A stretch of DNA of 64,000 nucleotides from Planctomycetota bacterium (GTDB lineage: Bacteria; Planctomycetota; B15-G4; SIAN01). Each line of letters opens with the position of its first letter. Within the stretch, counting starts at the first letter, position 1. The translations under genes were made by a program, and so were the position numbers. Positions 1-64,000 of the stretch are shown one piece after another. The notes below the pieces were generated by a model. The model was not told the DNA's origin. It worked only from the letters and a program-made list of their open reading frames with translations, and made no database searches. The DNA lies in NCBI GenBank assembly GCA_009691715.1, contig SIAN01000013.1, positions 24,868-88,867 of the forward strand, in the 5' to 3' direction.

Positions 1-1
1 C

Positions 2-274
2 GGTCGCAAGCCGAACAACACGAACCCCAACTTCGTGATCAATCCGAGCAACACCGATCCGGCGAGGTTCCAGTTCGAGGCCGGCAAGAAGTACACGCTG
101 CGCTTCGGGGTGATGGGCAGCAGGTTTCAGGTCAAGCTCTGGGGTGACGAAGAAGCGGTCATCCACATCGAGGACTGTCGCTGGACCGACACCCGCGCTG
201 GCGCGATCGGCCTGCAGATCCCGCCGGGATGCCGCATGCGCGTCACGGAATTCAAGCTGCGCGAGTTCAACTGA
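2..274 (+). CDS. C-terminal fragment of a protein that starts upstream of the window; possible DUF1080/LamG-like beta-sandwich C-terminus
   Basis: The frame is open from the window edge (GRKPNNTNPNFV precedes the listed Met at 35). The ending ...AGAIGLQIPPGCRMRVTEFKLREFN resembles the C-terminal strand pattern of the DUF1080 protein at 9797-11224 (...[22 protein letters not shown]). Confidence 0.55.
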   Translation, partial: GRKPNNTNPNFVINPSNTDPARFQFEAGKKYTLRFGVMGSRFQVKLWGDEEAVIHIEDCRWTDTRAGAIGLQIPPGCRMRVTEFKLREFN

Positions 275-283
275 CCGCGCGGT

Positions 284-1249
284 TCAGGGCTTCGGTGATG
301 TGGATTGGACCATCGCGTCGAAGTCGCTGTCGACGAGGTCGATGAAGTTCGCGGTCAGCTCCGGCTCGAAGTGGCTGCCCGCGCGCTCGCGGAAGAACTT
401 CGAGATCTCGGCGTGGCTCCACGCCGCCTTGTAGCTGCGGGCGTGGGAGAGCGCGTCGAAGACCTCGGCCATGATCAGGACGCGACCGGGCAGCGAGATC
501 TCTTCGCGCTTGCGGCCGTTCGGATAGCCCTGCCCATCCCACCGCTCGTGGTGCTCCACCACGCATCGGCGCACGGCGTCGAGGCCTGGCACCGGTTCGA
601 GGATCCGGTCGCCGACGGTCGGGTGCTTCTTGATGAGCTCGAACTCCTCGGGCGTGAGCTTGCCCGGTTTGGAGAGCACCGCGTCGGGAACGCCAATCTT
701 GCCGATGTCGTGCAGCGCGGCCGCGCAGTCGAGGATCTCGAGATCGTGCGCTGCGAGAGCGATCGACCGGCCGACCAGCTGACAGAGGTGGCGGACGCGA
801 TCGCCATGGCCATGGGTGGTCGGGTCCTTCGCCTCGACCGCTCGGGTCAGGGCGTCGTGCACCGCCGCGATGCGCAGGCCCGCGGACGGTCCGCGCGCTC
901 TCGCCTTCTGCAGCGCCCGCCACAGCGATGCCGAAAGATCGTCGAACCGCAGCGGTTTCAGGATGAGGTCGGTGGCACCGGAGCGGAGCGCCTCGACCGC
1001 CCGATCGACCGACGGCTCGCCGGTCATCAGGACGACGGCGGCGTCGGAGGAACCGGCGAGGGTCAGCAGCAGCAGTTCGAGCCCCGGCAGCGGCTCCATC
1101 GTCAGGTCATAGAGATGGAGATCGAAGCGGCGCGCCTGACTGAGCTCGTGAGCGTGGGTCGGGTCATCGGTCGTGACGACGTCGAAGTCGGAGCCGATCT
1201 GCGCCCGGATCAGTTCGAGGATTGCGGGGTCGTCGTCGACGACCAGCAC
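284..1249 (-). CDS. Response regulator with receiver domain fused to an HD-GYP domain (RpfG-like c-di-GMP phosphodiesterase)
   Basis: 321 aa. N-terminus MLVVDDDPAILELI... with acceptor-like YDLTM and LILKP, typical of REC. C-terminal half has HGHGDRV, AALHDIGKIGVP and HHERWDGQGYP, the HD and GYP signatures. Confidence 0.9.
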   Translation of the reverse strand: MLVVDDDPAILELIRAQIGSDFDVVTTDDPTHAHELSQARRFDLHLYDLTMEPLPGLELLLLTLAGSSDAAVVLMTGEPSVDRAVEALRSGATDLILKPLRFDDLSASLWRALQKARARGPSAGLRIAAVHDALTRAVEAKDPTTHGHGDRVRHLCQLVGRSIALAAHDLEILDCAAALHDIGKIGVPDAVLSKPGKLTPEEFELIKKHPTVGDRILEPVPGLDAVRRCVVEHHERWDGQGYPNGRKREEISLPGRVLIMAEVFDALSHARSYKAAWSHAEISKFFRERAGSHFEPELTANFIDLVDSDFDAMVQSTSPKP

Positions 1250-1453
1250 CGACGGCTTGAGCGGGTCTTGGCAGTGGCGTTCGATGGCGCGGCTCCCCTA
1301 CTTCCCAGGTCGGATCGCGAGGTGCTGCCAAGCAGGACGGCGGACGGTAGCCGAGCGAACTTGTCGGGACAATGCATGGCACGCCACATCCGCCGGTGAT
1401 GAGGCGATGATGACGCCTCATCTGGCAGGCCGGCAGGGACGACGGGAGAATCC

Positions 1454-2482
1454 GTGAGCGAAGACACCGAGATCGATGACACGACCTCCGGTAGTGGAAA
1501 TCCCCTAGCCTCCGAACCGATCGAGCTCGAGGTCGCGGCCGCAGAGGCGGGCGAACGGCTCGATCGCTGGCTCGGTCGCAGGCTCCGCCCGACCTATTCG
1601 CGCTCGTTCCTGGTCACGCGCATCGACGACGGCGGGGTCCTTGTGAACGGCAAGAAGGTTCGCCCGTCCTATCCCATCGAGCAGGGCGATCGGGTCGTCG
1701 TCGATGCGCGCCTGCCTGACCGCGCACCCAAGGGCGAACCGATCGCGATCGATGTGCTCTACGAGGACGATCACGTCGCCGTCGTCGTGAAACCGGTCGG
1801 GATGCTCGTGCATCCTTCGGGCGGCAGCGGCACCGGCGGCACGCTCATCAACGCGCTGCTCCATCGCTGGCCAAGCGTCGCCACCGTCGGCTCGCCGGAA
1901 CGACCCGGCATCGTCCATCGCCTCGATCGCGACACCAGCGGTCTCATGGTCGTCGCGCTCAGCAATCCGGCGCGCGTCAAGCTGGTCAACCAGTTCAAGG
2001 CGCGCACGGTGAAGAAGGAGTACCGCGCGATCGTCGTCGGCAAGGTCGCGCTCCACTCCGACTACATCGACCTCGCCATGGGCCCCGACAAGAGCCATCC
2101 GGAGCGGCAGCGGATCGACCTGCAGAACGGCAAGCCGGCATCGACCTACTACGAAGTCTGCGAGCGACTCCCCGGCTTCACCTACCTGCGCTGCCATCCG
2201 CTCACCGGTCGCACGCATCAGATCCGGCTCCACCTTTCGCACCTCGGCCACCCGTGCGTCGCCGACCCGATCTACGGCCGCAACACGAGCGTCGTGTGGC
2301 GCCGCCTGCTCGAGGAGCGCGAGGCCGCCGGCCTGCCGTCGCCGCAGATCCGCCGGCAGGCGCTGCATGCGCTGCGGCTGCGCTTCACCCATCCAGTGGA
2401 CGGCCGCGAGATCGACATGCAGGCGCCGCTCGCGCCCGACATGGAAGAGTTGCTGGTGTTCCTGCGCGGGCTGAAGAGTTGA
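1454..2482 (+). CDS. rluD: RluA/RluD-family 23S rRNA pseudouridine synthase (S4 domain plus catalytic domain)
   Basis: 342 aa. S4-like N-terminus (RLDRWL...VLVNGKKVRPSY) and the catalytic motif HRLDRDTSGLMVVA with the conserved Asp; RTHQIRLHL motif near the C-terminus. Confidence 0.88.
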   Translation: MSEDTEIDDTTSGSGNPLASEPIELEVAAAEAGERLDRWLGRRLRPTYSRSFLVTRIDDGGVLVNGKKVRPSYPIEQGDRVVVDARLPDRAPKGEPIAIDVLYEDDHVAVVVKPVGMLVHPSGGSGTGGTLINALLHRWPSVATVGSPERPGIVHRLDRDTSGLMVVALSNPARVKLVNQFKARTVKKEYRAIVVGKVALHSDYIDLAMGPDKSHPERQRIDLQNGKPASTYYEVCERLPGFTYLRCHPLTGRTHQIRLHLSHLGHPCVADPIYGRNTSVVWRRLLEEREAAGLPSPQIRRQALHALRLRFTHPVDGREIDMQAPLAPDMEELLVFLRGLKS

Positions 2483-2520
2483 GCGCTGCGGGCGGTCGCT
2501 GACGCCTCAAGCGCAATCGC

Positions 2521-4074
2521 CTACGGCAGCGCCTTCTTGTCGACCTTTCCCGGCCCGGTCCGCGGCAATTCGTCCATCAGCACGATTTGCGCCGGCACCT
2601 GGTACGGCGCGAGTTGCGTGCGGCAGTGGGCCAGCAGCGCATCGACCGCAGCCGTGGCGTCGATCGTTGCATTGATGGTCGCGTCGCGCATACGCACGAA
2701 GGCGACCGGCACCTCGCCCGCTTGCGCGTCTGGGCGACCGACGACCGCAACTTCCGCGACCGCGGGATGGTCGGCGAGACAAGCCTCGATCTCGAGCGCG
2801 CCAACGCGATGGCCGTGCACCTTGATCAGGTCGGTCGAGAGCCGGCCGACGATGGCGAAGCTGCCGTCGCCGAGTTGGCGCGCGAGATCGCCGGTGCGAT
2901 ACCAGCCATCGACGAGGACCTTCGCCGTCGCCTCGGGGTCCTCGAAGTAGCCGCTGAAGAGTGACGGACCGCGCACCCACAACTCGCCCTCGTCAGCATG
3001 GTCCTCGCCATCCGCGGGCGGCACCAGTCGCGTCTCGACTCCGGCGAGCGGCCCACCGACGGATCCCGCCGGGCGCCCGCCGTCGGCGCGCTGCGCCAGC
3101 GCGATCCCCATCTCCGTGGCGCCGTAGCGTTCGACGATCGCGTGGCCGAAGCGCTCCGCGAAACGCCGCTTCTGTGCCGGCGGCAACGGCGCCGAGCCGC
3201 TGACGAAGAGGCGCATCGACGGCAGGGGTGGCGGCTCGATCTCGATCAACTTCGCGTACATCGACGGCACGCCGAAGAAGAGCGTCGCGGCTCCGCTTGC
3301 AAGACGTGCGACGACCTCGCGCGCCTCGAAACCGTCGCAAAGATCGAGCGTGACGCCCGCCTGCAACGAGCCCATCACGCCGACGGCGAGGCCGTGCAGA
3401 TGGTGGAGCGGCAGGCAGTGGAGCAGCCGATCGGCAGGGGACAGCTGCCACGCCTCCGCCAGCGCGGCGAGGTTGTGCCCGAGCGACCCCTGCGTGTGCA
3501 GCGCCCCCTTCGGCTTGCCGGTCGTTCCTGACGTGTAAAGCAGCAGCGCCGGGTCGTCGGCTGACGCCGCGACGCCGGCGTGATCGAACTCGAGCGCGAC
3601 TCCCGCATTCGCCTCGTCGACCTCGGCACGCGCCGCGGTCGCCTCGGCATGCAGCCGCGCGAGATCGACCACGCGCACCTGTGGGTGGCTCACGCGGATC
3701 AGGTCGGCGAGCGGCTCGTCGGCGATCGCGGCGCGCGGGCCGGAATCCCAGACGACGTGAGCGAGCTCGCGCGGCTTCACCTTGGGGTGCAGCGGCACGA
3801 CGATCAGCCCGGCCCGCGCGGCCGCGAGCAGTTGCGTCACGAATCGCTGTCCGCTGCGCAACGCCAGCAGCAACCGGTCGCCGGGCCGCAGCCCAAGCCG
3901 GAACCAGGCGACCGCCAGCGCGCCGCTCTCTGCCACCAACTCGCTTGCGCGGAGTTCAGGGGCGGCGCGGCTGGCCGGGTCGGAACCATCGAACACGACC
4001 ACGCGTTCGCCGGCGTCACGAAGCTGTTGCAGCGTCGCCTCGACCCAGATCGTCGACCGCCCGTCCGGGTACAT
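2521..4074 (-). CDS. AMP-forming acyl-CoA synthetase/ligase (malonyl/medium-chain type; substrate not assignable)
   Basis: AMP-binding motif [17 protein letters not shown]; YGATE, WYRTGD and [13 protein letters not shown] motifs. Start placed at ATG 4074 ([10 protein letters not shown]), in frame with the 794-aa track ORF and preceded by GAAGGAG 5 nt upstream. The 277 codons further upstream overlap the MCM gene antisense and look non-coding. Confidence 0.85.
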
Positions 4075-4131
4075 TCCCGCTCCTTCGCGCGGCCGATCGC
4101 CGGCGCGCATCACGACCACGGAGCGTACCGG

Positions 4132-5715
4132 ATGAGCCGCGAACCGAACCGTCCCGGCGAGGTGCCGGCCGCGACCAGTTCCGGCATCGAACCGAAGCAG
4201 GTCTACGCGCCCGAACTCGGTTTGCCCGGCGTGCCGCCGTTCCTGCGCGGGCCCTATCCGACGATGTATCGCGGCCGACTCTGGACGATGCGCCAGTACG
4301 CAGGTTTCGGCGACGCGGCTGCCACCAACCGCCGTTTCCGCTACCTGCTCGAACAAGGGCAGATGGGGCTGTCGACCGCGTTCGACCTGCCGACGCAGAT
4401 CGGCTACGACCCCGACCACCCGATGGCGAGCGGCGAGGTCGGGCGCGTCGGCGTCTCGATCGCCTGCGTCGATGATCTCGACGAACTCTTCGCCGCCATC
4501 CCGCTCGATCAAGTCTCGACGTCGATGACGATCAACGCGACGGCGTCGATCCTGCTCGCGCTCTACGTCGCCGCCGCCCGTCGCCAAGGCATCCCGGCAG
4601 CGAAGCTCTCCGGCACGGTGCAGAACGACATCCTGAAGGAGTACGCCGCGCGCGGCACCTACCGCTTCCCGCCGGCGGCGTCGATGCGGCTGGTCACAGA
4701 CGTCATCGCTTGGACCGCCAGCGCCACGCCGCGCTGGAACTCGATCTCGATCTCCGGCTACCACATGCGCGAGGCGGGCTGCACTGCGGTCCAGGAAGTC
4801 GCCTTCACGCTCGCCCACGGCCTCGCCTACGTGCAGGCCGCAGTTGCGGCCGGCCTCGACGTCGACGCCTTCGCCAGCCGCGTCTCCTTCTTCTTCGCTG
4901 CGCACAACGACCTATTCGAGGAGGTCGCCAAGTTCCGCGCCGCGCGCCGGCTGTGGGCGCGGCTGATGCAGGAGCGTTTTGCGCCGCGGAAGCCCGAGTC
5001 GTTGATGCTGCGCTTCCACACCCAGACCGGCGGCTCGACGCTCACCGCGCAGCAACCGCAGGTGAACATCGCGCGGGTGACGCTGCAGGCGCTTGCCGCG
5101 GTGCTCGGCGGCACCCAATCGCTCCACACCAACTCCTGGGACGAGGCGCTCGCGCTGCCGAGCGAGGCCTCCGCGCTGCTGGCGCTGCGGACCCAGCAGG
5201 TGATCGCCGCGGAGAGCGGCGTGACGCGGGTCGTCGATCCGCTCGGCGGGTCGCCCTATGTCGAGGCGCTCACCGATGAGATCGAGGCACGGGCGCGAAC
5301 GCTGATCGAGAAGATCGACACGCTCGGCGGCGCGGTGGCGGCGGTCGAGGCCGGCTTCGTGCAGCAGGAGATCCACCGATCGGCCTGGATCGAGCAGCAG
5401 GCCATCGAGCGCGGCACCAAGGTTGTGGTCGGCGTGAACCAGCACACGGCTGGCGACGTTGTGCCGCCGACGGTCGAGTTCCGCAGCGACGAGGGTTTGG
5501 AGGCGCGCCGGCGCGAGCAGTTCGCCGACTTCCGATCGCGCCGTGACAGCGGCAAGGCGCGCGATGCCCGCAAGCGCGTCGCCGACGCCGCGGCCACGAA
5601 AACGAACCTGCTGCCGTTGCTGATCGAGGCGGTCGACAGCGGCGCCACGCTGGGAGAACTCTGTACCGATCTCGAAGCGGTCTTCGGGACCTACCGCGCG
5701 CCGGTCGTGTTCTGA
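4132..5715 (+). CDS. Methylmalonyl-CoA mutase catalytic (large, TIM-barrel) subunit without a fused B12-binding domain
   Basis: 527 aa from ATG 4132 (GGAG 8 nt upstream). [49 protein letters not shown] and [14 protein letters not shown] are typical of MCM-family mutases. The protein ends right after the barrel/linker region. Confidence 0.88.
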
Positions 5716-5818
5716 CGATCGCTGGATTCCGCCCGCTACAGGCCGGCGCTACTCGCCGTCGATCTGGCGCTAGACAGATCCACGGCGACCGCCACCCCCC
5801 AAACCAGGGAGTCCCGCG

Positions 5819-6352
5819 ATGACGAACGACCCACGTCGAACGCGCACGACAGGTGCGACTGCGACGACCGTCACGGATCGCTTCAGCGAGCAGTGGCCGC
5901 GTTTCGCGCTCCTCGCCGTCTTCCTCGCCACCGGCATCGGCACGGTCCTGCTCGCGATGCGCAGCCTCAACGTGCTGCAGCGGTGCGGCGTCTCGACGCC
6001 CGCGACCCAGTTCGTTGCCGTCGGCGTTCCCACCGTCATCGGCGCCGCGATCCTCGGTTTCGTGCTCGTGATCGCGCGCCACCGCCGTCGCCTTCCGGCC
6101 GTCGGTGAGGCGACCGGCTCCGATCGGCTCGGCAAACTGCGCCTGGTCGCCTTCCTCGCGCCGTTCTTCGCCGTGACCCACGCCGGCGCCGCCTTCTTGA
6201 GCGCTTCGGCGCAGGCGACTTGGGCCACCATGCTGCTGGCAGCGCTGGTGCCGCTGGTGCCGATCACCATCGCCGGCTTCGGCGTCGCGATCCTTTCCTT
6301 CGCCGGCTCGAACGTCACGAGCGCGCGTGAGATTCACGCGCGTCGCCACTGA
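5819..6352 (+). CDS. Hypothetical integral membrane protein (about 4 hydrophobic helices)
   Basis: 177 aa. Hydrophobic stretches FALLAVFLATGIGTVLLAM, VGVPTVIGAAILGFVLVIA, LVAFLAPFFAVTHAGAAFL and MLLAALVPLVPITIAGFGVAILSFA. No recognisable family. Confidence 0.5.
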   Translation: MTNDPRRTRTTGATATTVTDRFSEQWPRFALLAVFLATGIGTVLLAMRSLNVLQRCGVSTPATQFVAVGVPTVIGAAILGFVLVIARHRRRLPAVGEATGSDRLGKLRLVAFLAPFFAVTHAGAAFLSASAQATWATMLLAALVPLVPITIAGFGVAILSFAGSNVTSAREIHARRH

Positions 6353-6403
6353 CGGTCCGATCGCGAATGCGGCAAGCATCGCTGCGACCGCTGGCTTTTC
6401 GGC

Positions 6404-7777
6404 CTACGGCGGCGAGTCCGCCACGGTGAAACGTGCCAGCGTTGCGCGCACGAGTTCTGCCTGCGTCAGGTCGCCACGCACGCTCGCGTCCTCCAGCAGC
6501 ACGCGAGCCGAGACTTCGACCGCCGCGCGGTGGCAAAATCCAACTCGATACGAGTCGGCGCCGGCGATCCAGTGGCGGTTCGGCAATGCCGGCACCGCTG
6601 CGAGCGCTCGAAGATGCCAGCGCCTCGCCGCGTCGCTGAGACCGCCGCCGTCCGCGCGATCGATTGCCGTCCCGAGTGCGCTCATCAAATCGGTGAGCTC
6701 GGCCTCGAGCGGTGGCGGCAACGCCTCGTGCGGCTCCTGCTTGCTGAGCCATGCCACCCGTTCGGCGTCCGTCGCACCATCGCTCGCGTCCTCGATCCAC
6801 CGCACCAGTTCCGTGCGCAACGATTCGAGGCGCGGCTCGAGATCGCGCAGCGGGGTCGGTGGATTGTCGGGCGGGAAGACGCGCGGTTCGGGCTGCCAGC
6901 GTCCGTCGAGCGCGGAACGGAAGAAGTCGGCGAGGCGCGCCTCGTAGGTCCCGGCGTGCTGCCAAAGTCCGTGCGGTGCGTGGCCGGTTCCTGCCATCAC
7001 CCAGAGCTGTGCATGGCCGGTTGCCGCTGCGAAAGCGCGTTCGGTCGCGATGCGATCGATCGACTCTTCGAGCTCGCCGGTGAGGAACAGCAGCGGCTTG
7101 CTCGTCGCGGCGGCGTTCGCATCAGGCTCGGCGTCATCCGGGAGCGCGAACCACCGCACCAACGTGCCGGCCAGCCAGCGGGTGATCGCCCAATCGAACT
7201 TCTGCGCCAGCGCCGCGTCGATGTTGTCGCATGGACTCGCGCCGTCCTCGATTGCGGCGCAGGCGATCCGCTCATCGTGCGCGGCGAGATGCAACGCCAC
7301 GATGCTGCCGAGCGAGATGCCGAGCACCCCGATCCTCCGTGCGTCGACGTCGGCGCGCGCCGCCAACCAGTCGACCGCGCGTCGCGCATCGGGGAAGAGC
7401 GTCGAGATCAGCGCCTCGCCCTCGCTCCTGCCGTAGCCGGCGTAGTCCCAGACGAACACGTTCAGTTGCGCCGCGTGCAGCAGTTCCCAGTACGGGAAGT
7501 AGTAGGTGAGGTTGGCGGCGCTCCCGTGGCAGAGCAGCACCGTGCGCCCGCGCGCGTCGGGGTGGGGCACGAACCAGCCGTGGCGGCGCGAGCCATCGAC
7601 GCCCTCGAACCACGCTTCCTCGAAGGCGAGCCCAGTCTCATCGGGTCGCGCGATCGCCTCGTGGCGCGGCAGCAGGAACTGCTTCGACAGCTCGCGCTCG
7701 AGCGAACTGCAGCCGTAGAGCGCGGTGCCGGCGACAAATGCGGCGACGAATGCTGCGACAAGGCGGGAGCCGGCCAT
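6404..7777 (-). CDS. Alpha/beta-hydrolase lipoprotein with a long C-terminal extension of unknown function
   Basis: 457 aa. Signal peptide with lipobox (AFVAGTALYGC); nucleophile elbow GISLGS; LLCHGSAAN oxyanion-type region; candidate His in GTGHAPH. The last ~190 aa have no motif I recognise. Confidence 0.75.
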   Translation of the reverse strand: MAGSRLVAAFVAAFVAGTALYGCSSLERELSKQFLLPRHEAIARPDETGLAFEEAWFEGVDGSRRHGWFVPHPDARGRTVLLCHGSAANLTYYFPYWELLHAAQLNVFVWDYAGYGRSEGEALISTLFPDARRAVDWLAARADVDARRIGVLGISLGSIVALHLAAHDERIACAAIEDGASPCDNIDAALAQKFDWAITRWLAGTLVRWFALPDDAEPDANAAATSKPLLFLTGELEESIDRIATERAFAAATGHAQLWVMAGTGHAPHGLWQHAGTYEARLADFFRSALDGRWQPEPRVFPPDNPPTPLRDLEPRLESLRTELVRWIEDASDGATDAERVAWLSKQEPHEALPPPLEAELTDLMSALGTAIDRADGGGLSDAARRWHLRALAAVPALPNRHWIAGADSYRVGFCHRAAVEVSARVLLEDASVRGDLTQAELVRATLARFTVADSPP

Positions 7778-7857
7778 CCAAGCGACCCTCGACGAGGTGG
7801 CATTGACGGTGGCAGAGCATAGTTTTGCGCGCCACGCATCTTCGTTGGAGCCAGTCC

Positions 7858-8286
7858 GTGACCGCCATCGACCACCTCGGCATCGCCGTGCACAAGCTCG
7901 CGGACGCGCTGCCGTTCTGGCGCGACTTGCTCGGGATGGAGCTGGTGGCGATCGAGGAGGTGGCGAGCGAGAAGGTGCGCGTTGCCATCTTGCGGCCGAA
8001 GGACGACGCGAACGGCGCGCGCATCGAGCTGCTGGAGCCGACCGCGCCCGACAGTCCGATCGCGAAGCATCTGGAGAAGCGCGGGCCGGGGCTCCACCAC
8101 GTGGCGATGAAGGTCGACGACATCGCTGCGCGGATGGCTGGCCTTGCCGCAGCGGGCAATCCGGCGATGGACTCGGCGCCGCGGGTCGGCGCCGGCGGCT
8201 GCATGGTCACGTTCCTCCACCCGAAGCAGACCGGCGGCGTGCTGCTCGAACTGTCGCAGCCGCCAGCGGGCGGGGGCGGCCACTGA
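7858..8286 (+). CDS. mce: Methylmalonyl-CoA epimerase (VOC/glyoxalase-fold)
   Basis: IDHLGIAV...ELLEP...SPIAKHLEKRGPGLHHVAMKVDDI...FLHPK..GGVLLEL is the typical epimerase pattern. Start moved to GTG 7858 (in frame with the track ORF at 7825), with GGAG 7 nt upstream. Confidence 0.85.
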   Translation: MTAIDHLGIAVHKLADALPFWRDLLGMELVAIEEVASEKVRVAILRPKDDANGARIELLEPTAPDSPIAKHLEKRGPGLHHVAMKVDDIAARMAGLAAAGNPAMDSAPRVGAGGCMVTFLHPKQTGGVLLELSQPPAGGGGH

Positions 8287-8328
8287 AGTGCGGTTCTGGC
8301 GAACGGCGGATGCCGGGGACGTGCCGCA

Positions 8329-9771
8329 TCAAATCCTCGCCGCTTTCAGCAGTGCGTCGACGTCGAAGTCGGCCTTGCGGCGCGGTCGTGCGAGGCGTGT
8401 GTTCGCCTCGTCGTCGCCGACGAAGCGCTCGGCGACCGGATCCCACGCGAGCTTGCGACCGAGCTTCATCGCGAGCCAGCTCACGTAGCACGCCGTGAGG
8501 CTGCGCGCCGCCTGATCGACCGGCGCCACCGGCTGGCGCCGATCGCGGATCGCCTCGAGCCAGTTGGTGTAGTGGTTCGTGCTCGGCGGCAACTGCAACG
8601 CCGACTCGGGGAGCGGCTCGAGCGATCGCGCGTCGCTCGCACGCAATGCCGCCTTGTTGGCACCGGCATTCGGGTCGCTCGCCGTGACCTGACCGCTGCC
8701 GCGGGTGCAGAAGAGCGTCCCCTCTTCGCCGACGAACTCGAGGCCGACCTCGAAGCCGCTGTCGACGACGACGCGCGCGCCGGCCGCCGCACCACCGGAC
8801 GCACCACCGGAATAATCGAGCTCGATGTGGTAGCCGCGATGAACGGTCCACAGATCGTCCTGCATGAAGTCGGCGCGCGCCTCGATCGTGCGCGGACCGC
8901 CGAGCTCTTCGCCGAGCGCCCACTGCGCGATGTCGAGGTGGTGCGCGCCCCAATTCGTGATCATCCCGAGGCCGAAGCACTCGGTGGTGATCCAGCCGGG
9001 GCGGCCGGTGAGCGAGTCCTGTGGATGGACGCGCCCCTCCATGTAGTCGGTGGCAGGAGCCGGCCCGAGCCAGCGCTCGAAGTCGAGGTGGGGCGGCACC
9101 GCCATCGGCGCCGGCGCCCGGCCGCTCGGACTGTCGCTGCCGAGTCCGATGCGGATCGACTTCACCCGGCCGATGCGGCCGTTGCGCACCGCGGCCGCGG
9201 CGAACCGGAACGAGGTCCACGGCTCGTCCGAACGCTGCTGCGAGCCGGTCTGCAGCACGATCCCCTTCGCCTGCACCGCGCGGCGCAGCGCGAGCGCCTC
9301 GCCCACGTCGTAGGCCAGCGGCTTCTGCACGTAGAGGTGTTTGCCGGCGAGCGCCGCCGCCACCGCGATCCAACCGTGCGAGTGGTCGGGCGTGCTGATC
9401 ACCAGCGCGTCGATGTCGGCACGGGCGAGCAACTCGCGCACGTCGGCGACGGCGGCGATCGCGACGTCGCTTTCGCCCTGCTTACGGTAGTGCTCCTCGG
9501 CGAGCGACTTTCCTGCCGCGAGGCGCTTTGCGTCGACGTCGCAGACCGCGACCACGCGTGCGAGCGGCTGGCGCAGCACGGCGGCGAGGTCCTCGCGGCC
9601 CATGCGACCGCAACCGACCTGCGCGATCTGCAGGCGCGCGAGCGGCGTCGCCTGCTTGCGTCCAGTGCGCCGCAACGCGGGCGGCAGCAGGAGGAGCGCG
9701 GCGCCGCCCTGCAGCGACGTCGCGAGGAACTCTCTGCGGTTCGGTCGATTCATCATGCGGCTCCCTGCCAT
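8329..9771 (-). CDS. Gfo/Idh/MocA-family oxidoreductase with twin-arginine (TAT) signal
   Basis: 480 aa. N-terminus NRREFLATSLQGGAALLLLP is TAT-like. Rossmann region IAQVGCGRMG...VVAVCDVD and STPDHSH are typical of Gfo/Idh/MocA. Confidence 0.85.
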   Translation of the reverse strand: MAGSRMMNRPNRREFLATSLQGGAALLLLPPALRRTGRKQATPLARLQIAQVGCGRMGREDLAAVLRQPLARVVAVCDVDAKRLAAGKSLAEEHYRKQGESDVAIAAVADVRELLARADIDALVISTPDHSHGWIAVAAALAGKHLYVQKPLAYDVGEALALRRAVQAKGIVLQTGSQQRSDEPWTSFRFAAAAVRNGRIGRVKSIRIGLGSDSPSGRAPAPMAVPPHLDFERWLGPAPATDYMEGRVHPQDSLTGRPGWITTECFGLGMITNWGAHHLDIAQWALGEELGGPRTIEARADFMQDDLWTVHRGYHIELDYSGGASGGAAAGARVVVDSGFEVGLEFVGEEGTLFCTRGSGQVTASDPNAGANKAALRASDARSLEPLPESALQLPPSTNHYTNWLEAIRDRRQPVAPVDQAARSLTACYVSWLAMKLGRKLAWDPVAERFVGDDEANTRLARPRRKADFDVDALLKAARI

Positions 9772-9796
9772 CGGGTCGCGACGTCGCGGCCGTGCT

Positions 9797-11224
9797 TCAG
9801 CGTTCGAGCTGCCGGACCTTCACGTTGCGAAAGGCGACGGCGTCGCCGTGGTCCTGCAGCAGCAGGTGGCCGTCGGGCCACTCGCCGAAGCCCGCGATCG
9901 CGTGGTACTTGCTGGCTGCGACGCGCGCGCGGAAGTCGGGTGATCCGCGCTCGTACTCGACGAGCTTGACGCCGTTCAGCCAGTGCTCGACACGGGTCGC
10001 ACCCGAGACGATGCGCGCCGTGTTCCACTCGCCGATCGCGCGCGCCGGCTTGTCCGCAGGCGCCGCGATCAGGTCGTAGAGCGAGGCGAGCGTTCGGTTG
10101 CCATCGCGCCCCAGTTTTGCGTCGGGGTGGCGCGCGTCGTCGAGCAACTGGAACTCGCAGCCGATCGCCGATCCCACCGCTGCCGGCTTCCCGTCGGCGC
10201 CGATCGGCCGCAGATCGGGCTGCACGAAGTACTTGATGCCGCTGTTCGCGCCGCTCGACAACCGGAAGTCGAGCTCGATCTCGAACGTGGCGAAGCGCTC
10301 GATCGTGATCAGGTCGCCGCCGCCCGCTGATTCGCCGCTGCTCGACCGTGCGACCTGCAGCAGACCGTTCGCGATCGCCCAGCCGCGTTCGGGGAAGGCG
10401 GGGCCGCGCGCACTGCGCCATCCGGCCGGCGTCGTGCCATCGAAGAGCAGGCGCCAACCGGCGGCGCGCTCGGCGTTCGTGAGCGTGTTGATTGGCACTG
10501 GCGGCAGCAGCTCGCGCAGGCGGAGCTTCCGAAAGCGGACCTGCGCGCCGACTTTCGCCGGATCGTCGCCGACTCCATGCACCTGCAGCGCGATCACGCC
10601 ACACGGCGTCATCGCATCGTGCAGTTGCGCGCGCAGCTCGCCGTTCAGCCAGGTGGTCAGCTCGGGGCCGTGCGCGATCACGCGCAGTTCGTTCCAGTCG
10701 TCGGGTCGACTCAACTCGCGCCCTTGCGCGCTGAAAGCGGCGCCGGCCGCTCCCTTTTCTTCCCCGCCCGGATCGAGCCAGCCGCGCCGCGCCTCGTCGT
10801 ACAGGCCGGCGCTCCACCAGCGGTCGCGCTTCGGATCCATGTCGATCTCGGACTGGTAGCCACGCACGCGATCATCGGCGCCGATCTCGCTGCGCAGTTG
10901 CACGCCCGAGTTGAGCGCGGAGTCGACCTTGAACTCGAGCAGCAGCTCGAAGTCGCCATAGGATGTAGTGGTGCAGAGAAAGCTGTTGGGGCTGCCGGCG
11001 ACGGTCTCGCCCACGATCGCAGCAGCGTCACTGCCGGCGTCTTCGACGAAGTAGTTGGCCGTCCCCGAGTGCACCGCCCAGCCGCCGAGGTCGCGCCCGT
11101 TCCAGAGCTCGCGCCAGCCGTCGACGCGGGATTGCGCCGGGGCGGCGCAGGCCAGAGCGCCGGTGAGCGCGACAGCGAGGGCGACTGTGAGTGAGCCGGC
11201 GACACGCCTTGCAGGAGTCGGCAT
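9797..11224 (-). CDS. Secreted protein with two tandem DUF1080 (3-keto-disaccharide hydrolase-like) domains
   Basis: 475 aa from ATG 11224 (in frame with the 1035-aa track ORF). Signal peptide [32 protein letters not shown]. Two repeats of the W..LFNG.dL.GW ... NSG.q ... E.Q.lD pattern, each ending in FR.l.l.eL. The upstream 560 codons of the track ORF are antisense to the carboxyltransferase gene. Confidence 0.82.
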
Positions 11225-11359
11225 CGGGCACCTTCTTCGCGGCGCAGGAATAGTTTGAATCGAGTCGCCGAGGGCGCGAGCGTAGCCGCCTCTCGCGGAC
11301 GTCACTTCTCCTGGCGCCTCGCTCCGCGCAGAATCGCCCGCCTTCCGCGCCAGCCGCGG

Positions 11360-12922
11360 ATGGCGACTGGGGAGTCCATGAGCTCGAAACTCGATCGGAT
11401 GAAGGCGTTGCGCGAGCAGACGCTGGTGGGCGGCGGTCCAGAACGGATCGCGGCGCAGCACAAGCAGGGGAAGCTCACCGCGCGCGAGCGGATCGACCTC
11501 TTGCTTGATGAGGGATCGTTCGTCGAACTCGATCGTTACGTCGAGCACCAGTGCGACAGCTTTGGCATGGGCGCCAAGAAGGTGCCGGGCGATGGCGTCG
11601 TGACCGGTCACGGCACGATCGACGGGCGGCCGCTGTTCGTCTTCAGCCAGGACTTCACGGTGTGGGGCGGGTCGCTCGGCGCCGCGCATGCGCAGAAGAT
11701 CTGCAAGGTGATGGACCAGGCGCTGAAGGTCGGCGTGCCGGTGGTCGGGATGAACGACAGCGGCGGCGCGCGCATTCAGGAGGGGGTCGCGGCGCTCGGC
11801 GGTTATGCCGACATCTTCCTGCGCAACACGCTGGCGAGCGGCGTCGTGCCGCAGTTGAGCGCGATCATGGGCCCGTGCGCCGGCGGCGCGGTCTATTCGC
11901 CGGCGATCACCGACTTCGTCACGATGGTCGAAGGCACGAGCTACATGTTCGTGACCGGGCCGAACGTGGTGAAGACGGTCACCCACGAGCAGGTCACGAG
12001 CGAGGATCTGGGCGGCGCGACGGTGCACGCCAGCAAGTCGGGTGTCGCCCACTTCACCGCGCCGACCGACGCCGATGCGCTGGCGCTGCTGCGACGGCTC
12101 TTCTCCTTCCTCCCGCTCAACAATCGCGAGGACCCGCCGCGGCGCAAGAACGGCGACGAGCCCGATCGCGAGTCGCCCGAACTCGACACGTTGGTGCCGG
12201 AGAACCCGAACAAGCCGTACGACATGCACCAGGTGATCCGCGCCATCGTCGACGCCGGCGACTTCCTGGAGGTGCATGACAAGTTTGCGAAGAACCTGAT
12301 CGTCGGTTTCGCGCGGCTCGACGGTCGGCCGATCGGCATCGTCGCCAACCAGCCGGCGCACCTCGCGGGCGTGCTCGACATCGACGCGTCGCTGAAGGGC
12401 GCGCGCTTCGTCCGCTTCTGCGACTGCTTCAACATTCCGCTGGTCGTGTTCGAGGACGTTCCCGGCTTCCTGCCAGGCGTCGCGCAGGAGCACGGCGGGA
12501 TCATCAAGCACGGCGCCAAGCTGCTCTACGCCTTCTGCGAGGCGACCGTCCCGAAGATCACCGTCATCACGCGCAAGGCCTACGGCGGCGCCTACGACGT
12601 GATGAACAGCAAGCACGTGCGCGGCGACCTCAACCTCGCCTGGCCGACCGCCGAGTGCGCGGTGATGGGGGCCGCGGGCGCGGTCGAGATCATCTTCAAT
12701 CGGCAGATCGCGGCGGCGGCCGATCCGAAGGCGGAGAAGGAGAAGCTCACCGCCGAGTACCTCGAGCGGTTCGCCAACCCCTACGAGGCGGCGCGCCGCG
12801 GCTTCATCGACGACGTCATCGAACCGCGCACCACGCGCCGCCACCTGTCGCGCGCGCTGGCGCTGCTGAAGACGAAGCACGACAGCAATCCGCCGCGCAA
12901 GCACGGGAACCTGCCGCTTTGA
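11360..12922 (+). CDS. pccB: Propionyl-CoA carboxylase beta chain / methylmalonyl-CoA carboxyltransferase (PccB/AccD5 type)
   Basis: [57 protein letters not shown] and [11 protein letters not shown] are typical. Start uncertain: ATG 11360 or ATG 11378 (GGGGAG only 3 nt upstream); both are in frame. Confidence 0.9.
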
Positions 12923-12957
12923 GCGCCACGCGTCCCGGCGCCAGTGAAGGGCCGCGC

Positions 12958-14511
12958 GTGGCGCGTCCCTTTCGTCGCGTGCTGATCGCGAATCGTGGCG
13001 AGATTGCGCTGCGCGTGATGCGGGCGTGCCGCGAGCGCGGGCTCGAGACCGTCGCCGTCCACTCCGATGCCGACGGCGCCGCGCTCCACGTGCGCATGGC
13101 CGACTTCGCCGTGCGCCTCGGCCCGCCGCCGCCGCGCGAGAGCTACTTGGACGGGGCCAAGGTGCTGGCTGCCGCGAAGGCGAGCGGCGCCGACGCGATC
13201 CACCCGGGCTACGGCTTCCTCTCCGAAAACGCGGACTTCGCCGAGAGCGTTGCGCAAGCAGGCTTGGTCTGGATCGGCCCTCCCGCCTCTGCGATCCGCG
13301 CGATGGGGGAGAAGACCGCCGCGCGCAAGCGGATGCAGGCGGCTGGCGTGCCGGTCGTCCCGGGCGTTGTCGAGCCGATCGAAGATCACGCTGAACTGCT
13401 GAGGATCGCCCGCGAGGTCGGCTTCCCCGTGATGTTGAAGGCGGCGGGTGGCGGCGGCGGCAAGGGCATCCGCATCGTCCACCAGGAATCGGAACTCATC
13501 TCGTCGTTCGAGCGCGCGCGCAGCGAGGCGGAGAACTCCTTCAAGAGCAGCGCCGTCTACCTCGAGAAGTTCCTGGCCCTGTCGCACCACATCGAGATCC
13601 AGATCCTCGCCGACGCTCACGGCAACGTGGTGCATCTGGGCGAACGCGAATGCTCGATGCAGCGGCGGCATCAGAAGGTGATCGAGGAGTCGCCCTCGCC
13701 GCTGATGACGCCCGAACTGCGTGCGCGCATGGGCAAGGCGGCCTGCGACGCGGCGCGCGCCGTCGGTTACCTGAACGCCGGAACCATCGAGTGCCTCGTC
13801 CCCGACGCGTCTCCAGGTACGAGTGGCGCCACGCGCGACTTCTATTTCCTCGAGATGAACACGCGTCTGCAGGTGGAGCATCCGGTCACCGAGATGGTCA
13901 CGGGCCTCGACCTCGTGCATCTGCAGCTTGCGATCGCCGCCGGTGAAAAGCTGCCCTTCACGCAAGAGCAGGTGAATTGGCGCGGCCACGCGATCGAGGC
14001 GCGCCTCTGTGCCGAGGAACCGGAGCGCGGCTTCGTGCCGGCCACCGGCACCATCGCGAGCCTCGAACTGCCAGGCGGTCCCGGCGTGCGGCTCGACTCC
14101 GCGCTCTACGACGGCCTCGAAGTCGGCGTCCACTACGACTCGATGCTGGCCAAGCTGATCGTCCACGCCGCGACGCGCGAGCAGGCGATCGAGCGGTTGC
14201 TGCGCGCGCTGCGCGAGGTGCGCATCGCCGGCGTCGCCCACAACGCGGCGTTCCTCGCGCGCGTCGCCGACTCGGCCGAGTTCCGCTCGGGGAACTACCA
14301 CACCAAGTCGATCGAGGCGCGGCTCGACACGTTCCTCGGCAAGCCGTCGCGCGCTGCGATTGAGCGCGCCGCGTTGATCGCCGCGTTGCTGCATCGCGAG
14401 TCGCTGAAGCGCGGTGCAGCCGAGCAGTCGCTGCACGCCGATTCGGGCGAGGCCGTGAGCGTCTGGTTGCACGAAGGGCGCCGCCGCCAACTGTCGAGGA
14501 ACCAGCCGTGA
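12958..14511 (+). CDS. Biotin carboxylase subunit (stand-alone ATP-grasp BC of an acyl-CoA carboxylase)
   Basis: 517 aa from GTG 12958 (GAAGG 7 nt upstream, in frame with the track ORF). RRVLIANRGEIALRVMRA, HPGYGFLSEN, MLKAAGGGGGKGIRIV, EMNTRLQVEHPVTE. No biotinyl domain is fused. Confidence 0.9.
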   Translation: MARPFRRVLIANRGEIALRVMRACRERGLETVAVHSDADGAALHVRMADFAVRLGPPPPRESYLDGAKVLAAAKASGADAIHPGYGFLSENADFAESVAQAGLVWIGPPASAIRAMGEKTAARKRMQAAGVPVVPGVVEPIEDHAELLRIAREVGFPVMLKAAGGGGGKGIRIVHQESELISSFERARSEAENSFKSSAVYLEKFLALSHHIEIQILADAHGNVVHLGERECSMQRRHQKVIEESPSPLMTPELRARMGKAACDAARAVGYLNAGTIECLVPDASPGTSGATRDFYFLEMNTRLQVEHPVTEMVTGLDLVHLQLAIAAGEKLPFTQEQVNWRGHAIEARLCAEEPERGFVPATGTIASLELPGGPGVRLDSALYDGLEVGVHYDSMLAKLIVHAATREQAIERLLRALREVRIAGVAHNAAFLARVADSAEFRSGNYHTKSIEARLDTFLGKPSRAAIERAALIAALLHRESLKRGAAEQSLHADSGEAVSVWLHEGRRRQLSRNQP

Positions 14512-15101
14512 GGTACTTCGTCACCCTCCACGGCGAGTCGATCGAGGTCGAACTCGGCCCGACCAAGGACGGCAAGACCGCCGCGCAAATCCACCGGCGG
14601 GGCGGAGCGACCGGCGTAGCGACCGGCGTAGCGTCAGGCGAGCGGGCGACGGTCGCCGAGGCGTCAGTGTCGAGTTCCGACCATCTCGTCGAACTGCGCT
14701 CGATCGCCGGACTCGACCACGCCGCGATCGTCGTCGACGGCCGCTGCCTCGACGTGCTGCTGTCCGAAGACGCACGCGGACTGCACCTGACCGTCGACGG
14801 CCAGCGCCATGAGGTCGCCGTCGAAGACGAGCGCGAACGCGCCGCCCACCTCGCCGTCGCCAGCGCCCCGAAGGGCCCGATCACCGTGCGTGCGCCGATG
14901 CCGGGCATTCTGCGCGCCGTGCTGGTGAAGCCCGGCGACGCCGTGCTGCCCGGCCAACCGCTCGTCATCCTCGAAGCGATGAAGATGGAAAACGAACTGC
15001 GTGCCGAGCACGCCGGCCTCGTGCGCGAGGTGAAGGTCGCCGCGGGCACGCCGGTCGACGGCGGCGCGCCGCTGATCGTGATCGAGCCGCTGAAGAGCTG
15101 A
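14508..15101 (+). CDS. Biotin carboxyl carrier protein (biotinyl/lipoyl domain) with a ~120-aa N-terminal extension
   Basis: 197 aa. The C-terminal 70 aa carry PMPGILRAVLVKPGD...LVILEAMKMENELRA (the EAMKM biotinylation motif). The GTG start overlaps the BC stop as GTGA (14508-14511), which suggests translational coupling. Confidence 0.88.
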   Translation: MRYFVTLHGESIEVELGPTKDGKTAAQIHRRGGATGVATGVASGERATVAEASVSSSDHLVELRSIAGLDHAAIVVDGRCLDVLLSEDARGLHLTVDGQRHEVAVEDERERAAHLAVASAPKGPITVRAPMPGILRAVLVKPGDAVLPGQPLVILEAMKMENELRAEHAGLVREVKVAAGTPVDGGAPLIVIEPLKS

Positions 15102-15113
15102 CGCGGCGCGCCG

Positions 15114-17611
15114 GTGGCGGGTGCTGAGGTCCTCCGAACCGTCGGCAACCGCGTGACTTGTGACGAGGCGGGCGTCGCCACCTTCCCGCGCGTCGAAGGC
15201 GTGCTGCGATGGATGGCGAGCGACGGCACGCGGTGGGGAGCTCGCGAGCTGCCGTCCGACGCTGCCGATCGAGTGCCGATCGCGATCTGGGCGCAGCAAA
15301 CGGTCGACGTCAACGTCGTCGACCGCGACGGGAAGGGCATCGCGGGCGTCCCGGTCGCGGTCGGGAGCCGTCCATGGCTGGAACATCGGCTCGTCCGCTC
15401 GAGATCACCCGACGAGGGGAGTGCTCCGCGGGCGGCGTCGATCGACACGGCGTGGCCGGCCGGTTTCGCCGGCGTCGTGGCGACGGTCGCACCGGAGGGT
15501 CTCGCCCGCTTCCCACACGCCGAAGGCTGGCGCGAGCCGAACGAGTCGATCGCCGTGGTCGCGACACTGGGCTTCCCGGTCTTCGAGCGTCAGGATCTGG
15601 TCCTCACCGGAACGTTGGCGGGCGTTCGTCGCCAGCTGCAGTTGCCGCCGACCGGCCGCGTCGTGCTCCGATTCGAGGGGGTCGAACTCGGCGTCGTCCA
15701 GCTTCGCCTTCGCGTCGCTCCGCTTGACCGTCCGCACTGGCGCGACTTCGAGCCGGCGCGCGCGGCGCCGGTGGCGGGGACTCTCGAAGGACCGCGGCGC
15801 GACGGTGAGACGGTCGAGTTCGAGGCGCAGGGTGAGGCGACGTTGCCGCGGCTGGTCGGCCGGATCGTCGACGAGGACGGCAGCGTCGTCGCAGCTCGCG
15901 AGGTCGAGTTCCACGTGAACCAGTGGTGGAGCGATCAGCATGGCGGCCGCTACGAGAACACCGGGTGGACACTGACGACCGGGCCGGACGGCAGCTTCGA
16001 CTTCAACGTCGACGGCGACATCCTCGTCGCCACCACCCGCCTCCTCACGATTGGCGAACCGCGGCGACACGACTGCAACGAGTCCGGCGCGCGCGGCGCG
16101 ATGTTCGACCTCACTGCCCCGATGAAGCTGGGCCGCACTGATCTCGGCAGAGTCGTGCTCTACCGTCCCGGCTCGCTCGCCCACGTGCGCCGACTCTCCG
16201 ACGACGAAATCGAACGCGTTTACCTCGTCGCGCGCGGCGGTTGCGGATTCAGCGGCGATCCGCAGCACGATGCCGACAACTGCCTCACGGTGATGGCGGA
16301 GCGGCGAGGCGCGAGCTGGCGATCGCCGCTGGCAACCGGGTCGAAGTGACGTTCCCCGACTCGATCGAGTTGGCCTGCTCGCTCACGAGCCGCGACAACG
16401 TCGGCCGACCCGTTCCTCCATGTCCCGTTCGTCGGCGACTACCGCGTGCTCGACCTCGTCACGCGCGACGATCGGCGAATCGTCGACCGCTTTCCCGGCG
16501 GCGTCGAGACGATCAGCGGGATGTTGTCGGTCGTCGTCGGCGAGCGGGTCGTCCCGATCTTGAGCCAGTACGAGGTGGTCGACGCGTTCGCCCGCTTCGA
16601 GCCGAAGCTGACGCCGCTCCACGTGCCGAGCCCGTTGCAGAGGCCGGCGCCGCGCGCCGACGAGCGCTGCTACGACCGCACCAACTACATCATCGCGTTC
16701 GTGGTCGAGCCGTTGCCTGGCAGCGAATGCTCGATGAGCCTCGCCAGCCACCTCGGCGGCTTCGAGGAGGGCTCGTCGATCGCGAGCGGCGAGCCGATCG
16801 AGTTCACCGAGAAGCGGATCAACTTGAATGGCGCGCTGACCGAATCGCGACCGCGGCTCAGCGTCACGGCGTTCGAGGCTTCGCTGAAGCTGTCGAAGAG
16901 CTACACGCTCGAGCTGCCGATCGAGCTGGCGCCCCGAAACACGGCCACGCTCGAGGACACGATCGCGCTGCGCGATCTCTGGACCTTCGAGCAGACCTGG
17001 GCCTGGGGCCAGACCAGCGGCACCTCCGACTTCGGCGCTGGGCCGGTGCAGGTCGGCATGGTGGACGCGGGTGGAGACCTCGCGTTCCGGATCGCGAGCG
17101 GCCCGATCGGCACCGAAGCAGTCTTTCGCAGTCGGCGAAGGCGCGCGCGCTCACCGCCTCGCCGGCCCTCGCGACCTCGCTCTCGATCGACGTCGGTCTC
17201 AACGACCCGGGAGTCGTGCCGGGCAACTTCCACCCGGATGCCGGAATCCCTGACGACTACCACTCCCTCCTCGACCACACCTTCCGCTCGATCCCGGTGA
17301 TGCTGCGCCCGTTCGGCGTCGCCGCCGCCGACGAGTTCATCTGGCGCCGTCCGATGGTCTGGATGGACTACGACGAGCGCACGGGAGCCAATCGGCCGAT
17401 CTACGGTCTCGAATCGAGCAACTGGCTGCGCTCGATGTTGGTCGCGATGAAGGCCGAGGCGACCGCGTTCAACGACCATCGCGTGACCGTGCGCCTGGCG
17501 CGGGCCGTCTTCAAGGGGCCGCCGGGCGAGGAGATCGGCTCGCTCTTCAGCAGTTCGATCACCGACGAGCGCGACCAGATCGAGTTCATCCCGAAGCAGG
17601 TGGCGCGCTGA
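15114..17611 (+). pseudogene. Large hypothetical protein with repeated beta-sandwich-like segments; reading frame broken at ~16300, ~16405 and ~17130 (pseudogene or assembly indels)
   Basis: Protein-like, high-GC3 translation moves from the 15114 frame (track ORF 15114-16349) to the 16241 frame (ELAIAAGNRVEVTFPDSIELACSLTSRDNVG). It returns to the first frame (DPFLHVPFVGDYRVLDLV..., track ORF 16446-17300), then moves again to the 16241 frame (SAKARALTASPALATSLSIDVGLNDPGVVPGNF... to the stop at 17611). No start codons sit at the junctions. Confidence 0.6.
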
Positions 17612-17731
17612 GTCCCCCGGTGCGCGGCACCGGTCGGCAGTCGGCGGCGCTCCCGCTATCCTCCCGCGCTTCCACCGCCCCCTTGAACGGCCGTGCCGTC
17701 GGGGTGGTGGGTTCATCGACGACGCGAGACC

Positions 17732-19423
17732 ATGACTCCGATCCCATCGAACGGCCCCGGCGGCTCCACCCCCGACTTCAAGGCCGAGCTTGAGACGCTG
17801 CTCGGCCTAAGGACCGTCACCTACAAGTACGGCTTCTCGAAGGAGCAGCTCTTCCACGAGGCGATCGCGAACGACCGCGGCCGCGTGAAGAAGGACGGGC
17901 CGAGCGACGCGCAGAAGGCGTACGCGACGAAGCTCGGGACGAAGGGGCCGCTGGTCTACTACACCGACCCCGACTGCACGGGGCGGCGGGTGAAGGACAC
18001 GTTCGCGGTGAAGTGGCCCGAGGTGGCCGACGAGATCTGGTGGAAGGACGACGTCCAGCCCTACGACCCCGACAAGTACCAGGGGCTGTTGAAGCGGGTC
18101 GTCGAGCATCTGAACGCGAAGAAGGCGTCGCTCTATGTGAAGGACGTCTTCGTCGGCGCGGACGCGAGCTTCGCGCTGCCCTACCGCTTCGTCGGCGAGT
18201 ACGCGACGCACGCGATGTTCGCCCACAACATGTTTCCGAAGGACATGGTCGGGGTGAAGGACGTCGCCGCGCGGCGCTGGACGATGCTGAACGCGCCGTC
18301 GTTCACCTGCGAGCCGGCGCGCGACGGCAGCCGCTCCGAGGCGGCGATCATCATCGACGTGAAGAACCGGATCTGCCTCGTGGCCGGCCGCGCTGACTAC
18401 TGCGGCGTGGTGAAGAAGACGATCTTCACGGTCGGCAACTACCTGCTGCCGAAGCAGGGGCGGCTGTCGATGCATTGCTCTGCGAATGTGGGCATGAAGG
18501 GCGATGCCGCGATCCTGTTCGGGCTGTCGGGCACCGGCAAGACCACGCTGTCCGCGGACCCGAGCCGGCGGCTGATCGGCGACGACGAGACGATCTGGAG
18601 CGACAACGGGCTCTGCAACCTCGAGGACGGCTGCTACGCCAAGCTGATCGACCTCAACAAGGAAGCTGAGCCGGTCATCGCTGCCGCGCTGAGCAAGTCG
18701 GGCACGATCATCGAGAACGTGCCGCCCGCGAAGGGCAAGACGATGGCGGAGTGCGATCCGCAGGAGCTCGACCTCGCCGACAAGTCGATCACCGAGAACA
18801 CGCGCTTCAGCTACCCGCTGAGCGCGAACCCCAACGTGATGCCGAATGCGCAGGGGCCACATCCCGAGACGATCGTGATGCTTACGGCGGACGCCTTCGG
18901 CGTGCTGCCGCCGGTGTCGATCCTCGACCCCGACCAGGCGATGTACCACTTCGTTTCGGGGTTCACGGCGAAGCTGGCCGGCACCGAGGTCGGCGTCACG
19001 GAACCGAAGGCGGCCTTCTCGGCCTGCTTCGGCGCGCCGTTCATGGCGCACAAGCCGCCGGTCTACGCCAAGCTGCTCGCCGCCAAGATGCAGAAGCACA
19101 AGGCGCGCTGCATCCTGCTCAACACCGGCTGGAGCGGCGGCCCGTACGGCGTCGGCAAGCGCATGTCGATCGGCCACACGCGCGCGCTGCTGAACGCTGC
19201 GCTCGAGGGCAAGCTCGACCAGGTCGAATGCGAGACCCACCCGATCTTCAACATGAAGATCCCGAAGAGCTGCCCGGGCGTGCCCTCCGAAGTCTTGAAT
19301 CCGAAGAACACCTGGAAGGACAAGGCCGCCTACGACGCGACTGCGACCAAGCTGCGCGACATGTTCCGCAAGAACTTCGAGGACAAGAAGTTCGCGGCGC
19401 TCGGCATCAAGCCGGCGATGTAA
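17732..19423 (+). CDS. pckA: Phosphoenolpyruvate carboxykinase (ATP-dependent)
   Basis: 563 aa from ATG 17732 (in frame with the track ORF). Kinase-1a motif LFGLSGTGKTTLS, IGDDE, and the GWSGGPYGVGKRMSI region are typical of ATP-PEPCK. Confidence 0.9.
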   Translation: MTPIPSNGPGGSTPDFKAELETLLGLRTVTYKYGFSKEQLFHEAIANDRGRVKKDGPSDAQKAYATKLGTKGPLVYYTDPDCTGRRVKDTFAVKWPEVADEIWWKDDVQPYDPDKYQGLLKRVVEHLNAKKASLYVKDVFVGADASFALPYRFVGEYATHAMFAHNMFPKDMVGVKDVAARRWTMLNAPSFTCEPARDGSRSEAAIIIDVKNRICLVAGRADYCGVVKKTIFTVGNYLLPKQGRLSMHCSANVGMKGDAAILFGLSGTGKTTLSADPSRRLIGDDETIWSDNGLCNLEDGCYAKLIDLNKEAEPVIAAALSKSGTIIENVPPAKGKTMAECDPQELDLADKSITENTRFSYPLSANPNVMPNAQGPHPETIVMLTADAFGVLPPVSILDPDQAMYHFVSGFTAKLAGTEVGVTEPKAAFSACFGAPFMAHKPPVYAKLLAAKMQKHKARCILLNTGWSGGPYGVGKRMSIGHTRALLNAALEGKLDQVECETHPIFNMKIPKSCPGVPSEVLNPKNTWKDKAAYDATATKLRDMFRKNFEDKKFAALGIKPAM

Positions 19424-19769
19424 CTCGCGGCTTGCGGCGGGGGATCGTCTGCTTCGTCGGAGCGCCCATCGCAGTGTCCTGCGGACACAGCTTCGGGACG
19501 CTCCTCCTCGCATCTGACCCACCGGCGCTGCGCCGCTGGGGCGGGTCGAAGACGAGGGCGACCGATTGTCCGCCGTTTTGTTCCGGTTGTTCCGGGACTG
19601 GAACGGCGCCATCAGCCTACGAGGGTCCGCTCAACGACTGTGGCGGTGGGCCGCGGGGGCCGCTGAGGCGCTCGTCGGCTGCTACGCCTGGTTGGGCAGC
19701 ATCCTGAATCGAAGACTCATCCGGCTCATTCTGCAGCGGGACCTCCCGGCCGTTGCGCTGGAGATCGTG

Positions 19770-20882
19770 TCAGTGGATCCTGTCGAACGACGCTCCGTTG
19801 AACTTGAACACGCCATTTCCTGCCAACCACAGGTCGCCATGGCGATCCGTGTAGATACCCATGATGTCCTTGCTCGTCAGCCCGTCTTCGGCCGTGTAGT
19901 TCCTCAATGACTTGCCGTCGTATCGCCAGGCACCATGCTCGACGGTGCCGAACCAGATGTTTCCAGTTCGGTCTTCTCCGATCGAAAACACACGATGCAG
20001 CGAGGGGGAATCATCGGTCACATCCCCAAGCTCATGTGTCAGTCGCCCAACGCGTTGGTCCAACTTGCCAAGCCCTTTCTCCTGGGTGAAATTAATGGCG
20101 GCGTCTCCGTCATGCAGGATGACCCCAATCCCATTGTTTCCGATCCAGAGGTTTCCCTTGCTGTCCTCGAGCACGCATCGGACGTGAAGCGAACCGGCGT
20201 CCTCTTTGAGGCCCAGGCTCTTGTCGTCGATGACGGTGAAGGACTCGCCGTCGTACCCGACCACCGCGGAGTAGGTGGCGAACCAGCGCCTCCCGCCTTT
20301 TCCCGTGGACATGCCTGTCGTTGCGTACGCCGCGACCGTGTTGCGATCCGCGGGGAGGGGGTATGCGAGGTAGGTGAAGGTCATTCCGTCGTACCGATAC
20401 ACCCCCGGCTGCCCTTCCACCTCGGTCGCCCCGATACTTCCATCCTCCTTGAACCATAGGTCTCCCGTCCTCAGCAACCACTCGTCCTTCGACGTGTAGT
20501 TCTTGCTGGTGTAGCTGATGATCCTCTCCCCGTCGAAGCCGCTGATCCCCACCCCTCCCTCGAACCAAACAACCCCGTTTCGATCCTCTTGGATCGATCT
20601 GATCTGGTTGTCGCTCAGGCCGTCTTCCACGGTGAAATAGGTGAGACTCTCACCGTCGAATCGGCAGACGCCCTCCTTCCAGCTTCCGAACCAGTAGTTG
20701 CCCTTGCTGTCCTCGAGGATGGAGCGCACGGTCTCGAAACGGAGCCGTGCAGGCGCAGCGGTAGCGCCGTCTTCCTGCTCCGATCTCGTCACGTCCGGAT
20801 TCGTCGTGCAGGAGGTTGCACCGACAAGAGCGAGCATGAAGAGTGCTGCCAGAACACGACGCACCTGACCGCTCGTGATCAT
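19770..20882 (-). CDS. Lipoprotein with two-component-regulator-propeller (Reg_prop)-like beta-propeller repeats; atypically low GC
   Basis: 370 aa from ATG 20882. Signal/lipobox MITSGQVRRVLAALFMLALVGATSC. Repeated ...EDSKGNxWFG / EDRNGVVWF / EDRTGNIWFGT / TDRHGDLWLA motifs followed by ..YDG.. strands. Hand counts of two 60-nt lines give 33-34 G+C, versus 43 for lines in flanking genes. Confidence 0.8.
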   Translation of the reverse strand: MITSGQVRRVLAALFMLALVGATSCTTNPDVTRSEQEDGATAAPARLRFETVRSILEDSKGNYWFGSWKEGVCRFDGESLTYFTVEDGLSDNQIRSIQEDRNGVVWFEGGVGISGFDGERIISYTSKNYTSKDEWLLRTGDLWFKEDGSIGATEVEGQPGVYRYDGMTFTYLAYPLPADRNTVAAYATTGMSTGKGGRRWFATYSAVVGYDGESFTVIDDKSLGLKEDAGSLHVRCVLEDSKGNLWIGNNGIGVILHDGDAAINFTQEKGLGKLDQRVGRLTHELGDVTDDSPSLHRVFSIGEDRTGNIWFGTVEHGAWRYDGKSLRNYTAEDGLTSKDIMGIYTDRHGDLWLAGNGVFKFNGASFDRIH

Positions 20883-21183
20883 CGACTGCTCCACTTCAAC
20901 AAGAGACCAATTCGCACTCTCATCACCCGTGTCGATTGAGCTCCTTGTCTGCCCAACGTCTACTGATGACGGGCGGGAACTCGCAGTTGATTTCCCGACG
21001 CGCTCGGCTGCGCCGCTCCGTTCTTCATGGACAGCAGCGCGAGCGTCGCCGCCGGCGACTCGCTCCGCACGACTAGCAACCGCCCGTCGCGATCGGGCCC
21101 GCAGAGGGTGTGGACGATCGGCTGGCACTGGTGCTGCTCCGCTCGATTCGCGGCCATGGCGCCGGCCTTCAGTTGCGAGCGCG

Positions 21184-22727
21184 TCAGCGCGCGACGTCGG
21201 CGTCGGCGGCGGCCTCGGCCAGCAGGCGGTCGAGCGCGGCGCGGTCGAGGTAGACACCGCCGCGGATTACGGCGCGGATGCGCGCGAGGTGGCGCACATC
21301 CTCGAGCGGGTTCGCGTCGAGCAGGACGAGGTCGGCCGCCTTGCCGATCGCAACCGTGCCGATCTCGCGTTCAAGTTCGAGCGCGATCGCCGGGAGCAGC
21401 GTCGCTGACTGCAGCACTTCAAGCGGCGTCAGCCCGGCCTGCGCCAGCAGTTCGAACTCCTCGTGCAGGCTGTACCCGAAGTACACGAACGGGAAGCTGT
21501 AGGCGGCGTCGGTTCCGGCGAGGATGCGCGCGCCGCCGCGGTGGAGGTCGCCGACCATCCGCACGCGGTTCGCGCGCTTCTGCTGCCAGTCGCGCCGGAT
21601 CTTCGCGTCGTCGTCGCCGCCGAGATCGACCCTGCCGAAGAACCAGCCGCGTTCCTGCGCCATCGACTGAAGCCATTTGCGCACCTCGGCGGGCGGCACC
21701 GACGCGAGGCGAGGATCCTCGAAGAGCTTCGCCAGCGCCTGGTCTTCCTCGGCGATGACGTCGTCGCGGTAGCGCGCGAGCCCCTTTACCAGCGTCGGCG
21801 TGAACCAGGTGCCGCTGCGCGCGAAGCGCCGGCCGAGCTCCTAGGCAACCGCCGGATCGTACGTCTCGATCCCGAGATGAAAGGTCTCCTGCTCGAGCTC
21901 GTAGCGCCGCTTCCAGTCGTCCTTCACCTCCGCGTCGACCTGCTCGCGCAACTTGCCGCGAATCACCGGTTCCGCGGTGCAGGCGTCCATCCGGTGGCGA
22001 AACGAGTGCTCGATGAAACGCCTGCCCGCGTCCGATGCTTCAGCGGCCGTCAACTCGAGCGGCACGTGGCCGGCGAGCGGCAGGCCGCGCTTCCTCGCCT
22101 CGTCGGCGATGGCGAAGAAGCAGTCGCGCGGCAGCTGCGTGTAGACCTTGACGAAATCCATCCCGCCATCGTCGAGGGGCGCCACCGTCGCGCGCGCTTC
22201 GTCTGGCGTCGCGACCGACCAGAACTGCTTGAAGATCGGATTCGGTCCGTCGATCAGCGGGCCACTGGTGACGAAGCGCGGCGCAAGCAGCCGTCCGGCC
22301 GCGATCTCCTCACGCAGTGCGGCGATCTCCGCGAACGGCAGGGTCGTGTTGGGATCGCGGAATCCGGTGATGCCGTTCGCGAGGAGCAGCCGGCGCGTCC
22401 GCTCGAAGCGACCGGACATGAGCGCGTGGGCGTGGCTGTCCCACAGTCCCGGGATGAGGAAAGCGCCGTCCGCGTCGATGAACCGTGCGGCGACGACCCG
22501 CTCCGCGCCGACGTCGCCGATGGCGGCGATGCGGCGGTCGCGGATCACGACCTCCTGACCCTCGAGCCGTCCTCGACGTTGACGACGGTCACGTTGCGCA
22601 GGACGTACGGATCGAGCAGGTCGGTCGGCGATCCGGTCGGCGGAGTTGCGCAGTTCGTCACGACCGCTCCCAGCAGTGCGGCCGTGAGCGGCGAAACGCT
22701 GTGGCAACGCATGCGAGCGGTCTCCAT
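21184..22727 (-). pseudogene. Secreted metal-dependent amidohydrolase-family gene disrupted by one frameshift (~22560) and one in-frame TAG (21841-21843)
   Basis: N-terminus (22545-22727 frame): signal-like MRCHSVSPLTAALLGAVVTNC...YVLRNVTVVNVEDG. It continues in another frame as LEGQEVVIRDRRIAAIGD...FIDADGAFLIPGLWDSHAHA (the HxH metal motif). After ...YDPAVA comes TAG, then the same frame continues as ELGRRFARSGTWFTPTLV...ILAGTDA...DLVLLDANPLEDV to the stop at 21184. Confidence 0.7.
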
Positions 22728-22857
22728 GACGGGTAGGGCGGGCGTGACGGTAGGGCGTGGCGCGCGCCGACGGAATCGCTTTCCATTTCGGTCGGGTGGG
22801 CGCGCGGCCGATCACTTTCCCGCGACGGCACGGCAGCCGGCGCGGGGAGCCAGACGC

Positions 22858-24081
22858 ATGTCCATCCGCACGCTGCTCGATTTGATGGTCCAGAAGGAGG
22901 CGTCCGACCTGCACTTGAAAGTAGGCAGCCCGCCCGGCCTTCGCATCCACGGCGACCTCAAGCCGATTCCGGGCGAGCCGGTACTGACCGCGAACATGAC
23001 GCGCGCCTACTGCGACGAACTGCTGACGACCGAGGCGCAGCGCGCCACCTACGAGAAGAACTTCGATGTCGACTTCAGCTACGGTGTCGCGGGGCTCGCC
23101 CGTTTCCGCGTGAACCTGTTCCGCCAGCGCGAAAACTGCGGCGCGGTGCTGCGGAAGATCCCGTTCCAGGTGCCGCCGCTCGAGTCGATGAACTTCGGGC
23201 CGGTGATCAAGGAGTTGTGCGCCAAGCCGCGCGGGCTCGTGCTCGTGACCGGGCCGACCGGCTCGGGCAAGTCGACCACGCTCGCCGCGATGATCGACTA
23301 CATCAACGCCACCGAGCACGGCCACATCCTCACGCTCGAGGACCCGATCGAATTCGTCCACCAAGACAAGAAGTGCTTCGTCAACCAACGCGAGATCGGC
23401 ACCGACAGCAAGAGTTTCGGCAACGCGCTCCGTTCGGCTCTGCGCGAAGATCCTGACGTGATCTTGGTCGGCGAGATGCGCGACCTCGAAACGATCTCGC
23501 TCGCGGTCACGGCCGCCGAGACGGGCCACCTCGTGTTCGGCACGTTGCACACGACCAGCGCGGTGCAGACGGTCGATCGCATCATCGACGTCTTCCCGCA
23601 TGACGCGCAGCAGCAGATCCGGATGCAGCTCTCCGTCGTGCTGCAGGGCGTGATCTCGCAGACGTTGCTGCCCAAGCAGGGCGGCGGGCGTTGCTGCGCG
23701 CAGGAGATCATGATCGGCACCGATGCCGTGCGCAGCCTGATCCGAGAAGGCAAGACGCAGCAGCTCTTCAACGTGCTGCAGACCGGTCAGCAGTTCGGCA
23801 TGCAGACGCTCGAGGCGCATCTGGTGAAGCTGGTGCAGCAGGGACTGATCACCGCGGCCGACGCGGTGTCGCGCTCGAACAGCCCGGCCACGGTGGTGGC
23901 GATGCTGAAAGGCGCCGCCACGGCCGCCGGCGTTCCTGCTGGCAATGCGGCGGTGGTACCACCCGTCGAACCGCTTTCAGGCGCCAAGCTCGCGGCGAGC
24001 CGGCCGATCGCGAAGCCAGACGGCGGCGTCGACGATTTCGAGAAGTTCCGGCAGCAGCGGCGCGTCGACTCGCGCAGTTGA
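22858..24081 (+). CDS. pilT: Type IV pilus retraction ATPase PilT-family protein with a ~60-aa Ala/Pro-rich C-terminal extension
   Basis: 407 aa from ATG 22858 (GGGGAG upstream; in frame with the 872-aa track ORF). ASDLHLKVGSPP, Walker A GPTGSGKSTT, ILVGEMRD, GHLVFGTLHT and AVRSLIREGK are PilT signatures. Confidence 0.88.
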   Translation: MSIRTLLDLMVQKEASDLHLKVGSPPGLRIHGDLKPIPGEPVLTANMTRAYCDELLTTEAQRATYEKNFDVDFSYGVAGLARFRVNLFRQRENCGAVLRKIPFQVPPLESMNFGPVIKELCAKPRGLVLVTGPTGSGKSTTLAAMIDYINATEHGHILTLEDPIEFVHQDKKCFVNQREIGTDSKSFGNALRSALREDPDVILVGEMRDLETISLAVTAAETGHLVFGTLHTTSAVQTVDRIIDVFPHDAQQQIRMQLSVVLQGVISQTLLPKQGGGRCCAQEIMIGTDAVRSLIREGKTQQLFNVLQTGQQFGMQTLEAHLVKLVQQGLITAADAVSRSNSPATVVAMLKGAATAAGVPAGNAAVVPPVEPLSGAKLAASRPIAKPDGGVDDFEKFRQQRRVDSRS

Positions 24082-24173
24082 GCGCGCCGCGCCGGCGCGG
24101 CAACGGCAGGGATTTCCGGCTTCAGATCAGGGCCGCCCCTTGGGCGACGATGGCCTGCCGCTCGAAAGATGGA

Positions 24174-25148
24174 TCATTCTCCTCCTTCTTGTAGTCGGGG
24201 CCCGGTACGGCGAAAGCCGGACTGGGCCCTGGCTATTTCCGGAGCGGCGTTGAAGAGCCGGCTCCACGGCACGAAGACCGCGTAGAGCGGCAGGTAGAGC
24301 CAGAACGGCGCCCGCATCGTGACCCAGATGCCGAGGTGGATCGCCGCCGCCGCAGGAACGAACAGCAGCGCGAGCCGCCGTTGCCACAGCACCAGCGGGA
24401 AGAGCAGTTCGACCAGCAGCGCGCCCCACGACAGCACGACGCACAGGCCGTGATGGCGCGCGAGCCAGACGCTCGAGCTCGTCCCCCAGAAGACGCCTTC
24501 CTGCAGCAGGTAGCCCTGCAGCGTGTAGCCGTTCAGCCACTGCCATCCGCTCGCGCCGAGCTTGCAGACCGCCGCCGACAGGTAGCAGAGCGCGAACAAC
24601 CACTGCATCAGCTCGAGCGGCCAGCGGGCGAGTTCGCTGGCGGCGGCAGGCGGCGACCCGCGCCGGCGGGCGAGCCATGCGTCCAGCGCCAGCGCATCTC
24701 CCGACGGCGCGGCCGCCAGCGCCAGCAGCGCCAGCACGGTGAGCGCCTCGATGTGATGGTGCTCGTGGTAGGAGTAGCCGTACCCCGAAATCAGCAGGTT
24801 GCCGAGCGCGAACAGCAGCAGCGTGGTCCGCGTGAACAGGCCCGCGAGCGCGAACGCGCCGGCGCAGATGCTGGCGCGGAGCACCCACTCCATCGCCGCG
24901 AGCGGGGGCCGGAAGCCGTCGCAAAACGGCAGCAGCAGCAGTCGCACGATCGGCACCGGCTCCCACTGCGAGTCGGGCAATGCGGCCAGCAGATCGAGCC
25001 GCCCCCACACCGGGAAGGTGAAGAGCGCGTACGGGAAGAGCATCACGAACAGCAGCGTGCCGACCACCAGCAGTCGCAGGATGGCGAGGTCGCGCACGGG
25101 CGCCGCAGCGAAGAAACGGCGCTCGACGAACTGACTGAGACGACTCAC
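24174..25148 (-). CDS. Polytopic membrane protein, HTTM (vitamin-K-dependent gamma-carboxylase-like) domain candidate
   Basis: 324 aa with about 7-8 hydrophobic helices. The N-terminal pattern VRDLAILRLLVVGTLLFVML, followed by conserved Trp/His-rich loops (YSYHEHHHIE), fits my recollection of HTTM proteins; not verified by search. The GTG start overlaps the upstream gene stop (GTGA). Confidence 0.5.
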   Translation of the reverse strand: MSRLSQFVERRFFAAAPVRDLAILRLLVVGTLLFVMLFPYALFTFPVWGRLDLLAALPDSQWEPVPIVRLLLLPFCDGFRPPLAAMEWVLRASICAGAFALAGLFTRTTLLLFALGNLLISGYGYSYHEHHHIEALTVLALLALAAAPSGDALALDAWLARRRGSPPAAASELARWPLELMQWLFALCYLSAAVCKLGASGWQWLNGYTLQGYLLQEGVFWGTSSSVWLARHHGLCVVLSWGALLVELLFPLVLWQRRLALLFVPAAAAIHLGIWVTMRAPFWLYLPLYAVFVPWSRLFNAAPEIARAQSGFRRTGPRLQEGGE

Positions 25149-25690
25149 TGTCCGGCCTCGCCGCTCGATTCCGTGAGCGGGTAGCGCGGCCCGATGATCC
25201 GCTCGCCATCCGCGACGCCGTCGCGAACGACGATCGCCGGCACGTCCTCGCAGCGCAGTTCCATCAGCGCCACGCCGCCGCGTTCACTCCAACGTCGCGC
25301 GAGCGGCAGTGCCTTCGCGGTCGCGCCACCGCGCAACGGATTCAGCCATTGGTCGCGAAACTCGCGGAACGAGAGGCCGACCGATTCAGGCGTGAGGGTG
25401 TGTCGCGCGCCGGTCGCATCGAGCCCTACGACGCTGGGCCGCGAGATCGCGCGTCCTTCCTTCCAGTGGTCCGAATACATGTCGTAGGCGAGGAACGGCC
25501 AGAGCGTCGGGTTCGGTGCCAGTCGCAACGGCGCGAGCTGAGGCAGTCGTTTCGAGGGCGCCAGCAGCTTGAGGCCAGCGATCGTCTGTAGCGCAAGGAA
25601 CAGCCCGATCACCGCGAGCGCGAGGCGACGTTGGCGCCAGCGCGATGGCGGCGGCGGAGCGTCAGGGGAGATGTGCAGGGCGTGGTCCAT
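25145..25690 (-). CDS. Hypothetical single-pass membrane-anchored protein, translationally coupled to the HTTM-like gene
   Basis: 181 aa. N-terminal anchor RLALAVIGLFLALQTIAGLKLL, then a soluble domain (WPFLAYDMYSDHWKEGR...). Its stop overlaps the downstream start by 4 nt. Confidence 0.55.
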   Translation of the reverse strand: MDHALHISPDAPPPPSRWRQRRLALAVIGLFLALQTIAGLKLLAPSKRLPQLAPLRLAPNPTLWPFLAYDMYSDHWKEGRAISRPSVVGLDATGARHTLTPESVGLSFREFRDQWLNPLRGGATAKALPLARRWSERGGVALMELRCEDVPAIVVRDGVADGERIIGPRYPLTESSGEAGQ

Positions 25691-25747
25691 GGCCAGACTG
25701 AGACGGGCGCGAGCCCGTAGGGTCGCTGAGGGTCGTGGAGGAGTCGT

Positions 25748-25761
25748 GGGCTCTAGAGCCC
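25748..25761. promoter_or_regulatory. Perfect 14-bp palindrome GGGCTCTAGAGCCC in a divergent intergenic region (candidate operator)
   Basis: Read directly from the sequence; self-complementary over all 14 nt. Lies between the divergent starts at 25690 (-) and 25993 (+). Confidence 0.4.
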
Positions 25762-25764
25762 GGA

Positions 25765-25927
25765 TGATTCATGAGCCCCTACTTCGGCTAGGTCTGCCGG
25801 CGCATGACTTCGTCGGAAAACCGCGTTCCTTCCTCTGCGGGTCTGCAGACCCGCATCGTCGGAGCCGCGATTTTCATCCTCGTCCTGCACCGACATCCCG
25901 TCGCCTCGCAATGGGGATCATGAATCA
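25765..25927. repeat. 15-nt inverted repeat pair (TGATTCATGAGCCCC ... GGGGATCATGAATCA, 14/15 complementary) bracketing ~130 bp
   Basis: Left arm 25765-25779, right arm 25913-25927. The reverse complement of the right arm differs from the left arm at one position. It encloses the 20-bp palindrome and a lower-GC stretch. Confidence 0.45.
25836..25855. promoter_or_regulatory. Perfect 20-bp palindrome TGCGGGTCTGCAGACCCGCA (candidate operator or hairpin) upstream of guaB
   Basis: Read directly; fully self-complementary. It lies 138 nt upstream of the guaB start. Confidence 0.45.
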
Positions 25928-25992
25928 CCCGCGCTAGAGGGCGTGGCGATCCGCCGATGGTATTCGCCGCCGCGCACAGGTATGCAGGTTCC

Positions 25993-27462
25993 ATGGCGCT
26001 CTCGCACCGCATCCTCACGACCGGCCTCACCTTCGACGACCTGTTGCTGCTCCCCGGCCGCAGCGAAGTGCTCCCAACCTCGGTCGACCTGTCGACACGC
26101 TTTTCACGGCGGGTCGAGCTGAAGGTCCCGATCTCCAGCTCGGCGATGGACACCGTCACCGAAGCCAATCTCGCCATCGCGCTGGCCCGCCAGGGCGGCA
26201 TCGGCGTGATCCATCGCAACCTGACGGCCGAGGAGCAGGCGCGCCAGGTCGAGAAGGTGAAGCGCAGCGCCAACGGCGTGATCCTGGACCCGGTCACGCT
26301 GCCACCCGACGCCGACGTCGGCCGCGCCCGCGAACTGATGGAGACGCACTCGATCTCCGGCATCCCGATCGTCGACGCCGGCAAGGTGGTCGGGATCCTT
26401 ACCCGCCGCGATCTGCGCTTCCAGGAGGCGGCCGGCTCGAAGGTCCGCGATGTCATGACGAAGACGCCGATCACGGCGCCGCCGGGCACGACGCTCGATC
26501 AGGCCAAGAAGATCCTGCACCAGCGCAAGATCGAGAAGCTGCTGCTGGTCGATGGTGAGAACCGCCTGCAGGGTCTCATCACCATGAAGGACATCAAGCA
26601 CCTCGACGAGTACCCGAACGCCTGCCGCGACACGCGCGGGCGGCTGCGGGTTGCCGCGGCGGTCGGCGTGTTCGACGAGGAGCGCTCGGCGGCGCTGGTC
26701 AAAGCCGACGTCGACGTGCTGGTCGTCGACACCGCGCACGGCCATTCGCTGAACGTCATGAAAACGGTCCGCATGCTGAAGGACCGCTTCCCCGCCATCG
26801 ACGTCGTCGCCGGCAACATCGCCACCACCGAAGCTGCCGAGGCGCTGGTCGAGGCGGGTGCCGACGCTCTGAAGGTCGGCATCGGGCCGGGCTCGATCTG
26901 CACCACACGCATCGTCGCTGGCGTCGGCGTGCCGCAACTCACGGCCATCGACTTCTGCGTCGAACCGGCGAAACGCGCAGGAGTACCGCTGATCGCGGAC
27001 GGCGGCATCCGCCATTCGGGCGACATCGTCAAGGCGCTGGCGGCGGGCGCGTCGTGCGTCATGCTCGGCGCACTGTTCGCCGGCGTCGACGAGTCGCCGG
27101 GCGAGACCGTTCTGTTCCGCGGTCGCACCTACAAGGAGGTGCGCGGCATGGGCTCGATCGGCGCGATGATGGACGGCTCCGATCGCTACGGGCAAGGCAA
27201 GCTGAAGCAGCGCGACAAGCTGGTGCCCGAAGGCGTCGAAGGATTGGTGCCGCAGCGCGGTCCGCTCTGGCAGTTCGTCTACCAGCTCTGCGGTGGCGTG
27301 AAGAGCGGCATGGGCTACGTCGGTGCGGCGACGATCTCGGAGCTGCAGTCGAAGGCGCGCTTCGTGCAGGTCACGAGCGCCGGGCTGCGCGAAAGCCACG
27401 CGCACGACATCAAGATCACCCGCGAAGCGCCGAACTACTTCGCCGCCGATGCGGAGGCATGA
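25993..27462 (+). CDS. guaB: Inosine-5'-monophosphate dehydrogenase
   Basis: 489 aa from ATG 25993 (in frame with the track ORF). [17 protein letters not shown], a CBS pair region, catalytic loop [12 protein letters not shown], and [17 protein letters not shown]. Confidence 0.93.
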
Positions 27463-27463
27463 G

Positions 27464-29089
27464 GTGGCCGCGGCTGATCGCCAGCGGGTCCTGATCCTCG
27501 ATTACGGGTCGCAGTACACCCACCTGATCACGCGCCGCGTGCGCGAGCTCGGCGTCTACGCGGAGACGCTGCCGTGCTGGGTGGCGAGCGAGGACGCGCC
27601 GGATGCGGCGAGCGGTCTGGTCGGGATCATCCTTTCGGGCGGCCCGAACAGCGTCTACGACGCGGGTGCACCACAGGTCTCGGAGTGGGTGCTGAAGCGG
27701 GGAGTGCCGGTGCTCGGGGTCTGCTATGGGATGCAGGCGCTCGCCTACAAGCTCGCCGGCCGGGAGGCGGTCGCACGCGGCGCGAAGGGCGGCGAATACG
27801 GCCACGCGCAGCTCGAGCGGGTGGATGGTGCCGACGGGGGCAGTGGCGCTGACGGAGTCGGTGGTACCGACGAGAGCCCGCTCCTGCGCGGGCTGAGCCG
27901 CTCGACCAACGTCTGGATGAGCCACGGCGACAGCGTCGCCAAGGTACCGGCCGGCTACCGCTTGATTGGCCGATCTCCGACCTGCCCGATCGCCGCCATC
28001 GAGGATCGCGCGAATCGGATCTGGGGCATCCAGTTCCATTCCGAGGTGACCCACACGACCGAGGGACGGACGCTCCTTTCGAACTTCCTCTACGCGATCT
28101 GCGGCGCCACCAAGAGCTGGGCGATGGAGTCCTTCCTCGAGGAGGCGAAGCAGAAGATCCGCGCGCAGGTCGGCAAGGGACGCGTGATCCTCGGGCTGTC
28201 GGGCGGCGTCGACTCGTCGGTCGCGGCCGTGCTGCTGCACGACGCGATCGGCGAGCAGCTCACCTGCATCTACGTTGACAACGGCCTCATGCGCGCCGGC
28301 GAATCGGACGAGGTGGTCGCCACCTTCCGCGACCACTTCAAGATCCAGCTGCGCGCGGTGGACGCCGGCGAGCGCTTCCTCACCGCGCTCGCCGGCGTCT
28401 CTGATCCGGAGCAGAAGCGCAAGATCATCGGTCGCGTCTTCATCGAGGTGTTCGAGGCCGAGGCGCGGTCACTCGGCGATTCGGCGCTCGGCGACGCCAA
28501 GTTCCTCGGTCAGGGGACGCTCTATCCCGACGTGATCGAGTCGGTGTCGCCCAAGGGTGGGCCATCGCACACGATCAAGACCCACCACAACGTCGGCGGC
28601 CTGCCGGAGAAGCTCGGCCTCGCGCTGGTCGAACCGTTGCGCGAACTGTTCAAGGACGAAGTGCGCGAGCTCGGTCGCCGTCTCGGCGTGCCGGCGACGA
28701 TCCTGCAGCGCCATCCGTTCCCGGGTCCCGGCCTCGCCGTCCGCTGCCTCGGCGCGCTCGACCCGGAGAGCCTCACGCTGCTGCGCGCGGCCGACAAGAT
28801 CGCGCGCGAGGAGCTCGACAAGAGCGGCTGGATGGCGAAGACGTCGCAGGCGTTCGTCGTGCTGTTGCCAGTCCGCAGCGTCGGTGTGCAGGGCGACTGC
28901 CGGACCTATGGTCGCGTCGCGGTGCTGCGCGCGGTCGAGACCGAGGACTTCATGACGGCGGGGTGGGCCAGGCTGCCGCACGAACTCTTGGCCACGATCT
29001 CGAGCCGCATCACGAACGAGGTGCGCGGCATCAACCGCGTCGTGTTCGACATCACGAGCAAGCCGCCCGCGACCATCGAGTGGGAGTGA
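27464..29089 (+). CDS. guaA: GMP synthase (glutamine-hydrolysing)
   Basis: 541 aa from GTG 27464 (GGAGG 6 nt upstream; ATG 27449 is an alternative, both in frame). ILDYGSQYTHLITRRVRELGVY, GVCYGMQ, ATP-PPase SGGVDSSV, and C-terminal KPPATIEWE. Confidence 0.93.
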   Translation: MAAADRQRVLILDYGSQYTHLITRRVRELGVYAETLPCWVASEDAPDAASGLVGIILSGGPNSVYDAGAPQVSEWVLKRGVPVLGVCYGMQALAYKLAGREAVARGAKGGEYGHAQLERVDGADGGSGADGVGGTDESPLLRGLSRSTNVWMSHGDSVAKVPAGYRLIGRSPTCPIAAIEDRANRIWGIQFHSEVTHTTEGRTLLSNFLYAICGATKSWAMESFLEEAKQKIRAQVGKGRVILGLSGGVDSSVAAVLLHDAIGEQLTCIYVDNGLMRAGESDEVVATFRDHFKIQLRAVDAGERFLTALAGVSDPEQKRKIIGRVFIEVFEAEARSLGDSALGDAKFLGQGTLYPDVIESVSPKGGPSHTIKTHHNVGGLPEKLGLALVEPLRELFKDEVRELGRRLGVPATILQRHPFPGPGLAVRCLGALDPESLTLLRAADKIAREELDKSGWMAKTSQAFVVLLPVRSVGVQGDCRTYGRVAVLRAVETEDFMTAGWARLPHELLATISSRITNEVRGINRVVFDITSKPPATIEWE

Positions 29090-29268
29090 ACGGAGCGGCA
29101 AGAGCGCGACGGGGCGCCGAGCGCGCTTCATCGTGACCCCGACCGGGCCTGTTCGCCCTTCCGGTCGGCGAGGCGCTCGGTAAGGTCGCCGCGCGTCTTC
29201 TGCGATCCCCCTTTGCGAATGCGATCGGGGCGCGTGCTTTGGGTGGACGACGCAACGTGAGACAGGCG

Positions 29269-30618
29269 ATGGCTCGACGCCCGAATTCCGCGAAGCTGCC
29301 GTTCACCCTGCTGGTCACTTCGCTGGTTGCAGCCTCTGGCTGCGACAACGCACTCCGAGGCAGTGGCGGCGCCGGGTCGACCATCGACAACACGCACTAC
29401 GAACTCACGTTTGCGTTCGACGACGGCTCGGCCGAGTCGACCGTGGTGATGGGCGCGCTTTCACGCATCGAACTGGCGCTGCCGACAGTCGGTTACTCGC
29501 GCGTGCTGTCGGTGCTGGACGACCTGGTCGACCCGGCGCGGCTCGCCGTCAGTCCGAGCGTGGATCTGGGCGATGTGTCGGGCGACTTCATCGCGGCCGG
29601 CACCAACATCGCCACCACGCTCCACGACCTTGGCCGGCTCCACGCGCTTGAGATGCCCGATGGCCGACCCGGAATCGCGATCGAGATCGATGACGGCGAG
29701 CTGCCGGCGTTCCCGATTGGCCGCATGCTCTGGACCGTGACCGTACTCGACGACATCGACCGCGTCTCGAACCCGCTGCAGGTCGGATTGACGGTGCGTG
29801 CGCCCGACCGGCCGACCGTCGCGTTGTCCTTGCAGATCCCGCCGTTCGGCTCGACCGTCCCGACCGGCGTCTCGCTTCCGATCGATGAGGAGAGCGTGCC
29901 CTACATCGGCAAGAGCCTCGACTTCGTGCTGGCGCTGCGCCTGATCCCGAATCCGGAGTCCGGCGCGATCTTCGAGAGTCTGGTCGTCGATGGCGCGATC
30001 GACATCGCGCGAGTCTCGGTCGTCGCCAACCGGAATCTGGGCGATCCCAAGAATGGCGGCTTCGATGCCGGCACCAACGTCGCGGCGCTGCTCGGTGCCG
30101 ACCTCGATGTGTTGGTCGACGCCGAGACCGGAGAGATGACGATCACGTTGCTCTTCCCGGTAGGCGCCGCCTACTCGCCGCTGCTGGGCGACACGCAGTT
30201 CACGATCTCGGCGATGGACGACGCCGACGTGCGCTCCTTCGACCAGGCGATCTCGCTCCGCGCGGTGACGCCGGTCAAGCTGTCGGCGAACGTGCAGTCG
30301 ATCCTCACGTCGAAGTGCGCGACGACCGTCTGCCACGACAACAGCAGCCCGGCCGCGGGCATGCGGCTCAACAGCGGCCGGACGTTCGGCGACACGGTGC
30401 GAATCCGCTCCGGCCAGACGCCGGAGGACTCGTGCGCGGCGAATCGCATCGAGCCCTACGTCCTCGACGCGTCGTACTTCTGGCACAAGCTCATGGACAC
30501 CCACGAGGATCCTTGTGTCGGCGGATCGGGCGGCGACATGCCTCCGACCGGAAACCTGACCGCAGGGCAGTTGGCGACCATCGAGGATTGGATTCTGCAG
30601 GGCGCGCATGACAACTGA
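29269..30618 (+). CDS. Lipoprotein of unknown function with a C-terminal Planctomycete-cytochrome-c-like (PSCyt-like) domain carrying CX4CH instead of CxxCH
   Basis: 449 aa from ATG 29269 (alternative 29239). Lipobox LLVTSLVAASGC. C-terminus VQSILTSKCATTVCHDNSSPAAGMRLNS...YFWHKL...GDMPPTGNLTAGQLATIEDWILQGA. The CATTVCH codons are at 30316-30336. Its stop overlaps the next gene start by 11 nt. Confidence 0.7.
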   Translation: MARRPNSAKLPFTLLVTSLVAASGCDNALRGSGGAGSTIDNTHYELTFAFDDGSAESTVVMGALSRIELALPTVGYSRVLSVLDDLVDPARLAVSPSVDLGDVSGDFIAAGTNIATTLHDLGRLHALEMPDGRPGIAIEIDDGELPAFPIGRMLWTVTVLDDIDRVSNPLQVGLTVRAPDRPTVALSLQIPPFGSTVPTGVSLPIDEESVPYIGKSLDFVLALRLIPNPESGAIFESLVVDGAIDIARVSVVANRNLGDPKNGGFDAGTNVAALLGADLDVLVDAETGEMTITLLFPVGAAYSPLLGDTQFTISAMDDADVRSFDQAISLRAVTPVKLSANVQSILTSKCATTVCHDNSSPAAGMRLNSGRTFGDTVRIRSGQTPEDSCAANRIEPYVLDASYFWHKLMDTHEDPCVGGSGGDMPPTGNLTAGQLATIEDWILQGAHDN

Positions 30619-32056
30619 ACCGCGTTGCGCAGTGCGCTCGGCCGTCGCTCTCGCCCTCTCCGTCGGACCGTTCGTGTCGAGCGCCGTCGCTGCTCCGACC
30701 GAACGTTTCGCGGAGCGCGAAGGTCTCGCTTGCGCCACCTGCCACGTCGGTACCGACGGCGGCCCGCTGACGGCGTTCGGCCGCGACTACCGCTGGCGCG
30801 CGCCGTTCTTCCAGGATGGCCAGGAAGGTGGCGAACTCGCCGCACCGGTGGGCGCAGGCAGCAGCTCGTTCGGCCGCTGGTCGGGCGAGCTCGCATCGTT
30901 TGCGCGGAGCGGCCGCGACCGCGCCTTCGGCGAGCGCACGCACACCTGGTCGGCGACCGAAACGCTTCGGCTCCGTGGCGACGAGTTGTTCGGCGACGAG
31001 TCGCTGTCGTTCCGCGGCGACGGCTTCGCCAGCAACTGGGACGGCAGCGGCGACTATGGCTTCGACGAAGACTCGCTGGGATTGAGCAGCGCGGAAGTGA
31101 CCTGGCGCGGCGACGCGGCCGGCTCGTTCGTTCGTTTCGGACGGCAGTTCGTCGTGGCGGGCGCAGCGACCCGTCGCGTGGATGGCGCCGCGATAAGGCA
31201 GCCGCTCGGTGAGCGACTCGAGCTCGACCTGTTCGGCGGTGCGCCAGTCGAGGACGGCCTCGGCGGGCGCGGCGGCGACCTCATCACCGGCGGCCGGCTT
31301 GGCGTGCGGCTCGGCCAATCGCTTCGTTTCGGCAGTTCGGCGTACTACGCCAAGGACCATTCCGACCCGAGCGACGTGAAGGGCGGGCTCGACTTGCAAT
31401 GGAGCCCCACGCGACGGTTCGAGCTCTTCACCCACTTCTACTGGGACTGGCTTGCCGACCAGCTCTACGACGCGCGCGCGCACCTGGTCTTCACGCCCAC
31501 GATCGAGTGGCAATTTGCGTACGACTGGACCCGCTCGGTGCCAGGCCTGTTCCTGCCGAAGAGCTCGCTCTACTCGGTCTTCTCCGACGAGGAGTACGTG
31601 GAGCACGGCCTCACGGTCACGCGCCGCTTTTCCTCCGCGCTGTCGGCCAACGTCTTCGGCCGCCACACCGACTACGCCGAGAGCGACTCGCTGGCGCAGG
31701 TTGGGAGCGGGCTCGACGCGCGCTACGGACCGAATGGCGAGGATGCGGTCGGTGCCGAGGCGGGCTGGCAGGACGAGTCGCGCACCAGCTTTGGCGGCAG
31801 CTCGACTGACGACGACGCGCTGTTCGCGCGAATCTGGCACCTGCTCTGGTGGACCGGCTCGATCTACACCGCGGTCGACGCCTCGACCTTGTTCGTGATG
31901 GACGATTCGTTCGAGCGCGATGCCGCGCTGGTCCGCATCGCCGCCGGCTACGACCCGCACGCGTGGTGGGACGCCGAGATCGGCACCGACTGGGTGCGCG
32001 ACCCCGACTTCGAGAGTCGTCTCGACTTGTTCGCGCGCCTGCGCATCCGGTTCTGA
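30608..32056 (+). CDS. Candidate fused monoheme cytochrome c - outer-membrane beta-barrel porin (Cyc2-like architecture)
   Basis: 482 aa. Signal peptide (AVRSAVALALSVGPFVSSAVAAP). A single CxxCH (FAEREGLACATCH, codons 30731-30745) lies immediately after the signal. The remaining ~430 aa are Gly/Asp/aromatic-rich with alternating-residue strands (LDLQWSPT, FELFTHFYWDW, AHLVFTPTIEWQFAYDW) and end in LRIRF, a C-terminal Phe as in OM barrels. Confidence 0.65.
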   Translation: MTTEPRCAVRSAVALALSVGPFVSSAVAAPTERFAEREGLACATCHVGTDGGPLTAFGRDYRWRAPFFQDGQEGGELAAPVGAGSSSFGRWSGELASFARSGRDRAFGERTHTWSATETLRLRGDELFGDESLSFRGDGFASNWDGSGDYGFDEDSLGLSSAEVTWRGDAAGSFVRFGRQFVVAGAATRRVDGAAIRQPLGERLELDLFGGAPVEDGLGGRGGDLITGGRLGVRLGQSLRFGSSAYYAKDHSDPSDVKGGLDLQWSPTRRFELFTHFYWDWLADQLYDARAHLVFTPTIEWQFAYDWTRSVPGLFLPKSSLYSVFSDEEYVEHGLTVTRRFSSALSANVFGRHTDYAESDSLAQVGSGLDARYGPNGEDAVGAEAGWQDESRTSFGGSSTDDDALFARIWHLLWWTGSIYTAVDASTLFVMDDSFERDAALVRIAAGYDPHAWWDAEIGTDWVRDPDFESRLDLFARLRIRF

Positions 32057-32069
32057 GCGGGAGTCGCCG

Positions 32070-33182
32070 ATGACGAAGTCGAACGCGAAGCGCACCCGCT
32101 GGGCCGTGGCGACTGCCGGCGCCCTGCTGCTGTTCGCGGCGTCGTGCATCGTCGTGACCGGTCGCACCGGCGACTCGATCCGCTTTTCTCCCGCCGCGCA
32201 CGCCGACCTGATGCAGGACTGCGATGGCTGCCACGACGGGATCGCCGGCCACGCGGTCGACGCCACGACGCGCCGGGCGCTCGAGGCGAAGTGCATCGCC
32301 TGCCACCAGGACCGGAAGGACGACTGCGCCTACTGCCACACCGATGTGGCCAACGCCGGGACCTTCCCGTACCGCGATCGCGCGCTCCTCTTCAGCCATG
32401 AGACGCACCTCGAACGGACGCACGGCGACTGCGAAGCGTGCCACGTGAACGCCCACGGGACGGTGAACTCGCTGCCCGACCCCGCCGGCCACGCAATGCC
32501 CAAGCACGCCGAATGCTTCTCCTGCCATGAAATGCAGGGCTTCTACGACCAGATGGAGTGCCGCAACTGCCATCAGGATCTGGCGCGCTACGGACTGCTG
32601 CCGTACGAGTCCTTCACGCACGCGGGCGATTTCGTCGGCCGCGGTCACGCACAGCTCCTGCGCTCGACCGGCAACGTCGCGACCTGCGCGCAGTGCCATG
32701 AGCAGTCGTCGTGCGACGAATGCCACTTTGCAGATGTGGGCGCCGGAGCGACCCGCCTCACGCCCGGAATGCGCCTGCCTGAGAAGGTCCACCTCGGGCT
32801 GATCCACCGCGGCGATTACCTCTTCCGCCATCCATGGGACGCGCGCAGCGACCCGGCCTCATGCGTGAAGTGCCACTCGACGAGCTATTGCCGCGACTGC
32901 CACGATGACCGCGGTCTGTCGGCGAAGGCCGCCTTGACGCGCACCGACGGCTTCCAGTTCCACGGGCCGGGCGTGCTCTTCCCCGGATCGAGCGAGTTCC
33001 ATGGCACCGCCGCGCGCCGCGATCCGATCTCCTGCGCCGCCTGCCACGAGGACGGCTCGCAGGCCAACTGCACCAGCTGCCATCGCGAAGGCGCATTCGG
33101 CGGCAACCCGCATCCAGCGGGATTCAAGAGTCGCCTCAACAAGCGGACGGCGTCGGTCTGCCGGCTCTGCCACACGAAGTGA
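32070..33182 (+). CDS. Multiheme c-type cytochrome lipoprotein with 13 CxxCH motifs
   Basis: 370 aa from ATG 32070 (GGGAG 6 nt upstream). Lipobox LLLFAASC. CxxCH sites: CDGCH, CIACH, CAYCH, CEACH, CFSCH, CRNCH, CAQCH, CDECH, CVKCH, CRDCH, CAACH, CTSCH, CRLCH. Many additional His residues could serve as distal ligands. Confidence 0.88.
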   Translation: MTKSNAKRTRWAVATAGALLLFAASCIVVTGRTGDSIRFSPAAHADLMQDCDGCHDGIAGHAVDATTRRALEAKCIACHQDRKDDCAYCHTDVANAGTFPYRDRALLFSHETHLERTHGDCEACHVNAHGTVNSLPDPAGHAMPKHAECFSCHEMQGFYDQMECRNCHQDLARYGLLPYESFTHAGDFVGRGHAQLLRSTGNVATCAQCHEQSSCDECHFADVGAGATRLTPGMRLPEKVHLGLIHRGDYLFRHPWDARSDPASCVKCHSTSYCRDCHDDRGLSAKAALTRTDGFQFHGPGVLFPGSSEFHGTAARRDPISCAACHEDGSQANCTSCHREGAFGGNPHPAGFKSRLNKRTASVCRLCHTK

Positions 33183-33224
33183 CGGCGTGGATCAGTCGCG
33201 CAGGCCGCCGTCGAGGCGGCGGCC

Positions 33225-35005
33225 TCAATGACGCAGGTAGCCGAGCTCGCGCAGCCGCTCGATCTCGGAGGGCGTCAGCTCGCGGCGCTTGGGTCCGCCG
33301 GAGGACGGCAGCGACTCGCTGACGGCGCGATGATCCTCGCGGCACGCCTCGAGCTGCCGCAACGGTCCCTGCAACCGCGCCGGGTCGTCTTGCGCGAGGT
33401 CGTGACGCGCGGCGGGATCGACATCGACGCGGAAGAGCCGCAGTCGTTCCGGCACATCGCCCTGCGCCGGCCAGCGCATCAGTTTCCACGGGCCGACCAC
33501 CAGTGCGTCGCGGTCGACCGGCCGCGTTCCATCGCCGAGGACCAGCAGCCGCGGGCGATCGCTCTCCTCGGGCGGAGCCGGCGCGAGACGATCGACGGCC
33601 AGCACGCGCGGATCGGGCGGAAGGCCGAGCAGTCCCGCGAGCGTCGGCGCGGCACGTCCGGGCCGCGCAGGATCCACGGCACCTGCGTCGACTCGCGATC
33701 AAGCTCCTGGTGAAGGCCAAAACGGCCGTGCTCCTGGAACTCCTCGCCGTGGTCGGCGATCACGCAGACGACGGTCCGCTCGGCGCGGCCGAGCCGTTCG
33801 GCCACCGCCGCGGCTTCGCCGCGATCCGCCTGCTGCGACAACGCCTCGACCGAGCGATCGGATGGCTTCGCGGCGCCTGCGCCGCCGCGCGCCCGCCAAT
33901 GCGGATGGGGTCGGTAGTTGCGGACCAGGAAGGCGTGGACGAACAGGCAGAACGGCTGGTCGGCGTGCCGGCGCAGCCAGTCGAGCGTGAAGTCGACATC
34001 GTCGTGCTCGCCGCGCGCTCGTGCGGCCTTCTGCGCGTCCGGGAGTCGATTCAGCCGCGACCGCGCGCGCGGATCGTCGATGCCGTACCAGTCGAAGCCG
34101 AGGCCGAATCCGCTGCGCGGCTGCACCGGACCGCCGCTGGTGAACGCCGCCGTGGACCAGCCGAGATCGCGGAGCCGCTTCGACCAAAGCAGCGTCTGCA
34201 CCGGATCGATCACTCGATCGTCGGCGTCGGCGGAGAACGCGACCTCGACGATGCCGGGCGCAGCTCCGTACCCCGGTTCCGGACTGGTCACGCTGCCGCG
34301 CCACGTCGGCTGGCCGTCGACCAAGATGGCCAGGTCGACGATTCGACCGCAGTCCGATGACAGCGCTGCCGGACGGAACAGCAGGCGCGGTCGCTCGCGC
34401 GGGACTTCCACTCGCCACGTGACCGAGGCGCCGCTCGGCACCAGCAGCGCATCGCCGGTGGCGTGGAGCAGGTCGACGGTGCGCGCCAGCGGGTGGGTCG
34501 ATTCATCGATCACGAGGCGCGGCAGGGTCGCGAGCTCCGCGATCGAGCGCGACTCGGCGAGTGCGATCCAGTCGAGATCGAGCGGCGCGTCGCCGGAATC
34601 CGCGATCGGGAGTTCGACCCGTTCAATCTCGATCGCATCGTTGAAGGAGATCTGCACCAGGCGCTCCGCCTGCTCGTCCGGCGAGGGCGCTGCCGCGTGG
34701 TGGTGCCAGACCAACAACTGCGCCGGGATGGTGCCGGTGCCGGCAAGTCGTCGCGCGGGGTCGGCGAGGCGTCCGCGGGATCCGCGAGGTCGCGGCCGTC
34801 GAACCAATCACGATCGGGCGCCGCGTCGGCATCGCTGCGCCAGGCCGTCCGACCGAGCGCCGCGCTGCCGGGGGGGCGCCGTCGCGCCTGCGCCGGTGCC
34901 CGCGCCAGGGCCGGAATCGCCGCCGACCGCGCAGGCCGCGGCGACGAACGATCCGACGAAGAGGCTGCGAACGGCAGTTGGGGCAGGAAGGCGGAGACGG
35001 CTCAT
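33225..35005 (-). pseudogene. Decayed paralog of the sulfatase-like lipoprotein at 36638-39118 (frameshifts, internal loss of the catalytic core)
   Basis: The signal/lipobox segment MSRLRLPAPTAVRSLFVGSFVAAAC (34808-35005 frame) runs into a stop. The middle part (track ORF 33479-34807) aligns by eye with the paralog (ALLVPSGASVTWRVEVPRERPRLLF vs ALLVPAAAAITFHVAVPATRPRLRF) but lacks the ~90 aa holding LLISLDTTR...SPSAWTLPTH. The C-terminus (track ORF 33225-33677; GPWKLMRW...EIERLRELGY) is in a different frame. Confidence 0.7.
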
Positions 35006-36657
35006 CGCCGCACCCGGAAGAGTTGCACGAACGGGCCCGGTCGGGCGAAGCCGTCGAAGCCGGAGTAGGGCAGGTAGAGAAGGTCACGCCGATCGAATCG
35101 CGGCGCCACGTCTTCGCGCGTGCGTCCCGCGGCGAGCGGTCCGAAGGCGGCCGCCGGTTCGAGCGCGGGCTCGAGCTGCGCCAGCAGTTCCTCAGGCAGG
35201 TCGAACTGCGAGTCGAGCCAGTGATCGGCGATGACCACCCAGCTGTAGCCCGCAGCGCGCAGCACCGCCGCCGGATCGGCATCGGGCGGGAGTTCCTCTT
35301 GCAGCGGTTTGCCGTCCTGCAGGTCGATGCGCGCGTCGAACCCAGGCGGGAAGGGCCAGGAGTAGCGGCCGATCCAGAGCGCGCGCTCGCCCTCGGCGAG
35401 ATGGGCGCGCAGGTGATCGGCGGCGAGCTCGCGGCTGTCGCGTGCTCGGAGCAGGCGATCCGTCGCGACGATGCGTGCAGTCGACGGCGCGGCGATCGCG
35501 AGGGCGGCGATCGCGATCGACGCGGCGCGCGCCCGCGCCGGGAGGAAGGACGATCCCATTGCCGTGATTGCGCGTGCGGCGAAGAGCGCGGCGATCGGCG
35601 TGAGCGGCAGCATGTAGCGCGCGAAGCCGCGCGTTCCGCTGCCCATGCCGAGGTACCAGGCGAGGGCGAACGCGACGACGATCGGCGTGCCGCGGCTTTC
35701 GCGCAGCGTCGTGATCAGCAGGCCGATCAGCGCGAGGACCGCGACCGGAGCGCCGAGCCCATCGAGGAGCGTGAAGCTCGCGTGGGTCACCCAGCCACGT
35801 TCGGCAAAGCGCGCGTTGGCGGCGGTCTTGTTCTCGAATTCGAAGCGAACGTCGGCGAGGAAGCGGCTCGGCTCGATCAGCGCATGCGGATTGAGCAGGA
35901 GGAACGTCGTTGCCGCGCACGTGCCGGCCAGGAGCAACGAGCCGATCCCCAGCGTCAGGCGGCGGCGCCATGGCGAAGCGCCGGCCGCAGTGGCGTCGTC
36001 GGGCGCGCTCCGGAACGCCTCGATCAAGAGCGGCACAGCCAGCCAGACCGCCGGCTGTTTCACCGCCGCTGCCACTCCGATGGCGACACCGCACCAGGCG
36101 AAACGGCGCCAGCGCGGCCAATCGACCGAACGCACGAACAGCAGCAGCGCGCCCGTCGTCGCCAGCGCGAGCGTCGTGTCGGTCACGCCGAAATGGCTGT
36201 CGCGGCTGTGGAGGTGGCAGAGCGCGAGCAGCAGCGCGGCGATCAGCGCCTCGCCAGCGCCGCGCAGGCGGCGGACCAGCAGGAAGAGCAGCGCCACGGT
36301 GGCGACGCCGGCGCACGCCGACACGATGCGGCTCGCGAGGTAGCCGGCGACGTGCGGCGGGACGCTCGGGTCGCTGTCGGGTGCGGCGAGTTCGAGCCCG
36401 AGTCGCGCGCCCGCGGAGAGCATCGGGAAGAGCGCCGGATAGGCGAAGCTCCTCGGGCTCCACTCGCCTTCGAGCATCTTCGAGGCGTAGCCCGCGACGC
36501 GGTTTTCGTCGGGCCGCGCGTAAGGGATCGCGAGGCCGAATTCGAGGCCGGTGAAGCGCGCGATGGCTGCCACCGCGAGGATCAGCACCAGCGCCAGCGC
36601 GATCCGTCCGCGGAGTGGCGGCGGGCGATCGACCGCGTCATCCATCGCCGTAGCCAA
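35002..36657 (-). CDS. Polytopic membrane glycosyltransferase, GT39/ArnT/PMT_2-like
   Basis: 551 aa with about 10+ hydrophobic helices. The early loop ARPDENRVAGYA has a DE-type motif like the ArnT/PMT family; the C-terminal ~130 aa are soluble. Its start overlaps the upstream stop by 20 nt, and its stop overlaps the downstream start as ATGA. Confidence 0.6.
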   Translation of the reverse strand: MATAMDDAVDRPPPLRGRIALALVLILAVAAIARFTGLEFGLAIPYARPDENRVAGYASKMLEGEWSPRSFAYPALFPMLSAGARLGLELAAPDSDPSVPPHVAGYLASRIVSACAGVATVALLFLLVRRLRGAGEALIAALLLALCHLHSRDSHFGVTDTTLALATTGALLLFVRSVDWPRWRRFAWCGVAIGVAAAVKQPAVWLAVPLLIEAFRSAPDDATAAGASPWRRRLTLGIGSLLLAGTCAATTFLLLNPHALIEPSRFLADVRFEFENKTAANARFAERGWVTHASFTLLDGLGAPVAVLALIGLLITTLRESRGTPIVVAFALAWYLGMGSGTRGFARYMLPLTPIAALFAARAITAMGSSFLPARARAASIAIAALAIAAPSTARIVATDRLLRARDSRELAADHLRAHLAEGERALWIGRYSWPFPPGFDARIDLQDGKPLQEELPPDADPAAVLRAAGYSWVVIADHWLDSQFDLPEELLAQLEPALEPAAAFGPLAAGRTREDVAPRFDRRDLLYLPYSGFDGFARPGPFVQLFRVRR

Positions 36658-39118
36658 GGCCCTTCAGCCGTTCGAGTTCGCCCTGCGTGAGATCGCGCGT
36701 GAGGACGTTGCTCCCGGGCAACTCCGCCGCCTGCTCTTCCAGCGCGCGCAGCCGCCGGTCGAGCCTTAGCGTCAGCGTCCGCAATCGCACCGGATCCTCG
36801 GCCGCGCGATCGTTCCGCTCGAGCGGGTCCTCGTCGAGGTTGAACAGCTTCAGTTCCGTCGCGCCGCCTTCCTTGCGCCAGCGCATCAGCTTCCACGGCC
36901 CGACCTCGAGCGCCTCGCGACCGCCCGGCTCGCGGAACGGACCGAACAGCAGCAGGAACTCGTGCTCGTCGTCCGTCTCGCCGGCGCCTGGTGCGAGCTG
37001 GTCGCGGCCGAAATCGAGCGGTTCCGGCGGCAGTTCGAGCAGGCTCGCGAGCGTGGCCGAGACATCGGCGAGGTCGACCTTGTCGCGGCGCACCGCGCCC
37101 GCCGGGACCCCCGGCCCGCGCAGCAGCCACGGCACCCGCGTTGACTCGCGCCAGAGCTCGAGCCGGTGGCCGAACTGCCCATGGTCGAGGTGCTCTTCGC
37201 CGTGGTCGGCGAGGATGCAGACGATGGTGTCGTCGGCGAGGTTGAGCGCGTCGAGTTCGCCGAGCAGCCGTGGGATCAACGTCGCGTCGGTCTCGTGGAG
37301 CGCCGCGGCGTAAAGCCGCTTCAGCCGCTCGAGCGCGGCCGCATCGCCCGCCATCGCCTTCTCGCCCATCACCAGCGGCTGGTCGCGCTCGATCCGGGCG
37401 GCGGGGTCGGCGAACTTCGCCAGGTACTCGGGGTGCGGGAAGTAGTTGTGCACGAAGAAGGTATGCACGAAGAGGAAGAACGGCTGCTCGTGGTGGGCGC
37501 GCATCCATTCGAGCGTCGGCGCCAGCCAGTCGGCGTCGCTGGCGCGCACGGCGCGCTGGTCGGGCGCCTCGTGGTTGTACTTGGTGAGCCCGAGCGGATC
37601 GTTGGTGCCGTAATAGTCGAAGCCGTAGCCGAATCCGTTGCGCGGCACCATCGGGCCGCCGCCGGTGAACGCCGCCGTGCACCAGCCCTGTTCGCGCAAC
37701 CGCGCCGCGAGCGGCCGCGATCGCACCGGGTCCATGTAGCGCGGATGGGCGATCATCCCGTGCAGGATCGGGTGCTGTCCGGTGAACAGGCTCATGTGCG
37801 TGGGCAGCGTCCAGGCGGAAGGAGACACGACCTGATCGAAGCGCGTCGCCTGTGTGGCGAAGGCGTCGAGGTGAGGCGTGAGCCCCTGCTTGTTCCCGTA
37901 GCAGCCGAGCAGATCGGAGCGCGTGGTGTCGAGCGAGATCAGCAGCAGGTTCTTGCGGCGCGGTCGATCGGGCGGCGCCGAGCCGAGCAATTCAGGAGCG
38001 CCAAACCAGCCGACCGCGTCGGTGTCGTCCGCGGTTTCCGCGGCGAACTCGATCGCGATCCGCTGTCCGGCCAGCGGCACGAGGTCGATCTCGACCGGCA
38101 CGAGTGCGGTCGCCTCGTCGATGCGAAACGTCGCCATCCGGCGACGCCACAGCTCGCGGCCCTCCGCGCGCACGACGAGGTCGACGGCTCGGCCACGCGA
38201 GTCGCAGAGCGCGCCCGGCAGAAAGCGCAGTCGCGGCCGTGTCGCCGGCACTGCGACGTGGAACGTGATCGCCGCCGCCGCCGGCACCAGCAGCGCGTCG
38301 CACACCTCGTCAACGAGATCGACGACGCGCCGGCGTGGATCGAGCGAGCCGTCGCAGGCGAGTCGCGGCGTGTGATGGATTCGCGCCGGCGTCGCGAGTC
38401 GGCGCAGTTCAACCCGGTCGATCTCGAGGCCCTGGTCCGACGGCAGCAGCGAGATGCTGATCGTTCGCGCACCGGCGCGCGGCGCGAGGAACAGCGACAA
38501 GTCGCGCCAGCCGCCGATCGCATCGTCGGGCAGAGCGCTCGCGCGACCGCCGAGGCGCTCCGCATCCGGGACTGCGAGCAACGCGGCGCGCAGCCCGGCC
38601 GCGTCCGGCGCTGCGATCGAGAGCGGGGTCATGCGCACTGCGGCACCGCGCGAACCGGCGGGCGCGCGCAGCCGTGCGCTTACGAGATAGGCAGCGTCCG
38701 GCTCGGTCGCGACCAGCGCGTGGAGGCCGTGGCTCGCGGCGTCGATCGCGCCGAGACGTCCGCTCTCGGTGGCGACGAGTCGCACGGCCGCACGGCGTGG
38801 CCGGTGGTCGTCGAGGAGGGATTCGTCGAGCCACGCGTCGTCGAACCACGGGAACGCCAGCGGCGCGTCGAACTCCTCGGCGAGGAGCACGGCGCTCGAT
38901 TCGTCGGCGACGCCGTCGAGGCCGCGCAGGCTCCCGTGCACCGTCGCGTCGGCGAGCTGGTCGAGCAGGTGGAGGGGCGTGGCGGCGCTGTGGGGCGCGG
39001 CCGACGAGGTGGTTGGTCGCGGATCGGCGCCGCTGCACGCGCCGACCAGCGATCCCACGAGCGTGGCCGCACCGATCGCGTTCCGCCGGGACTTCATGAA
39101 GCGGGCCGCGCGGTTCAT
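36638..39118 (-). CDS. Lipoprotein with N-terminal non-catalytic region plus sulfatase-like (alkaline-phosphatase superfamily) domain; T-x-P-x-H in place of C/S-x-P-x-R
   Basis: 826 aa. Lipobox TLVGSLVGAC. Metal site LLISLDTTRSD; nucleophile region SPSAWTLPTHMSLFTG; ILADHGEE...GHR. C-terminal ELERLKGLGY tail shared with the paralogs. Confidence 0.8.
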   Translation of the reverse strand: MNRAARFMKSRRNAIGAATLVGSLVGACSGADPRPTTSSAAPHSAATPLHLLDQLADATVHGSLRGLDGVADESSAVLLAEEFDAPLAFPWFDDAWLDESLLDDHRPRRAAVRLVATESGRLGAIDAASHGLHALVATEPDAAYLVSARLRAPAGSRGAAVRMTPLSIAAPDAAGLRAALLAVPDAERLGGRASALPDDAIGGWRDLSLFLAPRAGARTISISLLPSDQGLEIDRVELRRLATPARIHHTPRLACDGSLDPRRRVVDLVDEVCDALLVPAAAAITFHVAVPATRPRLRFLPGALCDSRGRAVDLVVRAEGRELWRRRMATFRIDEATALVPVEIDLVPLAGQRIAIEFAAETADDTDAVGWFGAPELLGSAPPDRPRRKNLLLISLDTTRSDLLGCYGNKQGLTPHLDAFATQATRFDQVVSPSAWTLPTHMSLFTGQHPILHGMIAHPRYMDPVRSRPLAARLREQGWCTAAFTGGGPMVPRNGFGYGFDYYGTNDPLGLTKYNHEAPDQRAVRASDADWLAPTLEWMRAHHEQPFFLFVHTFFVHNYFPHPEYLAKFADPAARIERDQPLVMGEKAMAGDAAALERLKRLYAAALHETDATLIPRLLGELDALNLADDTIVCILADHGEEHLDHGQFGHRLELWRESTRVPWLLRGPGVPAGAVRRDKVDLADVSATLASLLELPPEPLDFGRDQLAPGAGETDDEHEFLLLFGPFREPGGREALEVGPWKLMRWRKEGGATELKLFNLDEDPLERNDRAAEDPVRLRTLTLRLDRRLRALEEQAAELPGSNVLTRDLTQGELERLKGLGYGDG

Positions 39119-40299
39119 CCGAGCACCGACGAGCCGTAGGCCCCACTGCGCCGCGCGCCGCGCGCAAAACGGTCGGGGGCGAAGAAGTCACGCTCGAACG
39201 GGCCCGCATCGCCGCCCGCGACCAGCGCCGTGACCGCGTCGCCGACGCTCGGTCCGAGCTTGAAGCCGTGACCGCTGAAGCCAGACACGACGAGCAAGCC
39301 GTCGTGACCCGCCACCGGGCCGATCAGCGCCTGCGCGTCGGGAGTCACGGTGTAGAGCGCCGCGACGCCGCCCCAGCAGACGGCCTCGCGATAGCCGGCC
39401 ACTCTCCGCGCGAGGCGCGCGCGGCTGTCGGCGAGGAATGCGCCGCTCACGCCTTCGTCGCTCGAGTCGGGGTCAGGGACGGCGCGATCGTGCTCGTAGG
39501 AGAGGCGGCCGACGCGGGTGAATCCGGTGGTCTCGCTCTTCCAGTACAGATCGTTCACGAGGTCGGCCCAAATGCAGCGGTCGGGGCCGTGTCCTGCCGG
39601 CGGGATGAAGAACGCCTGCTCCGGCGCGACGGCGGAGAGCGGCAGGTCGGCGCCGGCGGCGAGCAGCAGCGCGCGCGACCACGGACCGCCGCAGACGACG
39701 ACGGTGCGCGCCGCGACGCGCGTGCCGTCGGCGAGGCGCACGCCGGTCGCGCGTCGATTTGCGTCCTGCTCGATCGCGGCCACGCCGCAACCTTCGTGCA
39801 GCTCCGCGCCGGCGGCGCGCGCCTGCGCCGCGACGGCGGCGAGCGTGAGGTGGGGGATCACGAACGAAGCCGCGCGCTCGAAGCAGCCGATCTCACCGTC
39901 GGCGAACGTCGCGCGCGGCTCGAACGTGCGCAGTCCGGCGGCATCGAGCGACTCGACCTCGACTCCGAGCGACCGTTGCAGCGCCACGTTGCGCTCGAGG
40001 CCGACGCGGTCGGCGGGCCCGCAGACGAAGGCCATGCCGGGATTCTGGAGGCCGATGCCTCCAGGCGCGCGCTCGTGCAGCGCGCGGTAGGCGGCGAGGC
40101 TGCTCTGCGCCATCGCGATCAGCGTCTGGTGCGAATAGTGCTGGCGCAAGATCGCGCCCGACTTGCCCGACTCGCCCGCTCCGAAGCGCCGCTTCTCGAA
40201 CAGCACCACTCGTCCGGCGCGCGCCGCAGCGAGCCTCGCGGCCACGTTGAGGCCCATGATCCCGCCGCCGATCACGATCACGTCGGCGCTGCGATCCAC
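39115..40299 (-). CDS. FAD-dependent oxidoreductase (DAO family; sarcosine/D-amino-acid oxidase-like)
   Basis: 394 aa. Dinucleotide-binding N-terminus DVIVIGGGIMGLNVAARL...VVLFEK; C-terminal GFSGHGFKLGPSVG, typical of the DAO family. Confidence 0.8.
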   Translation of the reverse strand: MDRSADVIVIGGGIMGLNVAARLAAARAGRVVLFEKRRFGAGESGKSGAILRQHYSHQTLIAMAQSSLAAYRALHERAPGGIGLQNPGMAFVCGPADRVGLERNVALQRSLGVEVESLDAAGLRTFEPRATFADGEIGCFERAASFVIPHLTLAAVAAQARAAGAELHEGCGVAAIEQDANRRATGVRLADGTRVAARTVVVCGGPWSRALLLAAGADLPLSAVAPEQAFFIPPAGHGPDRCIWADLVNDLYWKSETTGFTRVGRLSYEHDRAVPDPDSSDEGVSGAFLADSRARLARRVAGYREAVCWGGVAALYTVTPDAQALIGPVAGHDGLLVVSGFSGHGFKLGPSVGDAVTALVAGGDAGPFERDFFAPDRFARGARRSGAYGSSVLG

Positions 40300-40302
40300 A
40301 CT

Positions 40303-41757
40303 TCAGCTCCCGGGCTTGCCGAGTTTCTGGAGCAGCAATTCGCGGATCAGGTTCGGATCGCCTTTGCCCTTGGTCGCCCGCATCGCCCGGCCGAGCAGCG
40401 CGTTCAGCGCCGTCTCCTTGCCGCCGCGGTAGTCGGCGACGACCTTGGTCTCGGTCGAGATCACTTCGTCGATGGTCGCCGCAAGCGCGCCGCTGTCGCG
40501 GATCTGCAGCAGGTCGAGGGCGACGGCCGAATTCTGCGCGTCGACGCCGGTCTCGAGCATGCGGCGCAGCACCTTCTTCGCCGCTTGGTGCGAAAGTTCG
40601 CCGCGCTCCTCCATCTGCACCAGGGCATGCAGTTCGGTGGCAGTGATCTTGAGTTCGCTGATGTCGCTCTTGGTTGAGCCCTTGGTCTCGCCGAGGAAAG
40701 CGAGCACCTCGCCTTGGATCCAGTTGGCGGCGCTCTTTGGCGACAGGCCGGCCGCGACCACGCTCTCGAAGAAGAGCGCGGTCGCCGGCTCTTCGGTCAG
40801 CACGCGCGTGTCGTAGTCGGTGAGTCCCCACGACGCCTGGTAGCGCCGCCGCTTGGCCACGAAGCCCTCGGGCAACGCGGCGCGCGCCTGCTCGATCCGG
40901 TTGCGCCCGACATCGAACAGCGGCAGGTCGGGGTCGGGGAAGTAGCGGTAGTCGTGCGCGTCCTCCTTCTTGCGCATCGCGATCGTGCTGCCCTCGGTGT
41001 CGCGGAACGAACGGGTCTCCTGCACGATCGGCTCGCCGCGCGCAACCATCTCGCTCTGCCGCGCGATCTCGAACATCAACGCCCGTTCCACGTTCTTGAA
41101 CGAGTTGATGTTTTTCACCTCGACCTTGGTGCCGAGCTTCTCCTGCCCCTTCGGTCGCACCGAGATGTTGGCGTCGCAGCGCAGCGACCCCTTCTCCATG
41201 TCGCACTCGGAGACGCCGGCGAAGCGCAACGTGCGCCGCAGCGTCTGCAGGTAGGCCGACGCCTCCGCCGGCGAGCAGAGGTCGGGCATGCCGACGATCT
41301 CGACCAGCGGCACGCCGGCACGATTCAAGTCGACCAGCGAGACGTTCGCACCGTCGGGGTGGAGCGCCTTGCCGGCGTCCTCCTCCATGTGGATGCGGCG
41401 GATCTTGGCGACCTTGGTCCCGCCCTTCTCGAGCTCGAACTCGAGTTCGCCCCATTCGCACAACGGCTCGTCGAACTGCGAGATCTGGTAGCCCTTCGGC
41501 AGGTCGGGGTAGTAGTAGTTCTTGCGGTCGAACTTGATCTGGTCGCGGATCGTGCAATGCAACGCGAGGCCGGCGTTCAACGCGAGGGCGAGCGCCTGCT
41601 CGTTCAGGACCGGCAGCGCGCCGGGCTGCGCAGTGCAGACCGGGCAGATGCGCGAGTTCGGCGTTCCGCCGAAGTCGGCGACGCAGCGGCAGAAGAGCTT
41701 CGAGCGCGTCGCCAGCTGGCAATGCACCTCGAGACCGATGACCGGTTCAAGCTCCAC
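40303..41757 (-). CDS. gatB: Aspartyl/glutamyl-tRNA(Asn/Gln) amidotransferase subunit B
   Basis: 484 aa. MELEPVIGLEVHCQLATRSKLFC, DLNRAGVPLVEIV, CDANISVRP, and a C-terminal YqeY-like tail. Confidence 0.93.
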   Translation of the reverse strand: MELEPVIGLEVHCQLATRSKLFCRCVADFGGTPNSRICPVCTAQPGALPVLNEQALALALNAGLALHCTIRDQIKFDRKNYYYPDLPKGYQISQFDEPLCEWGELEFELEKGGTKVAKIRRIHMEEDAGKALHPDGANVSLVDLNRAGVPLVEIVGMPDLCSPAEASAYLQTLRRTLRFAGVSECDMEKGSLRCDANISVRPKGQEKLGTKVEVKNINSFKNVERALMFEIARQSEMVARGEPIVQETRSFRDTEGSTIAMRKKEDAHDYRYFPDPDLPLFDVGRNRIEQARAALPEGFVAKRRRYQASWGLTDYDTRVLTEEPATALFFESVVAAGLSPKSAANWIQGEVLAFLGETKGSTKSDISELKITATELHALVQMEERGELSHQAAKKVLRRMLETGVDAQNSAVALDLLQIRDSGALAATIDEVISTETKVVADYRGGKETALNALLGRAMRATKGKGDPNLIRELLLQKLGKPGS

Positions 41758-43219
41758 GAGGCGACTCCAGCGGGGAGAGGTCGAGCGCGAGTGCGCGTTC
41801 GAGGGCGCGCGCGACGGCGAGCAGCCGCGCGTCGGCGCCGCTCGGTCCCTGCAGCTGCACGCCGATCGGCAGGCCCGACTTCGAGCGGCCGCACGGGATC
41901 GAGAGCGCCGGCAGTCCGGCCAGCGGTGCCGGCGCGGTGAAGACGTCGCACAGGTACATCTGCACCGGATCGTCGCTCTTCTCGCCGAGCGGGAAGGCCG
42001 GCGTCGGCGTGGTCGGGCCGAGCACGAGGTCGCACTGCTCGAAGGCCTTCGCGAACTCCTCGCCGATGCGCTGGCGCACCTGCAGCGCCTTCTTGTAGTA
42101 GGCGTCGTAGTAGCCGGAAGAGAGCGCGTAGGTGCCCAGCATGATCCGCCGCTTCACCTCGTCGCCGAAGCGCCGCCGCGTCGCGCCGTACATGCCGGCG
42201 AGGTCGCCCGCCTCGTCGCGCGGGCCGTAGCGCACTCCGTCGAAGCGGGCGAGGTTGCTCGACGCTTCCGAAGTGACCACGAGGTAGTAGGTCGGGATCG
42301 CGTACTCGGTGAGAGGCAGCGCGAGCGGCACGAGCCGCGCGCCGGCTGCGACCGCAAGCTGCTCGACGCGCTGCACGGCCGCGCGCACTTCGGCATCGAC
42401 GCCATCGGAGTGGTACTCGGCCGGCACGCCGATGCGCAGCCCGGTGAGGGCGCCGTCACGACGGGCACCGACGCCATCGAACGCGCCCGCGCGCGAGGTC
42501 GAGTCGCGCTCGTCATGGCCGGCGATCACGTCCATCAGCAACGTGCAATCCTCGACGTTCAACGCCATCGGCCCGACCTGATCGAGCGACGAAGCGAAGG
42601 CGATCAGCCCGTAGCGCGAGACCGCGCCGTAGGTCGGGCGATGGCCGACGATGCCGCAGAGCGCCGCCGGTTGCCGAACGGAGCCGCCGGTGTCGGAGCC
42701 GAGCGCGAGCGGGGCGAAGCCGGCCGCGACCGCCGCCGCGCTGCCCCCGCTCGAGCCGCCGGGCACGCGCTTCAGGTCATGCGGGTTGCGCGACGCACCG
42801 AAGCTCGAGTTCTCGGTCGACGCGCCCATCGCGAACTCGTCCAAGTTGGTCTTGCCGAGGATCACTCCGCCGGCGGCCTTGATGCGCTCGATGACATGGG
42901 CGTCATACGGCGGCGTGTAGCCGACGAGGATCTGCGAGGCGCAGGTGGTCGGAAGACCTCGAGTGCAGAGGTTGTCCTTGATCGCGACCGGGACGCCGAG
43001 CAGCGCGCCGGTCCGATCGCCGCGCGCGATGCGGGCGTCGATGGCGTCGGCGTCGGCGCGCACCTGGACTGGGTCGAGGTGCAGAAACGCGTGCACGGCG
43101 CCGTCGTGGCGGGCGATGCGGGCGAGGAAGTGGTCGGCGGCATCGCGTGCGCGAACGTGGCCGCTCCGGATGGCGGCGGCGAGGGCGGTGGCGGAGCGGG
43201 AAAGTTCGGGCGGGAGCAT
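41747..43219 (-). CDS. gatA: Glutamyl-tRNA(Gln) amidotransferase subunit A
   Basis: 490 aa from ATG 43219 (in frame with the 596-aa track ORF). Amidase signature GGSSGGSAAAVAAG...GSDTGGSVRQPA; KDNLCT. Confidence 0.93.
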   Translation of the reverse strand: MLPPELSRSATALAAAIRSGHVRARDAADHFLARIARHDGAVHAFLHLDPVQVRADADAIDARIARGDRTGALLGVPVAIKDNLCTRGLPTTCASQILVGYTPPYDAHVIERIKAAGGVILGKTNLDEFAMGASTENSSFGASRNPHDLKRVPGGSSGGSAAAVAAGFAPLALGSDTGGSVRQPAALCGIVGHRPTYGAVSRYGLIAFASSLDQVGPMALNVEDCTLLMDVIAGHDERDSTSRAGAFDGVGARRDGALTGLRIGVPAEYHSDGVDAEVRAAVQRVEQLAVAAGARLVPLALPLTEYAIPTYYLVVTSEASSNLARFDGVRYGPRDEAGDLAGMYGATRRRFGDEVKRRIMLGTYALSSGYYDAYYKKALQVRQRIGEEFAKAFEQCDLVLGPTTPTPAFPLGEKSDDPVQMYLCDVFTAPAPLAGLPALSIPCGRSKSGLPIGVQLQGPSGADARLLAVARALERALALDLSPLESPRGA

Positions 43220-43230
43220 GGTCGCGTCTC

Positions 43231-43512
43231 TCACTCGAGCACACGCGGGACGCGGTAGAGCTCGCCCTCGGCGCCGCGCGACAGCTGCACCAGCGGGTCT
43301 TTCGTGACGAAAGGCGCCGCGACGTCGGGCCGCAACGGCGAACGCATGTCCGCCGGGTGCGAGGCTGGCGCGACTCCATCGGTTGGCACTTCGGAGAGCT
43401 TCTGGAAGTAGCCGAGGATCGCGGTGAGCTGCCCGGCCATGCGAGTCAACTCCGCCTCGGTGAGCGACAGGCGAGAGAGCCCGGCGATCTTCTGCGCTTC
43501 GCGGACGTCCAT
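43231..43512 (-). CDS. gatC: Glutamyl-tRNA(Gln) amidotransferase subunit C
   Basis: 93 aa. VREAQKIAGLSRLSLTEAELTRMAGQLTAILGYFQKL is typical of GatC; it lies directly upstream of gatA. Confidence 0.88.
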   Translation of the reverse strand: MDVREAQKIAGLSRLSLTEAELTRMAGQLTAILGYFQKLSEVPTDGVAPASHPADMRSPLRPDVAAPFVTKDPLVQLSRGAEGELYRVPRVLE

Positions 43513-43520
43513 TCTTGCTC

Positions 43521-43562
43521 CAAACCGTCCGGCTCAAACCGTCCTGCTACCAACCGCTCCCG
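43521..43562. repeat. 14-bp tandem direct repeat (CAAACCGTCCGGCT, CAAACCGTCCTGCT, degenerate third copy) just upstream of gatC
   Basis: Units at 43521-43534 and 43535-43548 differ at one base. The third unit at 43549-43562 (ACCAACCGCTCCCG) is partly similar. Confidence 0.5.
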
Positions 43563-43721
43563 CCCGAGACGCGCAGCGGAGAAAGGGCGCCAACGTAGCG
43601 GCTCGCCGCAGGCACGGAAGCGCGGCGCCGGTGGTGGCGCCGCATGCAGCGCGGTATCGTCCCCGCCCGTCGGTCGCTCGCACGTTGATGACCCACCAGA
43701 TCCCGGGGAGAAGGTTCGGGG

Positions 43722-44312
43722 ATGCTCGACCGGCTCAATCCCACCGTCATCGGCTGTGCGCTGAACGTGATCGGCCTGTTCTTCCTGGCCTCCGCGATCT
43801 CGTTCAAGCAGCCGCGACGCCAGATCGAGGAGTTGCTCGGCCTCGAGCGCTCCCGTTCGCTCCTCTTGGTGCGCGAACACCTGGTCAATCAGATCCAGAC
43901 CTACCTCGGGTTCGGGATCCTCGTGATCGGTTTCGTGCTGCTGATGGGGGAGGCGCTCGAACGCACCCGGCCGGTCGGCGCGGAGGGCAGTGATCCGCAC
44001 CTCGTCTGGATCGTCGCTCTGCTCACGGTCGCGATGCTCGGCACGACCGCCGCCCTGAAGCTGATCAAGGAAGGCTACGTCCGCTCGAAATTCCGCCGGC
44101 TGCTTCGTGAAGTGGTGCGCGACTCGAAGTTCAACCTCGAGAAGAGCCCGCAGCTCGCCGTCCAGATCGGTGAACTGCTCCACATCCCGAAGGGCGCCGA
44201 CGAGTCGGTCGCCGAGTACATCGGCAAGGTGCGCGCGGTGCTCGGCCTCGCGCCATTGGGTTCCGGCGGCGCCGGGCTCTCCGGCGGATTGCGCCCGAGG
44301 CCGACCAAGTAG
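43722..44312 (+). CDS. Hypothetical membrane protein (3 predicted helices)
   Basis: 196 aa. Hydrophobic segments VIGCALNVIGLFFLASAI, YLGFGILVIGFVLLMG and VWIVALLTVAMLGTTAAL. No family recognised. Confidence 0.55.
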   Translation: MLDRLNPTVIGCALNVIGLFFLASAISFKQPRRQIEELLGLERSRSLLLVREHLVNQIQTYLGFGILVIGFVLLMGEALERTRPVGAEGSDPHLVWIVALLTVAMLGTTAALKLIKEGYVRSKFRRLLREVVRDSKFNLEKSPQLAVQIGELLHIPKGADESVAEYIGKVRAVLGLAPLGSGGAGLSGGLRPRPTK

Positions 44313-44381
44313 GCGCGCGCCGATCGGTCCGACGCCGCCATCGCCGCGTCACCGCAGCAGCCCGGCGCCGTCTCAGGCGCG

Positions 44382-45086
44382 ATGCTCGAACGTCTGCTTC
44401 AATCCGTCGGTGGCGTGGTCGATCGTGCCGACCAGCTGCTGTTTCCGCGCGACTGCCTTGCCTGCGACGCGCCGCGACCGCGGCGGGCGGAGGTGGCGGG
44501 GTTGTGCGAGTCGTGCGTGGCGCAGTTGCCGTGGCGTGGACGCGAGTCGGCGCCTGAGACGGCGCCGCTCGAGATCGGGAAACGGCGATTCGCGGCGGTC
44601 GTGGTCGCGATGCGCTACCAGCCGCCCATCGATGAGCTCGTGCTGCGGCTGAAGTACGGTGGCGTCGAGCTCGCGGCGCGGCCATTGGCAGAGATGCTGG
44701 CGCGCGCGATCGCGGCCGCGTCCCTGCGGGAGCGACCCGAGTTGCTGGTCGCCGTGCCGATGCATCCGCTCAAGCGCTGGTTGCGCGGTGGCGACCATGC
44801 GCAGCGGCTGGCCGAGGAGCTGGGGATTCGTCTGCGCCTGCCGGTCGCAGCGGCACTCGTGCGCGGCCGCGCCACCCATGCGCAAGGCGGCGCGCGATCG
44901 CTACGCGAGCGGATCGCGCAAGTGCGAGCCGCCTTCCGCGCGCGTGGCCACCGCATCGTCGGTGCTCACGTCGGGCTCGTCGACGACGTCGTCACTTCGG
45001 GCGCCACCGCCGCCGCCGCCGCGAAGGCCCTGCGGCGCGGCGGCGCGCGCGCCGTCACCCTGTTGGCCGTCGCCGGCAATGGCTGA
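44382..45086 (+). CDS. comF: ComF-family protein (phosphoribosyltransferase domain with N-terminal Cys-pair zinc finger)
   Basis: 234 aa. CLAC...CESC Cys pairs at the N-terminus. PRTase motif VGLVDDVVTSGATAAAAA near the C-terminus. Confidence 0.8.
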   Translation: MLERLLQSVGGVVDRADQLLFPRDCLACDAPRPRRAEVAGLCESCVAQLPWRGRESAPETAPLEIGKRRFAAVVVAMRYQPPIDELVLRLKYGGVELAARPLAEMLARAIAAASLRERPELLVAVPMHPLKRWLRGGDHAQRLAEELGIRLRLPVAAALVRGRATHAQGGARSLRERIAQVRAAFRARGHRIVGAHVGLVDDVVTSGATAAAAAKALRRGGARAVTLLAVAGNG

Positions 45087-45131
45087 CCGGAATGGTCCAC
45101 CGGCGCCGCCAGAGCGGAGCCGGCAATTGCA

Positions 45132-45854
45132 CTACTGCGCGCCGCGCGCCTCTTCGCGGAGCATGCGCAGGTCGCGCACGAACTGCGCGATCGCCTTGCG
45201 GTCGTCTTCGACGATGTCGCCGAACTCGGCCGTCACCTTGATCCCGTCCTTGGTCTTCTCTGCGCCGCGGATGGTGCACGGGAAGTCGAAGTAGTAGGCG
45301 CGCATGAAGAGCGGCAGGCGGAACTTCGCCTTGATCGCGGCGCCGGTGGGGAAGAGCGACGTCTCGCCGCCCGACAGGAAGGTGATCGCCTGTTCTTCGA
45401 GGCTGGCCATTTTCGCGATGCCGCCGACGTCGGCGTACTTCTTGTTCAGCACGGTGTCGTTGAAACGGACCAGCACCGCGTTCTCGGTCGGCACGTCGAC
45501 CTGCTCGTTGTTGCTCTTGCGCAGCGTCTTGGCCGCCTCTTCGTCGGTGGCGTAGGACTTGAGCAGCTGGCTGAGGCCGAGCAGTTCCATCGTCTCTTTG
45601 ACGCGCGCGCTCGGCTCCGACAGCACGAGGTCGCCGCCCAGACCGCGCACCCGCTTGCGCGCTTTAATCAGGCTGCCGACGGCGGTCGAGTTGATGAACA
45701 GCACCAAGCGCATGTTCGCGGTGATGTGGGTCGTGCCCGACTGGATGATCGACTCGATCTGTTCCAGGAAAGGGTTGGCCGCGAAGGCATCGAAGTCGCC
45801 GGTCATGGTGAGACAGGCGACGCCTTGGTCGAGCACGGTGCGCTGGATCTTCAT
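45132..45854 (-). CDS. STAS-domain protein (anti-sigma-factor-antagonist type) fused to a PilZ-like C-terminal beta-barrel with degenerate c-di-GMP motifs
   Basis: 240 aa from ATG 45854 (AGGAG 5 nt upstream). STAS pattern: LTMTGDFDAFAANPFLEQI...LVLFINSTAVGSLIKARKRVRGLGGDLVL...ETMELLGL. The C-terminal part (IKAKFRLPL...CTIRGAEKTKDGIKVTAEFGDIVEDDRKAIAQFV) resembles the PilZ second half, but I see no RxxxR or clean D/NxSxxG motif. Confidence 0.65.
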   Translation of the reverse strand: MKIQRTVLDQGVACLTMTGDFDAFAANPFLEQIESIIQSGTTHITANMRLVLFINSTAVGSLIKARKRVRGLGGDLVLSEPSARVKETMELLGLSQLLKSYATDEEAAKTLRKSNNEQVDVPTENAVLVRFNDTVLNKKYADVGGIAKMASLEEQAITFLSGGETSLFPTGAAIKAKFRLPLFMRAYYFDFPCTIRGAEKTKDGIKVTAEFGDIVEDDRKAIAQFVRDLRMLREEARGAQ

Positions 45855-46152
45855 GGGATCTCCTGGAGGCTCTGTCGCAGACGATGGGCGAGAGACCGAG
45901 CATTGTGCCGGAGGGCGGGCCATCGTCAAGGAAGCGTGCCTCACGCGATGGTGTCACGCGGCGGGCGTAACGACGCTGCTAAGCTCCCGCGCGATCTCGG
46001 TCTTGGCGTAGAATTCCTCTCCACCTCTGCAATTCTGCGAGCAGCGCTCCACCGGCCCGCCTCACTACGGGATTCCCGCCCTGGCTTCTCCGTTCAAGAA
46101 CCTCTTCTCCAAGCTCGGGAAGAAGGAGGCGCCCGCCCCGCCGGCGCCCCTG

Positions 46153-47445
46153 ATGCCGTCGTCGGTGGGAGAGACGTCGACCTTCCTCACCGGCGACGAC
46201 CGCATCGACAACCGCAACGTGAAGTTGCTGCTCGAGACGATGGCCGACCTGATCTCCGACCACGATCCGGCTGGGTTGGTGCGAAAGATCGTCGACCGAG
46301 CCATCAAGGCGGTCCACGCCGAACGCTGCATCCTGCTCTTGCGCGACGGGGAGAGCAACCTGCAGGTGGCGGTGGCGCTTGACGATCAGGGGCGTGATCT
46401 CGGGGCGAAGTTCCGCTATTCGAAGTCGCTGGCGCAGAAGGCTCTGAAGCAGTCCGAATGCCTGATTCGCAGCATCGGCGAAGGCGACGGACCGAGCGAT
46501 CTGTCGGCGTCGATCGTCGACCTCAAGCTGCGCGCGGTGATGTGCGTTCGGCTGAGCTTCAAGGACGAGATCACGGGCGTCATCTACGTCGACTCGCGGG
46601 CGACGGCACGCACCTTCACCAACAAGGACTCGCGCTTCTTCGAGGCGCTCGCGCGCGCGATCTCGATCGTGCTCGAGAACGCCCGGTTGCTGCGCGCCGC
46701 GCTCGAACGGGAACGCCTGCAGCGGGCGATCGAACTCGCGCGCGAGGTGCTGGCGAACCTGCTGCCGAAGGACCCGATGGGGGTGCAAGGCTTCGACCTC
46801 GCGGGGCTGTCAATCCCGGCCGAAACGGCCGCCGGCGACTACTACGACTTCGTGCCCTGCCCCGACGGCAAAGTCGGCCTGGTGGTTGGCGACGTGACCG
46901 GGCATGGCATCGGCCCGGCGATGGTGATGACCGGCGCGCGCTCGGCGCTGCGGATTCTGTTCGAGGATCGCGCGCTCGACGAGGCGCAGATCCTGGCGCG
47001 GTTGAACAACCGCATGGTGGAGGATCTCGGCGACGGGCGGTTCATGTCGCTGCTGGTTGGGCGACTCGATATCGCCAAGCGCGTCGTCACCTGGGCGAAT
47101 GCGGGGCAGAACCCGCCCCTGTTGCTGCGCGCCGACGGTCGGGTCGAGTCGCTCGCCGGCGCAGGGTTGGCGCTCGGCATCGAGTCGGGCTTCGCCTACG
47201 AGTTGCGATCGCCGATCACGCTCAAGTCCGGTGACCTGCTGCTGTGGCTCACCGACGGACTGGTGGAGGCGCGCAACCCAGCGGGCGAGGAGTACGGCGA
47301 GGCGCGCGTCGTGGCGCTGCTGAAACAGCATCGTGCGCTCCCGTCACGCCAACTGCTGGCGAAGCTGCGCGAGGCGATCGTGGAGCATGCCGGCCGCGAG
47401 CAGCAGGACGACGATGTCACCCTGCTGCTCGTTCGCGCGCTCTGA
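46153..47445 (+). CDS. GAF-domain PP2C-type (SpoIIE/RsbU-like) serine phosphatase
   Basis: 430 aa. GAF-like N-terminal half (ERCILLLRD...GVIYVDS). PP2C half: AGDYYDF...LVVGDVTGHGIGPAM...WANAGQNPPLL...LLLWLTDGLVEA...QDDDVTLLLVR. Coding-like signal continues ~60 nt upstream of the ATG (see findings). Confidence 0.85.
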   Translation: MPSSVGETSTFLTGDDRIDNRNVKLLLETMADLISDHDPAGLVRKIVDRAIKAVHAERCILLLRDGESNLQVAVALDDQGRDLGAKFRYSKSLAQKALKQSECLIRSIGEGDGPSDLSASIVDLKLRAVMCVRLSFKDEITGVIYVDSRATARTFTNKDSRFFEALARAISIVLENARLLRAALERERLQRAIELAREVLANLLPKDPMGVQGFDLAGLSIPAETAAGDYYDFVPCPDGKVGLVVGDVTGHGIGPAMVMTGARSALRILFEDRALDEAQILARLNNRMVEDLGDGRFMSLLVGRLDIAKRVVTWANAGQNPPLLLRADGRVESLAGAGLALGIESGFAYELRSPITLKSGDLLLWLTDGLVEARNPAGEEYGEARVVALLKQHRALPSRQLLAKLREAIVEHAGREQQDDDVTLLLVRAL

Positions 47446-47461
47446 CGTGCGCGATTCCGCG

Positions 47462-48832
47462 ATGCACGATCTCGTCCTGCGCGATGTCCGCATCCCGTCT
47501 GCGGCGCTCGCTGCGGCAGCGCGAAACGCCCCGCGCCTCGACGTCGCCATCGACGGCGACCGCATCGCCGCCGTCGGTCCCGCGCTGCCGCCTGCGCGAG
47601 TCGAACTCGCCTGTGGCGGTGCGCTGCTGCTGCCCGGCCTGATCGACAACCATGTCCACTACCGCGAGCCGGGCGCGGCATGGAAAGAGGGCTACGTCAC
47701 GGGCACCTCCGCCAGCCTTCGCGGCGGCGCGACCACGATCGGCGAGATCCAGAACAATGCGCCGCTGGTCGAGACCGCCGAGCAGTGGCGCGCCAAGGTC
47801 GCATCGCTGGTCGGTCGCGCGCGGAACCGCGTGCTCGCCTACGGCTGCGCCACGAAAGGCAACTTGGCGACCCTGCGCGAGCTCGCCGCCGTGGCGCCCG
47901 GAATCAAGGTCTTCCTCGCGGCCGACGGCGCGCTCGAAGTGTGCGAGCGCGCGGCGCTGCGCGCGATCTTCGCGGAAGTCGCCGCCGTTGATGGCCTGCT
48001 GGTCGTGCATGCGGAACTCGGCCCACTGATCCACGCCGGTGTCGCGCAGTGGGGAGCGAAGGCCGCCGACTTCCATCGCGCGCGCAGCCCCGAGGCCGAG
48101 CGCGCCGCGATCGACCTTTGCAACGAGAGCTGCGCCGAAACCGGTGCGCGCGTCCACTACTTCCACGTCTCGTCGGCGCTCGCCTGCGAGGCGATCCGTG
48201 ACGCAAAGCTGCGTGGCCTGCCCGTGAGCGGCGCCGCGTGCGCCCACTACCTGCTCTTCACCGATGCCGATGTCGCACAGCGTGGCGCGCTGCTCAAGTG
48301 CAACCCATCGATCAAGACGGCGTCCGATCGCCTCGCGCTGCGCGCGGCAGTGCACGACGGCACGCTCGACGTCATCCAGAGCGACCATGCGCCGCATCCG
48401 CGGGCGGAGAAGCTCGAACGGCCGTTTCAGCAGGCGCCGTCGGGAATCCCCGGCGCCGACCTCTTCCTGTCGCTCTGGCTCGAACTGGTGGACGAGGGCG
48501 TGCTGACGCTCGACGATCTGGTGGAACGCGGCGCGGTCGCGCCGGCGCGGCTCCATCGGCTGACCGATCGCGGCACCATCGAAGTCGGGCGCCTGGCCGA
48601 TCTGGTGCTGGTCGAGACCTGCGACTGGATCGTCGCCGAAGCCGACTTCGCGTCGAAGGCGAAGCAGTCGCCCTACGTGGGACGACGCTTCCGGCGGAGG
48701 GCGGCGAAGGTGTGGGTCGGCGGGCGGCTCGCGTTCGATCGCGCAGTCGCGGAGGACCTCGTCGCACTCGAAGCAGCGGCGCCGCTCCCGCTCGACGCCC
48801 TCGGTGCCGATGGCAAGAGCGGCTGCTGCTGA
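47462..48832 (+). CDS. Dihydroorotase/allantoinase-family cyclic amidohydrolase
   Basis: 456 aa from ATG 47462 (in frame with the track ORF). LLLPGLIDNHVHYREPG (HxH), GGATTIGE, IKVFLA (candidate carbamylated Lys), HVSS, QSDHAPH, and the DLVLV tail. Confidence 0.75.
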   Translation: MHDLVLRDVRIPSAALAAAARNAPRLDVAIDGDRIAAVGPALPPARVELACGGALLLPGLIDNHVHYREPGAAWKEGYVTGTSASLRGGATTIGEIQNNAPLVETAEQWRAKVASLVGRARNRVLAYGCATKGNLATLRELAAVAPGIKVFLAADGALEVCERAALRAIFAEVAAVDGLLVVHAELGPLIHAGVAQWGAKAADFHRARSPEAERAAIDLCNESCAETGARVHYFHVSSALACEAIRDAKLRGLPVSGAACAHYLLFTDADVAQRGALLKCNPSIKTASDRLALRAAVHDGTLDVIQSDHAPHPRAEKLERPFQQAPSGIPGADLFLSLWLELVDEGVLTLDDLVERGAVAPARLHRLTDRGTIEVGRLADLVLVETCDWIVAEADFASKAKQSPYVGRRFRRRAAKVWVGGRLAFDRAVAEDLVALEAAAPLPLDALGADGKSGCC

Positions 48833-48840
48833 GCCTCCCG

Positions 48841-49287
48841 ATGGCGAATCCCTGGCGCTACGACGGTCCGAAGGTCACGGTCGACTCGCTCATCGTGCGT
48901 GACGATCGACTGCTGCTCATCGAACGTCGCTTCCCGCCGCCTGGATGGGCATTGCCCGGCGGCTTCGTCGACAAGGACGAGACCGTCGAGCAGGCGGTCT
49001 GTCGCGAGACGCTCGAGGAGACCGGGTTGGTCGTCACGCGACTGCGCCAGCTGCATTGCTATTCCGATCCGCGCCGCGACCCGCGCCAGCACACCGCCGG
49101 CGTGGTGTTCGAGGTCGAGACTCGCGGCGAGCCGACGGCGGGCGACGATGCCGGAGCGTGTCGCTGGTTCCGGTTCGATCGGTTGCCCCCGCTCGCGTTC
49201 GACCACGACGCCATCGTCGCCGACTTTCGCGCGCGCCGCTATCCCGGCGGGGCGTTCGAGAACGCGCCTGAGTCGCGTTCGAGCTGA
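48841..49287 (+). CDS. NUDIX hydrolase
   Basis: 148 aa from ATG 48841. Nudix box GGFVDKDETVEQAVCRETLEETG fits GX5EX7REUXEEXGU. Confidence 0.85.
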   Translation: MANPWRYDGPKVTVDSLIVRDDRLLLIERRFPPPGWALPGGFVDKDETVEQAVCRETLEETGLVVTRLRQLHCYSDPRRDPRQHTAGVVFEVETRGEPTAGDDAGACRWFRFDRLPPLAFDHDAIVADFRARRYPGGAFENAPESRSS

Positions 49288-49323
49288 CGCGTTCCGACGC
49301 CAAACGGCCGCCGATCGATTCGC

Positions 49324-51879
49324 TCAATAACCGAGCTGGTCGAGGTCGGGGCTGCGCAGTCCGCCGGGAATCGAGCTGGCAGGAAGTCGGGTGCGCTCCA
49401 GTTCGCGGAAGTGCGCCTCGAACGCGCGGCGCAGCGCGATGGCTTCCTGCGGCTGTTCCGCGTCGGGACGCGGCGTGCCGTGCAGGTCGAGCGCCAGCAG
49501 GTTCTGCCGCTCGCGCGGATCGAGGGGCAGGGCGTACAGCGCCAGCAGCGGAAGACGCGGCCGGATCGGCGAATAGCGCGTCATTTGGATCAGCTTGAAA
49601 CCGCCGGTTTCGAGCGCGCGCAGTTCTCCGAGGTGGGGTTCGGAGACTTCGGCGGAGAAGGGCGCCGTGGCCTCCGCCGGCACCGGCAGCAACGTGCGGC
49701 CGGTCGCGCCAGGCAGGCCGGGCAACCCGCAGAGTTCGAGCAAGGAAGGCGCGACGTCGGCGAGCGCGACCGGCGTCTTGTCGCGGCGCGGGGCGAGTCC
49801 CGGCGCACGCACGATCAGCGGCACCCGGAGCACTTCGTCGTAGAGCGTGCGGCCGTGGCCGAACCCGCCGTGCTCGCCGAGCTCCTCGCCATGGTCCGAC
49901 AGCAGCACCACGATTGTGTCGCGGTCGAGGCCGAGCTCGGACAGCAGCGCGAGGAAGTGCCCGACTTCGCGGTCGACGGCGGCGACCGAGGCGTCGTAGC
50001 GGTTGCGCAGGTCGGGCAGCTGTTCGGCCGTCGGCGTGCGCTCGTCGCTGTCGGCGAGAGGATCGAACTTGCCCGGCTCGCGCGAGACCTTGAAGCGCTC
50101 GCAGAGGTCGGCGGGCGGCCGGTAGTTGTGGACGGCGTAGGTGTGAAGGAAGAGGAAAAACGGTGCCGATCGATTCGCGACCAGCCACTCGCGCAGCGCC
50201 GGCAATCCGCTGCGGCGCCAGAACGCGGCGTTCAGCGCGGTCTCGCCGGGTCGCGGCATCATCTGGCGCATCGGCTCCTGCTCGTGCAGGAACGGGTCGA
50301 GCGTCGACCAGCGGTCGAAGCCGCGCCAGAGCCCGTAGACGGGCGACAGGAAGCCGCCGCCGGTGAAAGCCGCCGAAACATAGCCGCCCTCGCGGAAGCG
50401 ATCGATCAGGCGAACGCAAGCCGTTGCGGCCAGCGTCGAGTCGAACCGCTCGATTCCGTGCACCGTCGGATGGAGACCGGTCAGGAGCGAGGCGTGCGAC
50501 GGCAGCGTGTAGGGCGACTGGGCGCGCGCCTCCTCGAACACGACGGCGTCGCGCGCCAACGCGTCGATCGCCGGGCTCTGCTGGTTGCCGTCGTCGCGCC
50601 TGGCGCCGTAGGCTCCGAGGCGGTCGGGGCGCAAGGTGTCGATGCTGATCAGCACGACGTTGCGGGGCGCGCCGGCGGGGCGTGCGTCGGGCACCAGCAG
50701 CGGCAGCGATACGGCGAAGAGATCCTCAGTCGGTCGGCTGCTCGCCGATTCGGCCGCGATCACGAACGTGGCCGGTTCTCCGCTGCCGACGCCGTCGAAG
50801 GTGGCGTCGTGCCAGCCGGCACTCTCCAATCGCTCGCGCGGTGCAACGGCGCGTTGCGGCAACGCGATGGGGGTCGTGCTGTCGGCTGTCTCGAGTCGGG
50901 CGGAGACCCGCACTTCGACACGGCCCGCCGCGGGCCGCGACTCCTCCGCGACGCCGTAGCCGAAGGTGAGGCGGTAGCGGCCGGTCGGCAGCGTGACCGG
51001 CAGGCGGATCTCGCTCGGCGGCGGAGCGATCCAGGCGACGCGCGTCTCGCCACCGATCGTGACCTCGCGCTCCCACTCGGAGCCGGACTGTCGCGCGTCC
51101 GCCGCCAACGTCGGCAGCACGCGCGCGAGCGGGAGTTCGAACAGCGCCAGATCATCGAAATCGATCGGGCCGTCGGTGCGCGAGGCGATGGTCGGCGTTG
51201 CGCCCGCGATGTCGGCCGGTGCCCCTCCGAACAGCATCACCAGCACGCTGCTGGTGCGGCCGCTGGTCGTGAAGCGAACGCGCAGGTCGCCGTAGCTGCC
51301 GTCCTCGGGCGGAGCTACGCGATGTTCGGCGATCGGCTTCCCGAGTTGCGAGTCGAGCTCCGCCAGCGTCTTGCCGTCAGCGAGCCGACCCTGTTGCGGC
51401 TGGAAGAACTCGACGATGGTGAGCTCGCCGGCGCGTGGCGCGCAGGTGCCGGCACCGGCAGCGGGGCGACGCGCTCGCACTTTGGCCACGTAGGGCGTTT
51501 CTGGCCGCACCGGCAGCCACCAGAGCAGCGCGCCATTCTGCGACTGGAATCGCATGCCGGCTTTGCCGCGGGCGGCTGCGAGCGCGTCGGCTTTCACCTC
51601 CGGCGACGCGACGCCGTCGATCGAGCGGATCGGCGTGATGACTCCGTCGCACTCCAGATCCTGCTCGAAGCCGCGCACGAACGACGGCATGAGCCCGCGC
51701 TCGATCTCGGCGTCCGGCGCGCGCCATGGCGTTTGGACGGTGACGCGCCCGGAGTCAGCGAGTCGCGTGACTTGATTCACACCCGCGGTCGAATCCTCCG
51801 CGCCGCAGCTTGCGGCGGCGCAAAGTGCAGCGAGCGCAGCCCCCCCGATCGCGCGCGCGGTCAATGCGCGTCGAGCCAT
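49324..51879 (-). CDS. Lipoprotein with N-terminal non-catalytic region plus sulfatase-like domain (third paralog; T-x-P-x-H nucleophile region)
   Basis: 851 aa. Lipobox ALAALCAAASC. VVLISIDTLRPD, SPYTLPSHASLLTG, LLSDHGEE...GHG. C-terminal ...DLDQLGY. Confidence 0.8.
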   Translation of the reverse strand: MARRALTARAIGGAALAALCAAASCGAEDSTAGVNQVTRLADSGRVTVQTPWRAPDAEIERGLMPSFVRGFEQDLECDGVITPIRSIDGVASPEVKADALAAARGKAGMRFQSQNGALLWWLPVRPETPYVAKVRARRPAAGAGTCAPRAGELTIVEFFQPQQGRLADGKTLAELDSQLGKPIAEHRVAPPEDGSYGDLRVRFTTSGRTSSVLVMLFGGAPADIAGATPTIASRTDGPIDFDDLALFELPLARVLPTLAADARQSGSEWEREVTIGGETRVAWIAPPPSEIRLPVTLPTGRYRLTFGYGVAEESRPAAGRVEVRVSARLETADSTTPIALPQRAVAPRERLESAGWHDATFDGVGSGEPATFVIAAESASSRPTEDLFAVSLPLLVPDARPAGAPRNVVLISIDTLRPDRLGAYGARRDDGNQQSPAIDALARDAVVFEEARAQSPYTLPSHASLLTGLHPTVHGIERFDSTLAATACVRLIDRFREGGYVSAAFTGGGFLSPVYGLWRGFDRWSTLDPFLHEQEPMRQMMPRPGETALNAAFWRRSGLPALREWLVANRSAPFFLFLHTYAVHNYRPPADLCERFKVSREPGKFDPLADSDERTPTAEQLPDLRNRYDASVAAVDREVGHFLALLSELGLDRDTIVVLLSDHGEELGEHGGFGHGRTLYDEVLRVPLIVRAPGLAPRRDKTPVALADVAPSLLELCGLPGLPGATGRTLLPVPAEATAPFSAEVSEPHLGELRALETGGFKLIQMTRYSPIRPRLPLLALYALPLDPRERQNLLALDLHGTPRPDAEQPQEAIALRRAFEAHFRELERTRLPASSIPGGLRSPDLDQLGY

Positions 51880-54602
51880 GTCGCACCTTCGCCAATGTCG
51901 ACCTGCAGGCGCACCGACAGGTCGAGCGCCCCCTCCATGCAGCGGCGCGCAAGTGCGCGCACGGCGTCACTCTCTCCCGGCGCGACATCGAAGACCAGCT
52001 CGTCGTGCACCTGCAGGATCATCCGCGAGCTCAATTTCGCCGCGGCGAGCTCGCGATCGACCGCCAGCATCGCCCGCTTGATGAGGTCGGCGGCAGTCCC
52101 CTGGATCGGCGTGTTCACGGCGACATTGCGTGCGTTCGCCTGGATGCGCGGGTCCTCGCTCTGGATCTCCGGGATCGCGCGCGTCCGGCCGAGCAGGGTC
52201 GACACGCTGCCCGTTTTGCGCGCCTGCTCAACCGTCGCGTCGAGCCAGCGGCGCACTCCGGCGAAGACGCCGAAGTAGCGCTCGATGAACGCCTGCGCTT
52301 CGCCGAACTTGAGACCGGTCTCGCGCGCGAGACGCTGGGCGCCCATGCCGTAGATGATCCCGAAGTTGATCGCCTTCGCGCGGGTGCGCAGCTCGGTCGT
52401 GACCTCTCCGATCGGGACGCCGAAGACCAGCGATGCCGTGCGCCGGTGGACGTCTTCGCCGGCGGCGAACGCTGCGCGCAACTGCTCGTCGTCGGCGAGA
52501 TGCGCGAGAAGGCGCAATTCCACCTGCGAGTAGTCGGCAGAGAGGAGCGTCCCGCCCGCGAAACTGGAGATGAAGGCGCGACGGATCTCGCGGCCGAGCG
52601 GAGTGCGGATCGGGATGTTCTGCAGGTTCGGGTCGGAGCTCGACAGGCGGCCGGTCGCGGCCACTGCCTGGTTGAACGAGGTGTGCAGCCGTCCGGTCTG
52701 CGGGTGCACGAGCTTGGGCAGCGTTTCGAGGTAGGTGGAGCGCAGCTTTTCGACTTGGCGGTACTCGAGCACCGCAGCGACCAGCGGATGCTCCTCCATC
52801 GTCTCGAGGAACTCGGCGTTGGTGGAGAATCCGGTCTCGGTGCGCGGCACCTTCTTGATCCCGAGTTGTTCGTGGACCTTCAGCTTCTCGTAAAGGATTC
52901 CGGCCAGCTGCTGCGGCGACTTGACGTTGAACGGTTCGCCGGCGAGCACGTGGATCTGCTTTTCGAGTTCCTCACCGCGCAGGTGGCAACGGCCCGTCAG
53001 GTCGGCGAGGGCGGCGACGTCGAGCGCCACACCCGCCGCCTCCATCCGGCGCAGCACGTCGATCAGCGGCAGTTCGAGCTCCGCGAAGAGCGAGTCGACC
53101 TTTCCGGCGGCGAGCTCGGCCTCGAGCGGCGCGATCAGGCGAAAGGTGTAGTCGGCGTCCTCGCAGGCGTACTCGCCCACCTTGGCGACATCGACCTGGT
53201 CCATCGTGATCTGCTTCTTGCCGCTGCCGATCAGCTCGCTGGTCTTGATCTTCACGAACTTGAAGTACTGGAGCGCGAGGGCGTCGAGACCGTGGCTCGG
53301 CGCGCCCGGCGCAACGCAGTAGTGGGCGACCATGGTGTCGAAGGCGAGGCCCGCGAGCGGCAGGCCGGCGCGTTCGAGGATGTGCTGGTCGTACTTGGAA
53401 TTCTGGCCGGCCTTGCGCACGGTCGGATCGGCCAACAACGCCTTCAGCTCCGCGAAAGCCTCGTCACGCTCGATGCCGCTCTTCCCGCTGGCGGCGGCGA
53501 ACAGGCCGCTGCCCGGCTCACGGAACGGGATGTAGCAAGCGCGCCCTTCCTGGCCGCAGAGCGAGATGCCCACCAGTTCGGCGCGCCGCGGGTCGAGGCC
53601 GGTCGTCTCGGTGTCGACCACGACGATGCGCGCGTGGCGCAGTTCGGCGAGCGCCGCTCGCAATTCGCTGCCGCCGCGGACGACGCGGTAGTTGCGCGCG
53701 GCGGCGGCGGGCGCAGCGCCGGCGTCGGGGATGCGCTCGATCAAGCTCTGGAACTCGAAGCGCTGGAACAGTTCGCGCGTGGCGACTGGATCGGGGGGCT
53801 GCCGTTCGAGCTGCGCGAGCGTGACGCGCGGGTCATGGTCGCCGCTGAGCCGGACGAGGTCGCGTGACAGCTCGGCGTCTGCGCGATGCTCGGCGAGATT
53901 CTTCTGCAGAGCTGGCTTGCTGACTTCGGCGAGTCGCGCGTAGAGCTGGTCGAGGCTGCCGAATTGCGCGAGCAGTTCGCGCGCGGTCTTTTCGCCGACC
54001 TTTGGCACGCCGGGCACGTTGTCGGAGGCGTCACCCATCAGGGCGAGGTAATCGACGACCTGCTCGGCGCGGACGCCAAGCCGCGCGGGCACCTCGTCGG
54101 GGCCAGTCATCTCCGGTTCACCCTCGCCCTTCGGGAGGGCGTAGAGCGCAATCTTCGGCGTGACGAGCTGGCAGAAGTCCTTGTCGCCAGAGACGATCCG
54201 CACGAGGAAGCCGTCTGCGGCGGCGCGTAGCGAAAGCGCGGCGATCAGGTCGTCGGCTTCGAGACCGTCCTGTTCGATCCAGGCCATGTTCAGCGCAGCG
54301 ACGACCGCGCGAAGGCTCGGCAGCTGGCTCACCAGCTCGTCGGGCATCTTCTGGCGGGTCGCCTTGTAGTCGGGGTAGCGCTCGTGCCGGAAGGTCGGGG
54401 CACTGGTGTCGAAGATCACCGCCCAGTGACTCGGCCGCTCGCGTTCCAGGATCCGAAGCAGGGTGGAGGTGAAGCCAAACACCGCCGAGACGATCTCGCC
54501 TCGTTTCGTCACCAAAGGGTTGCGGATGAATGCGAAGTGGGAGCGGTACGCCAATGCGGCACCGTCCACCAGGAAGAGCGTCTTCGGGGCCGGATCGGCC
54601 AT
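51861..54602 (-). CDS. polA: DNA polymerase I (5'-3' exonuclease, 3'-5' exo-like and polymerase domains)
   Basis: 913 aa from ATG 54602. The 15 codons upstream in the track ORF have AT-ending codons and look non-coding. LFLVDGAALAYRSHFA, GDASDNVPGVPKVGEKTA, pol motif A LLSADYSQVELR, motif B RTRAKAINFGIIYG, motif C LQVHDELVF. Confidence 0.93.
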   Translation of the reverse strand: MADPAPKTLFLVDGAALAYRSHFAFIRNPLVTKRGEIVSAVFGFTSTLLRILERERPSHWAVIFDTSAPTFRHERYPDYKATRQKMPDELVSQLPSLRAVVAALNMAWIEQDGLEADDLIAALSLRAAADGFLVRIVSGDKDFCQLVTPKIALYALPKGEGEPEMTGPDEVPARLGVRAEQVVDYLALMGDASDNVPGVPKVGEKTARELLAQFGSLDQLYARLAEVSKPALQKNLAEHRADAELSRDLVRLSGDHDPRVTLAQLERQPPDPVATRELFQRFEFQSLIERIPDAGAAPAAAARNYRVVRGGSELRAALAELRHARIVVVDTETTGLDPRRAELVGISLCGQEGRACYIPFREPGSGLFAAASGKSGIERDEAFAELKALLADPTVRKAGQNSKYDQHILERAGLPLAGLAFDTMVAHYCVAPGAPSHGLDALALQYFKFVKIKTSELIGSGKKQITMDQVDVAKVGEYACEDADYTFRLIAPLEAELAAGKVDSLFAELELPLIDVLRRMEAAGVALDVAALADLTGRCHLRGEELEKQIHVLAGEPFNVKSPQQLAGILYEKLKVHEQLGIKKVPRTETGFSTNAEFLETMEEHPLVAAVLEYRQVEKLRSTYLETLPKLVHPQTGRLHTSFNQAVAATGRLSSSDPNLQNIPIRTPLGREIRRAFISSFAGGTLLSADYSQVELRLLAHLADDEQLRAAFAAGEDVHRRTASLVFGVPIGEVTTELRTRAKAINFGIIYGMGAQRLARETGLKFGEAQAFIERYFGVFAGVRRWLDATVEQARKTGSVSTLLGRTRAIPEIQSEDPRIQANARNVAVNTPIQGTAADLIKRAMLAVDRELAAAKLSSRMILQVHDELVFDVAPGESDAVRALARRCMEGALDLSVRLQVDIGEGATWLDAH

Positions 54603-55100
54603 AGGAAGGTCTCTGGGGCGCGCGTCAAAACGAGGTAGTGTAACCACGGTTGCCGAGGGAGCCTGACTGGCGAGGCAGCGTCACCCTCGCGCCACAGCGG
54701 TGTCACCAGCGGCCGCAGAGGTTCCTACACCGGGAGTCGAGTCTCTCGTGAGTTGCGTCCGGTTAAGGGAAACAGCGGAGGTGCCGAGGTCGCACACGAC
54801 CGAGTTTTCCGGAACCTTCACGACCGCTCACTCGATCGAACACGCAGAGGTCGGCTCGCGGTTTGCCAAGCTGGCCCCGAACATGGATCGCGAACAACAA
54901 AACAACAAAAACCGAACGGGCTCGTACCCGGCCGGTGTCTCGGGAAACGGGAAAAACGGAAGGAGCCTACGGACCACGACAACACCATGACGACACCAGG
55001 GATGCGGTTGGCCTTGGGTTCCCGGTCGATGCCTGCCAGATGTGAGTTTGCTTCGGAGCGCCGCATTGCGGTGGGGTGCGCGCGCCGAGGTGGAGGAGTG

Positions 55101-55340
55101 ATGGCGATGGCGATTCGACAACACGGGAGGGTGTTCGCGATGTCGATGCGATCAATGGAATGTTCGTGCAGCATTTTGAATGCGCGCGAAGAGAAACTCC
55201 TCGATGACGAAGGGCGAGTGCAGGTCCGGTTGATCTGCAATCGGTGTGGGACCGTCCTCGACTCCGAGGTCGTCCAGTTCTCCGCCTTGCGCTCGAGGGG
55301 TGCAGTTTGCAACGAGGCCGAAGCCGCCGAGGGCGGTTGA
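55101..55340 (+). CDS. Small hypothetical protein with a CxC...CxxC zinc-ribbon-like arrangement
   Basis: 79 aa (MAMAIRQHGRVFAMSMRSMECSCSILNAREEKLLDDEGRVQVRLICNRCGTVLDSE...). GGAGG lies 4 nt upstream of ATG 55101 (second ATG at 55107). It is the C-terminal part of track ORF 54753-55340. No homology is known to me. Confidence 0.4.
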   Translation: MAMAIRQHGRVFAMSMRSMECSCSILNAREEKLLDDEGRVQVRLICNRCGTVLDSEVVQFSALRSRGAVCNEAEAAEGG

Positions 55341-55419
55341 CGGAGCACCGTGAGTCGCGGAAGCCATAAGGGGCGACCGCGGTCTATCCTCGCCCCGGGC
55401 CGGCAACCCGGCCATTGGG

Positions 55420-56058
55420 GTGAGCAGAGTGAAGAAGCCTGAGCCGAAGCAGCTCGTCGCGTGGGTCGTCGCCTCGGCCGTCGTCATCACTTTGACGGTC
55501 GTCTGGTATCGCGACTGGAGCGCTGAACGCGCGATCGAGCATGAGGTCGCGCAACACGTGGCACGGGCGCAAGAGATTGCCGATTCGGGCGATCGGTTGT
55601 CAGACGCGCGGGTCGAGCTCGATCGGGCGCTGAAGAAGTCACCGAACGACGTTCCTGCGCTGCTCTTGCGCGCGCGCGTCTTGTTAGGTCTCGCGTTCGC
55701 CACCGAAGCGCAATCCGATCTGATCGTCGCGCTGCGCCACGTCGAGGGTGAGGAGCGCGCGCGAACGCAACTCCTGTTCGGCGATGTCCTCGCCGAGCGA
55801 TATCGCGGATCGGGTTCAGATGAGCACTTCCGCGCGGCGCGCAACGCCTACCTCGAAGCGCAGCAGGCAAACGTGACGAAGGCGTCTGGCCTGTTCGGAT
55901 TCGGGATGCTCTTCCTCGAAAAGGGGAGCAATCGTGATCTCGACAAGGGCTTCGAGGTGTTGCAGCAGCTGGTCGACCGCTTCCCCGATACGCCCGAGGC
56001 GAAGTCGGCGCAGGCGTTCCTGACCAAAATCAGGCGTCCGCCACAAAGCGGCGGGTGA
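55420..56058 (+). CDS. Membrane-anchored TPR-like repeat protein
   Basis: 212 aa. N-terminal anchor LVAWVVASAVVITLTVVW, then helical repeat content (ALLLRARVLLGLAFATEAQSDL..., NAYLEAQQ...). Confidence 0.6.
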   Translation: MSRVKKPEPKQLVAWVVASAVVITLTVVWYRDWSAERAIEHEVAQHVARAQEIADSGDRLSDARVELDRALKKSPNDVPALLLRARVLLGLAFATEAQSDLIVALRHVEGEERARTQLLFGDVLAERYRGSGSDEHFRAARNAYLEAQQANVTKASGLFGFGMLFLEKGSNRDLDKGFEVLQQLVDRFPDTPEAKSAQAFLTKIRRPPQSGG

Positions 56059-56165
56059 CGTGCGGTCGATGCCGTTCTGCGAAGCCGGTTTGAAATGTCA
56101 GGACCGGCACCTAGCCTGACGCGCCGCAACCGATCGACCGGTCGGGCGAGTGGCGGAGACGCAGC

Positions 56166-56732
56166 GTGAGCTGGTTCGAAGGCGTGCTGGCGGTGGTCAT
56201 GGCGGGCGGTTTCGCCTGGATCGCCATGCGCCAAAATCGGCTCCATTCGGAGTTCGGACGACTCGATCGGCTGCCGACGCTTGCCGATCTGAAAACGATT
56301 TCAGACGCGGCCATGTCCGATGAACGGTTGCGCCCCCTCGCGGACGCGCTCCGGCGAATGGCCGACCAACTGGCCAGCCTGCCTGTCCCGGCCGAGGCGA
56401 AGGACCTCCTTCCGATCCAGGAGCGTCTTGAGATGCTCGCGCGCCAGCTGCACGAATTGCGACTGCATGTCGACGAACTGCGCGCGCGGACGCCTGGAGG
56501 CGCCGGCAGTGAACCGGTCGCGCCTGGCGCGCGCCTGCTCCGCTCGCTCGAAGCTCGCGGATTCGAGCACGTCCACATCCTTGGCGAGCTGGTCGGAGAT
56601 GACGGCACCGAACTGCACCGGGTGCCGGTCGAGGCGCGTCGTAGCGGCATGTCGTTCAAGGGGCATGTGACGATCGAGGATGGGCGCCTGATCGAGGTCG
56701 CCCTGAAACCTCTGACCGAGATCTTTCCCTGA
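56166..56732 (+). CDS. Hypothetical membrane-anchored protein with a coiled-coil-like middle region
   Basis: 188 aa. GTG start with GGAG 7 nt upstream. N-terminal helix [15 protein letters not shown]. Heptad-like [19 protein letters not shown]. Confidence 0.55.
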
Positions 56733-56824
56733 ACCCGCGGTGCCACGGCTCCGCGGCACCGCGCTTCCACGAAGTCGTCGACCGTGTCGGCGTCCGTCTT
56801 CAAGTCGAGATCGAGAGCCAACGC

Positions 56825-58150
56825 ATGAGCACCGCGGATGGGGCGTACGTGGTCGCGACGGCGGAGAGCCTGCCAAGCAGGATCGGTGAGTCGGTCGAGG
56901 TGCGCGGCTGGCTCTACAACCGTCGTTCGAGCGGCAAGCTGCATTTCCTCGAAGTTCGCGACGGCACGTCGATCGTGCAGGCGGTCGCCTACGGTCCCGA
57001 CCTCGACAAGTCGTCGCCGGGGCTGTTCGAGAAACTCGGCGCTCTGCCGCAGGAGAGTTCGCTGATCGTCCGCGGGGTGGTGAAGGCATCGCCGAAACAG
57101 ACGCTCGGGGTCGAGATCGGCCTCGCGTCGGCGGAGATCGTCGGCGTCGCCGAGCCCTACCCGATCACCAAGAAGGAGCATTCGCCGGAGTTCCTGCTCG
57201 AGCGGCGCCATCTCTGGATCCGCAGCCGGAAGCAGCACGCGACGCTGCGCATCCGTGCGCGGATCATCAAGGCGATCCGCGACTTCTTCGATGAGCGCGG
57301 ATTCCTCTGCGTCGACTCGCCGATCTTCACGCCTTCGGCATGCGAGGGCACCACGACGCTGTTCGAGGTCGACTACCTCGAAGACCAGAAGGCCTACCTC
57401 AGCCAGAGCGGTCAGCTCTACGCCGAGGCCTCGGCGATGGCGTTCGGCAAGGTCTACTGCTTCGGCCCGACCTTTCGCGCGGAGAAGAGCAAGACGCGCC
57501 GCCATCTGCGCGAATTCTGGATGGTCGAGCCCGAGATCGCGTACGGGACGCTCGACGACGTGATGGTCCTGATGGAGGATCTGATCGTCGCCGTCGTCGG
57601 TGCAGTGCTGAAGGACCGGCGGCCCGAGCTCGCGGTGCTGGAGCGCGACGTCTCAAAGCTCGAGGCGATCCAGAAGCCGTTCCCGCGCATGCACTACAAC
57701 GACGCGGTCGAGCTGCTGAAGAAGAAGGGCCATCCATTCGATTGGGGCGGCGACTTCGGCGCGCCCGACGAGGCGGAGATCAGCAACGAGTTCGACCGGC
57801 CGGTGCTGGTGCACCGCTTCCCGGCGCAGATCAAGGCGTTCTACGCCAAACGCGATCCGGCCGACGACCGCCTGGCGCTCGGCTGCGACTGCCTCGCGCC
57901 CGAGGGCTACGGCGAGATCATCGGCGGCGGTGAACGCGCCACCGACCTCGCCTTCCTCGAACGGATGATCGCCGAGCACAAGCTGCCGAAGGAGGCCTTC
58001 GAGTGGTACCTCGACCTGCGCCGCTACGGCAGCGTGCCGCATGCCGGCTTCGGCCTCGGAGTCGAGCGGACCACCGCTTGGATCTGCGGCACGCACCACG
58101 TGCGCGAGTGCATCCCGTATCCGCGCATGCTTTATCGCATCGTGCCGTGA
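56825..58150 (+). CDS. asnS: Asparagine--tRNA ligase (compact archaeal/Thermus-type AsnRS)
   Basis: 441 aa. OB-fold N-terminus ([25 protein letters not shown]). Class II motifs: [58 protein letters not shown]. Confidence 0.85.
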
Positions 58151-58187
58151 GCGACGGGAGCGACGGTAGCGGCGGGAGTGCTGCCTC

Positions 58188-59480
58188 GTGGCGCGCCAGC
58201 TGATCCGTGACTTTGCGCTGAACAGCAGCGGGACCATCGCAGGTCGCGTGGTCGATCGGCTGCTCCATTCCGCGCCGCACTCGTTCGTCTTGCTCGATGC
58301 TTCGGGCGCCACCCGTGTGTTCGTCACGGGTGCGGTGCCGCCGCTCGGCGCGCTGGTCGAAGTCGACGCCGAGCGGACCAAGCGTGGATTCGTCGCGCAG
58401 AGCGTCCGTGTGGTCGGCGTTCCGACGCTTCGACCCGGCGAGATCGCGGAATGGAGCGTCCCAGAATGGAGCGAGCGGCGGCGCGAACTGCACGTACGTG
58501 ACCAACTGTTACGCACGCTGCGGACGTTCTTCTACGAGCGTGGATTCCTCGAAGTCGAGACACCCACCCTCCTTGCAGCCCCCGGCCAGGAGCCGCACCT
58601 CCTGCCGTTTGTAACCACCTTCCACGGCCGCGACGGGGCGCGTCCGCTCTGGCTCGCGACGTCGCCCGAGTACGCGATGAAGCGACTGCTCGCGCGCGGG
58701 CACGAGAGACTTTTTCAGCTCGGCCGCGCCTACCGCGACGGCCGCGACGAAGACTCGCCGCTCCATTCGCCCGAGTTCACGCTGGTCGAGTGGTACCGCG
58801 CCTGGGAGCCGCTCGAGGCGATCGGTCGCGACGTCGGCGAACTGCTCGCGGCGACGGTGCGCGCGCTGGGAACCGGCGGGACCGCCGTCGCGCGCGGCGG
58901 CCATCGCTGCGATCTTGCCGCGCCGCCGCGCTGGCTGCCGGTTGCCGACGCGTTTCGTGACCTCGCGTCGACCGACCTGGCGCCCTACCTCGACGGCGAC
59001 GACATCGCCTTCGTCGCCGCGTTGCCGGCTGCGCTTCCGCGCGTCGGTGCCACCGCTCGCGAACAGGCCGACTCCGCTTTCTTTCGCCTCCTCATCGAGC
59101 GGATCGAGCCCAACCTCGGCCGCCGCGAGCCGACCCTGCTCTGCCGCTATCCCGCGCGTCACGCCGCCCTGGCCGAGCTCTGCCCCGACGATCCGCGTGT
59201 CGCCAACCGCTTCGAGGCCTACGTCCTCGGCATCGAGCTCTGCAATGCGTTTCAGGAACTGCGCGACGCCGACGAGCAGGAGCGGCGACTGCGGGACGAG
59301 CAGGCGGTGCGGGTTGCCGCCGGAGGCGAGGCGCTGCCGCTTCACGAGCCATTTCTGCGAGCGCTGCGCAGCGGGTTGCCGCCGTGCGCCGGAGTGGCGC
59401 TTGGCGTCGATCGCCTCCACCTCCTCGCGAGCGGTGCGGTGTCGGTGCGGGATGTCCAGCCATTCCCGTTCGGGGAGTGA
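58188..59480 (+). CDS. EpmA/GenX(PoxA)-like class II LysRS paralog with an additional N-terminal OB-like domain
   Basis: 430 aa; GTG start with GGGAG 9 nt upstream. Catalytic core: FLEVETPTL, LFQLGRAYRDGRDEDSPLHSPEFTLVEWY (FRNE replaced by YRDG), ELCNAFQEL, CAGVALGVDRL. The first ~100 aa resemble an OB fold (GTIAGRVVDRLL...FVLLDASGATRVFV). Confidence 0.6.
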   Translation: MARQLIRDFALNSSGTIAGRVVDRLLHSAPHSFVLLDASGATRVFVTGAVPPLGALVEVDAERTKRGFVAQSVRVVGVPTLRPGEIAEWSVPEWSERRRELHVRDQLLRTLRTFFYERGFLEVETPTLLAAPGQEPHLLPFVTTFHGRDGARPLWLATSPEYAMKRLLARGHERLFQLGRAYRDGRDEDSPLHSPEFTLVEWYRAWEPLEAIGRDVGELLAATVRALGTGGTAVARGGHRCDLAAPPRWLPVADAFRDLASTDLAPYLDGDDIAFVAALPAALPRVGATAREQADSAFFRLLIERIEPNLGRREPTLLCRYPARHAALAELCPDDPRVANRFEAYVLGIELCNAFQELRDADEQERRLRDEQAVRVAAGGEALPLHEPFLRALRSGLPPCAGVALGVDRLHLLASGAVSVRDVQPFPFGE

Positions 59481-59562
59481 CGGCGGTCACCTCTTCCGCG
59501 AGGTGGCGTCTTCTCGCCGCTGGCCGCGCATAGGGCGCGCGCCGGCTTCAAGGAGATGCACG

Positions 59563-60771
59563 ATGCGTGAACGCAACATTTGTCTGGGGCTGCGAGCGGG
59601 TCGCGCTGCGATCGCTTTCGTCACGCTTGCGGGCGGTGCGGTGGCGCAGGAGAGTCCGATTTTTTCGCTGTCGGCGTCAGCGACGGCGCCGTGGGGCACG
59701 CTCGCCGACACCGAGTTGGCGCGGTTCGATCCGGGGCTCGGCCGCTGCGTGCCGTGGCTGTCGATCGCGACCGGCGCCTGCTTCGGCGGTGACATCAACG
59801 GCGATGGCGCGACCGATGACTGGAAGGACATCGATGCGGTCTGGGTCGGACAGTCGAACGGTGAGGTGTCGGACGTCTACATATCGTTCAACACCACCCA
59901 CGGGCCGTGGCTCGACGGCGACGTGATGCGCCTGAAAGAGGACGGGACGCTGCAGTTGGTCTTCTCCGAGTCGCAGATCGCTGCGTGGTTCGGCCTCACG
60001 GACGGGCAGCAGGACCTCGATGCGCTGCACGTCGCGATCGATGGCAGGGTCTACATGAGCTTCGGCGACGATGAGGCGTCGGCGCTGCTCTCGACCGACG
60101 TCGCAAACGTGGTGACCGACGGCTCGATCGTCGTGTGGGACCCGTCGCGGACGACCGCGAGCGTCGTGCTCACGGAGACCCAGATCGACGCACGGATCAG
60201 CACGGCGTTGAAAAAGACGCAGAAGTGCACCGACACGCTCGGCATCGCGATGGACAAGAATGGCGCGCTCTGCTTTTCCGTGCAGAGCCCGTCGACGGAC
60301 GACGCGACGACCTTCCGCGACTTGAACGGCGGAGAAGTGCTCCTCTCGGAGTCGGCGCTTCTCCTCGGCGGGACGCCCGAAATCGACGCGCTCGATCTGG
60401 TGGACGGGGCGGTCGAGTTCCTCGCGGCACGGATTACGCCGCGATTGGTCGCGGGGAACGTGCAGGCGCAAGTCGACCTCGACGGTCCGCCGAACCACCT
60501 GCTGATCGTCACACTTTCGTTCAAGCGCGGCGACTCGTTGGCTTGGCCCGGGAAGGGCTTCTTCGGATTGCTGCTCGATCCGAATGACCCGCTGTTCTCG
60601 GCGTCGTTGGCGGATCTGCCGTGGACGTATTCCAAGACCGACGCTGCCGGCCATGCGTTCGTGCTGTTCGATCCGGCGCCGCCTGGGGTGGTGCTCACGG
60701 TCTTTGCGCAGGCCTACGATTTCGACGGGCGCGCGTTCGGCACGCCCATCGCGATCGAGCTCATCGGGTGA
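59563..60771 (+). CDS. Secreted hypothetical protein
   Basis: 402 aa from ATG 59563 (AAGGAG 7 nt upstream; in frame with the 618-aa track ORF). Signal peptide AAIAFVTLAGGAVAQE. Contains a DINGDGATDD calcium-binding-like loop. No family recognised. Confidence 0.6.
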   Translation: MRERNICLGLRAGRAAIAFVTLAGGAVAQESPIFSLSASATAPWGTLADTELARFDPGLGRCVPWLSIATGACFGGDINGDGATDDWKDIDAVWVGQSNGEVSDVYISFNTTHGPWLDGDVMRLKEDGTLQLVFSESQIAAWFGLTDGQQDLDALHVAIDGRVYMSFGDDEASALLSTDVANVVTDGSIVVWDPSRTTASVVLTETQIDARISTALKKTQKCTDTLGIAMDKNGALCFSVQSPSTDDATTFRDLNGGEVLLSESALLLGGTPEIDALDLVDGAVEFLAARITPRLVAGNVQAQVDLDGPPNHLLIVTLSFKRGDSLAWPGKGFFGLLLDPNDPLFSASLADLPWTYSKTDAAGHAFVLFDPAPPGVVLTVFAQAYDFDGRAFGTPIAIELIG

Positions 60772-60971
60772 CCCATCAGCCGGTCCGGGGCGAATGGGCG
60801 CCTCGGACCGGCGTTCCCGGTCGCGCGGCCCGGGTCCGGCAGCCGGATGCACGGGCGGGGTCCCGCCTCGGCGATTGCCGACGGCGGTGACGTGACTACT
60901 CTTTCTGCAGCGCGCCGACCGAGTTTGCCTCTACTGCAGACACGGATCGTGGCGGCTGGTGAGGTCGATCG

Positions 60972-62630
60972 ATGCAGGTCATTCGGGCGAGCGTGGCACT
61001 GTTGTTGGCCGTCGCGGCATGGCCCGCGGCAGCGCGCGATGACTTCCTTCGCCCGACGACGCGCGACCTGAATGCGAGGGAGAAGATCTCGCTCGAGGAG
61101 TGCGTCCAGGAGCTCGGCGACGGCGACCCGAAGTTGCGCCGGCGCGCGGTCCGGCGGATGGTGGCGATCGGACAGCCGGCGATGCCCGCGTTGCTCGATG
61201 TGCTGCGGCGCTCGTCGGACGCGAAGCAGGTGCGCAACGCATGCCTCGCGTTTGGCGCGATCGGCGATGCGACCGCGGTCGCCCAGCTCGAGCGCTGGTT
61301 CCTCGACGATGCACGCGCGGAAGAGCCTTCGCGCGCGGCGTTGCTGGCGTTGGCGCGCGGTCGCGGGCCGTTGATTCCTGAGTTCTCGGCCACGCTGAGG
61401 CGTCTCGTGACGGACGCGTCTCTCGCGACGGTGCGCGAGTCGGCGGTGCTGTGCGCCGCTGCGCGCAAGATTCCGGGCTTGGCGGCACTGCTGAAGGCCC
61501 CGCTGCAGGTCGAACGCAGCGCGCGGCTACGCAGTTGCATGCTGGTCGCGCTGGGGGAGTCGGGTGACCCGGCCGCACCCGCGCTGGTGGCGCGCTTCCT
61601 CGATGGGCGGCAGGTGCGCGACGAAAAGCTCCGCCGGGCCGCTCTCTGCGCGACGGCGCGTCTCGGCGATCCGATCCTGCTTCAGCCGTTGCTCGCGTTC
61701 CAGCCCGACCGCCGCGAGATCTCGGACTACGCGGTCGCGCTCGGAGCGTTCTCGGAACCGGCGGTCGTGGGGCGGCTCGGTGAGCTCATGCTCCGCGAGC
61801 GCGAGCAGGCGGTGGCCGCGGTCGCCTCGCTCGCACACATCGCGACTCCCGAATCGAAGGCGTGGCTCGAACGCGCTTTGCAGGGTGACTTCTCGGAAGA
61901 GTCACGTGCCGCTGCCGCGTTGTGCGTGTCCGATCTGGTCGACCAGCAGCGATTCCTGCCGCACTTGCGGACGATTGCGCTCGGGCCGGCGGCGCACCCG
62001 GCGAAGTCGGCAGCGCTGTTGTCGCTCGCGAGGATCGGCGATCGGGAGGCGGCCGGCGCGGTGGCCGATGCGCTGCCGCTGTGGCGCGACACCGATCTCT
62101 TCCAGCGCGGGCTGCTCTTCTGCGCGATGACGCTCGATCGCCCGCTTGCCGAGGTCGTGCCGCAGCATCGGCGTGACGACGTGGCCGAATTGTGGCGCGA
62201 CGCCAGCGAGATCGAACGTGGCGATCGCCATCGCGACCTGCTCCTCGAACGCGTGGCGAGTGAGCTCACCGCTGCGCGCGCGCACTGGCTGCTCGTGCGC
62301 GATGACCAGCGCACGGGAGTGCTGCGCGAACTGCTCGATCTCGATCGCGACTTCTTGGTGGAGCAGCGAGCGCAAGATGGCACGGGCGGCGGCAGTCCGA
62401 CGCCACCTCCGCCAAGTGGGGGTGCTGGCGACGGCGGCGACGGCGGCGACCCTCCCGATCCCGCTCCGGAAGGGGATCCTCCCGCGGCAGGCGGCGCGCC
62501 GGGTAGCGGACTCCTGCCAGGCAATGGGGGCCGCCGCGGTCGGTTCGACCCGACCCGGTTCGAGCATGACCTGCGCGCCTGGCTGGTCGACTATTCGCCG
62601 TTCGACGTGGCCGATCCCTTCGCACGCTGA
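60972..62630 (+). CDS. Secreted HEAT/PBS-lyase-like repeat protein with a Gly/Pro/Asp-rich C-terminal tail
   Basis: 552 aa. Signal peptide ASVALLLAVAAWPAAA. Repeated ...DPKLRRRAVRRMVAIGQPAMPALLDVL... / ...VRESAVLCAAARKIPG... / ...LRRAALCATARLGDP... helical repeats. Confidence 0.65.
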   Translation: MQVIRASVALLLAVAAWPAAARDDFLRPTTRDLNAREKISLEECVQELGDGDPKLRRRAVRRMVAIGQPAMPALLDVLRRSSDAKQVRNACLAFGAIGDATAVAQLERWFLDDARAEEPSRAALLALARGRGPLIPEFSATLRRLVTDASLATVRESAVLCAAARKIPGLAALLKAPLQVERSARLRSCMLVALGESGDPAAPALVARFLDGRQVRDEKLRRAALCATARLGDPILLQPLLAFQPDRREISDYAVALGAFSEPAVVGRLGELMLREREQAVAAVASLAHIATPESKAWLERALQGDFSEESRAAAALCVSDLVDQQRFLPHLRTIALGPAAHPAKSAALLSLARIGDREAAGAVADALPLWRDTDLFQRGLLFCAMTLDRPLAEVVPQHRRDDVAELWRDASEIERGDRHRDLLLERVASELTAARAHWLLVRDDQRTGVLRELLDLDRDFLVEQRAQDGTGGGSPTPPPPSGGAGDGGDGGDPPDPAPEGDPPAAGGAPGSGLLPGNGGRRGRFDPTRFEHDLRAWLVDYSPFDVADPFAR

Positions 62631-62753
62631 CGGCCGCGAGCTCTGACGGCGCGAATCCGCCGCGCGACTCGCCGAGCCGTGCGGTAGTTTCGCCGTTGTT
62701 GCGCGATCGTTCGGAACGATCCGCGCGGATCAGCGGGATGACGGGAGCCTTGG

Positions 62754-62990
62754 ATGGCGGCGATTCGGCGGCAGCTCAACTGCACGTTTCCGAAGGAGAA
62801 GATTCGCGATCCGGTGCTCTACCTGCTCGGGCGGCAGTTCAACGTGATCCCGAACATCCGTCGCGCCCAGATCACCGACGAGATCGGGATCGTGTTGCTC
62901 GAACTCGAAGGCGAGCAGTCGGAGGTCGACAAGGCGATCGAGTACCTCCGCGCGAGCCACATCGGCGTCGAGGTCCTCACCGCCGGCTGA
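62754..62990 (+). CDS. Stand-alone NIL-domain protein (ferredoxin-like fold found at the MetN C-terminus)
   Basis: 78 aa. DPVLYLLGRQFNVIPNIRRAQI...GIVLLELEGEQSEVDKAIEYLR fits my recollection of NIL domains; not verified. Confidence 0.55.
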   Translation: MAAIRRQLNCTFPKEKIRDPVLYLLGRQFNVIPNIRRAQITDEIGIVLLELEGEQSEVDKAIEYLRASHIGVEVLTAG

Positions 62991-63032
62991 GCTGGCGCCG
63001 CATGAGCTGGCGCCGCATGAGCTGGCGCCGCC
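62988..63032 (+). repeat. 15-bp tandem repeat x3 (TGAGCTGGCGCCGCA, TGAGCTGGCGCCGCA, TGAGCTGGCGCCGCC) starting at the NIL gene stop codon
   Basis: Read directly: units at 62988-63002, 63003-63017 and 63018-63032. Each starts with a TGA in frame with the upstream gene and contains the GGCGCC palindrome. Confidence 0.85.
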
Positions 63033-63166
63033 GGAGCGGCCGGGCGCCCGCGTCCGCGATTCGGCGCCGGGCGTCACGCGACGCGATCGTCGGGCTCGCG
63101 CTCACCTTGCCCGACCGGCGGCTCCCACTATCATCCGTCGCGTCTGCTGACCCAAGGGAGCGCCGG

Positions 63167-63738
63167 ATGGCTGCACAGCGCATGGGCCGATTCAGTTGCG
63201 TCGGCGCGGCGTGTGTCGTCGCTGCCATGTTGTCGAGCGCCGTGTCGGCACGCCAAGTTGCCGGCCACACGAACAGCGGCGACGGCCGCGGGCTGGCGAC
63301 GTTCGGCGATCGCGGGCTTGAGAGCTTCGGCACGCGACCGCTCGAGTCGATCGGGCCGATCCCGCTGACGCCGATGGGCGGCACGGTCGAAGGGTCGCCC
63401 ACGAAGGGCTTCGGTCGCGATTCGAAGCGCGACAGCTCGAACACGGATCGGCCGCGACTGCAGCGCCGGACGCGACGGCCGTGGCTCGACCTCGATTTCG
63501 GCCGCTTTTCAGGTTCGCAGAATTCGGCGCGGTCGTCCTCGATCGCGACGTTGCACGGTGCCGTGGTCGAATCGGTCGAGTCCGCGCCACGCTTCGTGCT
63601 CCCCGCGCTGCTGTTGCCGCCGTTGGTGCTCGACCATGCAGCAGCGCAAGCCGAGCTCGCGTCGGCATTGTCCGCCGAGGCGGATCGCGCCCGGGCGCGC
63701 GGCGACCTTGCCGCTGCCGCCGCGTTCGCACCGCAGCG

Positions 63739-63742
<4 letters not shown>
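63167..63742 (+). CDS. Secreted hypothetical protein
   Basis: 191 aa from ATG 63167 (AAGGGAG 6 nt upstream). Signal peptide [20 protein letters not shown]. Low-complexity Gly/Arg/Ser-rich middle region. Confidence 0.5.

Positions 63743-64000
<258 letters not shown>

Follow-up and report, generated by a model that had tools for sequence, protein, structure and literature searches.

Outer-membrane electron conduits decide which bacteria respire or oxidise minerals, humics or electrodes and, to our knowledge, they are poorly known outside the Proteobacteria and Desulfobacterota. In the two-gene Pcc clusters of Anaeromyxobacter spp. and Ca. Kuenenia stuttgartiensis, the latter being a planctomycete precedent, a porin is encoded together with a 12-14-haem cytochrome (338-344 aa), and Pcc porins have 18-22 predicted trans-outer-membrane strands (Shi et al. 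2014, PMC4245776). Non-haem lipoproteins such as ExtH are found in the conduits of Geobacter (PMC6148476). Cyc2 is a 16-stranded porin recognised by the signature PXFAR[Q/K][T/Y] upstream of CXXCH with PXL downstream (Keffer et al. 2021, PMC8406198).

The locus described here belongs to an uncultured Planctomycetota bacterium and comprises three co-directional genes on the + strand, spanning positions 29269-33182 of the window, the 64,000-nt stretch of DNA that was analysed. Gene 1 (29269..30618, 449 aa) is an open reading frame with a lipobox and encodes an accessory lipoprotein, gene 2 (30608..32056, 482 aa) encodes a haem-fused outer-membrane barrel as judged from the sequence, hhalign and AlphaFold2, and gene 3 (32070..33182, 370 aa) encodes a 13-haem lipoprotein cytochrome. 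Genes 1 and 2 overlap by 11 nt because the ATG of gene 2 falls within the stop region of gene 1 (ATGACAACTGA), and GGGAG lies upstream of gene 3, which begins after a gap of 13 nt. The tight packing noticed earlier was reproduced in both coordinates and spacing, and the housekeeping surroundings were borne out, with guaB and guaA upstream and PMT_2, sulfatase, DAO and gatCAB downstream. Apart from the genes of the locus, no CxxCH-bearing gene was found in the 64,000-nt window, nor does it contain nearby genes for an electron-transfer partner in the inner membrane or periplasm. All of the sequences compared for the three families came from MAGs or metagenomes. We consider it likely that genes 1-3 constitute a single operon encoding a Pcc-type conduit that takes electrons across the outer membrane.

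The product of gene 3 has a lipobox cysteine at residue 26 (..FAAS-C26, 32145-32147) and exactly 13 CxxCH motifs were counted between 32220 and 33173, in agreement with the earlier note, which had read it as a lipoprotein with that number of motifs. It matched Cytochrome_C7 in Pfam (2e-11) and all 13 motifs, together with many extra histidines, were invariant in relatives of 33-74% identity. At least 269 relatives were present in metagenomes, and 79 of 80 metagenome relatives contained 13 motifs. Since these motifs and the CxxCH of gene 2 (the same in 13 homologues) are invariant, they are not a chance occurrence. Gene 3 encodes a lipid-anchored protein in which c7-like units line up 13 c-type haems in a chain, and proteins of this kind form a haem wire of ∼10 nm. 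The best relative of known structure was the dodecahaem c7-polymer GSU1996 (PDB 3ov0, E 5e-25), in which c7-type trihaem units are likewise strung together into an elongated haem wire. However, GSU1996 is a soluble protein with 12 haems and no barrel partner, whereas the product of gene 3 is lipid-anchored, carries 13 haems and has the barrel as an obligate neighbour.

Gene 2 starts with a signal peptide (30608..30691) for which AXA-type cleavage approximately between AVA and AP was read from the sequence, and its N-terminus (MTTE, MTAE or MTTD) is kept in homologues. Residues 30-66 make up a monohaem module which hhalign assigned to the Cyc2 type (PTERFAEREGLACATCHVGTDGGPLTAFGRDYRWRAP, 30695..30805) and which contains the sole CxxCH of the protein, CATCH at residues 42-46 (30731-30745); no conserved distal haem ligand was evident in this module among the homologues. 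A low-complexity linker (30806..30871), variable in length among homologues and with a pLDDT below 50, joins the module to a beta-barrel (30872..32053, residues 91-481) in which DSSP analysis of the AlphaFold2 model gave 22 predicted strands and which ends in ...RLRIRF. The signal peptide, single CxxCH and porin-like body with a C-terminal Phe recognised previously were all confirmed in the sequence, and the expectation that the middle protein would be predicted as a large beta-barrel was upheld. The barrel model is of moderate confidence (mean pLDDT 65), with values mostly of 65-88 over residues 91-481, and Foldseek matched the barrel to large outer-membrane barrels only. No Pfam or NCBIfam model matched gene 2. 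A profile search gave 582 matches, and the nearest relatives among 1.8 billion representative proteins were haem-less barrels from multihaem clusters. The alignment of the gene 2 barrel with this haem-less family (A4) had an hhalign probability of 100% (E 2.4e-55) over 379 columns.

Most barrels of the family to which gene 2 belongs are without haem, and in their clusters the barrel is preceded by a 7-11-haem lipoprotein bearing the GSu_C4xC__C2xCH domain and followed by a 13-haem lipoprotein. The latter is 33-41% identical to gene 3 over its full length with the 13 motifs aligned. In 47 of 49 metagenome loci the 13-haem gene was immediately preceded by one for a barrel of this family, genes 2 and 3 adjoined in every haem-fused locus across different genomic contexts, and the synteny spans phyla. 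The pair of barrel and 13-haem cytochrome is an ancient, widespread module, and profile searches placed the two proteins together in this one recurring module and not in unrelated families, the latter being an outcome that the earlier note had named as refuting. Conservation of the complete trio, which that note had also proposed to check, was found only in part: the gene 2-gene 3 pair recurred in unrelated contexts, while gene 1 was missing beside it in one clade (L001-L003 and L010), and therefore the core is the pair and not the trio.

The conduit reading is supported, and the haem-less clusters, with a multihaem lipoprotein, a barrel and a 13-haem lipoprotein, are laid out like Pcc conduits of the Geobacter/Anaeromyxobacter type. 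The likeness to the two-gene Pcc clusters, a barrel followed by a 12-14-haem cytochrome, is one of layout. The 22 strands in the moderately confident gene 2 model lie within the Pcc range, and genes 2 and 3 are closely clustered with their adjacency kept in all relatives. The locus differs from the two-gene Pcc clusters in the haem module at the N-terminus of its porin, in the lipobox of its cytochrome and in the inclusion of a third, non-multihaem lipoprotein (gene 1) in the unit. The suggestion that the arrangement matches nothing characterised holds only in part, as the two-gene layout has a precedent (PMC4245776). The OmbB-OmaB-OmcB and Ext conduits of Geobacter sulfurreducens also combine a barrel and multihaem cytochromes, some of them lipoproteins, in one cluster (PMC4282303, PMC6148476), and the cytochrome upstream of the haem-less relatives of gene 2 shares the CX4C..CXXCH signature (PF09698) with Geobacter. 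However, the Geobacter conduits have other haem numbers and another gene order, the present locus shows no evident soluble periplasmic cytochrome, and the Geobacter porins are without a short N-terminal monohaem module, GM18_3465 with 10 haems in its loops being another kind of fusion. MtrCAB, MtoAB and PioAB resemble the unit in having a barrel-sheathed haem wire and a lipoprotein cytochrome partner but differ in their 26-strand barrel and in decahaem cytochromes of other families, and no sequence relationship of the unit to them was detected. The predicted 22-strand barrel, the synteny of the pair and the single recurring barrel/13-haem module indicate that the proposal of an outer-membrane electron-transfer unit is very probably correct.

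Fusions of redox modules to the N-terminus of the barrel recur in the family, either as a Cyc2-type haem or as a class-I cytochrome c, and this argues for a role of the barrel itself in electron transfer. It counts against a rather unlikely alternative in which the barrel would serve to export or anchor the 13-haem lipoprotein, or be no more than an ordinary porin for it, and this lipoprotein would be periplasmic only, for example an electron store like GSU1996. Such a role would be in keeping with the fact that gene 3 most resembles the periplasmic GSU1996, with the presence of ushers and substrate channels among the Foldseek matches of the barrel and with both flanking proteins being lipoproteins with no obviously soluble periplasmic cytochrome. 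However, the strict adjacency of barrel and 13-haem cytochrome, seen in 47 of the 49 loci, and the overlapping genes are typical of obligate complexes, and the second multihaem lipoprotein of the haem-less clusters is most easily explained if each side of the membrane has a cytochrome of its own.

The Cyc2-like architecture seen by the earlier note was upheld for the haem module but not for the barrel. Plasmid-borne Cyc2-like proteins were used as proxies for reference Cyc2. The gene 2 module aligned with the haem module of seven Cyc2-like proteins with an hhalign probability of 97.5% (E 4.8e-12, score 47.9) over 28 columns with 50% identity, whereas the highest score among 26 CxxCH control windows was 28.4. 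The HMM scores were reciprocal and above those of 191 control cytochrome ORFs, and the common pattern is FA-x3-G-x2-CxxCH...LT-x-[FY]GR-x-[FY][KR]. Like Cyc2, gene 2 has a signal peptide, a single N-terminal CXXCH in a module of ∼35 residues, a length of at least 365 aa (482 aa) and a barrel ending in an aromatic residue, here Phe. Were gene 2 a true Cyc2-family iron oxidase and the unit a Cyc2 system for Fe(II) oxidation, with gene 3 only its periplasmic electron acceptor, this shared design and the strong module match would be expected, but we judge this improbable. The gene 2 barrel showed no similarity to the seven Cyc2-like barrels (hhalign probability 0.3%) and is larger, with 22 predicted strands against 16 in Cyc2 (PMC8406198), and its nearest relatives are the haem-less barrels mentioned above. 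Neither PXFAR[Q/K][T/Y] nor PXL occurs literally in gene 2, which reads PTERFAEREGLACATCHVGTDGGPLT, a related sequence with P-T-E-R-F-A-E-R-E at the PXFAR position, and neither F34 nor P53 is conserved in the family. In the gene 2 family a linker of 20-45 residues, absent from the Cyc2-like proteins, leads from the haem module to the barrel, and gene 2 is always followed by a 13-haem cytochrome and not by Cyc1-type dihaem cytochromes. On the module, barrel and motif comparisons made here, gene 2 was not placed in the Cyc2 family, as only the haem module is similar and the barrel is unrelated. From these comparisons gene 2 looks like a chimera of a haem-less-family barrel and a Cyc2-type haem module.

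A chance meeting of a periplasmic multihaem enzyme of the nitrite, hydroxylamine or sulfite type with an unrelated porin is contradicted by the synteny of the barrel across phyla and by the family results and is scarcely credible, given also that gene 3 has 13 ordinary CxxCH, many conserved His and no catalytic-type motifs, and that its weak, sub-threshold NCBIfam similarities to NrfH, QrcA and DsrJ, which might have hinted at such an enzyme, are far below cut-off and cover the haem motifs only.

Gene 1 was correctly described as a lipoprotein, its signal peptide and lipobox (29269..29343) ending ..LVAASG-C with Cys25 invariant in 9 homologues. The suggestion of a C-terminus like that of planctomycete cytochromes was not sustained, as PSCyt1 (PF07635) was not matched at E<=1 by the whole protein or at E<=10 by the isolated C-terminal domain, and the hhalign probability of 42% between this domain and the weakly PSCyt1-like N-domain of the upstream cytochromes was at control level. 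No Pfam domain was found in 10 gene 1 homologues. Residues 45-335 (29401..30273) are predicted as a tandem beta-sandwich region (AlphaFold2 pLDDT 70-94), for which Foldseek returned adhesin C-domains, pilins, Fn3 and Fab; because the TM-scores were low, only a generic Ig-like fold is shown. The C-terminal domain (residues 336-449, 30274..30615; pLDDT <50) contains invariant residues C350, C355, H356, C389, H412, C416 and M424. Gene 1 has no CxxCH but one CX4CH, CATTVCH at residues 350-356 (30316-30336), which is invariant in 9 homologues; the L104 orthologue has a canonical CTQCH and the L105 orthologue CAQIGCH at this position. The domain is thus a putative monohaem domain, in which the invariant M424-P425 could be the source of a distal Met. 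Gene 1 occurs only beside haem-fused barrels and is present with them in most lineages, adjoining the barrel in the window and in L004/5/8, L006/7, L009 and L104, while in L105 the order is permuted and gene 1 lies downstream of gene 3.

In the favoured Pcc-type conduit, the haem wire would be sheathed by the barrel and electrons carried between periplasm and cell surface, as in MtrAB and the Geobacter Pcc. The electrons could go to extracellular acceptors or come from the oxidation of Fe(II) or another donor. In this lineage a short Cyc2-type monohaem module would have been added to the barrel via a flexible tether at the N-terminus, starting on the periplasmic side, and would bring one more redox centre, which could serve for docking in the periplasm or plug the barrel from within. 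Gene 1 would take the place of the multihaem lipoprotein encoded ahead of the barrel in haem-less clusters and, with its Ig-like domains and one probable CX4CH haem, is possibly a surface-side partner or substrate-contact subunit. More tentatively, the Cyc2 haem module might be an autonomous, transferable redox head that was grafted onto a Pcc-type barrel already sheathing a 13-haem wire, so that a Cyc2-like haem passes electrons straight to the multihaem chain, for instance once Fe(II) has been oxidised at the pore or within it, with gene 1 as a new surface haem/adhesin subunit. If true, the two main ways of moving electrons across the outer membrane, which are supposed to be unrelated, would for the first time be linked in both evolution and mechanism. 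The chimera, if functional, would be a natural experiment showing the action of the Cyc2 haem module by itself and would caution against taking CxxCH-plus-porin architecture alone as a marker of iron oxidation.

The barrel and 13-haem lipoprotein make up a large unannotated module, common in soil and peat metagenomes, to which a non-anammox lineage of Planctomycetota appears to have added a Cyc2-type haem module and a new lipoprotein, thereby remodelling it. One of the haem-less clusters has Rieske, cytochrome b and NrfD genes as its neighbours.

The three genes at 29269-33182 form a conserved operon for an Ig-like lipoprotein with one probable haem, a barrel with one haem motif and a wire-like 13-haem lipoprotein. 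All three are open reading frames on the + strand of a window of ~69% G+C and have the codon bias of real genes. Gene 1 (29269-30618, +) encodes 449 aa with a signal peptide and lipobox (..VAASG-C25) and contains no CxxCH but a single CX4CH, CATTVCH, at residues 350-356. Gene 2 (30608-32056, +) overlaps gene 1 by 11 nt and encodes 482 aa with an AXA-type signal peptide, a single CATCH at residues 42-46 and the C-terminus RLRIRF. Gene 3 (32070-33182, +) starts 13 nt past gene 2 with GGGAG ahead, and its 370 aa product has a lipobox (..FAAS-C26) and exactly 13 CxxCH. The spacing, lipoboxes and CxxCH counts of the earlier note were therefore read correctly from the sequence. The housekeeping neighbourhood that it described was also confirmed, with guaB and guaA upstream and a PMT_2 glycosyltransferase, a sulfatase, DAO and gatCAB downstream. 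No further gene with a haem motif was found in the window, and the surroundings of the three genes encode neither a quinol dehydrogenase nor a periplasmic carrier. Scanning of 28800-33500 gave no promoter and one terminator-like site, within gene 2 and below shuffle expectation; Rfam gave no matches on the window.

Gene 3 was the only member recognised by Pfam/NCBIfam (Cytochrome_C7, 2e-11; Paired_CXXCH_1). Neither library yielded a meaningful match for gene 1 or gene 2, and sequence searches of solved structures found none for either. A word-indexed search of 5.8 billion proteins found 14 relatives of gene 2 and 10 of gene 1, none annotated, and the genome matches were all Planctomycetota MAGs. 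The CxxCH and a short motif around it are invariant in the gene 2 family. The full trio is present in the same guaBA...PMT_2-sulfatase context in loci L004/L008, in another context (RHS and DUF3750 upstream, nitroreductase downstream) in L006/L007, and also in L009 and on the P0013 contig. Both partners accompany the distant haem-fused barrels, found by exhaustive profile search, of L104 and L105. The order in L104 is gene 1, gene 2, gene 3, while L105 (1083-6925, GCA_040758315.1) has CHRD, cytochrome c', gene 2, gene 3 and then the gene 1 homologue (E 6e-95), the CHRD protein and cytochrome c' being two additional genes. The proposed synteny of the trio thus holds throughout for genes 2 and 3 but only in part for gene 1, which is not adjacent in the P0008/P0009 clade (L001-L003, L010), where genes 2 and 3 are adjacent on their own and the upstream gene is unrelated. 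Because this clade keeps only the pair, genes 2 and 3 are the core; gene 1 is a frequent companion irrespective of order, which argues for a functional link.

The middle protein was predicted to be a large barrel, as had been supposed. An AlphaFold2 model of gene 2 built with 13 homologues has 22 beta-strands over residues 91-481, at moderate confidence (pLDDT mostly 65-88 over the strands, overall mean 65, pTM 0.64), and the first 85 residues are disordered. Foldseek against the PDB returned large outer-membrane barrels only (24-strand ushers, 18-strand Occ porins, AlgE), with no specific relative among these generic structures. When 1.84 billion representatives were searched exhaustively by profile, 582 relatives were obtained. 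The closest have the N-terminal CxxCH; most are barrels of 410-440 aa that lack the haem and have no Pfam domain. The gene 2 barrel aligned to 41 of the haem-less barrels with hhalign at a probability of 100% (E 2.4e-55, 379 columns). Those that bear a name are listed as "hypothetical proteins" in MAGs of Myxococcales, Deltaproteobacteria and Nitrospirae. Other N-terminal fusions occur on the same barrel, namely a class-I cytochrome c of ~100 aa in P0100, P0101 and P0111 and, in P0024 and P0034, Cys-rich domains of Zn-ribbon-like type. The barrel N-terminus thus looks like a hot spot for redox or metal-binding additions, apparently gained repeatedly. H276, invariant in the gene 2 family, was considered as a distal haem ligand in the barrel and rejected as not haem-specific, since it is also common in haem-less relatives.

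Cyc2, the fused monohaem cytochrome-porin of iron oxidisers, is defined by a signal peptide, one CXXCH and a 16-strand porin, with PXFAR[Q/K][T/Y] upstream of the CXXCH and PXL downstream (Keffer et al. 2021, PMC8406198). For comparison, seven Cyc2-like proteins were taken from plasmid or megaplasmid records (Caballeronia, Methylocystis, an Acidithiobacillus ferrooxidans plasmid, Ideonella, Ralstonia, Polymorphobacter and Paraburkholderia) using a consensus as query, the matches then being verified. All seven carry P-x-F-A-[RA]-Q-T-G-x2-CxxCH...[FY]P-x-LT-x-[FY]GR-x-FK, and most of the genes with annotated records adjoin c-type cytochrome genes, one also being near a HiPIP gene. The haem module of gene 2 reads PTERFAEREGLACATCHVGTDGGPLTAFGRDYR. 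The gene 2 family module aligned to the Cyc2-like modules over 28 columns at 50% identity (hhalign probability 97.5%, E 4.8e-12), scoring 47.9 against at most 28.4 for 26 control CxxCH windows of the gene 3 family. An HMM of the gene 2 module scored 12.5-24.4 bits on the Cyc2-like proteins (controls at most 12.5 bits), and an HMM of the seven Cyc2-like modules scored 21.7 bits on gene 2 of the window and 8-29 across its family (controls at most 10.1 bits), the controls in both directions being 191 cytochrome ORFs with 1671 CxxCH. The top-scoring controls were ORFs downstream of the 13-haem gene in L018-L020 and L025. The "Cyc2-like" label of the earlier note therefore stands for the haem module but not for the barrel, which matched Cyc2-like barrels at a probability of 0.3%, nor for the literal PXFAR[Q/K][T/Y]/PXL motif, and membership of Cyc2 was rejected on these two points. 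Given that the module matches above controls and the barrel does not, gene 2 is, on sequence comparison, best described as a chimera of a Cyc2-type monohaem module, a variable linker of 20-45 residues and a barrel of the type found in Pcc (porin-cytochrome) conduits. A full-text literature search for the FARQT motif gave no meaningful match.

The same pairing with a 13-haem protein is seen for barrels lacking the haem. In three looked-up clusters a haem-less barrel overlaps its neighbours by a few nt and is followed by a lipoprotein of ~350 aa with 13 CxxCH; in two of the three it is preceded by a multihaem lipoprotein with 7-11 CxxCH, 1-2 CX4CH and a PF09698 signature. Gene 3 is 33-41% identical over its full length to the 13-haem proteins of these clusters (E 1e-50 to 1e-71), and every one of the 13 haem motifs is invariant, as are many His. 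Among solved structures gene 3 is closest to GSU1996 (3ov0, E 5e-25), in which c7-type domains form a dodecahaem chain. A metagenome scan with the 13-haem family found at least 269 relatives; 80 were kept, and 13 motifs are present in 79 of these. Of the 49 loci with enough upstream DNA, 47 have a barrel gene immediately ahead of the 13-haem gene, usually overlapping it. The barrel and the 13-haem wire are thus an obligate pair across phyla. That gene 3 might be a nitrite/hydroxylamine-type enzyme beside an unrelated porin, the case the earlier note had set against a conduit, was rejected on this synteny. No barrel was detected directly upstream in L094 and L063, the latter having a barrel fragment at an unexpected position. 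The gene ahead of the barrel, where readable, encodes a 6-14-haem cytochrome, and among these metagenome loci only L017 (Planctomycetota clade, same contig as L006) combines a haem-fused barrel with a gene 1 homologue. In L012/L013 (8674-13260, a Deltaproteobacteria MAG) the haem-less cluster adjoins Rieske, cytochrome b, multihaem cytochrome and NrfD-like genes, which may be a quinol-linked module feeding the conduit. A further small cytochrome follows the 13-haem gene in the haem-less clusters of L018-L020 and L025 (e.g. L020 5325-6125), and the small downstream cytochrome at L012 8349-8681 is a monohaem class-I protein (Pfam Cytochrom_C/CBB3).

Gene 1 was modelled by AlphaFold2 as a confident tandem beta-sandwich over residues 45-335 (pLDDT 70-94), for which Foldseek gave adhesin C-domains, pilins, Fn3 and Fab, a generic Ig-like likeness at low TM-score. 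The last 114 residues were poorly modelled. The C-terminal part has invariant C350, C355-H356, C389, H412, C416 and M424-P425 and ends in a W-I-x-Q-G-A helix. The suggestion that it is a Planctomycete cytochrome (PSCyt) domain was not borne out, as Pfam PSCyt1 did not match the C-terminus and comparison with the weakly PSCyt1-like N-domain of the haem-less-cluster upstream cytochromes gave a probability of 42%, which is control level. Covalent haem binding at CATTVCH is likely because a canonical CTQCH occupies precisely this site in the L104 orthologue.

Pcc porins have 18-22 predicted strands, and the two-gene clusters of Anaeromyxobacter and Ca. Kuenenia consist of a porin and a cytochrome of 338-344 aa with 12-14 haems, which was argued to be able to cross the membrane with no additional partner (Shi et al. 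2014, PMC4245776). The barrel and 13-haem clusters share the Pcc design, with 22 predicted strands in gene 2, and resemble the two-gene clusters in pairing a barrel with a multihaem cytochrome, here of 13 haems. The statement that the arrangement matches nothing characterised accordingly holds only in part. The proposal of an outer-membrane electron conduit is supported, and from the barrel homology and the synteny with the 13-haem gene across phyla we consider it probable that the unit is such a conduit, of Pcc-like kind. By analogy with Mtr/Pcc, the 13-haem wire would be sheathed by or docked in the barrel and would take electrons across the outer membrane. The tethered Cyc2-type haem of gene 2 would begin on the periplasmic side, given the even strand number and N-terminal position, and could serve as an added entry or exit site or as a pore plug. 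Gene 1 would take the place of the second multihaem lipoprotein of the haem-less clusters and may be a surface partner. The general kind of conduit is already known, since porin-multihaem clusters are under active report in non-model phyla, e.g. Acidobacteriota and Verrucomicrobiota (bioRxiv 10.64898/2026.05.27.727921). A limited literature search found no earlier description of a Cyc2-type module fused to a Pcc-type barrel or of the gene 1 family, and no earlier recognition of the widespread barrel and 13-haem lipoprotein module as one family.

Three other features of the window were observed. Two overlapping sulfatase-like ORF fragments (33225-34807, - strand) lie in the 1.8-kb gap between gene 3 and PMT_2 and match the Pfam Sulfatase profile in part only; this gap is not present in the syntenic locus L004, and the fragments probably derive from decay of a paralogue of the 826-aa sulfatase next to them. 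At 56825-58150 and 58188-59480 lie two neighbouring genes that resemble class-II aminoacyl-tRNA synthetases (Pfam tRNA-synt_2), the second without an OB anticodon-binding domain. The 872-aa ORF at 21463-24081, with a T2SSE ATPase domain confined to its C-terminal part, probably over-extends the true start, as the syntenic L004 gene encodes only 425 aa.

Follow-up and report, generated by a model that had tools for sequence, protein, structure and literature searches.

A Planctomycetota beta-barrel with a Cyc2-like haem module, most likely part of a hybrid porin-cytochrome conduit

Two designs for moving electrons across the outer membrane are recognised: the Cyc2 porin fused to a single haem, and a barrel forming a sheath around a multihaem cytochrome that is a separate protein. 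A gene in a 64-kb stretch of DNA from a planctomycete (the window) raises the question of which design its product follows. A sequence-only reading had taken the 482-aa protein encoded by ORF 30608-32056(+) for a Cyc2-like fused monohaem cytochrome-porin, with the implication that the known host range of Cyc2 might extend to this organism. Our analysis indicates that the protein is most likely a hybrid porin-cytochrome conduit rather than a true Cyc2 iron oxidase. The features of the locus are listed in Table 1.

Table 1. Features of the barrel gene and its two neighbours, in window coordinates
Feature	Residues	Position	Strand	Basis
Upstream lipoprotein gene, ~449 aa		29269..30618	+	ORF and motifs; start placed further upstream, at a TTG (29239), by the ORF lister
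Signal peptide of the barrel protein	1-28	30608..30691	+	Sequence inspection; cleavage predicted between AVA and AP
Putative Cyc2-type single-haem module, APTERFAEREGLACATCHVGTDGGPLTAFGRDYRWRAP	29-66	30692..30805	+	Invariant residues, HHalign, HMM scores; CATCH at 30731-30745
Gly/Ser/Ala-rich low-complexity tether, haem module to strand 1	67-89	30806..30874	+	Gap-rich alignment region; AlphaFold2 pLDDT <50
Predicted 22-strand outer-membrane beta-barrel, ending RLRIRF and stop	90-482	30875..32056	+	AlphaFold2, Foldseek, conservation
Conserved strand 13-14 loop, PGLFLPKSSLYSVFS...	311-329	31538..31594	+	Conservation; two short helices in AlphaFold2
Downstream cytochrome gene, 370 aa, 13 CxxCH, c7-type units		32070..33182	+	Motif count, Pfam, PDB

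The gene product and its N-terminal haem module

The GC3 of the ORF (0.86) is typical for genes in the window. Homologs keep the MTT(E/D) start of the protein, and the start codon overlaps the stop of the upstream gene by 11 nt. The N-terminus, MTTEPRCAVRSAVALALSVGPFVSSAVA followed by APTERF, has a hydrophobic core behind a charged n-region, and its cleavage site reads AVA-A, in keeping with the cleavable-looking signal peptide described in the sequence-only reading. The single CATCH (residues 42-46, preceded by FAEREGLA) lies ~14 residues past the predicted cleavage site and hence in the mature protein; its loss with the cleaved signal peptide, which that reading had named as a ground for rejection, does not apply. 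The sole other cysteine, C7, falls within the signal peptide, and the protein ends in FARLRIRF, so the earlier description of one CATCH, no further Cys pairs and a C-terminal RLRIRF was accurate. Pfam and NCBIfam searches with the protein returned no match, including no cytochrome model at the N-terminus, the cluster names of ten relatives all read "hypothetical protein", and a promoter and terminator scan at the locus was uninformative.

Alignment of the haem-bearing (CxxCH-containing) relatives revealed that C42, C45, H46, G51, G52, L54, G58 and R59 are invariant in 22 of 22 sequences. Because the motif and its flanking residues are kept in all of them, the CxxCH is, judged from this alignment, more than chance. 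We compared the module with 65 metagenomic proteins picked by the published Cyc2 motif in a metagenome DNA-pattern scan, rather than with curated cluster 1-3 sequences, and HHalign matched the two over 43 columns (96.5%, E 7e-10). An HMM of the Cyc2 N-terminus gave each of the 22 family members 11-26 bits, while ~75 control CxxCH sites received -4.7 to 10.5 bits. These comparisons make it probable that the ~40-residue module and the cytochrome module of Cyc2 are homologous. The similarity scores themselves are modest, at ~20 bits.

The likeness extends to spacing. The distances from F to Cys (F-8-C) and from His to Leu equal those of one Cyc2 subgroup, and the CH(x7)LTxFGRx[FY][KR] pattern of the barrel protein is length-matched to CHVGGFGPQLTPFGRQFKL of that subgroup. 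The stretch after CATCH, CHVGTDGGPLT, is as long as the subgroup's CHVGGFGPQLT and differs from the canonical CHxxxPxL; its Leu is invariant at +8 and its Pro variable at +7. In the haem-bearing family GG[PASE]L stands in place of the PXL of Cyc2.

Published criteria for Cyc2 comprise a signal peptide, a single N-terminal CXXCH, a length of at least 365 aa, the motif AXPXFAR[Q/K][T/Y], PXL four residues after CXXCH, and a 16-strand porin like OprO/OprP/PhoE/PorB (Keffer et al. 2021, PMC8406198). Our protein has the layout and the length, with a signal peptide, one CXXCH near the N-terminus and 482 aa. It departs from the motif, reading AAPTERFAEREGLAC (AAPTERFAERE): F-A stands at the Cyc2 spacing, ERE replaces R[QK][TY], and two residues are inserted after P-x. 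Among the 65 Cyc2-motif proteins the consensus upstream of CXXCH is AVPSFARQTGLAC, and these proteins are likewise cleaved directly before their xPxFARQ motif. Half of the haem-bearing family lacks AXPXFAR[Q/K][T/Y], with distant members reading, for example, AAPCRAQGGSLSC or DANDPTSGLSC. An NCBIfam search with three of the Cyc2-motif proteins gave no match, so that collection holds no curated Cyc2 model for them.

A flexible tether of ~25 residues, whose length varies among aligned homologs, links the module to strand 1. AlphaFold2 leaves the N-terminal module unplaced, at pLDDT below 50-65. The haem module is missing from P0016 (locus L138), a close relative that retains both partner genes, so the module may be dispensable. 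H276 was also weighed as a distal haem ligand, since strand periodicity points it into the lumen and it is commoner among haem-bearing barrels; the idea found no support, because the haem-bearing P0017 has Leu at this position and the module-less P0016 retains the His.

A predicted 22-strand barrel from a mostly haem-less superfamily

AlphaFold2, run with a 111-sequence alignment (A3), returned a mean pLDDT of 86 overall and of ~95-98 over residues 90-481. The barrel expected from sequence is present in this model (pLDDT ~95), but with 22 strands in place of the ~16 that had been anticipated. TonB-dependent receptors are likewise 22-stranded; that identity was rejected, as the protein has neither a plug domain nor a Pfam match. 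Foldseek searches with the barrel model retrieved generic large barrels only, the best being 24-strand usher pores (TM ~0.5), with 16-strand porins at TM ~0.25. PDB sequence searches with the A2 and A3 profiles yielded nothing specific, only a borderline LptD hit (E 0.001). Profile comparison detected no similarity between this barrel and those of Cyc2 (15.7% local, 0.1% global), which have 16 strands (PMC8406198, PMC10654088).

Relatives of the barrel were found elsewhere. A profile search recovered 582 of them, mostly ~410-445 aa long and without CxxCH. Conservation with these haem-less barrels covers the barrel core (residues 176-332), and G178, G185, D192, G193, G228, R230, S244, D262, P312, S320 and F325 are common to both; by sequence, the barrel is clearly homologous to the ~420-aa haem-less proteins. 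The best conserved stretch across the superfamily is the strand 13-14 loop, which by topology should be extracellular loop 7 in the model, and whose P312, S320, V324 and F325 are shared by haem-bearing and haem-less barrels. In a tree of the 111 sequences the 16 haem-bearing barrels form a single clade. Their named sources are all Planctomycetota MAGs, and the family was found in 4 of 185,579 species genomes. A search of a 5.8-billion-protein set with the A3 profile, aimed at named Geobacter relatives, returned the known family only.

Partner genes and the proposed conduit

The barrel gene sits in a tight cluster of three, between a lipoprotein gene with a C-terminal CX4CH domain and a gene for a 13-haem cytochrome. 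The upstream lipoprotein has a lipobox-like VAASGC (Cys codon 29341-29343) and a ~100-aa C-terminal domain with CATTVCH (CX4CH, 30316-30336); Pfam, NCBIfam and PDB sequence searches with it gave no match. Homologs adjoin the close barrel relatives (56-57% identity) and two distant haem-bearing barrels, at L132 (37%, with a canonical CTQCH) and L133 (33%, with CAQIGCH). Around the relatives at L001 and L010, no lipoprotein gene turned up within 10 kb.

The downstream cytochrome, whose start lies 13 nt past the barrel stop codon, matches Pfam Cytochrome_C7 and Paired_CXXCH_1 as well as PDB 3ouq (1.4e-7), and begins with a hydrophobic segment ending in a lipobox-like FAASC. A 13-haem cytochrome follows the barrel in every family locus examined whose contig extends past the barrel, with 58-74% identity within the haem-bearing family, and the barrel-cytochrome synteny holds down to 27% barrel identity. 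At the three haem-less loci with informative gene context, the barrel is followed by a cytochrome of 339-370 aa, with 13 CxxCH in the two counted (L006, L007); two of these cytochromes, orthologues of the one in the window, are 41% (E 3e-83) and 36% (E 4e-58) identical to it. Cytochromes with MtrC-like or GSu_C4xC__C2xCH (OmcB-type) domains precede haem-less barrels, and large surface multihaem cytochromes are encoded beside two of the three. No gene for such a surface cytochrome was seen at the haem-bearing family loci, and genes for cytochrome c maturation, for an oxidase or for quinol-linked proteins are absent from the 64-kb window.

A porin-cytochrome complex is defined generically as an outer-membrane beta-barrel encoded beside a multihaem c-type cytochrome, together with an outer-membrane redox lipoprotein (PMC6148476, PMC5566968), and at the window locus a barrel gene does adjoin a multihaem c-type cytochrome gene. 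The Geobacter conduits OmbB-OmaB-OmcB, ExtABCD and ExtEFG likewise combine a ~18-22-strand barrel, a redox lipoprotein and, encoded next to the barrel, a periplasmic multihaem cytochrome, which in Geobacter has 8-12 haems (PMC6148476). Further parallels are the OmcB-type GSu_C4xC__C2xCH and MtrC-like domains in neighbours of the haem-less superfamily members, and the c7-type units of the 13-haem partner; any kinship with OmbB/ExtB/ExtE/ExtI is suggested indirectly, by the neighbour Pfam domains. The Planctomycetota system differs from the Geobacter conduits in its host, in carrying a predicted haem on the barrel itself, and in a lipoprotein with one putative haem as against 5-12. MtrAB, MtoAB and PioAB share the concept of a multihaem cytochrome sheathed by a short-loop barrel, but they use 26-strand Pfam MtrB_PioB barrels and a decahaem MtrA-type partner, with no fused haem; the 22-strand protein described here has no match to MtrB_PioB at E up to 1.

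On balance, we think it probable that three proteins make up an outer-membrane electron conduit of the porin-cytochrome type, with this gene supplying its barrel; in this conduit haem attachment, outer-membrane location and complex formation are predictions from sequence and model. The 13-haem cytochrome would dock at the barrel or within it, in the manner of MtrA with MtrB, and conduct electrons through the outer membrane. MtrA, with 10 haems, is housed in a 26-strand barrel; 22 strands may leave a lumen too narrow for a cytochrome with 13. Since the lipobox-like Cys of the cytochrome is conserved, it may sit either at the periplasmic face or at the cell surface. The tethered haem would begin on the periplasmic side, where it could cap the mouth of the barrel or thread into the lumen, and would add one relay site to the haem chain. 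With the single-haem lipoprotein, it would replace the large surface multihaem cytochromes found beside two of the three informative haem-less relatives. We favour exchange with soluble extracellular redox species, given the Cyc2 type of the fused module and the lack of a gene for a large surface cytochrome. Electron uptake from Fe(II) is the likeliest direction, and is the weakest step of the argument. A large surface cytochrome is likewise missing from MtoAB and PioAB, the conduits of Fe(II) oxidisers.

Direction is accordingly where the nearest alternative lies. It is possible, though we lean against it, that the same conduit runs outward, as Geobacter Pcc and Ext do, with respiratory electrons leaving the periplasm for extracellular acceptors, for example Fe(III) in soluble or chelated form, Mn(IV) or humic quinones. 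Porin-cytochrome conduits such as Mtr and Mto are reversible in principle, the MtrC-like and OmcB-like cytochromes that flank haem-less relatives are of the kind that metal reducers have, and c7-type units like those of Geobacter make up the 13-haem partner. Against this stand the lack of a large surface multihaem cytochrome in the haem-bearing family and the functional validation of the fused module type so far only in Fe(II) oxidases (PMC8406198), neither of which is decisive. Within the conduit reading, a more specific arrangement, "Cyc2 on a wire", seems to us unlikely: here the tethered Cyc2-type haem would thread into the lumen as the outermost, substrate-facing site and feed electrons straight into the 13-haem wire.

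That the protein is a genuine Cyc2, self-sufficient in oxidising dissolved Fe(II) in its pore and passing electrons to soluble periplasmic carriers, is very unlikely. Like Acidithiobacillus ferrooxidans Cyc2, Mariprofundus Cyc2PV-1 and Leptospirillum Cyt572, it combines a signal peptide, one N-terminal CxxCH module and an outer-membrane barrel ending in Phe at similar length, and its haem module resembles theirs; this much of the proposed Cyc2-like fused cytochrome-porin stands. Membership of the Cyc2 family is not supported. FAR[QK][TY] is replaced here by FAERE and is not conserved among the relatives, the barrel has 22 strands rather than 16 and is unrelated to Cyc2 barrels by profile, and its homologs are haem-less barrels tied to multihaem cytochromes. 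Cyc2 is moreover described as acting alone, whereas the haem-bearing barrel is constantly linked, in the loci examined, to a 13-haem cytochrome gene and usually also to a single-haem lipoprotein; we know of no published Cyc2 description with a 13-haem partner. For these reasons (motif, strand number, absence of barrel profile similarity, mostly haem-less superfamily and 13-haem partner), the extension of the Cyc2 host range does not hold as stated. Least credible of all is a CxxCH that binds no haem but forms a metal or thiol-disulfide site, on a barrel that is an ordinary solute channel beside a cytochrome gene: the N-terminus unmatched by Pfam and NCBIfam cytochrome models and the one module-less relative would fit, but the motif's invariance, the conserved synteny and the resemblance to the module of Cyc2 proteins, for which haem binding and Fe(II) oxidation have been shown (PMC8406198), argue against it.

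Significance

The haem-bearing barrel family mixes elements of the two designs, joining a Cyc2-type haem module to a barrel of the kind that works with a multihaem partner. Should the module prove to bind haem and to participate in electron transfer, the Cyc2 cytochrome domain would be a part that can move between proteins, not the signature of one family. Searches that call a protein "Cyc2" from the N-terminal motif and the presence of any porin could then mistake such hybrids for iron oxidases. Were "Cyc2 on a wire" true, the module would be a portable unit grafted onto an unrelated porin-cytochrome barrel, and the family a mechanistic and evolutionary bridge between both known classes of outer-membrane iron oxidoreductase. 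The compact three-gene system is suited to expression studies, with the natural module-less variant as a built-in control. To our knowledge, Planctomycetota is not a phylum known for iron oxidation; the haem-bearing family points to extracellular electron exchange in uncultured, high-GC members outside the anammox lineage.

Haem motif, family and comparison with Cyc2

The open reading frame that the sequence-only reading had proposed as a Cyc2-like fused cytochrome-porin exists (see table), and its GC3 of 0.86 resembles that of other genes in this ~69% GC window. The N-terminus of its product, hereafter the barrel protein, reads MTTEPRCAVRSAVALALSVGPFVSSAVA/APTERFAEREGLACATCHVGTDGGPLTAFGRDYRW, the slash marking the predicted cleavage (AVA/A). 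The single CxxCH (C42, C45 and H46) lies ~14 residues past this site, so the haem motif is kept in the mature protein rather than lost with the signal peptide, the outcome which that reading had named as refuting its proposal. The only other cysteine is inside the signal peptide, and the C-terminal RLRIRF is present as described.

Word-indexed searching of 5.8 billion proteins returned only 14 relatives; an HMM run in full against 1.84 billion cluster representatives raised the haem-bearing set to 22, in all of which C42, C45, H46, G51, G52, L54, G58 and R59 are invariant. The family occurs in 4 of 185,579 species-representative genomes, all four being Planctomycetota MAGs, and one further member is annotated Planctomycetota. 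All relatives are named "hypothetical protein", the barrel protein is matched by neither Pfam nor NCBIfam, and full-text literature searches turned up no account of a comparable haem-tethered barrel.

Published Cyc2 criteria comprise a signal peptide, one CXXCH, AXPXFAR[Q/K][T/Y] upstream and PXL after the haem site, a length of at least 365 aa and a 16-strand porin (PMC8406198), the strand count being given also in PMC10654088. As a reference, we collected 65 full-length proteins (387-581 aa, one CxxCH each, consensus AVPSFARQTGLACAACHTSFPELTPFGRRFKLNGYT) by scanning metagenomic contigs at the DNA level for FARQ[T/Y]...CxxCH. When the family profile was compared with the profile of these proteins, a single 43-column alignment emerged, confined to the haem module (96.5% probability, E 7e-10); with the barrels only, the probability was 15.7% (local) or 0.1% (global). 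An HMM of the Cyc2 N-terminus scored 11-26 bits on all 22 haem-bearing members, against -4.7 to 10.5 bits on ~75 control CxxCH sites taken from neighbouring cytochromes, and the reciprocal HMM matched 65/65 Cyc2-motif proteins (median 14.6 bits versus 2.8-8.4 for controls). The barrel protein also agrees with the Cyc2 subgroup CHVGGFGPQLTPFGRQFKL in two distances, Phe to first Cys and His to invariant Leu. Given the profile match, the modest HMM scores and this spacing, we regard it as probable that the haem module belongs to the Cyc2 type. Unlike Cyc2, however, the window protein lacks the defining FAR[QK][TY], as does half of the family, and its barrel comes from a different family. The proposed identity thus probably holds for the haem module, and we rejected the protein as a member of the Cyc2 family.

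Barrel fold and superfamily

AlphaFold2 predicted a barrel already with a 13-sequence alignment; with 111 sequences, the mean pLDDT was higher, at 86, and values within the barrel were 95-98. The model has short loops on both faces, and its 22 strands, between residues 90 and 481, depart from the ~16 expected by the earlier reading, which was right in anticipating a barrel. In Foldseek searches of the PDB, the 24-strand usher pores FimD and PapC ranked top (TM ~0.5), while 16-strand general porins reached only ~0.25.

Profile searching at E up to 0.001 gathered a superfamily of 582 relatives, most of them 410-445 aa long, without CxxCH and with the barrel beginning right behind the signal peptide. 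Haem-bearing and haem-less barrels share a core (residues 176-332) that includes G178, G185, D192, G193, P213, G228, R230, G242, S244, D262, P312, S320, V324 and F325. Conservation across both groups peaks in the loop joining strands 13 and 14, a candidate region for contact with the partner cytochrome. A tree of 111 sequences, built on barrel columns only, placed 16 haem-bearing proteins in one clade with no haem-less member inside.

Other fusions were observed on the superfamily barrel: an N-terminal class I cytochrome c-like region in P0100, P0101 and P0111 (Pfam-confirmed for P0100), and N-terminal zinc ribbons in P0024 and P0034 (Pfam-confirmed for P0024). P0074 gave a weak, sub-threshold SPOR-like match at its C-terminus. 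It seems that small domains were fused to this barrel on several occasions.

Partner genes and locus context

Features of the barrel locus and surrounding window
Feature	Position	Strand	Remarks
Lipoprotein gene	29269-30618	+	overlaps barrel start by 11 nt; lipobox-like ASGC
Barrel protein gene	30608-32056	+	482 aa
Strand 13-14 loop	31538-31594		residues 311-329; PGLFLPKSSLYSVFS
13-haem cytochrome gene	32070-33182		starts 13 nt past barrel stop codon; 370 aa, 13 CxxCH
Cytochrome N-terminal region	32070-32150		hydrophobic segment ending in Cys
ORF	33225-33677	-	passes GC3 filter; overlaps next ORF
ORF	33228-33713	+	passes GC3 filter
PMT-family glycosyltransferase gene	35002-36657		adjoins next gene
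Large paralog-like gene	36638-39118	-	sulfatase and phosphodiesterase domains
Large paralog-like gene	49324-51879	-	sulfatase and phosphodiesterase domains

The ~100-aa C-terminal domain of the upstream lipoprotein carries CATTVCH (…ILTSKCATTVCHD…MPPTGNLTAGQLATIEDWILQGA) and has no match in Pfam, NCBIfam or the PDB; by eye, it was likened to the "Planctomycete cytochrome C" type. Homologs (33-37% identity) adjoin two distant haem-bearing barrels (L132:516-1820 and L133:5552-6925). The window and L133 proteins have CX4CH, but L132 has a canonical CXXCH (CTQCH) at this position, which supports a putative haem-binding role for this domain.

The downstream cytochrome matches Pfam Cytochrome_C7 and Paired_CXXCH_1 and, in the PDB, the c7-type multihaem fragment 3ouq (1.4e-7). 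All family loci examined have a homolog downstream of the barrel (58-74% identity), and the same cytochrome family also lies behind haem-less barrels (L007, 41% identity, E 3e-83; L006, 36%). In all the 13-haem cytochromes compared (window, L001, L006, L007, L132 and L133), a Cys ends the N-terminal hydrophobic segment (FAASC, FASSC, CISC, VAAC, LGAC). Because of this conserved lipobox-like Cys, they may be lipid-anchored instead of soluble in the periplasm, and the window's cytochrome may sit at either the periplasmic face or the cell surface.

Two of three informative haem-less loci also have large cytochromes upstream, with MtrC/MtrF-type or OmcB-type (GSu_C4xC__C2xCH) domains, following the same gene logic of barrel plus multihaem cytochromes as the Geobacter porin-cytochrome conduits (PMC6148476). 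The wide barrel comes from a family whose members pair with multihaem cytochromes, with a conserved 13-haem partner and a conserved lipoprotein bearing one putative haem site.

The remaining window genes are housekeeping (guaB, guaA, gatCAB, sulfatases, a PMT-family glycosyltransferase, methylmalonyl-CoA mutase and DNA polymerase I), and a search of the 64 kb for cytochrome maturation and oxidase genes found none. The sulfatase/phosphodiesterase and PMT content is typical of Planctomycetota and unrelated to the barrel.

A possible outer-membrane conduit

We infer that the products of this tight gene trio, lipoprotein, barrel and 13-haem cytochrome, form an outer-membrane electron conduit. Barrel topology in the model predicts a periplasmic position for the tethered haem module, which AlphaFold2 fails to place; its tether is variable and of low complexity in the alignment and model. 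The haem could act as an extra relay, at the barrel mouth or within the lumen. Further caveats apply to the conduit: a 13-haem protein may fit only tightly into a 22-strand lumen; the lipobox-like Cys of that protein bears on where it would sit; and a close relative, P0016 (L138:216-1565), has no CxxCH in any frame of the region, and hence no haem module, yet is still flanked by genes for the lipoprotein (upstream) and the 13-haem cytochrome (downstream). P0016 represents either a natural loss of the module or a copy in decay.

For the direction of flow, we favour Fe(II) as the electron donor, since this type of haem module has been validated in Fe(II) oxidases only (PMC8406198); a conduit running outward and exporting electrons is a serious rival. 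The two single-haem elements might stand in for the large surface cytochromes of haem-less relatives, a substitution that would suit soluble substrates. We classify the haem-tethered barrel as a porin-cytochrome conduit barrel with an acquired Cyc2-type haem module, and not as an addition to the Cyc2 family.

Follow-up and report, generated by a model that had tools for sequence, protein, structure and literature searches.

A 13-haem lipoprotein cytochrome encoded behind a haem-bearing porin in Planctomycetota, a probable subunit of a Pcc-type porin-cytochrome conduit

Porin-cytochrome conduits serve Gram-negative bacteria in the exchange of electrons with minerals, humics, electrodes and partner cells; to our knowledge, no system other than Mtr has a solved structure, and experiments cover only a few Pcc systems. 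Non-anammox Planctomycetota are usually seen as aerobic heterotrophs. The subject here is a haem-dense lipoprotein encoded at positions 32070-33182 (forward strand, as for all features given here) of the window, the whole 64-kb stretch of DNA that was analysed. An earlier sequence-only reading had proposed a membrane-tethered haem wire relaying electrons across the periplasm or onto a barrel partner. Our analysis indicates that the cytochrome probably serves as the multihaem wire in a Pcc-type porin-cytochrome conduit that spans the outer membrane.

The open reading frame encodes a 370-residue precursor without internal stop and contains 13 CxxCH motifs, at residues 51, 75, 86, 121, 149, 164, 206, 215, 265, 274, 322, 334 and 364. 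Counted again, the motifs thus agree with the 13 reported before, at about one per 28 residues; the exact density is one per 28.5 residues in the precursor and one per 26.5 in the mature protein (345 aa, ~45.6 kDa including 13 haems). The composition includes 29 His, 27 Cys and 6 Met, and a motif scan of the 370 residues found neither CX3CH nor CX4CH. The six-frame composition of the window leads one to expect 0.006 CxxCH per 370 aa, and 20,000 shuffles of the cytochrome's own Cys- and His-rich composition gave a mean of 0.15 and a maximum of 3. Both expectations are far lower than the count, so the motifs are not down to chance. Among all stop-to-stop frames of 100 aa or more in the 64 kb, this one alone has at least two CxxCH. 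The gene starts 13 nt past the stop of the barrel gene (30608-32056), with GGGAG 6 nt 5' of its ATG. A longer frame from ATG 31920 was rejected: 137 nt of it would lie inside the barrel gene, the residues that it adds do not resemble a signal peptide, and the N-termini of homologs lend it no support. As 20 of the 20 close homologs start at the matching signal-peptide region in the alignment, position 32070 is the best start. The frame is intact and collinear with the homologs. A promoter and terminator scan of the region returned no promoter and one terminator-like site, a number under the shuffle mean.

The first 25 residues form a signal peptide followed by the lipobox Cys26 (FAAS/C; 32070-32147), as judged from the lipobox string and Cys conservation. 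The string LLLFAASC corresponds to residues 19-26 and is preceded by a basic n-region, KSNAKRTR. Cys26 is the only non-haem Cys of the protein and is kept in 95% of close and 98% of distant members (65 family sequences), and the genome encodes both Lgt and LspA, as well as ResB and CcsA for system II haem maturation. On this evidence the cytochrome is a bacterial lipoprotein with predicted acylation at Cys26, and the membrane tethering first suggested by the lipobox is borne out as a predicted lipidation. Inner-membrane anchoring or surface exposure may also be compatible with the sequence.

Similarity searches placed the cytochrome in a large family (496 word-indexed homologs; 704 representative clusters at E<=1e-3). 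All 13 CxxCH are invariant in 21 close sequences from Planctomycetota MAGs (49-76% identity), and ~100 distant relatives from Anaeromyxobacter and other Myxococcota (35-42% identity) retain 12-13 motifs; the A. paludicola homolog shares 38% identity over residues 51-369 (E 9e-62). In the tree, the Planctomycetota clade is monophyletic and sits on a long branch. That the gene could be a non-functional or unexpressed relic in this genome is most improbable, since the frame is intact throughout and collinear with all homologs, every haem Cys and His is invariant together with 12 further His, and the genes of the unit lie close together (11 nt of overlap between the first two, 13 nt between the barrel and cytochrome genes). 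Elsewhere in the genome, a second 13-haem frame (C57) was considered as a paralog and rejected, its similarity (27% identity, E 1.7e-5) being motif-driven. The genome holds two candidate conduits of the porin-cytochrome kind. A search of the 85%-complete genome for a quinol dehydrogenase of the NapC/NirT/CymA type came back empty, and the other multihaem frames of the genome gave only sub-threshold NCBIfam matches, hence no inner-membrane partner is named.

The N-terminal part of the protein consists of two c7-like trihaem modules. Module 1 (residues 36-90, haems 1-3; 32175-32339) is supported by an NCBIfam cytochrome c7 match at 13-90 and by alignments to PpcA and GSU1996, and module 2 (residues 105-168, haems 4-6; 32382-32573) by a Pfam Cytochrome_C7 match at 107-169 (E 2e-11) and by alignments to 3ouq and 3ov0. 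Self-alignment and invariant His residues define three dihaem repeats further on (residues 178-219, 240-278 and 292-338, haems 7-12; 32601-33083), of the form [F/I]H-x-G-D-[F/Y]...H...C-x-x-C-H-(3-6)-C-x-x-C-H, in which H184/H193, H246/H254 and H298/H311 are invariant. A C-terminal unit carries haem 13 (N-P-H348-P ... C364-R-L-C-H368; 33105-33173); P347, H348, P349 and C364-H368 are invariant in 65 sequences, and Pfam Paired_CXXCH_1 matches at 332-370. A profile search against the PDB found no solved relative of the C-terminal ~200 residues, which hold the dihaem repeats. The c3/c7-type packing put forward in the sequence-only reading therefore holds for the two N-terminal modules (residues ~33-168), while the rest is made of dihaem repeats. 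The search against c7 and GSU1996-like models that it had recommended was positive, with the two domain matches above and a family profile match to 3ov0_A at E 4.9e-27.

This last match also speaks for regarding the cytochrome as a free periplasmic or inner-membrane-anchored electron store or relay, a "nanowire" or capacitor spanning the periplasm outside the barrel, its adjacency to the porin gene reflecting co-regulation only: among solved structures, the cytochrome's nearest relative is GSU1996, a periplasmic c7 polymer, relay across the periplasm was one of the roles named in the sequence-only reading, and the sequence may be compatible with more than one anchoring membrane. The similarity is, however, limited to the first two modules. 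We rejected a whole-protein c7 polymer on the grounds that only profile positions 33-167 align to 3ov0_A and that residues 178-368 correspond to dihaem repeats plus one haem. An AF2 model of the cytochrome, built without haems, was of moderate quality (pLDDT 73.5, pTM 0.52), and Foldseek found no match for this haem-free model in the PDB. Haem-less models of multihaem proteins have too little secondary structure, so we make no fold-level claim for the cytochrome, and such a model does not fix its length or shape.

Candidate axial ligands could be followed through the family. At position 41, the first His of the F-x-H-x-x-H motif, His is present in 100% of distant and 0% of close members, and module 2 of the Planctomycetota clade shows ligand switches at H129, H146 and M155. 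Compared with the distant set, the close clade has lost H41, gained H129 and exchanged M146 for His and H155 for Met. In the close clade, 12 His outside the motifs and one Met (M155) never vary, which makes 13 candidate distal ligands and upholds the earlier remark that spare His would allow bis-His packing. The 13 haems are probably 12 His/His and one His/Met, a candidate ligation read from conservation. These changes might also be taken as the mark of a catalytic multihaem enzyme (a reductase or oxidase of N, S or metal compounds), in which the active site would be a haem with open coordination, fed with substrate through the barrel, because losing His 41 and exchanging His and Met at 146 and 155 could open up or tune one of the haems. 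We consider this very unlikely: the gains of H129 and H146 offset the losses, so that the conserved ligands, 13 in all, still equal the haems in number. Neither CxxCK nor any other catalytic haem motif occurs, searches of Pfam and NCBIfam turned up none of the NrfA, HAO, octahaem or MccA families, and 26.5 residues per haem leave little room for a substrate pocket. Thirteen invariant motifs with as many conserved candidate ligands at such a density suit a wire rather than an enzyme.

The gene directly upstream (30608-32056) encodes a 482-aa protein assigned as an outer-membrane barrel by its AF2 model, by Foldseek and by homology to the A. paludicola Pcc porin. It is organized as a signal peptide, a single-haem peptide, an Ala/Gly/Ser-rich linker and the barrel. 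The tethered N-terminal peptide reads AAPTERFAERE-GLA-CATCH-VGTDGG-PLT, and its CATCH motif (30731-30745) is an invariant CxxCH in 16 sequences. A barrel of 22 strands with short loops is predicted for residues 89-481 (30872-32050), which end in RIRF; most 10-residue blocks of the model have a pLDDT of ~80-90, with dips in loops, and the N-terminus falls below 50. Foldseek matched this model to usher, TonB-dependent transporter and OprD barrels. The barrel protein had no Pfam or NCBIfam match even at E<=10, and the barrel region aligned with the A. paludicola Pcc porin (hhalign 98.7%, E 3.7e-16; tblastn E 6.6e-9). Two of its His, H276 and H411, are missing from the three haem-less porins compared.

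The first gene of the unit (29269-30618) overlaps the barrel gene by 11 nt and encodes a 449-aa lineage-specific lipoprotein (Cys25). Its C-terminal domain contains a CX4CH (CATTVCH; 30316-30336), conserved as C(x4-5)CH. Like the barrel protein, it had no Pfam or NCBIfam match even at E<=10, and none of its mere 10 homologs has a Pfam match.

Gene order around the cytochrome is strongly conserved. A related-loci search with the close-clade alignment, which reached Planctomycetota and Gemmatimonadota only and no Myxococcota, yielded six informative loci (L001/L008, L003, L009, L010, L011, L012); in all six the cytochrome gene lies directly 3' of the haem-porin gene while the flanks differ. Five further haem-porin/cytochrome gene pairs are linked through contigs of matching length. 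The first lipoprotein gene is present at L001/L008, L003, L009 and L012 and absent at L010. The position immediately after the cytochrome-porin gene, to which the sequence-only reading had drawn attention, is hence kept in every related locus with enough flank, here across a 13-nt gap. Among distant homologs (A. paludicola and two metagenome contigs), a 7-, 10- or 26-haem lipoprotein is followed by a porin-like protein and a 12- or 13-haem cytochrome, with porin adjacency in 3/3. The Gemmatimonadota relatives show a layout of 17/18-haem, haem-less and 16-haem proteins; their third-gene cytochromes have plain signal peptides without Cys, which makes them periplasmic proteins.

In addition, five representative proteins of 774-836 aa are fusions of barrel and cytochrome joined by a linker of ~25 residues. 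Four of the five have a Pcc porin as their N-terminal half (HMM E 3.9e-31 to 5.2e-12; BLASTP 2e-19; hhalign 98.1%), and the C-terminal half of each one is a complete 13-haem domain (E 1e-86 to 1e-105) that lacks the lipobox Cys. These natural fusions argue for a 1:1 complex of barrel and cytochrome. The termini of outer-membrane barrels are periplasmic, and OmpA provides a precedent for a periplasmic domain C-terminal to a barrel. Taken with the order of the fusions, this implies that the N-terminus of the cytochrome would begin at the periplasmic rim, where the lipid anchor would hold the unfused protein. Conserved adjacency and fusions with short linkers point to direct docking and not to a distant relay. 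A free periplasmic or inner-membrane-anchored relay is accordingly quite unlikely: the adjacency to a homologous barrel is kept across Planctomycetota and Myxococcota, a similar three-gene layout occurs in Gemmatimonadota, and covalent barrel fusions with their short linker occur repeatedly.

The fusions bear equally on the suggestion that the cytochrome is a surface-exposed terminal reductase, a lipoprotein flipped outward like MtrC, OmcA or OmcB, docked on the outer face of the barrel and touching minerals, with electrons crossing the membrane through another protein or through the haem that the barrel carries. In its favor, this cytochrome is a lipoprotein, like the extracellular cytochromes already known, the operon of the Planctomycetota clade has no other multihaem partner, and distant homologs give faint Pfam MtrC-MtrF_II-IV matches. 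We nonetheless hold this explanation to be unlikely. The single porin haem cannot bridge a membrane of ~4 nm, so that a multihaem chain must still fill the lumen; moreover, in the fusions the cytochrome continues from the C-terminus of the barrel, which is periplasmic, and the Gemmatimonadota counterparts are non-lipidated periplasmic proteins. Myxococcota clusters, furthermore, already have a separate lipoprotein cytochrome in the extracellular role, with the Geobacter CxxxxCH...CxxCH motif (Pfam GSu_C4xC__C2xCH), and no OmcA/MtrC family model matches the cytochrome itself.

The wire subunit of a Pcc-type conduit remains the explanation that we favor, and the idea of a haem wire onto a barrel partner finds support, at the level of sequence, in the adjacency, in the homology of both genes to the Anaeromyxobacter-type Pcc pair and in the fusions. 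The precursor would be exported by Sec and its 13 c-type haems attached by the system II proteins ResB and CcsA; Lgt would add the lipid at Cys26, and LspA would make the cleavage there. Tethered by this lipid and a ~12-residue linker, the c7-like modules would stay next to the inner leaflet of the outer membrane, by the periplasmic mouth of the barrel, where they could swap electrons with carriers in the periplasm. The remainder of the chain, with the dihaem repeats and haem 13, would enter the barrel lumen, as MtrA does in MtrB, and haems at about one per 26 residues could provide a continuous path through the membrane. In the Myxococcota relatives, the extracellular multihaem lipoprotein encoded by the first gene would complete the conduit; in the Planctomycetota clade, the lineage-specific lipoprotein with its C(x4)CH domain would replace this partner, and the tethered haem acquired by the barrel would serve as a 14th site. 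We infer complex formation, barrel insertion, the outward-facing end, the axial ligands and the electron-transfer function; insertion and polarity are argued from analogy and from the fusions.

A bolder and rather doubtful extension is that the Planctomycetota clade has a chimera of Cyc2 and Pcc, a minimal self-contained conduit. The haem peptide of the barrel would fold into the 22-strand lumen, ligated by the clade-specific, lumen-facing His276, and lie beside the 13-haem wire as the outermost, 14th site. The reaction with chelated metal or with soluble Fe(II)/Mn(II) would take place in the pore, as has been proposed for Cyc2, and electrons would leave via the Pcc-type wire and not via small soluble carriers. 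The ligand rewiring (loss of H41, gain of H129, Met/His swaps at 146 and 155) would then be an adaptation to the new haem neighbor, and the CX4CH lipoprotein a new kind of surface partner.

How does this unit compare with the conduits described so far? Shewanella MtrCAB (PDB 6R2Q), in which the decahaem MtrA lies inside the 26-strand MtrB, is the paradigm of a barrel-sheathed haem wire. MtrA differs from the present cytochrome in having 10 haems and no lipid anchor, against 13 and a lipobox, and MtrB in its 26 strands, against a predicted 22. The MtrA/DmsE decahaem family (TIGR03508) was rejected, with no NCBIfam match at E<=0.01, 13 haems and a profile match to 6r2q_A at just E 3.8e-4. The OmcA/MtrC family (TIGR03507 and the Pfam MtrC-MtrF domains) gave no match for the cytochrome in Pfam or NCBIfam, and among the NrfB/NrfH/NapC families there was only a sub-threshold NrfH match (17.5 bits against a cut-off of 134). 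Of the families that the sequence-only reading had listed for checking, OmcA/MtrC, NrfB and DmsE/MtrA thus produced no match above cut-off. GSU1996 (PDB 3OV0, 3OUQ) shares the c7 trihaem modules with F-x-H-x-x-H, the first His of which is absent from module 1 here, and has a near-equal haem density (318 aa, 12 haems). It is a soluble periplasmic protein with four c7 domains throughout, whereas the cytochrome here is c7-like at ~33-168 only, lipidated (by prediction) and linked to a barrel.

The partner barrel resembles the Cyc2 porins of Fe(II) oxidizers in having one CxxCH on an N-terminal extension, with a similar A-x-P...F-A-x-R before it and P-x-L after it. Cyc2 has 16 strands, with AXPXFAR[Q/K][T/Y] 5 aa before its single CxxCH and PXL 4 aa after (Keffer et al. 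2021, PMC8406198). The partner barrel, by contrast, has a predicted 22 strands, AAPTERFAERE at 3-aa spacing and PLT 6 aa after the motif, shows homology to the Pcc porins and has a 13-haem cytochrome as its partner in every case. The strand count and motif spacing miss the published signature, and the gene was not retained as a Cyc2.

Within the Pcc class, periplasm-side cytochromes have 5-14 CxxCH and porins 18-22 strands (Shi, Fredrickson & Zachara 2014, Front Microbiol 5:657, PMC4245776), and the protein described here, with a signal peptide and 13 CxxCH, and its predicted 22-strand barrel fall within both ranges. In Geobacter, OmcB is an extracellular lipoprotein with 12 haems, and the 8-haem OmaB is classed as periplasmic; pairs of MtrA and MtrB without MtrC also work (PMC4245776). 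Like the present unit, G. sulfurreducens OmbB-OmaB-OmcB (and Ext; Liu et al. 2014), compared by description only, combines genes for a barrel, a periplasm-side multihaem cytochrome and a lipoprotein; the gene order of ombB-omaB-omcB differs from that found here. The closest counterparts are the pcc clusters of Anaeromyxobacter, which encode a porin and a 12-haem "periplasmic" cytochrome of 338-344 aa (e.g., Adeh_3392), a pair proposed to be able to span the outer membrane alone (PMC4245776). In both cases a cytochrome of ~340-370 aa with 12-13 haems follows a homologous porin-like gene, and haem and ligand positions are invariant across the family; the sequence comparison was made with the A. 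paludicola pair, not with Adeh_3392. The Planctomycetota unit differs in the N-terminal CxxCH peptide and the barrel His H276 and H411 added to the porin, in a first gene that encodes a non-multihaem lipoprotein instead of a 7-26-haem cytochrome, in its rewired axial ligands, and in its long-branch clade and host phylum. Judged by its genes, it is a Planctomycetota variant in which the porin bears a haem, an extracellular multihaem partner is lacking and the putative axial ligands have been rewired.

These comparisons extend the Anaeromyxobacter-type Pcc pair to non-anammox Planctomycetota. The fusions, and the alternation of lipobox and fusion, give the whole family a testable topology, with the N-terminal c7 modules at the periplasmic rim, and the derived form, with its lost extracellular multihaem cytochrome and its haem-bearing barrel, bridges the designs of the Cyc2 monohaem porin and of the sheathed wire of Mtr and Pcc. 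The cytochrome is a clear member of a described class, and the finding refines known biology without overturning it.

The 13-haem gene (32070-33182, forward strand) is an uninterrupted open reading frame whose translation gives 370 residues with 29 His, 27 Cys and 13 canonical CxxCH motifs (residues 51, 75, 86, 121, 149, 164, 206, 215, 265, 274, 322, 334 and 364); the motif count is that of the sequence-only reading. Shuffles of its own composition yield on average 0.15 motifs and never more than 3 (20,000 trials) against the 13 observed, the six-frame composition of the window predicts 0.006 per 370 residues, and no second frame of at least 100 residues with at least two CxxCH was found within the 64 kb. 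The start assumed earlier is also the best one: GGGAG precedes the start codon, which lies 13 nt 3' of the upstream stop, and the N-termini of homologues agree with it. A longer ORF starting at 31920 was rejected, the N-termini of 20 close homologues giving it no support. The protein begins with a classic signal peptide ending LLLFAAS before Cys26, the sole Cys outside the haem motifs; a Cys is conserved here in 95% of close members and in 98% of distant ones, and the Cys count is approximately twice the number of haems plus one across about 120 homologues. The genome also encodes Lgt and LspA, and the proposal that the lipobox tethers the protein to a membrane is supported. The system II cytochrome c maturation proteins ResB and CcsA are likewise encoded.

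Pfam recognizes a Cytochrome_C7 domain at residues 107-169 and Paired_CXXCH_1 at 332-370, and NCBIfam gives a sub-threshold cytochrome c7 match at 13-90. Among solved structures, the closest to the single sequence are the hexahaem fragment of GSU1996 (3ouq, 1.4e-7) and PpcA-type c7 cytochromes. The profile of the 65-member family matches full-length GSU1996 (3ov0_A) at 4.9e-27, and as only profile positions 33-167 are aligned, the protein is composite. Two c7-like trihaem modules (residues 36-90 and 105-168) are followed by three dihaem repeats (178-219, 240-278 and 292-338) of the form [F/I]H-x-G-D-[F/Y]...H...CxxCH-(3-6)-CxxCH and by a terminal N-P-H-P...CxxCH unit with one haem, a tally of 3+3+2+2+2+1 = 13 over 345 mature residues (26.5 residues per haem). 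The AF2 model of the cytochrome (65-sequence alignment) reached only a pLDDT of 73.5 and a pTM of 0.52, and Foldseek returned no match for it. Between haems 4 and 5, members of the close clade (the Planctomycetota homologues) carry a highly variable Ala/Pro/Gly-rich insertion of about 12 to 45 residues, here residues 129-143 (32454-32498; columns ~180-215 of alignment A2), which is probably a flexible exposed loop. Longer family members are lengthened by module duplication, with 19 haems in P0147 and P0168, whose first two c7-like modules are duplicated, and 16 in P0243, P0253, P0256 and P0261, which indicates that the wire evolves stepwise, module by module.

Twelve non-motif His (H44, H110, H113, H129, H146, H184, H193, H246, H254, H298, H311 and H348) and M155 are invariant in the 21-member close clade, and thus provide 13 candidate distal ligands for the 13 haems. 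This conservation suggests that ligation is probably His/His for 12 haems and His/Met for one, so that the earlier idea of bis-His ligation appears essentially right. Relative to 44 more distant members, position 41 is never His in the close clade but His in 100% of the others, position 129 is His in 100% versus 0%, position 146 is His rather than Met (95%), and position 155 is Met rather than His (82%). By this criterion, the axial ligands of the first two modules appear to be rewired in the Planctomycetota clade.

A word-indexed search identified 496 homologues, and searching 1.84 billion representatives exhaustively gave 704 clusters at E<=1e-3, of which 83 reached E<=1e-30. The closest are Planctomycetota MAG proteins (49-76% identity, 13 haems in all); one closest relative shares the guaB-guaA and glycosyltransferase/sulfatase flanks of the window. 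Wherever a related locus extends far enough (L001/L008, L003, L009, L010, L011 and L012), a homologue of the upstream gene lies directly 5' of the cytochrome, and the surroundings of the two genes differ among these loci. One distant Planctomycetota locus, L003, has a fused Ferric_reduct/Rieske membrane protein (222-1253, reverse strand), encoded on the strand opposite to the three-gene unit and about 4 kb upstream of it; none was seen in the other loci. Relatives at 35-42% identity occur in Anaeromyxobacter paludicola, other Myxococcota and metagenome contigs. The three such loci examined, one from A. paludicola and two on metagenome contigs, share a fixed trio in which the 12/13-haem cytochrome comes last, after a multihaem lipoprotein cytochrome (7, 10 or 26 haems) and a secreted haem-less protein of 425-536 residues. 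In two of the three, the first protein contains the CxxxxCH...CxxCH motif of Geobacter (Pfam GSu_C4xC__C2xCH). In the more distant layout of Gemmatimonadota, a protein with 17 or 18 haems comes first, a haem-less one second and a 16-haem one third, the third having an ordinary signal peptide without Cys. An 18-haem/porin/16-haem cluster of this type is also found in a contig labelled 'Bacillota bacterium' (L016, JBLMWC010000189.1), which groups among Gemmatimonadota in the tree; its label may reflect mis-binning or transfer.

In the 482-residue product of the upstream gene (30608-32056, forward strand), a signal peptide is followed by a single invariant CxxCH (C42-H46) and by an Ala/Gly/Ser-rich linker whose length varies; the chain ends in ...RIRF. 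AF2 predicts 22 beta-strands over residues 89-481, with pLDDT ~80-90 in most 10-residue blocks and dips in loops, and a disordered haem-bearing N-terminus; Foldseek relates the model to large outer-membrane barrels (ushers, TonB-dependent transporters, OprD/AlgE). The barrel region aligns with the A. paludicola protein encoded second in the trio (hhalign 98.7%, E 3.7e-16, 336 columns; tblastn 6.6e-9), and the homology of both cytochrome and barrel indicates that the window pair and the Anaeromyxobacter clusters share one ancestral porin-cytochrome pair. H276 (31433-31435) is invariant in 16/16 haem-porins and H411 (31838-31840) in 15/16, versus F/L/S and G/G/A, respectively, in three haem-less porins of porin-cytochrome conduits (Pcc). 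Strand parity in the model would make H276 face the barrel lumen, and the tethered haem may have this residue as its distal ligand.

Five porin::cytochrome fusions (P0179, P0200, P0203, P0211 and P0212; 774-836 residues) occur among the best 150 representatives of 704. In all five, the C-terminal half covers the cytochrome over its full mature length (HMM E 1e-86 to 1e-105) with 13 CxxCH and no lipobox Cys, and a Pcc-porin HMM picks up the N-terminal half of four (E 3.9e-31 to 5.2e-12); for P0179, BLASTP against the A. paludicola porin (2e-19) and hhalign against the haem-porin profile (98.1%) agree. Such natural fusions speak for a physical complex with 1:1 stoichiometry, and act as a Rosetta stone for both the complex and its topology. 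Outer-membrane barrels have both termini in the periplasm, and OmpA offers a precedent for a periplasmic domain after a barrel; in the fusions, no more than ~25 residues thus separate the first c7-like module from the periplasmic rim. The lipid anchor of the cytochrome could in principle serve display on the cell surface, which is argued against by this position of its N-terminus and by the Gemmatimonadota counterparts, which are periplasmic and without lipid, and point to the same periplasm-side placement. Both lines support a periplasm-side, barrel-docked cytochrome. In the unfused proteins, lipid anchor and a linker of ~12 residues would hold the first c7-like module at the rim, and part of the cytochrome may enter the barrel lumen, by analogy with MtrA in MtrB. 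Adjacency to a homologous Pcc porin and the fusions also favour the earlier interpretation of a haem wire onto a barrel partner, and we consider it likely that the 13-haem gene encodes the haem-wire subunit of a Pcc-type outer-membrane conduit.

In the maximum-likelihood tree, the Planctomycetota clade is monophyletic (100/100) with a long stem and nests within the 12/13-haem family (rooted on Gemmatimonadota 16-haem proteins), so its particular features are derived. Judged from sequence comparison, these would be the haem peptide gained by the porin, the rewired axial ligands, and the replacement of the extracellular multihaem cytochrome by a lineage-specific 449-residue lipoprotein, the first gene of the unit (29269-30618, forward strand). 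The latter holds the same position as the multihaem extracellular cytochromes of Myxococcota clusters; its homologues number just 10, Pfam matches none of them, and L010 lacks the gene. C(x4)CH (30316-30336; C(x5)CH in L012) is retained in its C-terminal domain, as are two more conserved Cys.

The assembly (3.81 Mb, 65 contigs, 68.7% GC, 85% complete) contains a second, unrelated candidate conduit (contig C57:69300-73970) made of a protein with 23 haems, a 13-haem lipoprotein distinct from the window cytochrome (27% identity) and a 515-residue barrel ending TWRF, ~7 kb downstream of the genome's only ResB and CcsA genes (C57:60415-62758). Further multihaem ORFs lie on contig C24 (48750-64134 and 114076-117081), among them a 415-residue protein with 10 haems whose N-terminus has a hydrophobic segment and another of ~1250 residues with 9 haems, and contig C60 carries a similar 10-haem ORF of ~1000 residues; these are possible inner-membrane or periplasmic partners. 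Family models gave the other cytochromes only sub-threshold matches (on C24, the NCBIfam scan covered the 415-residue protein only), and no NapC/NirT/CymA-type protein was detected in this 85%-complete genome.

In described Anaeromyxobacter pcc clusters, a porin-like protein accompanies a 'periplasmic' 12-haem c-Cyt of 338-344 residues; Pcc porins have 18-22 predicted strands, a porin and c-Cyt pair alone was proposed to be able to span the outer membrane, and a 14-haem version is listed in the planctomycete Kuenenia (Shi et al. 2014, PMC4245776), later invoked for anammox extracellular electron transfer. The A. paludicola pair may belong to the published Adeh_3392 group. We excluded the possibility that the partner barrel is a Cyc2, since its haem context (AAPTERFAERE-GLA-CATCH-VGTDGG-PLT) resembles the published signature only loosely (PMC8406198) and 22 strands are predicted, not the 16 of Cyc2. 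The 13-haem protein itself is a new member of an already described class, whereas the novelty would lie in the system, with its haem-bearing porin, lost extracellular multihaem partner and apparently rewired ligands.
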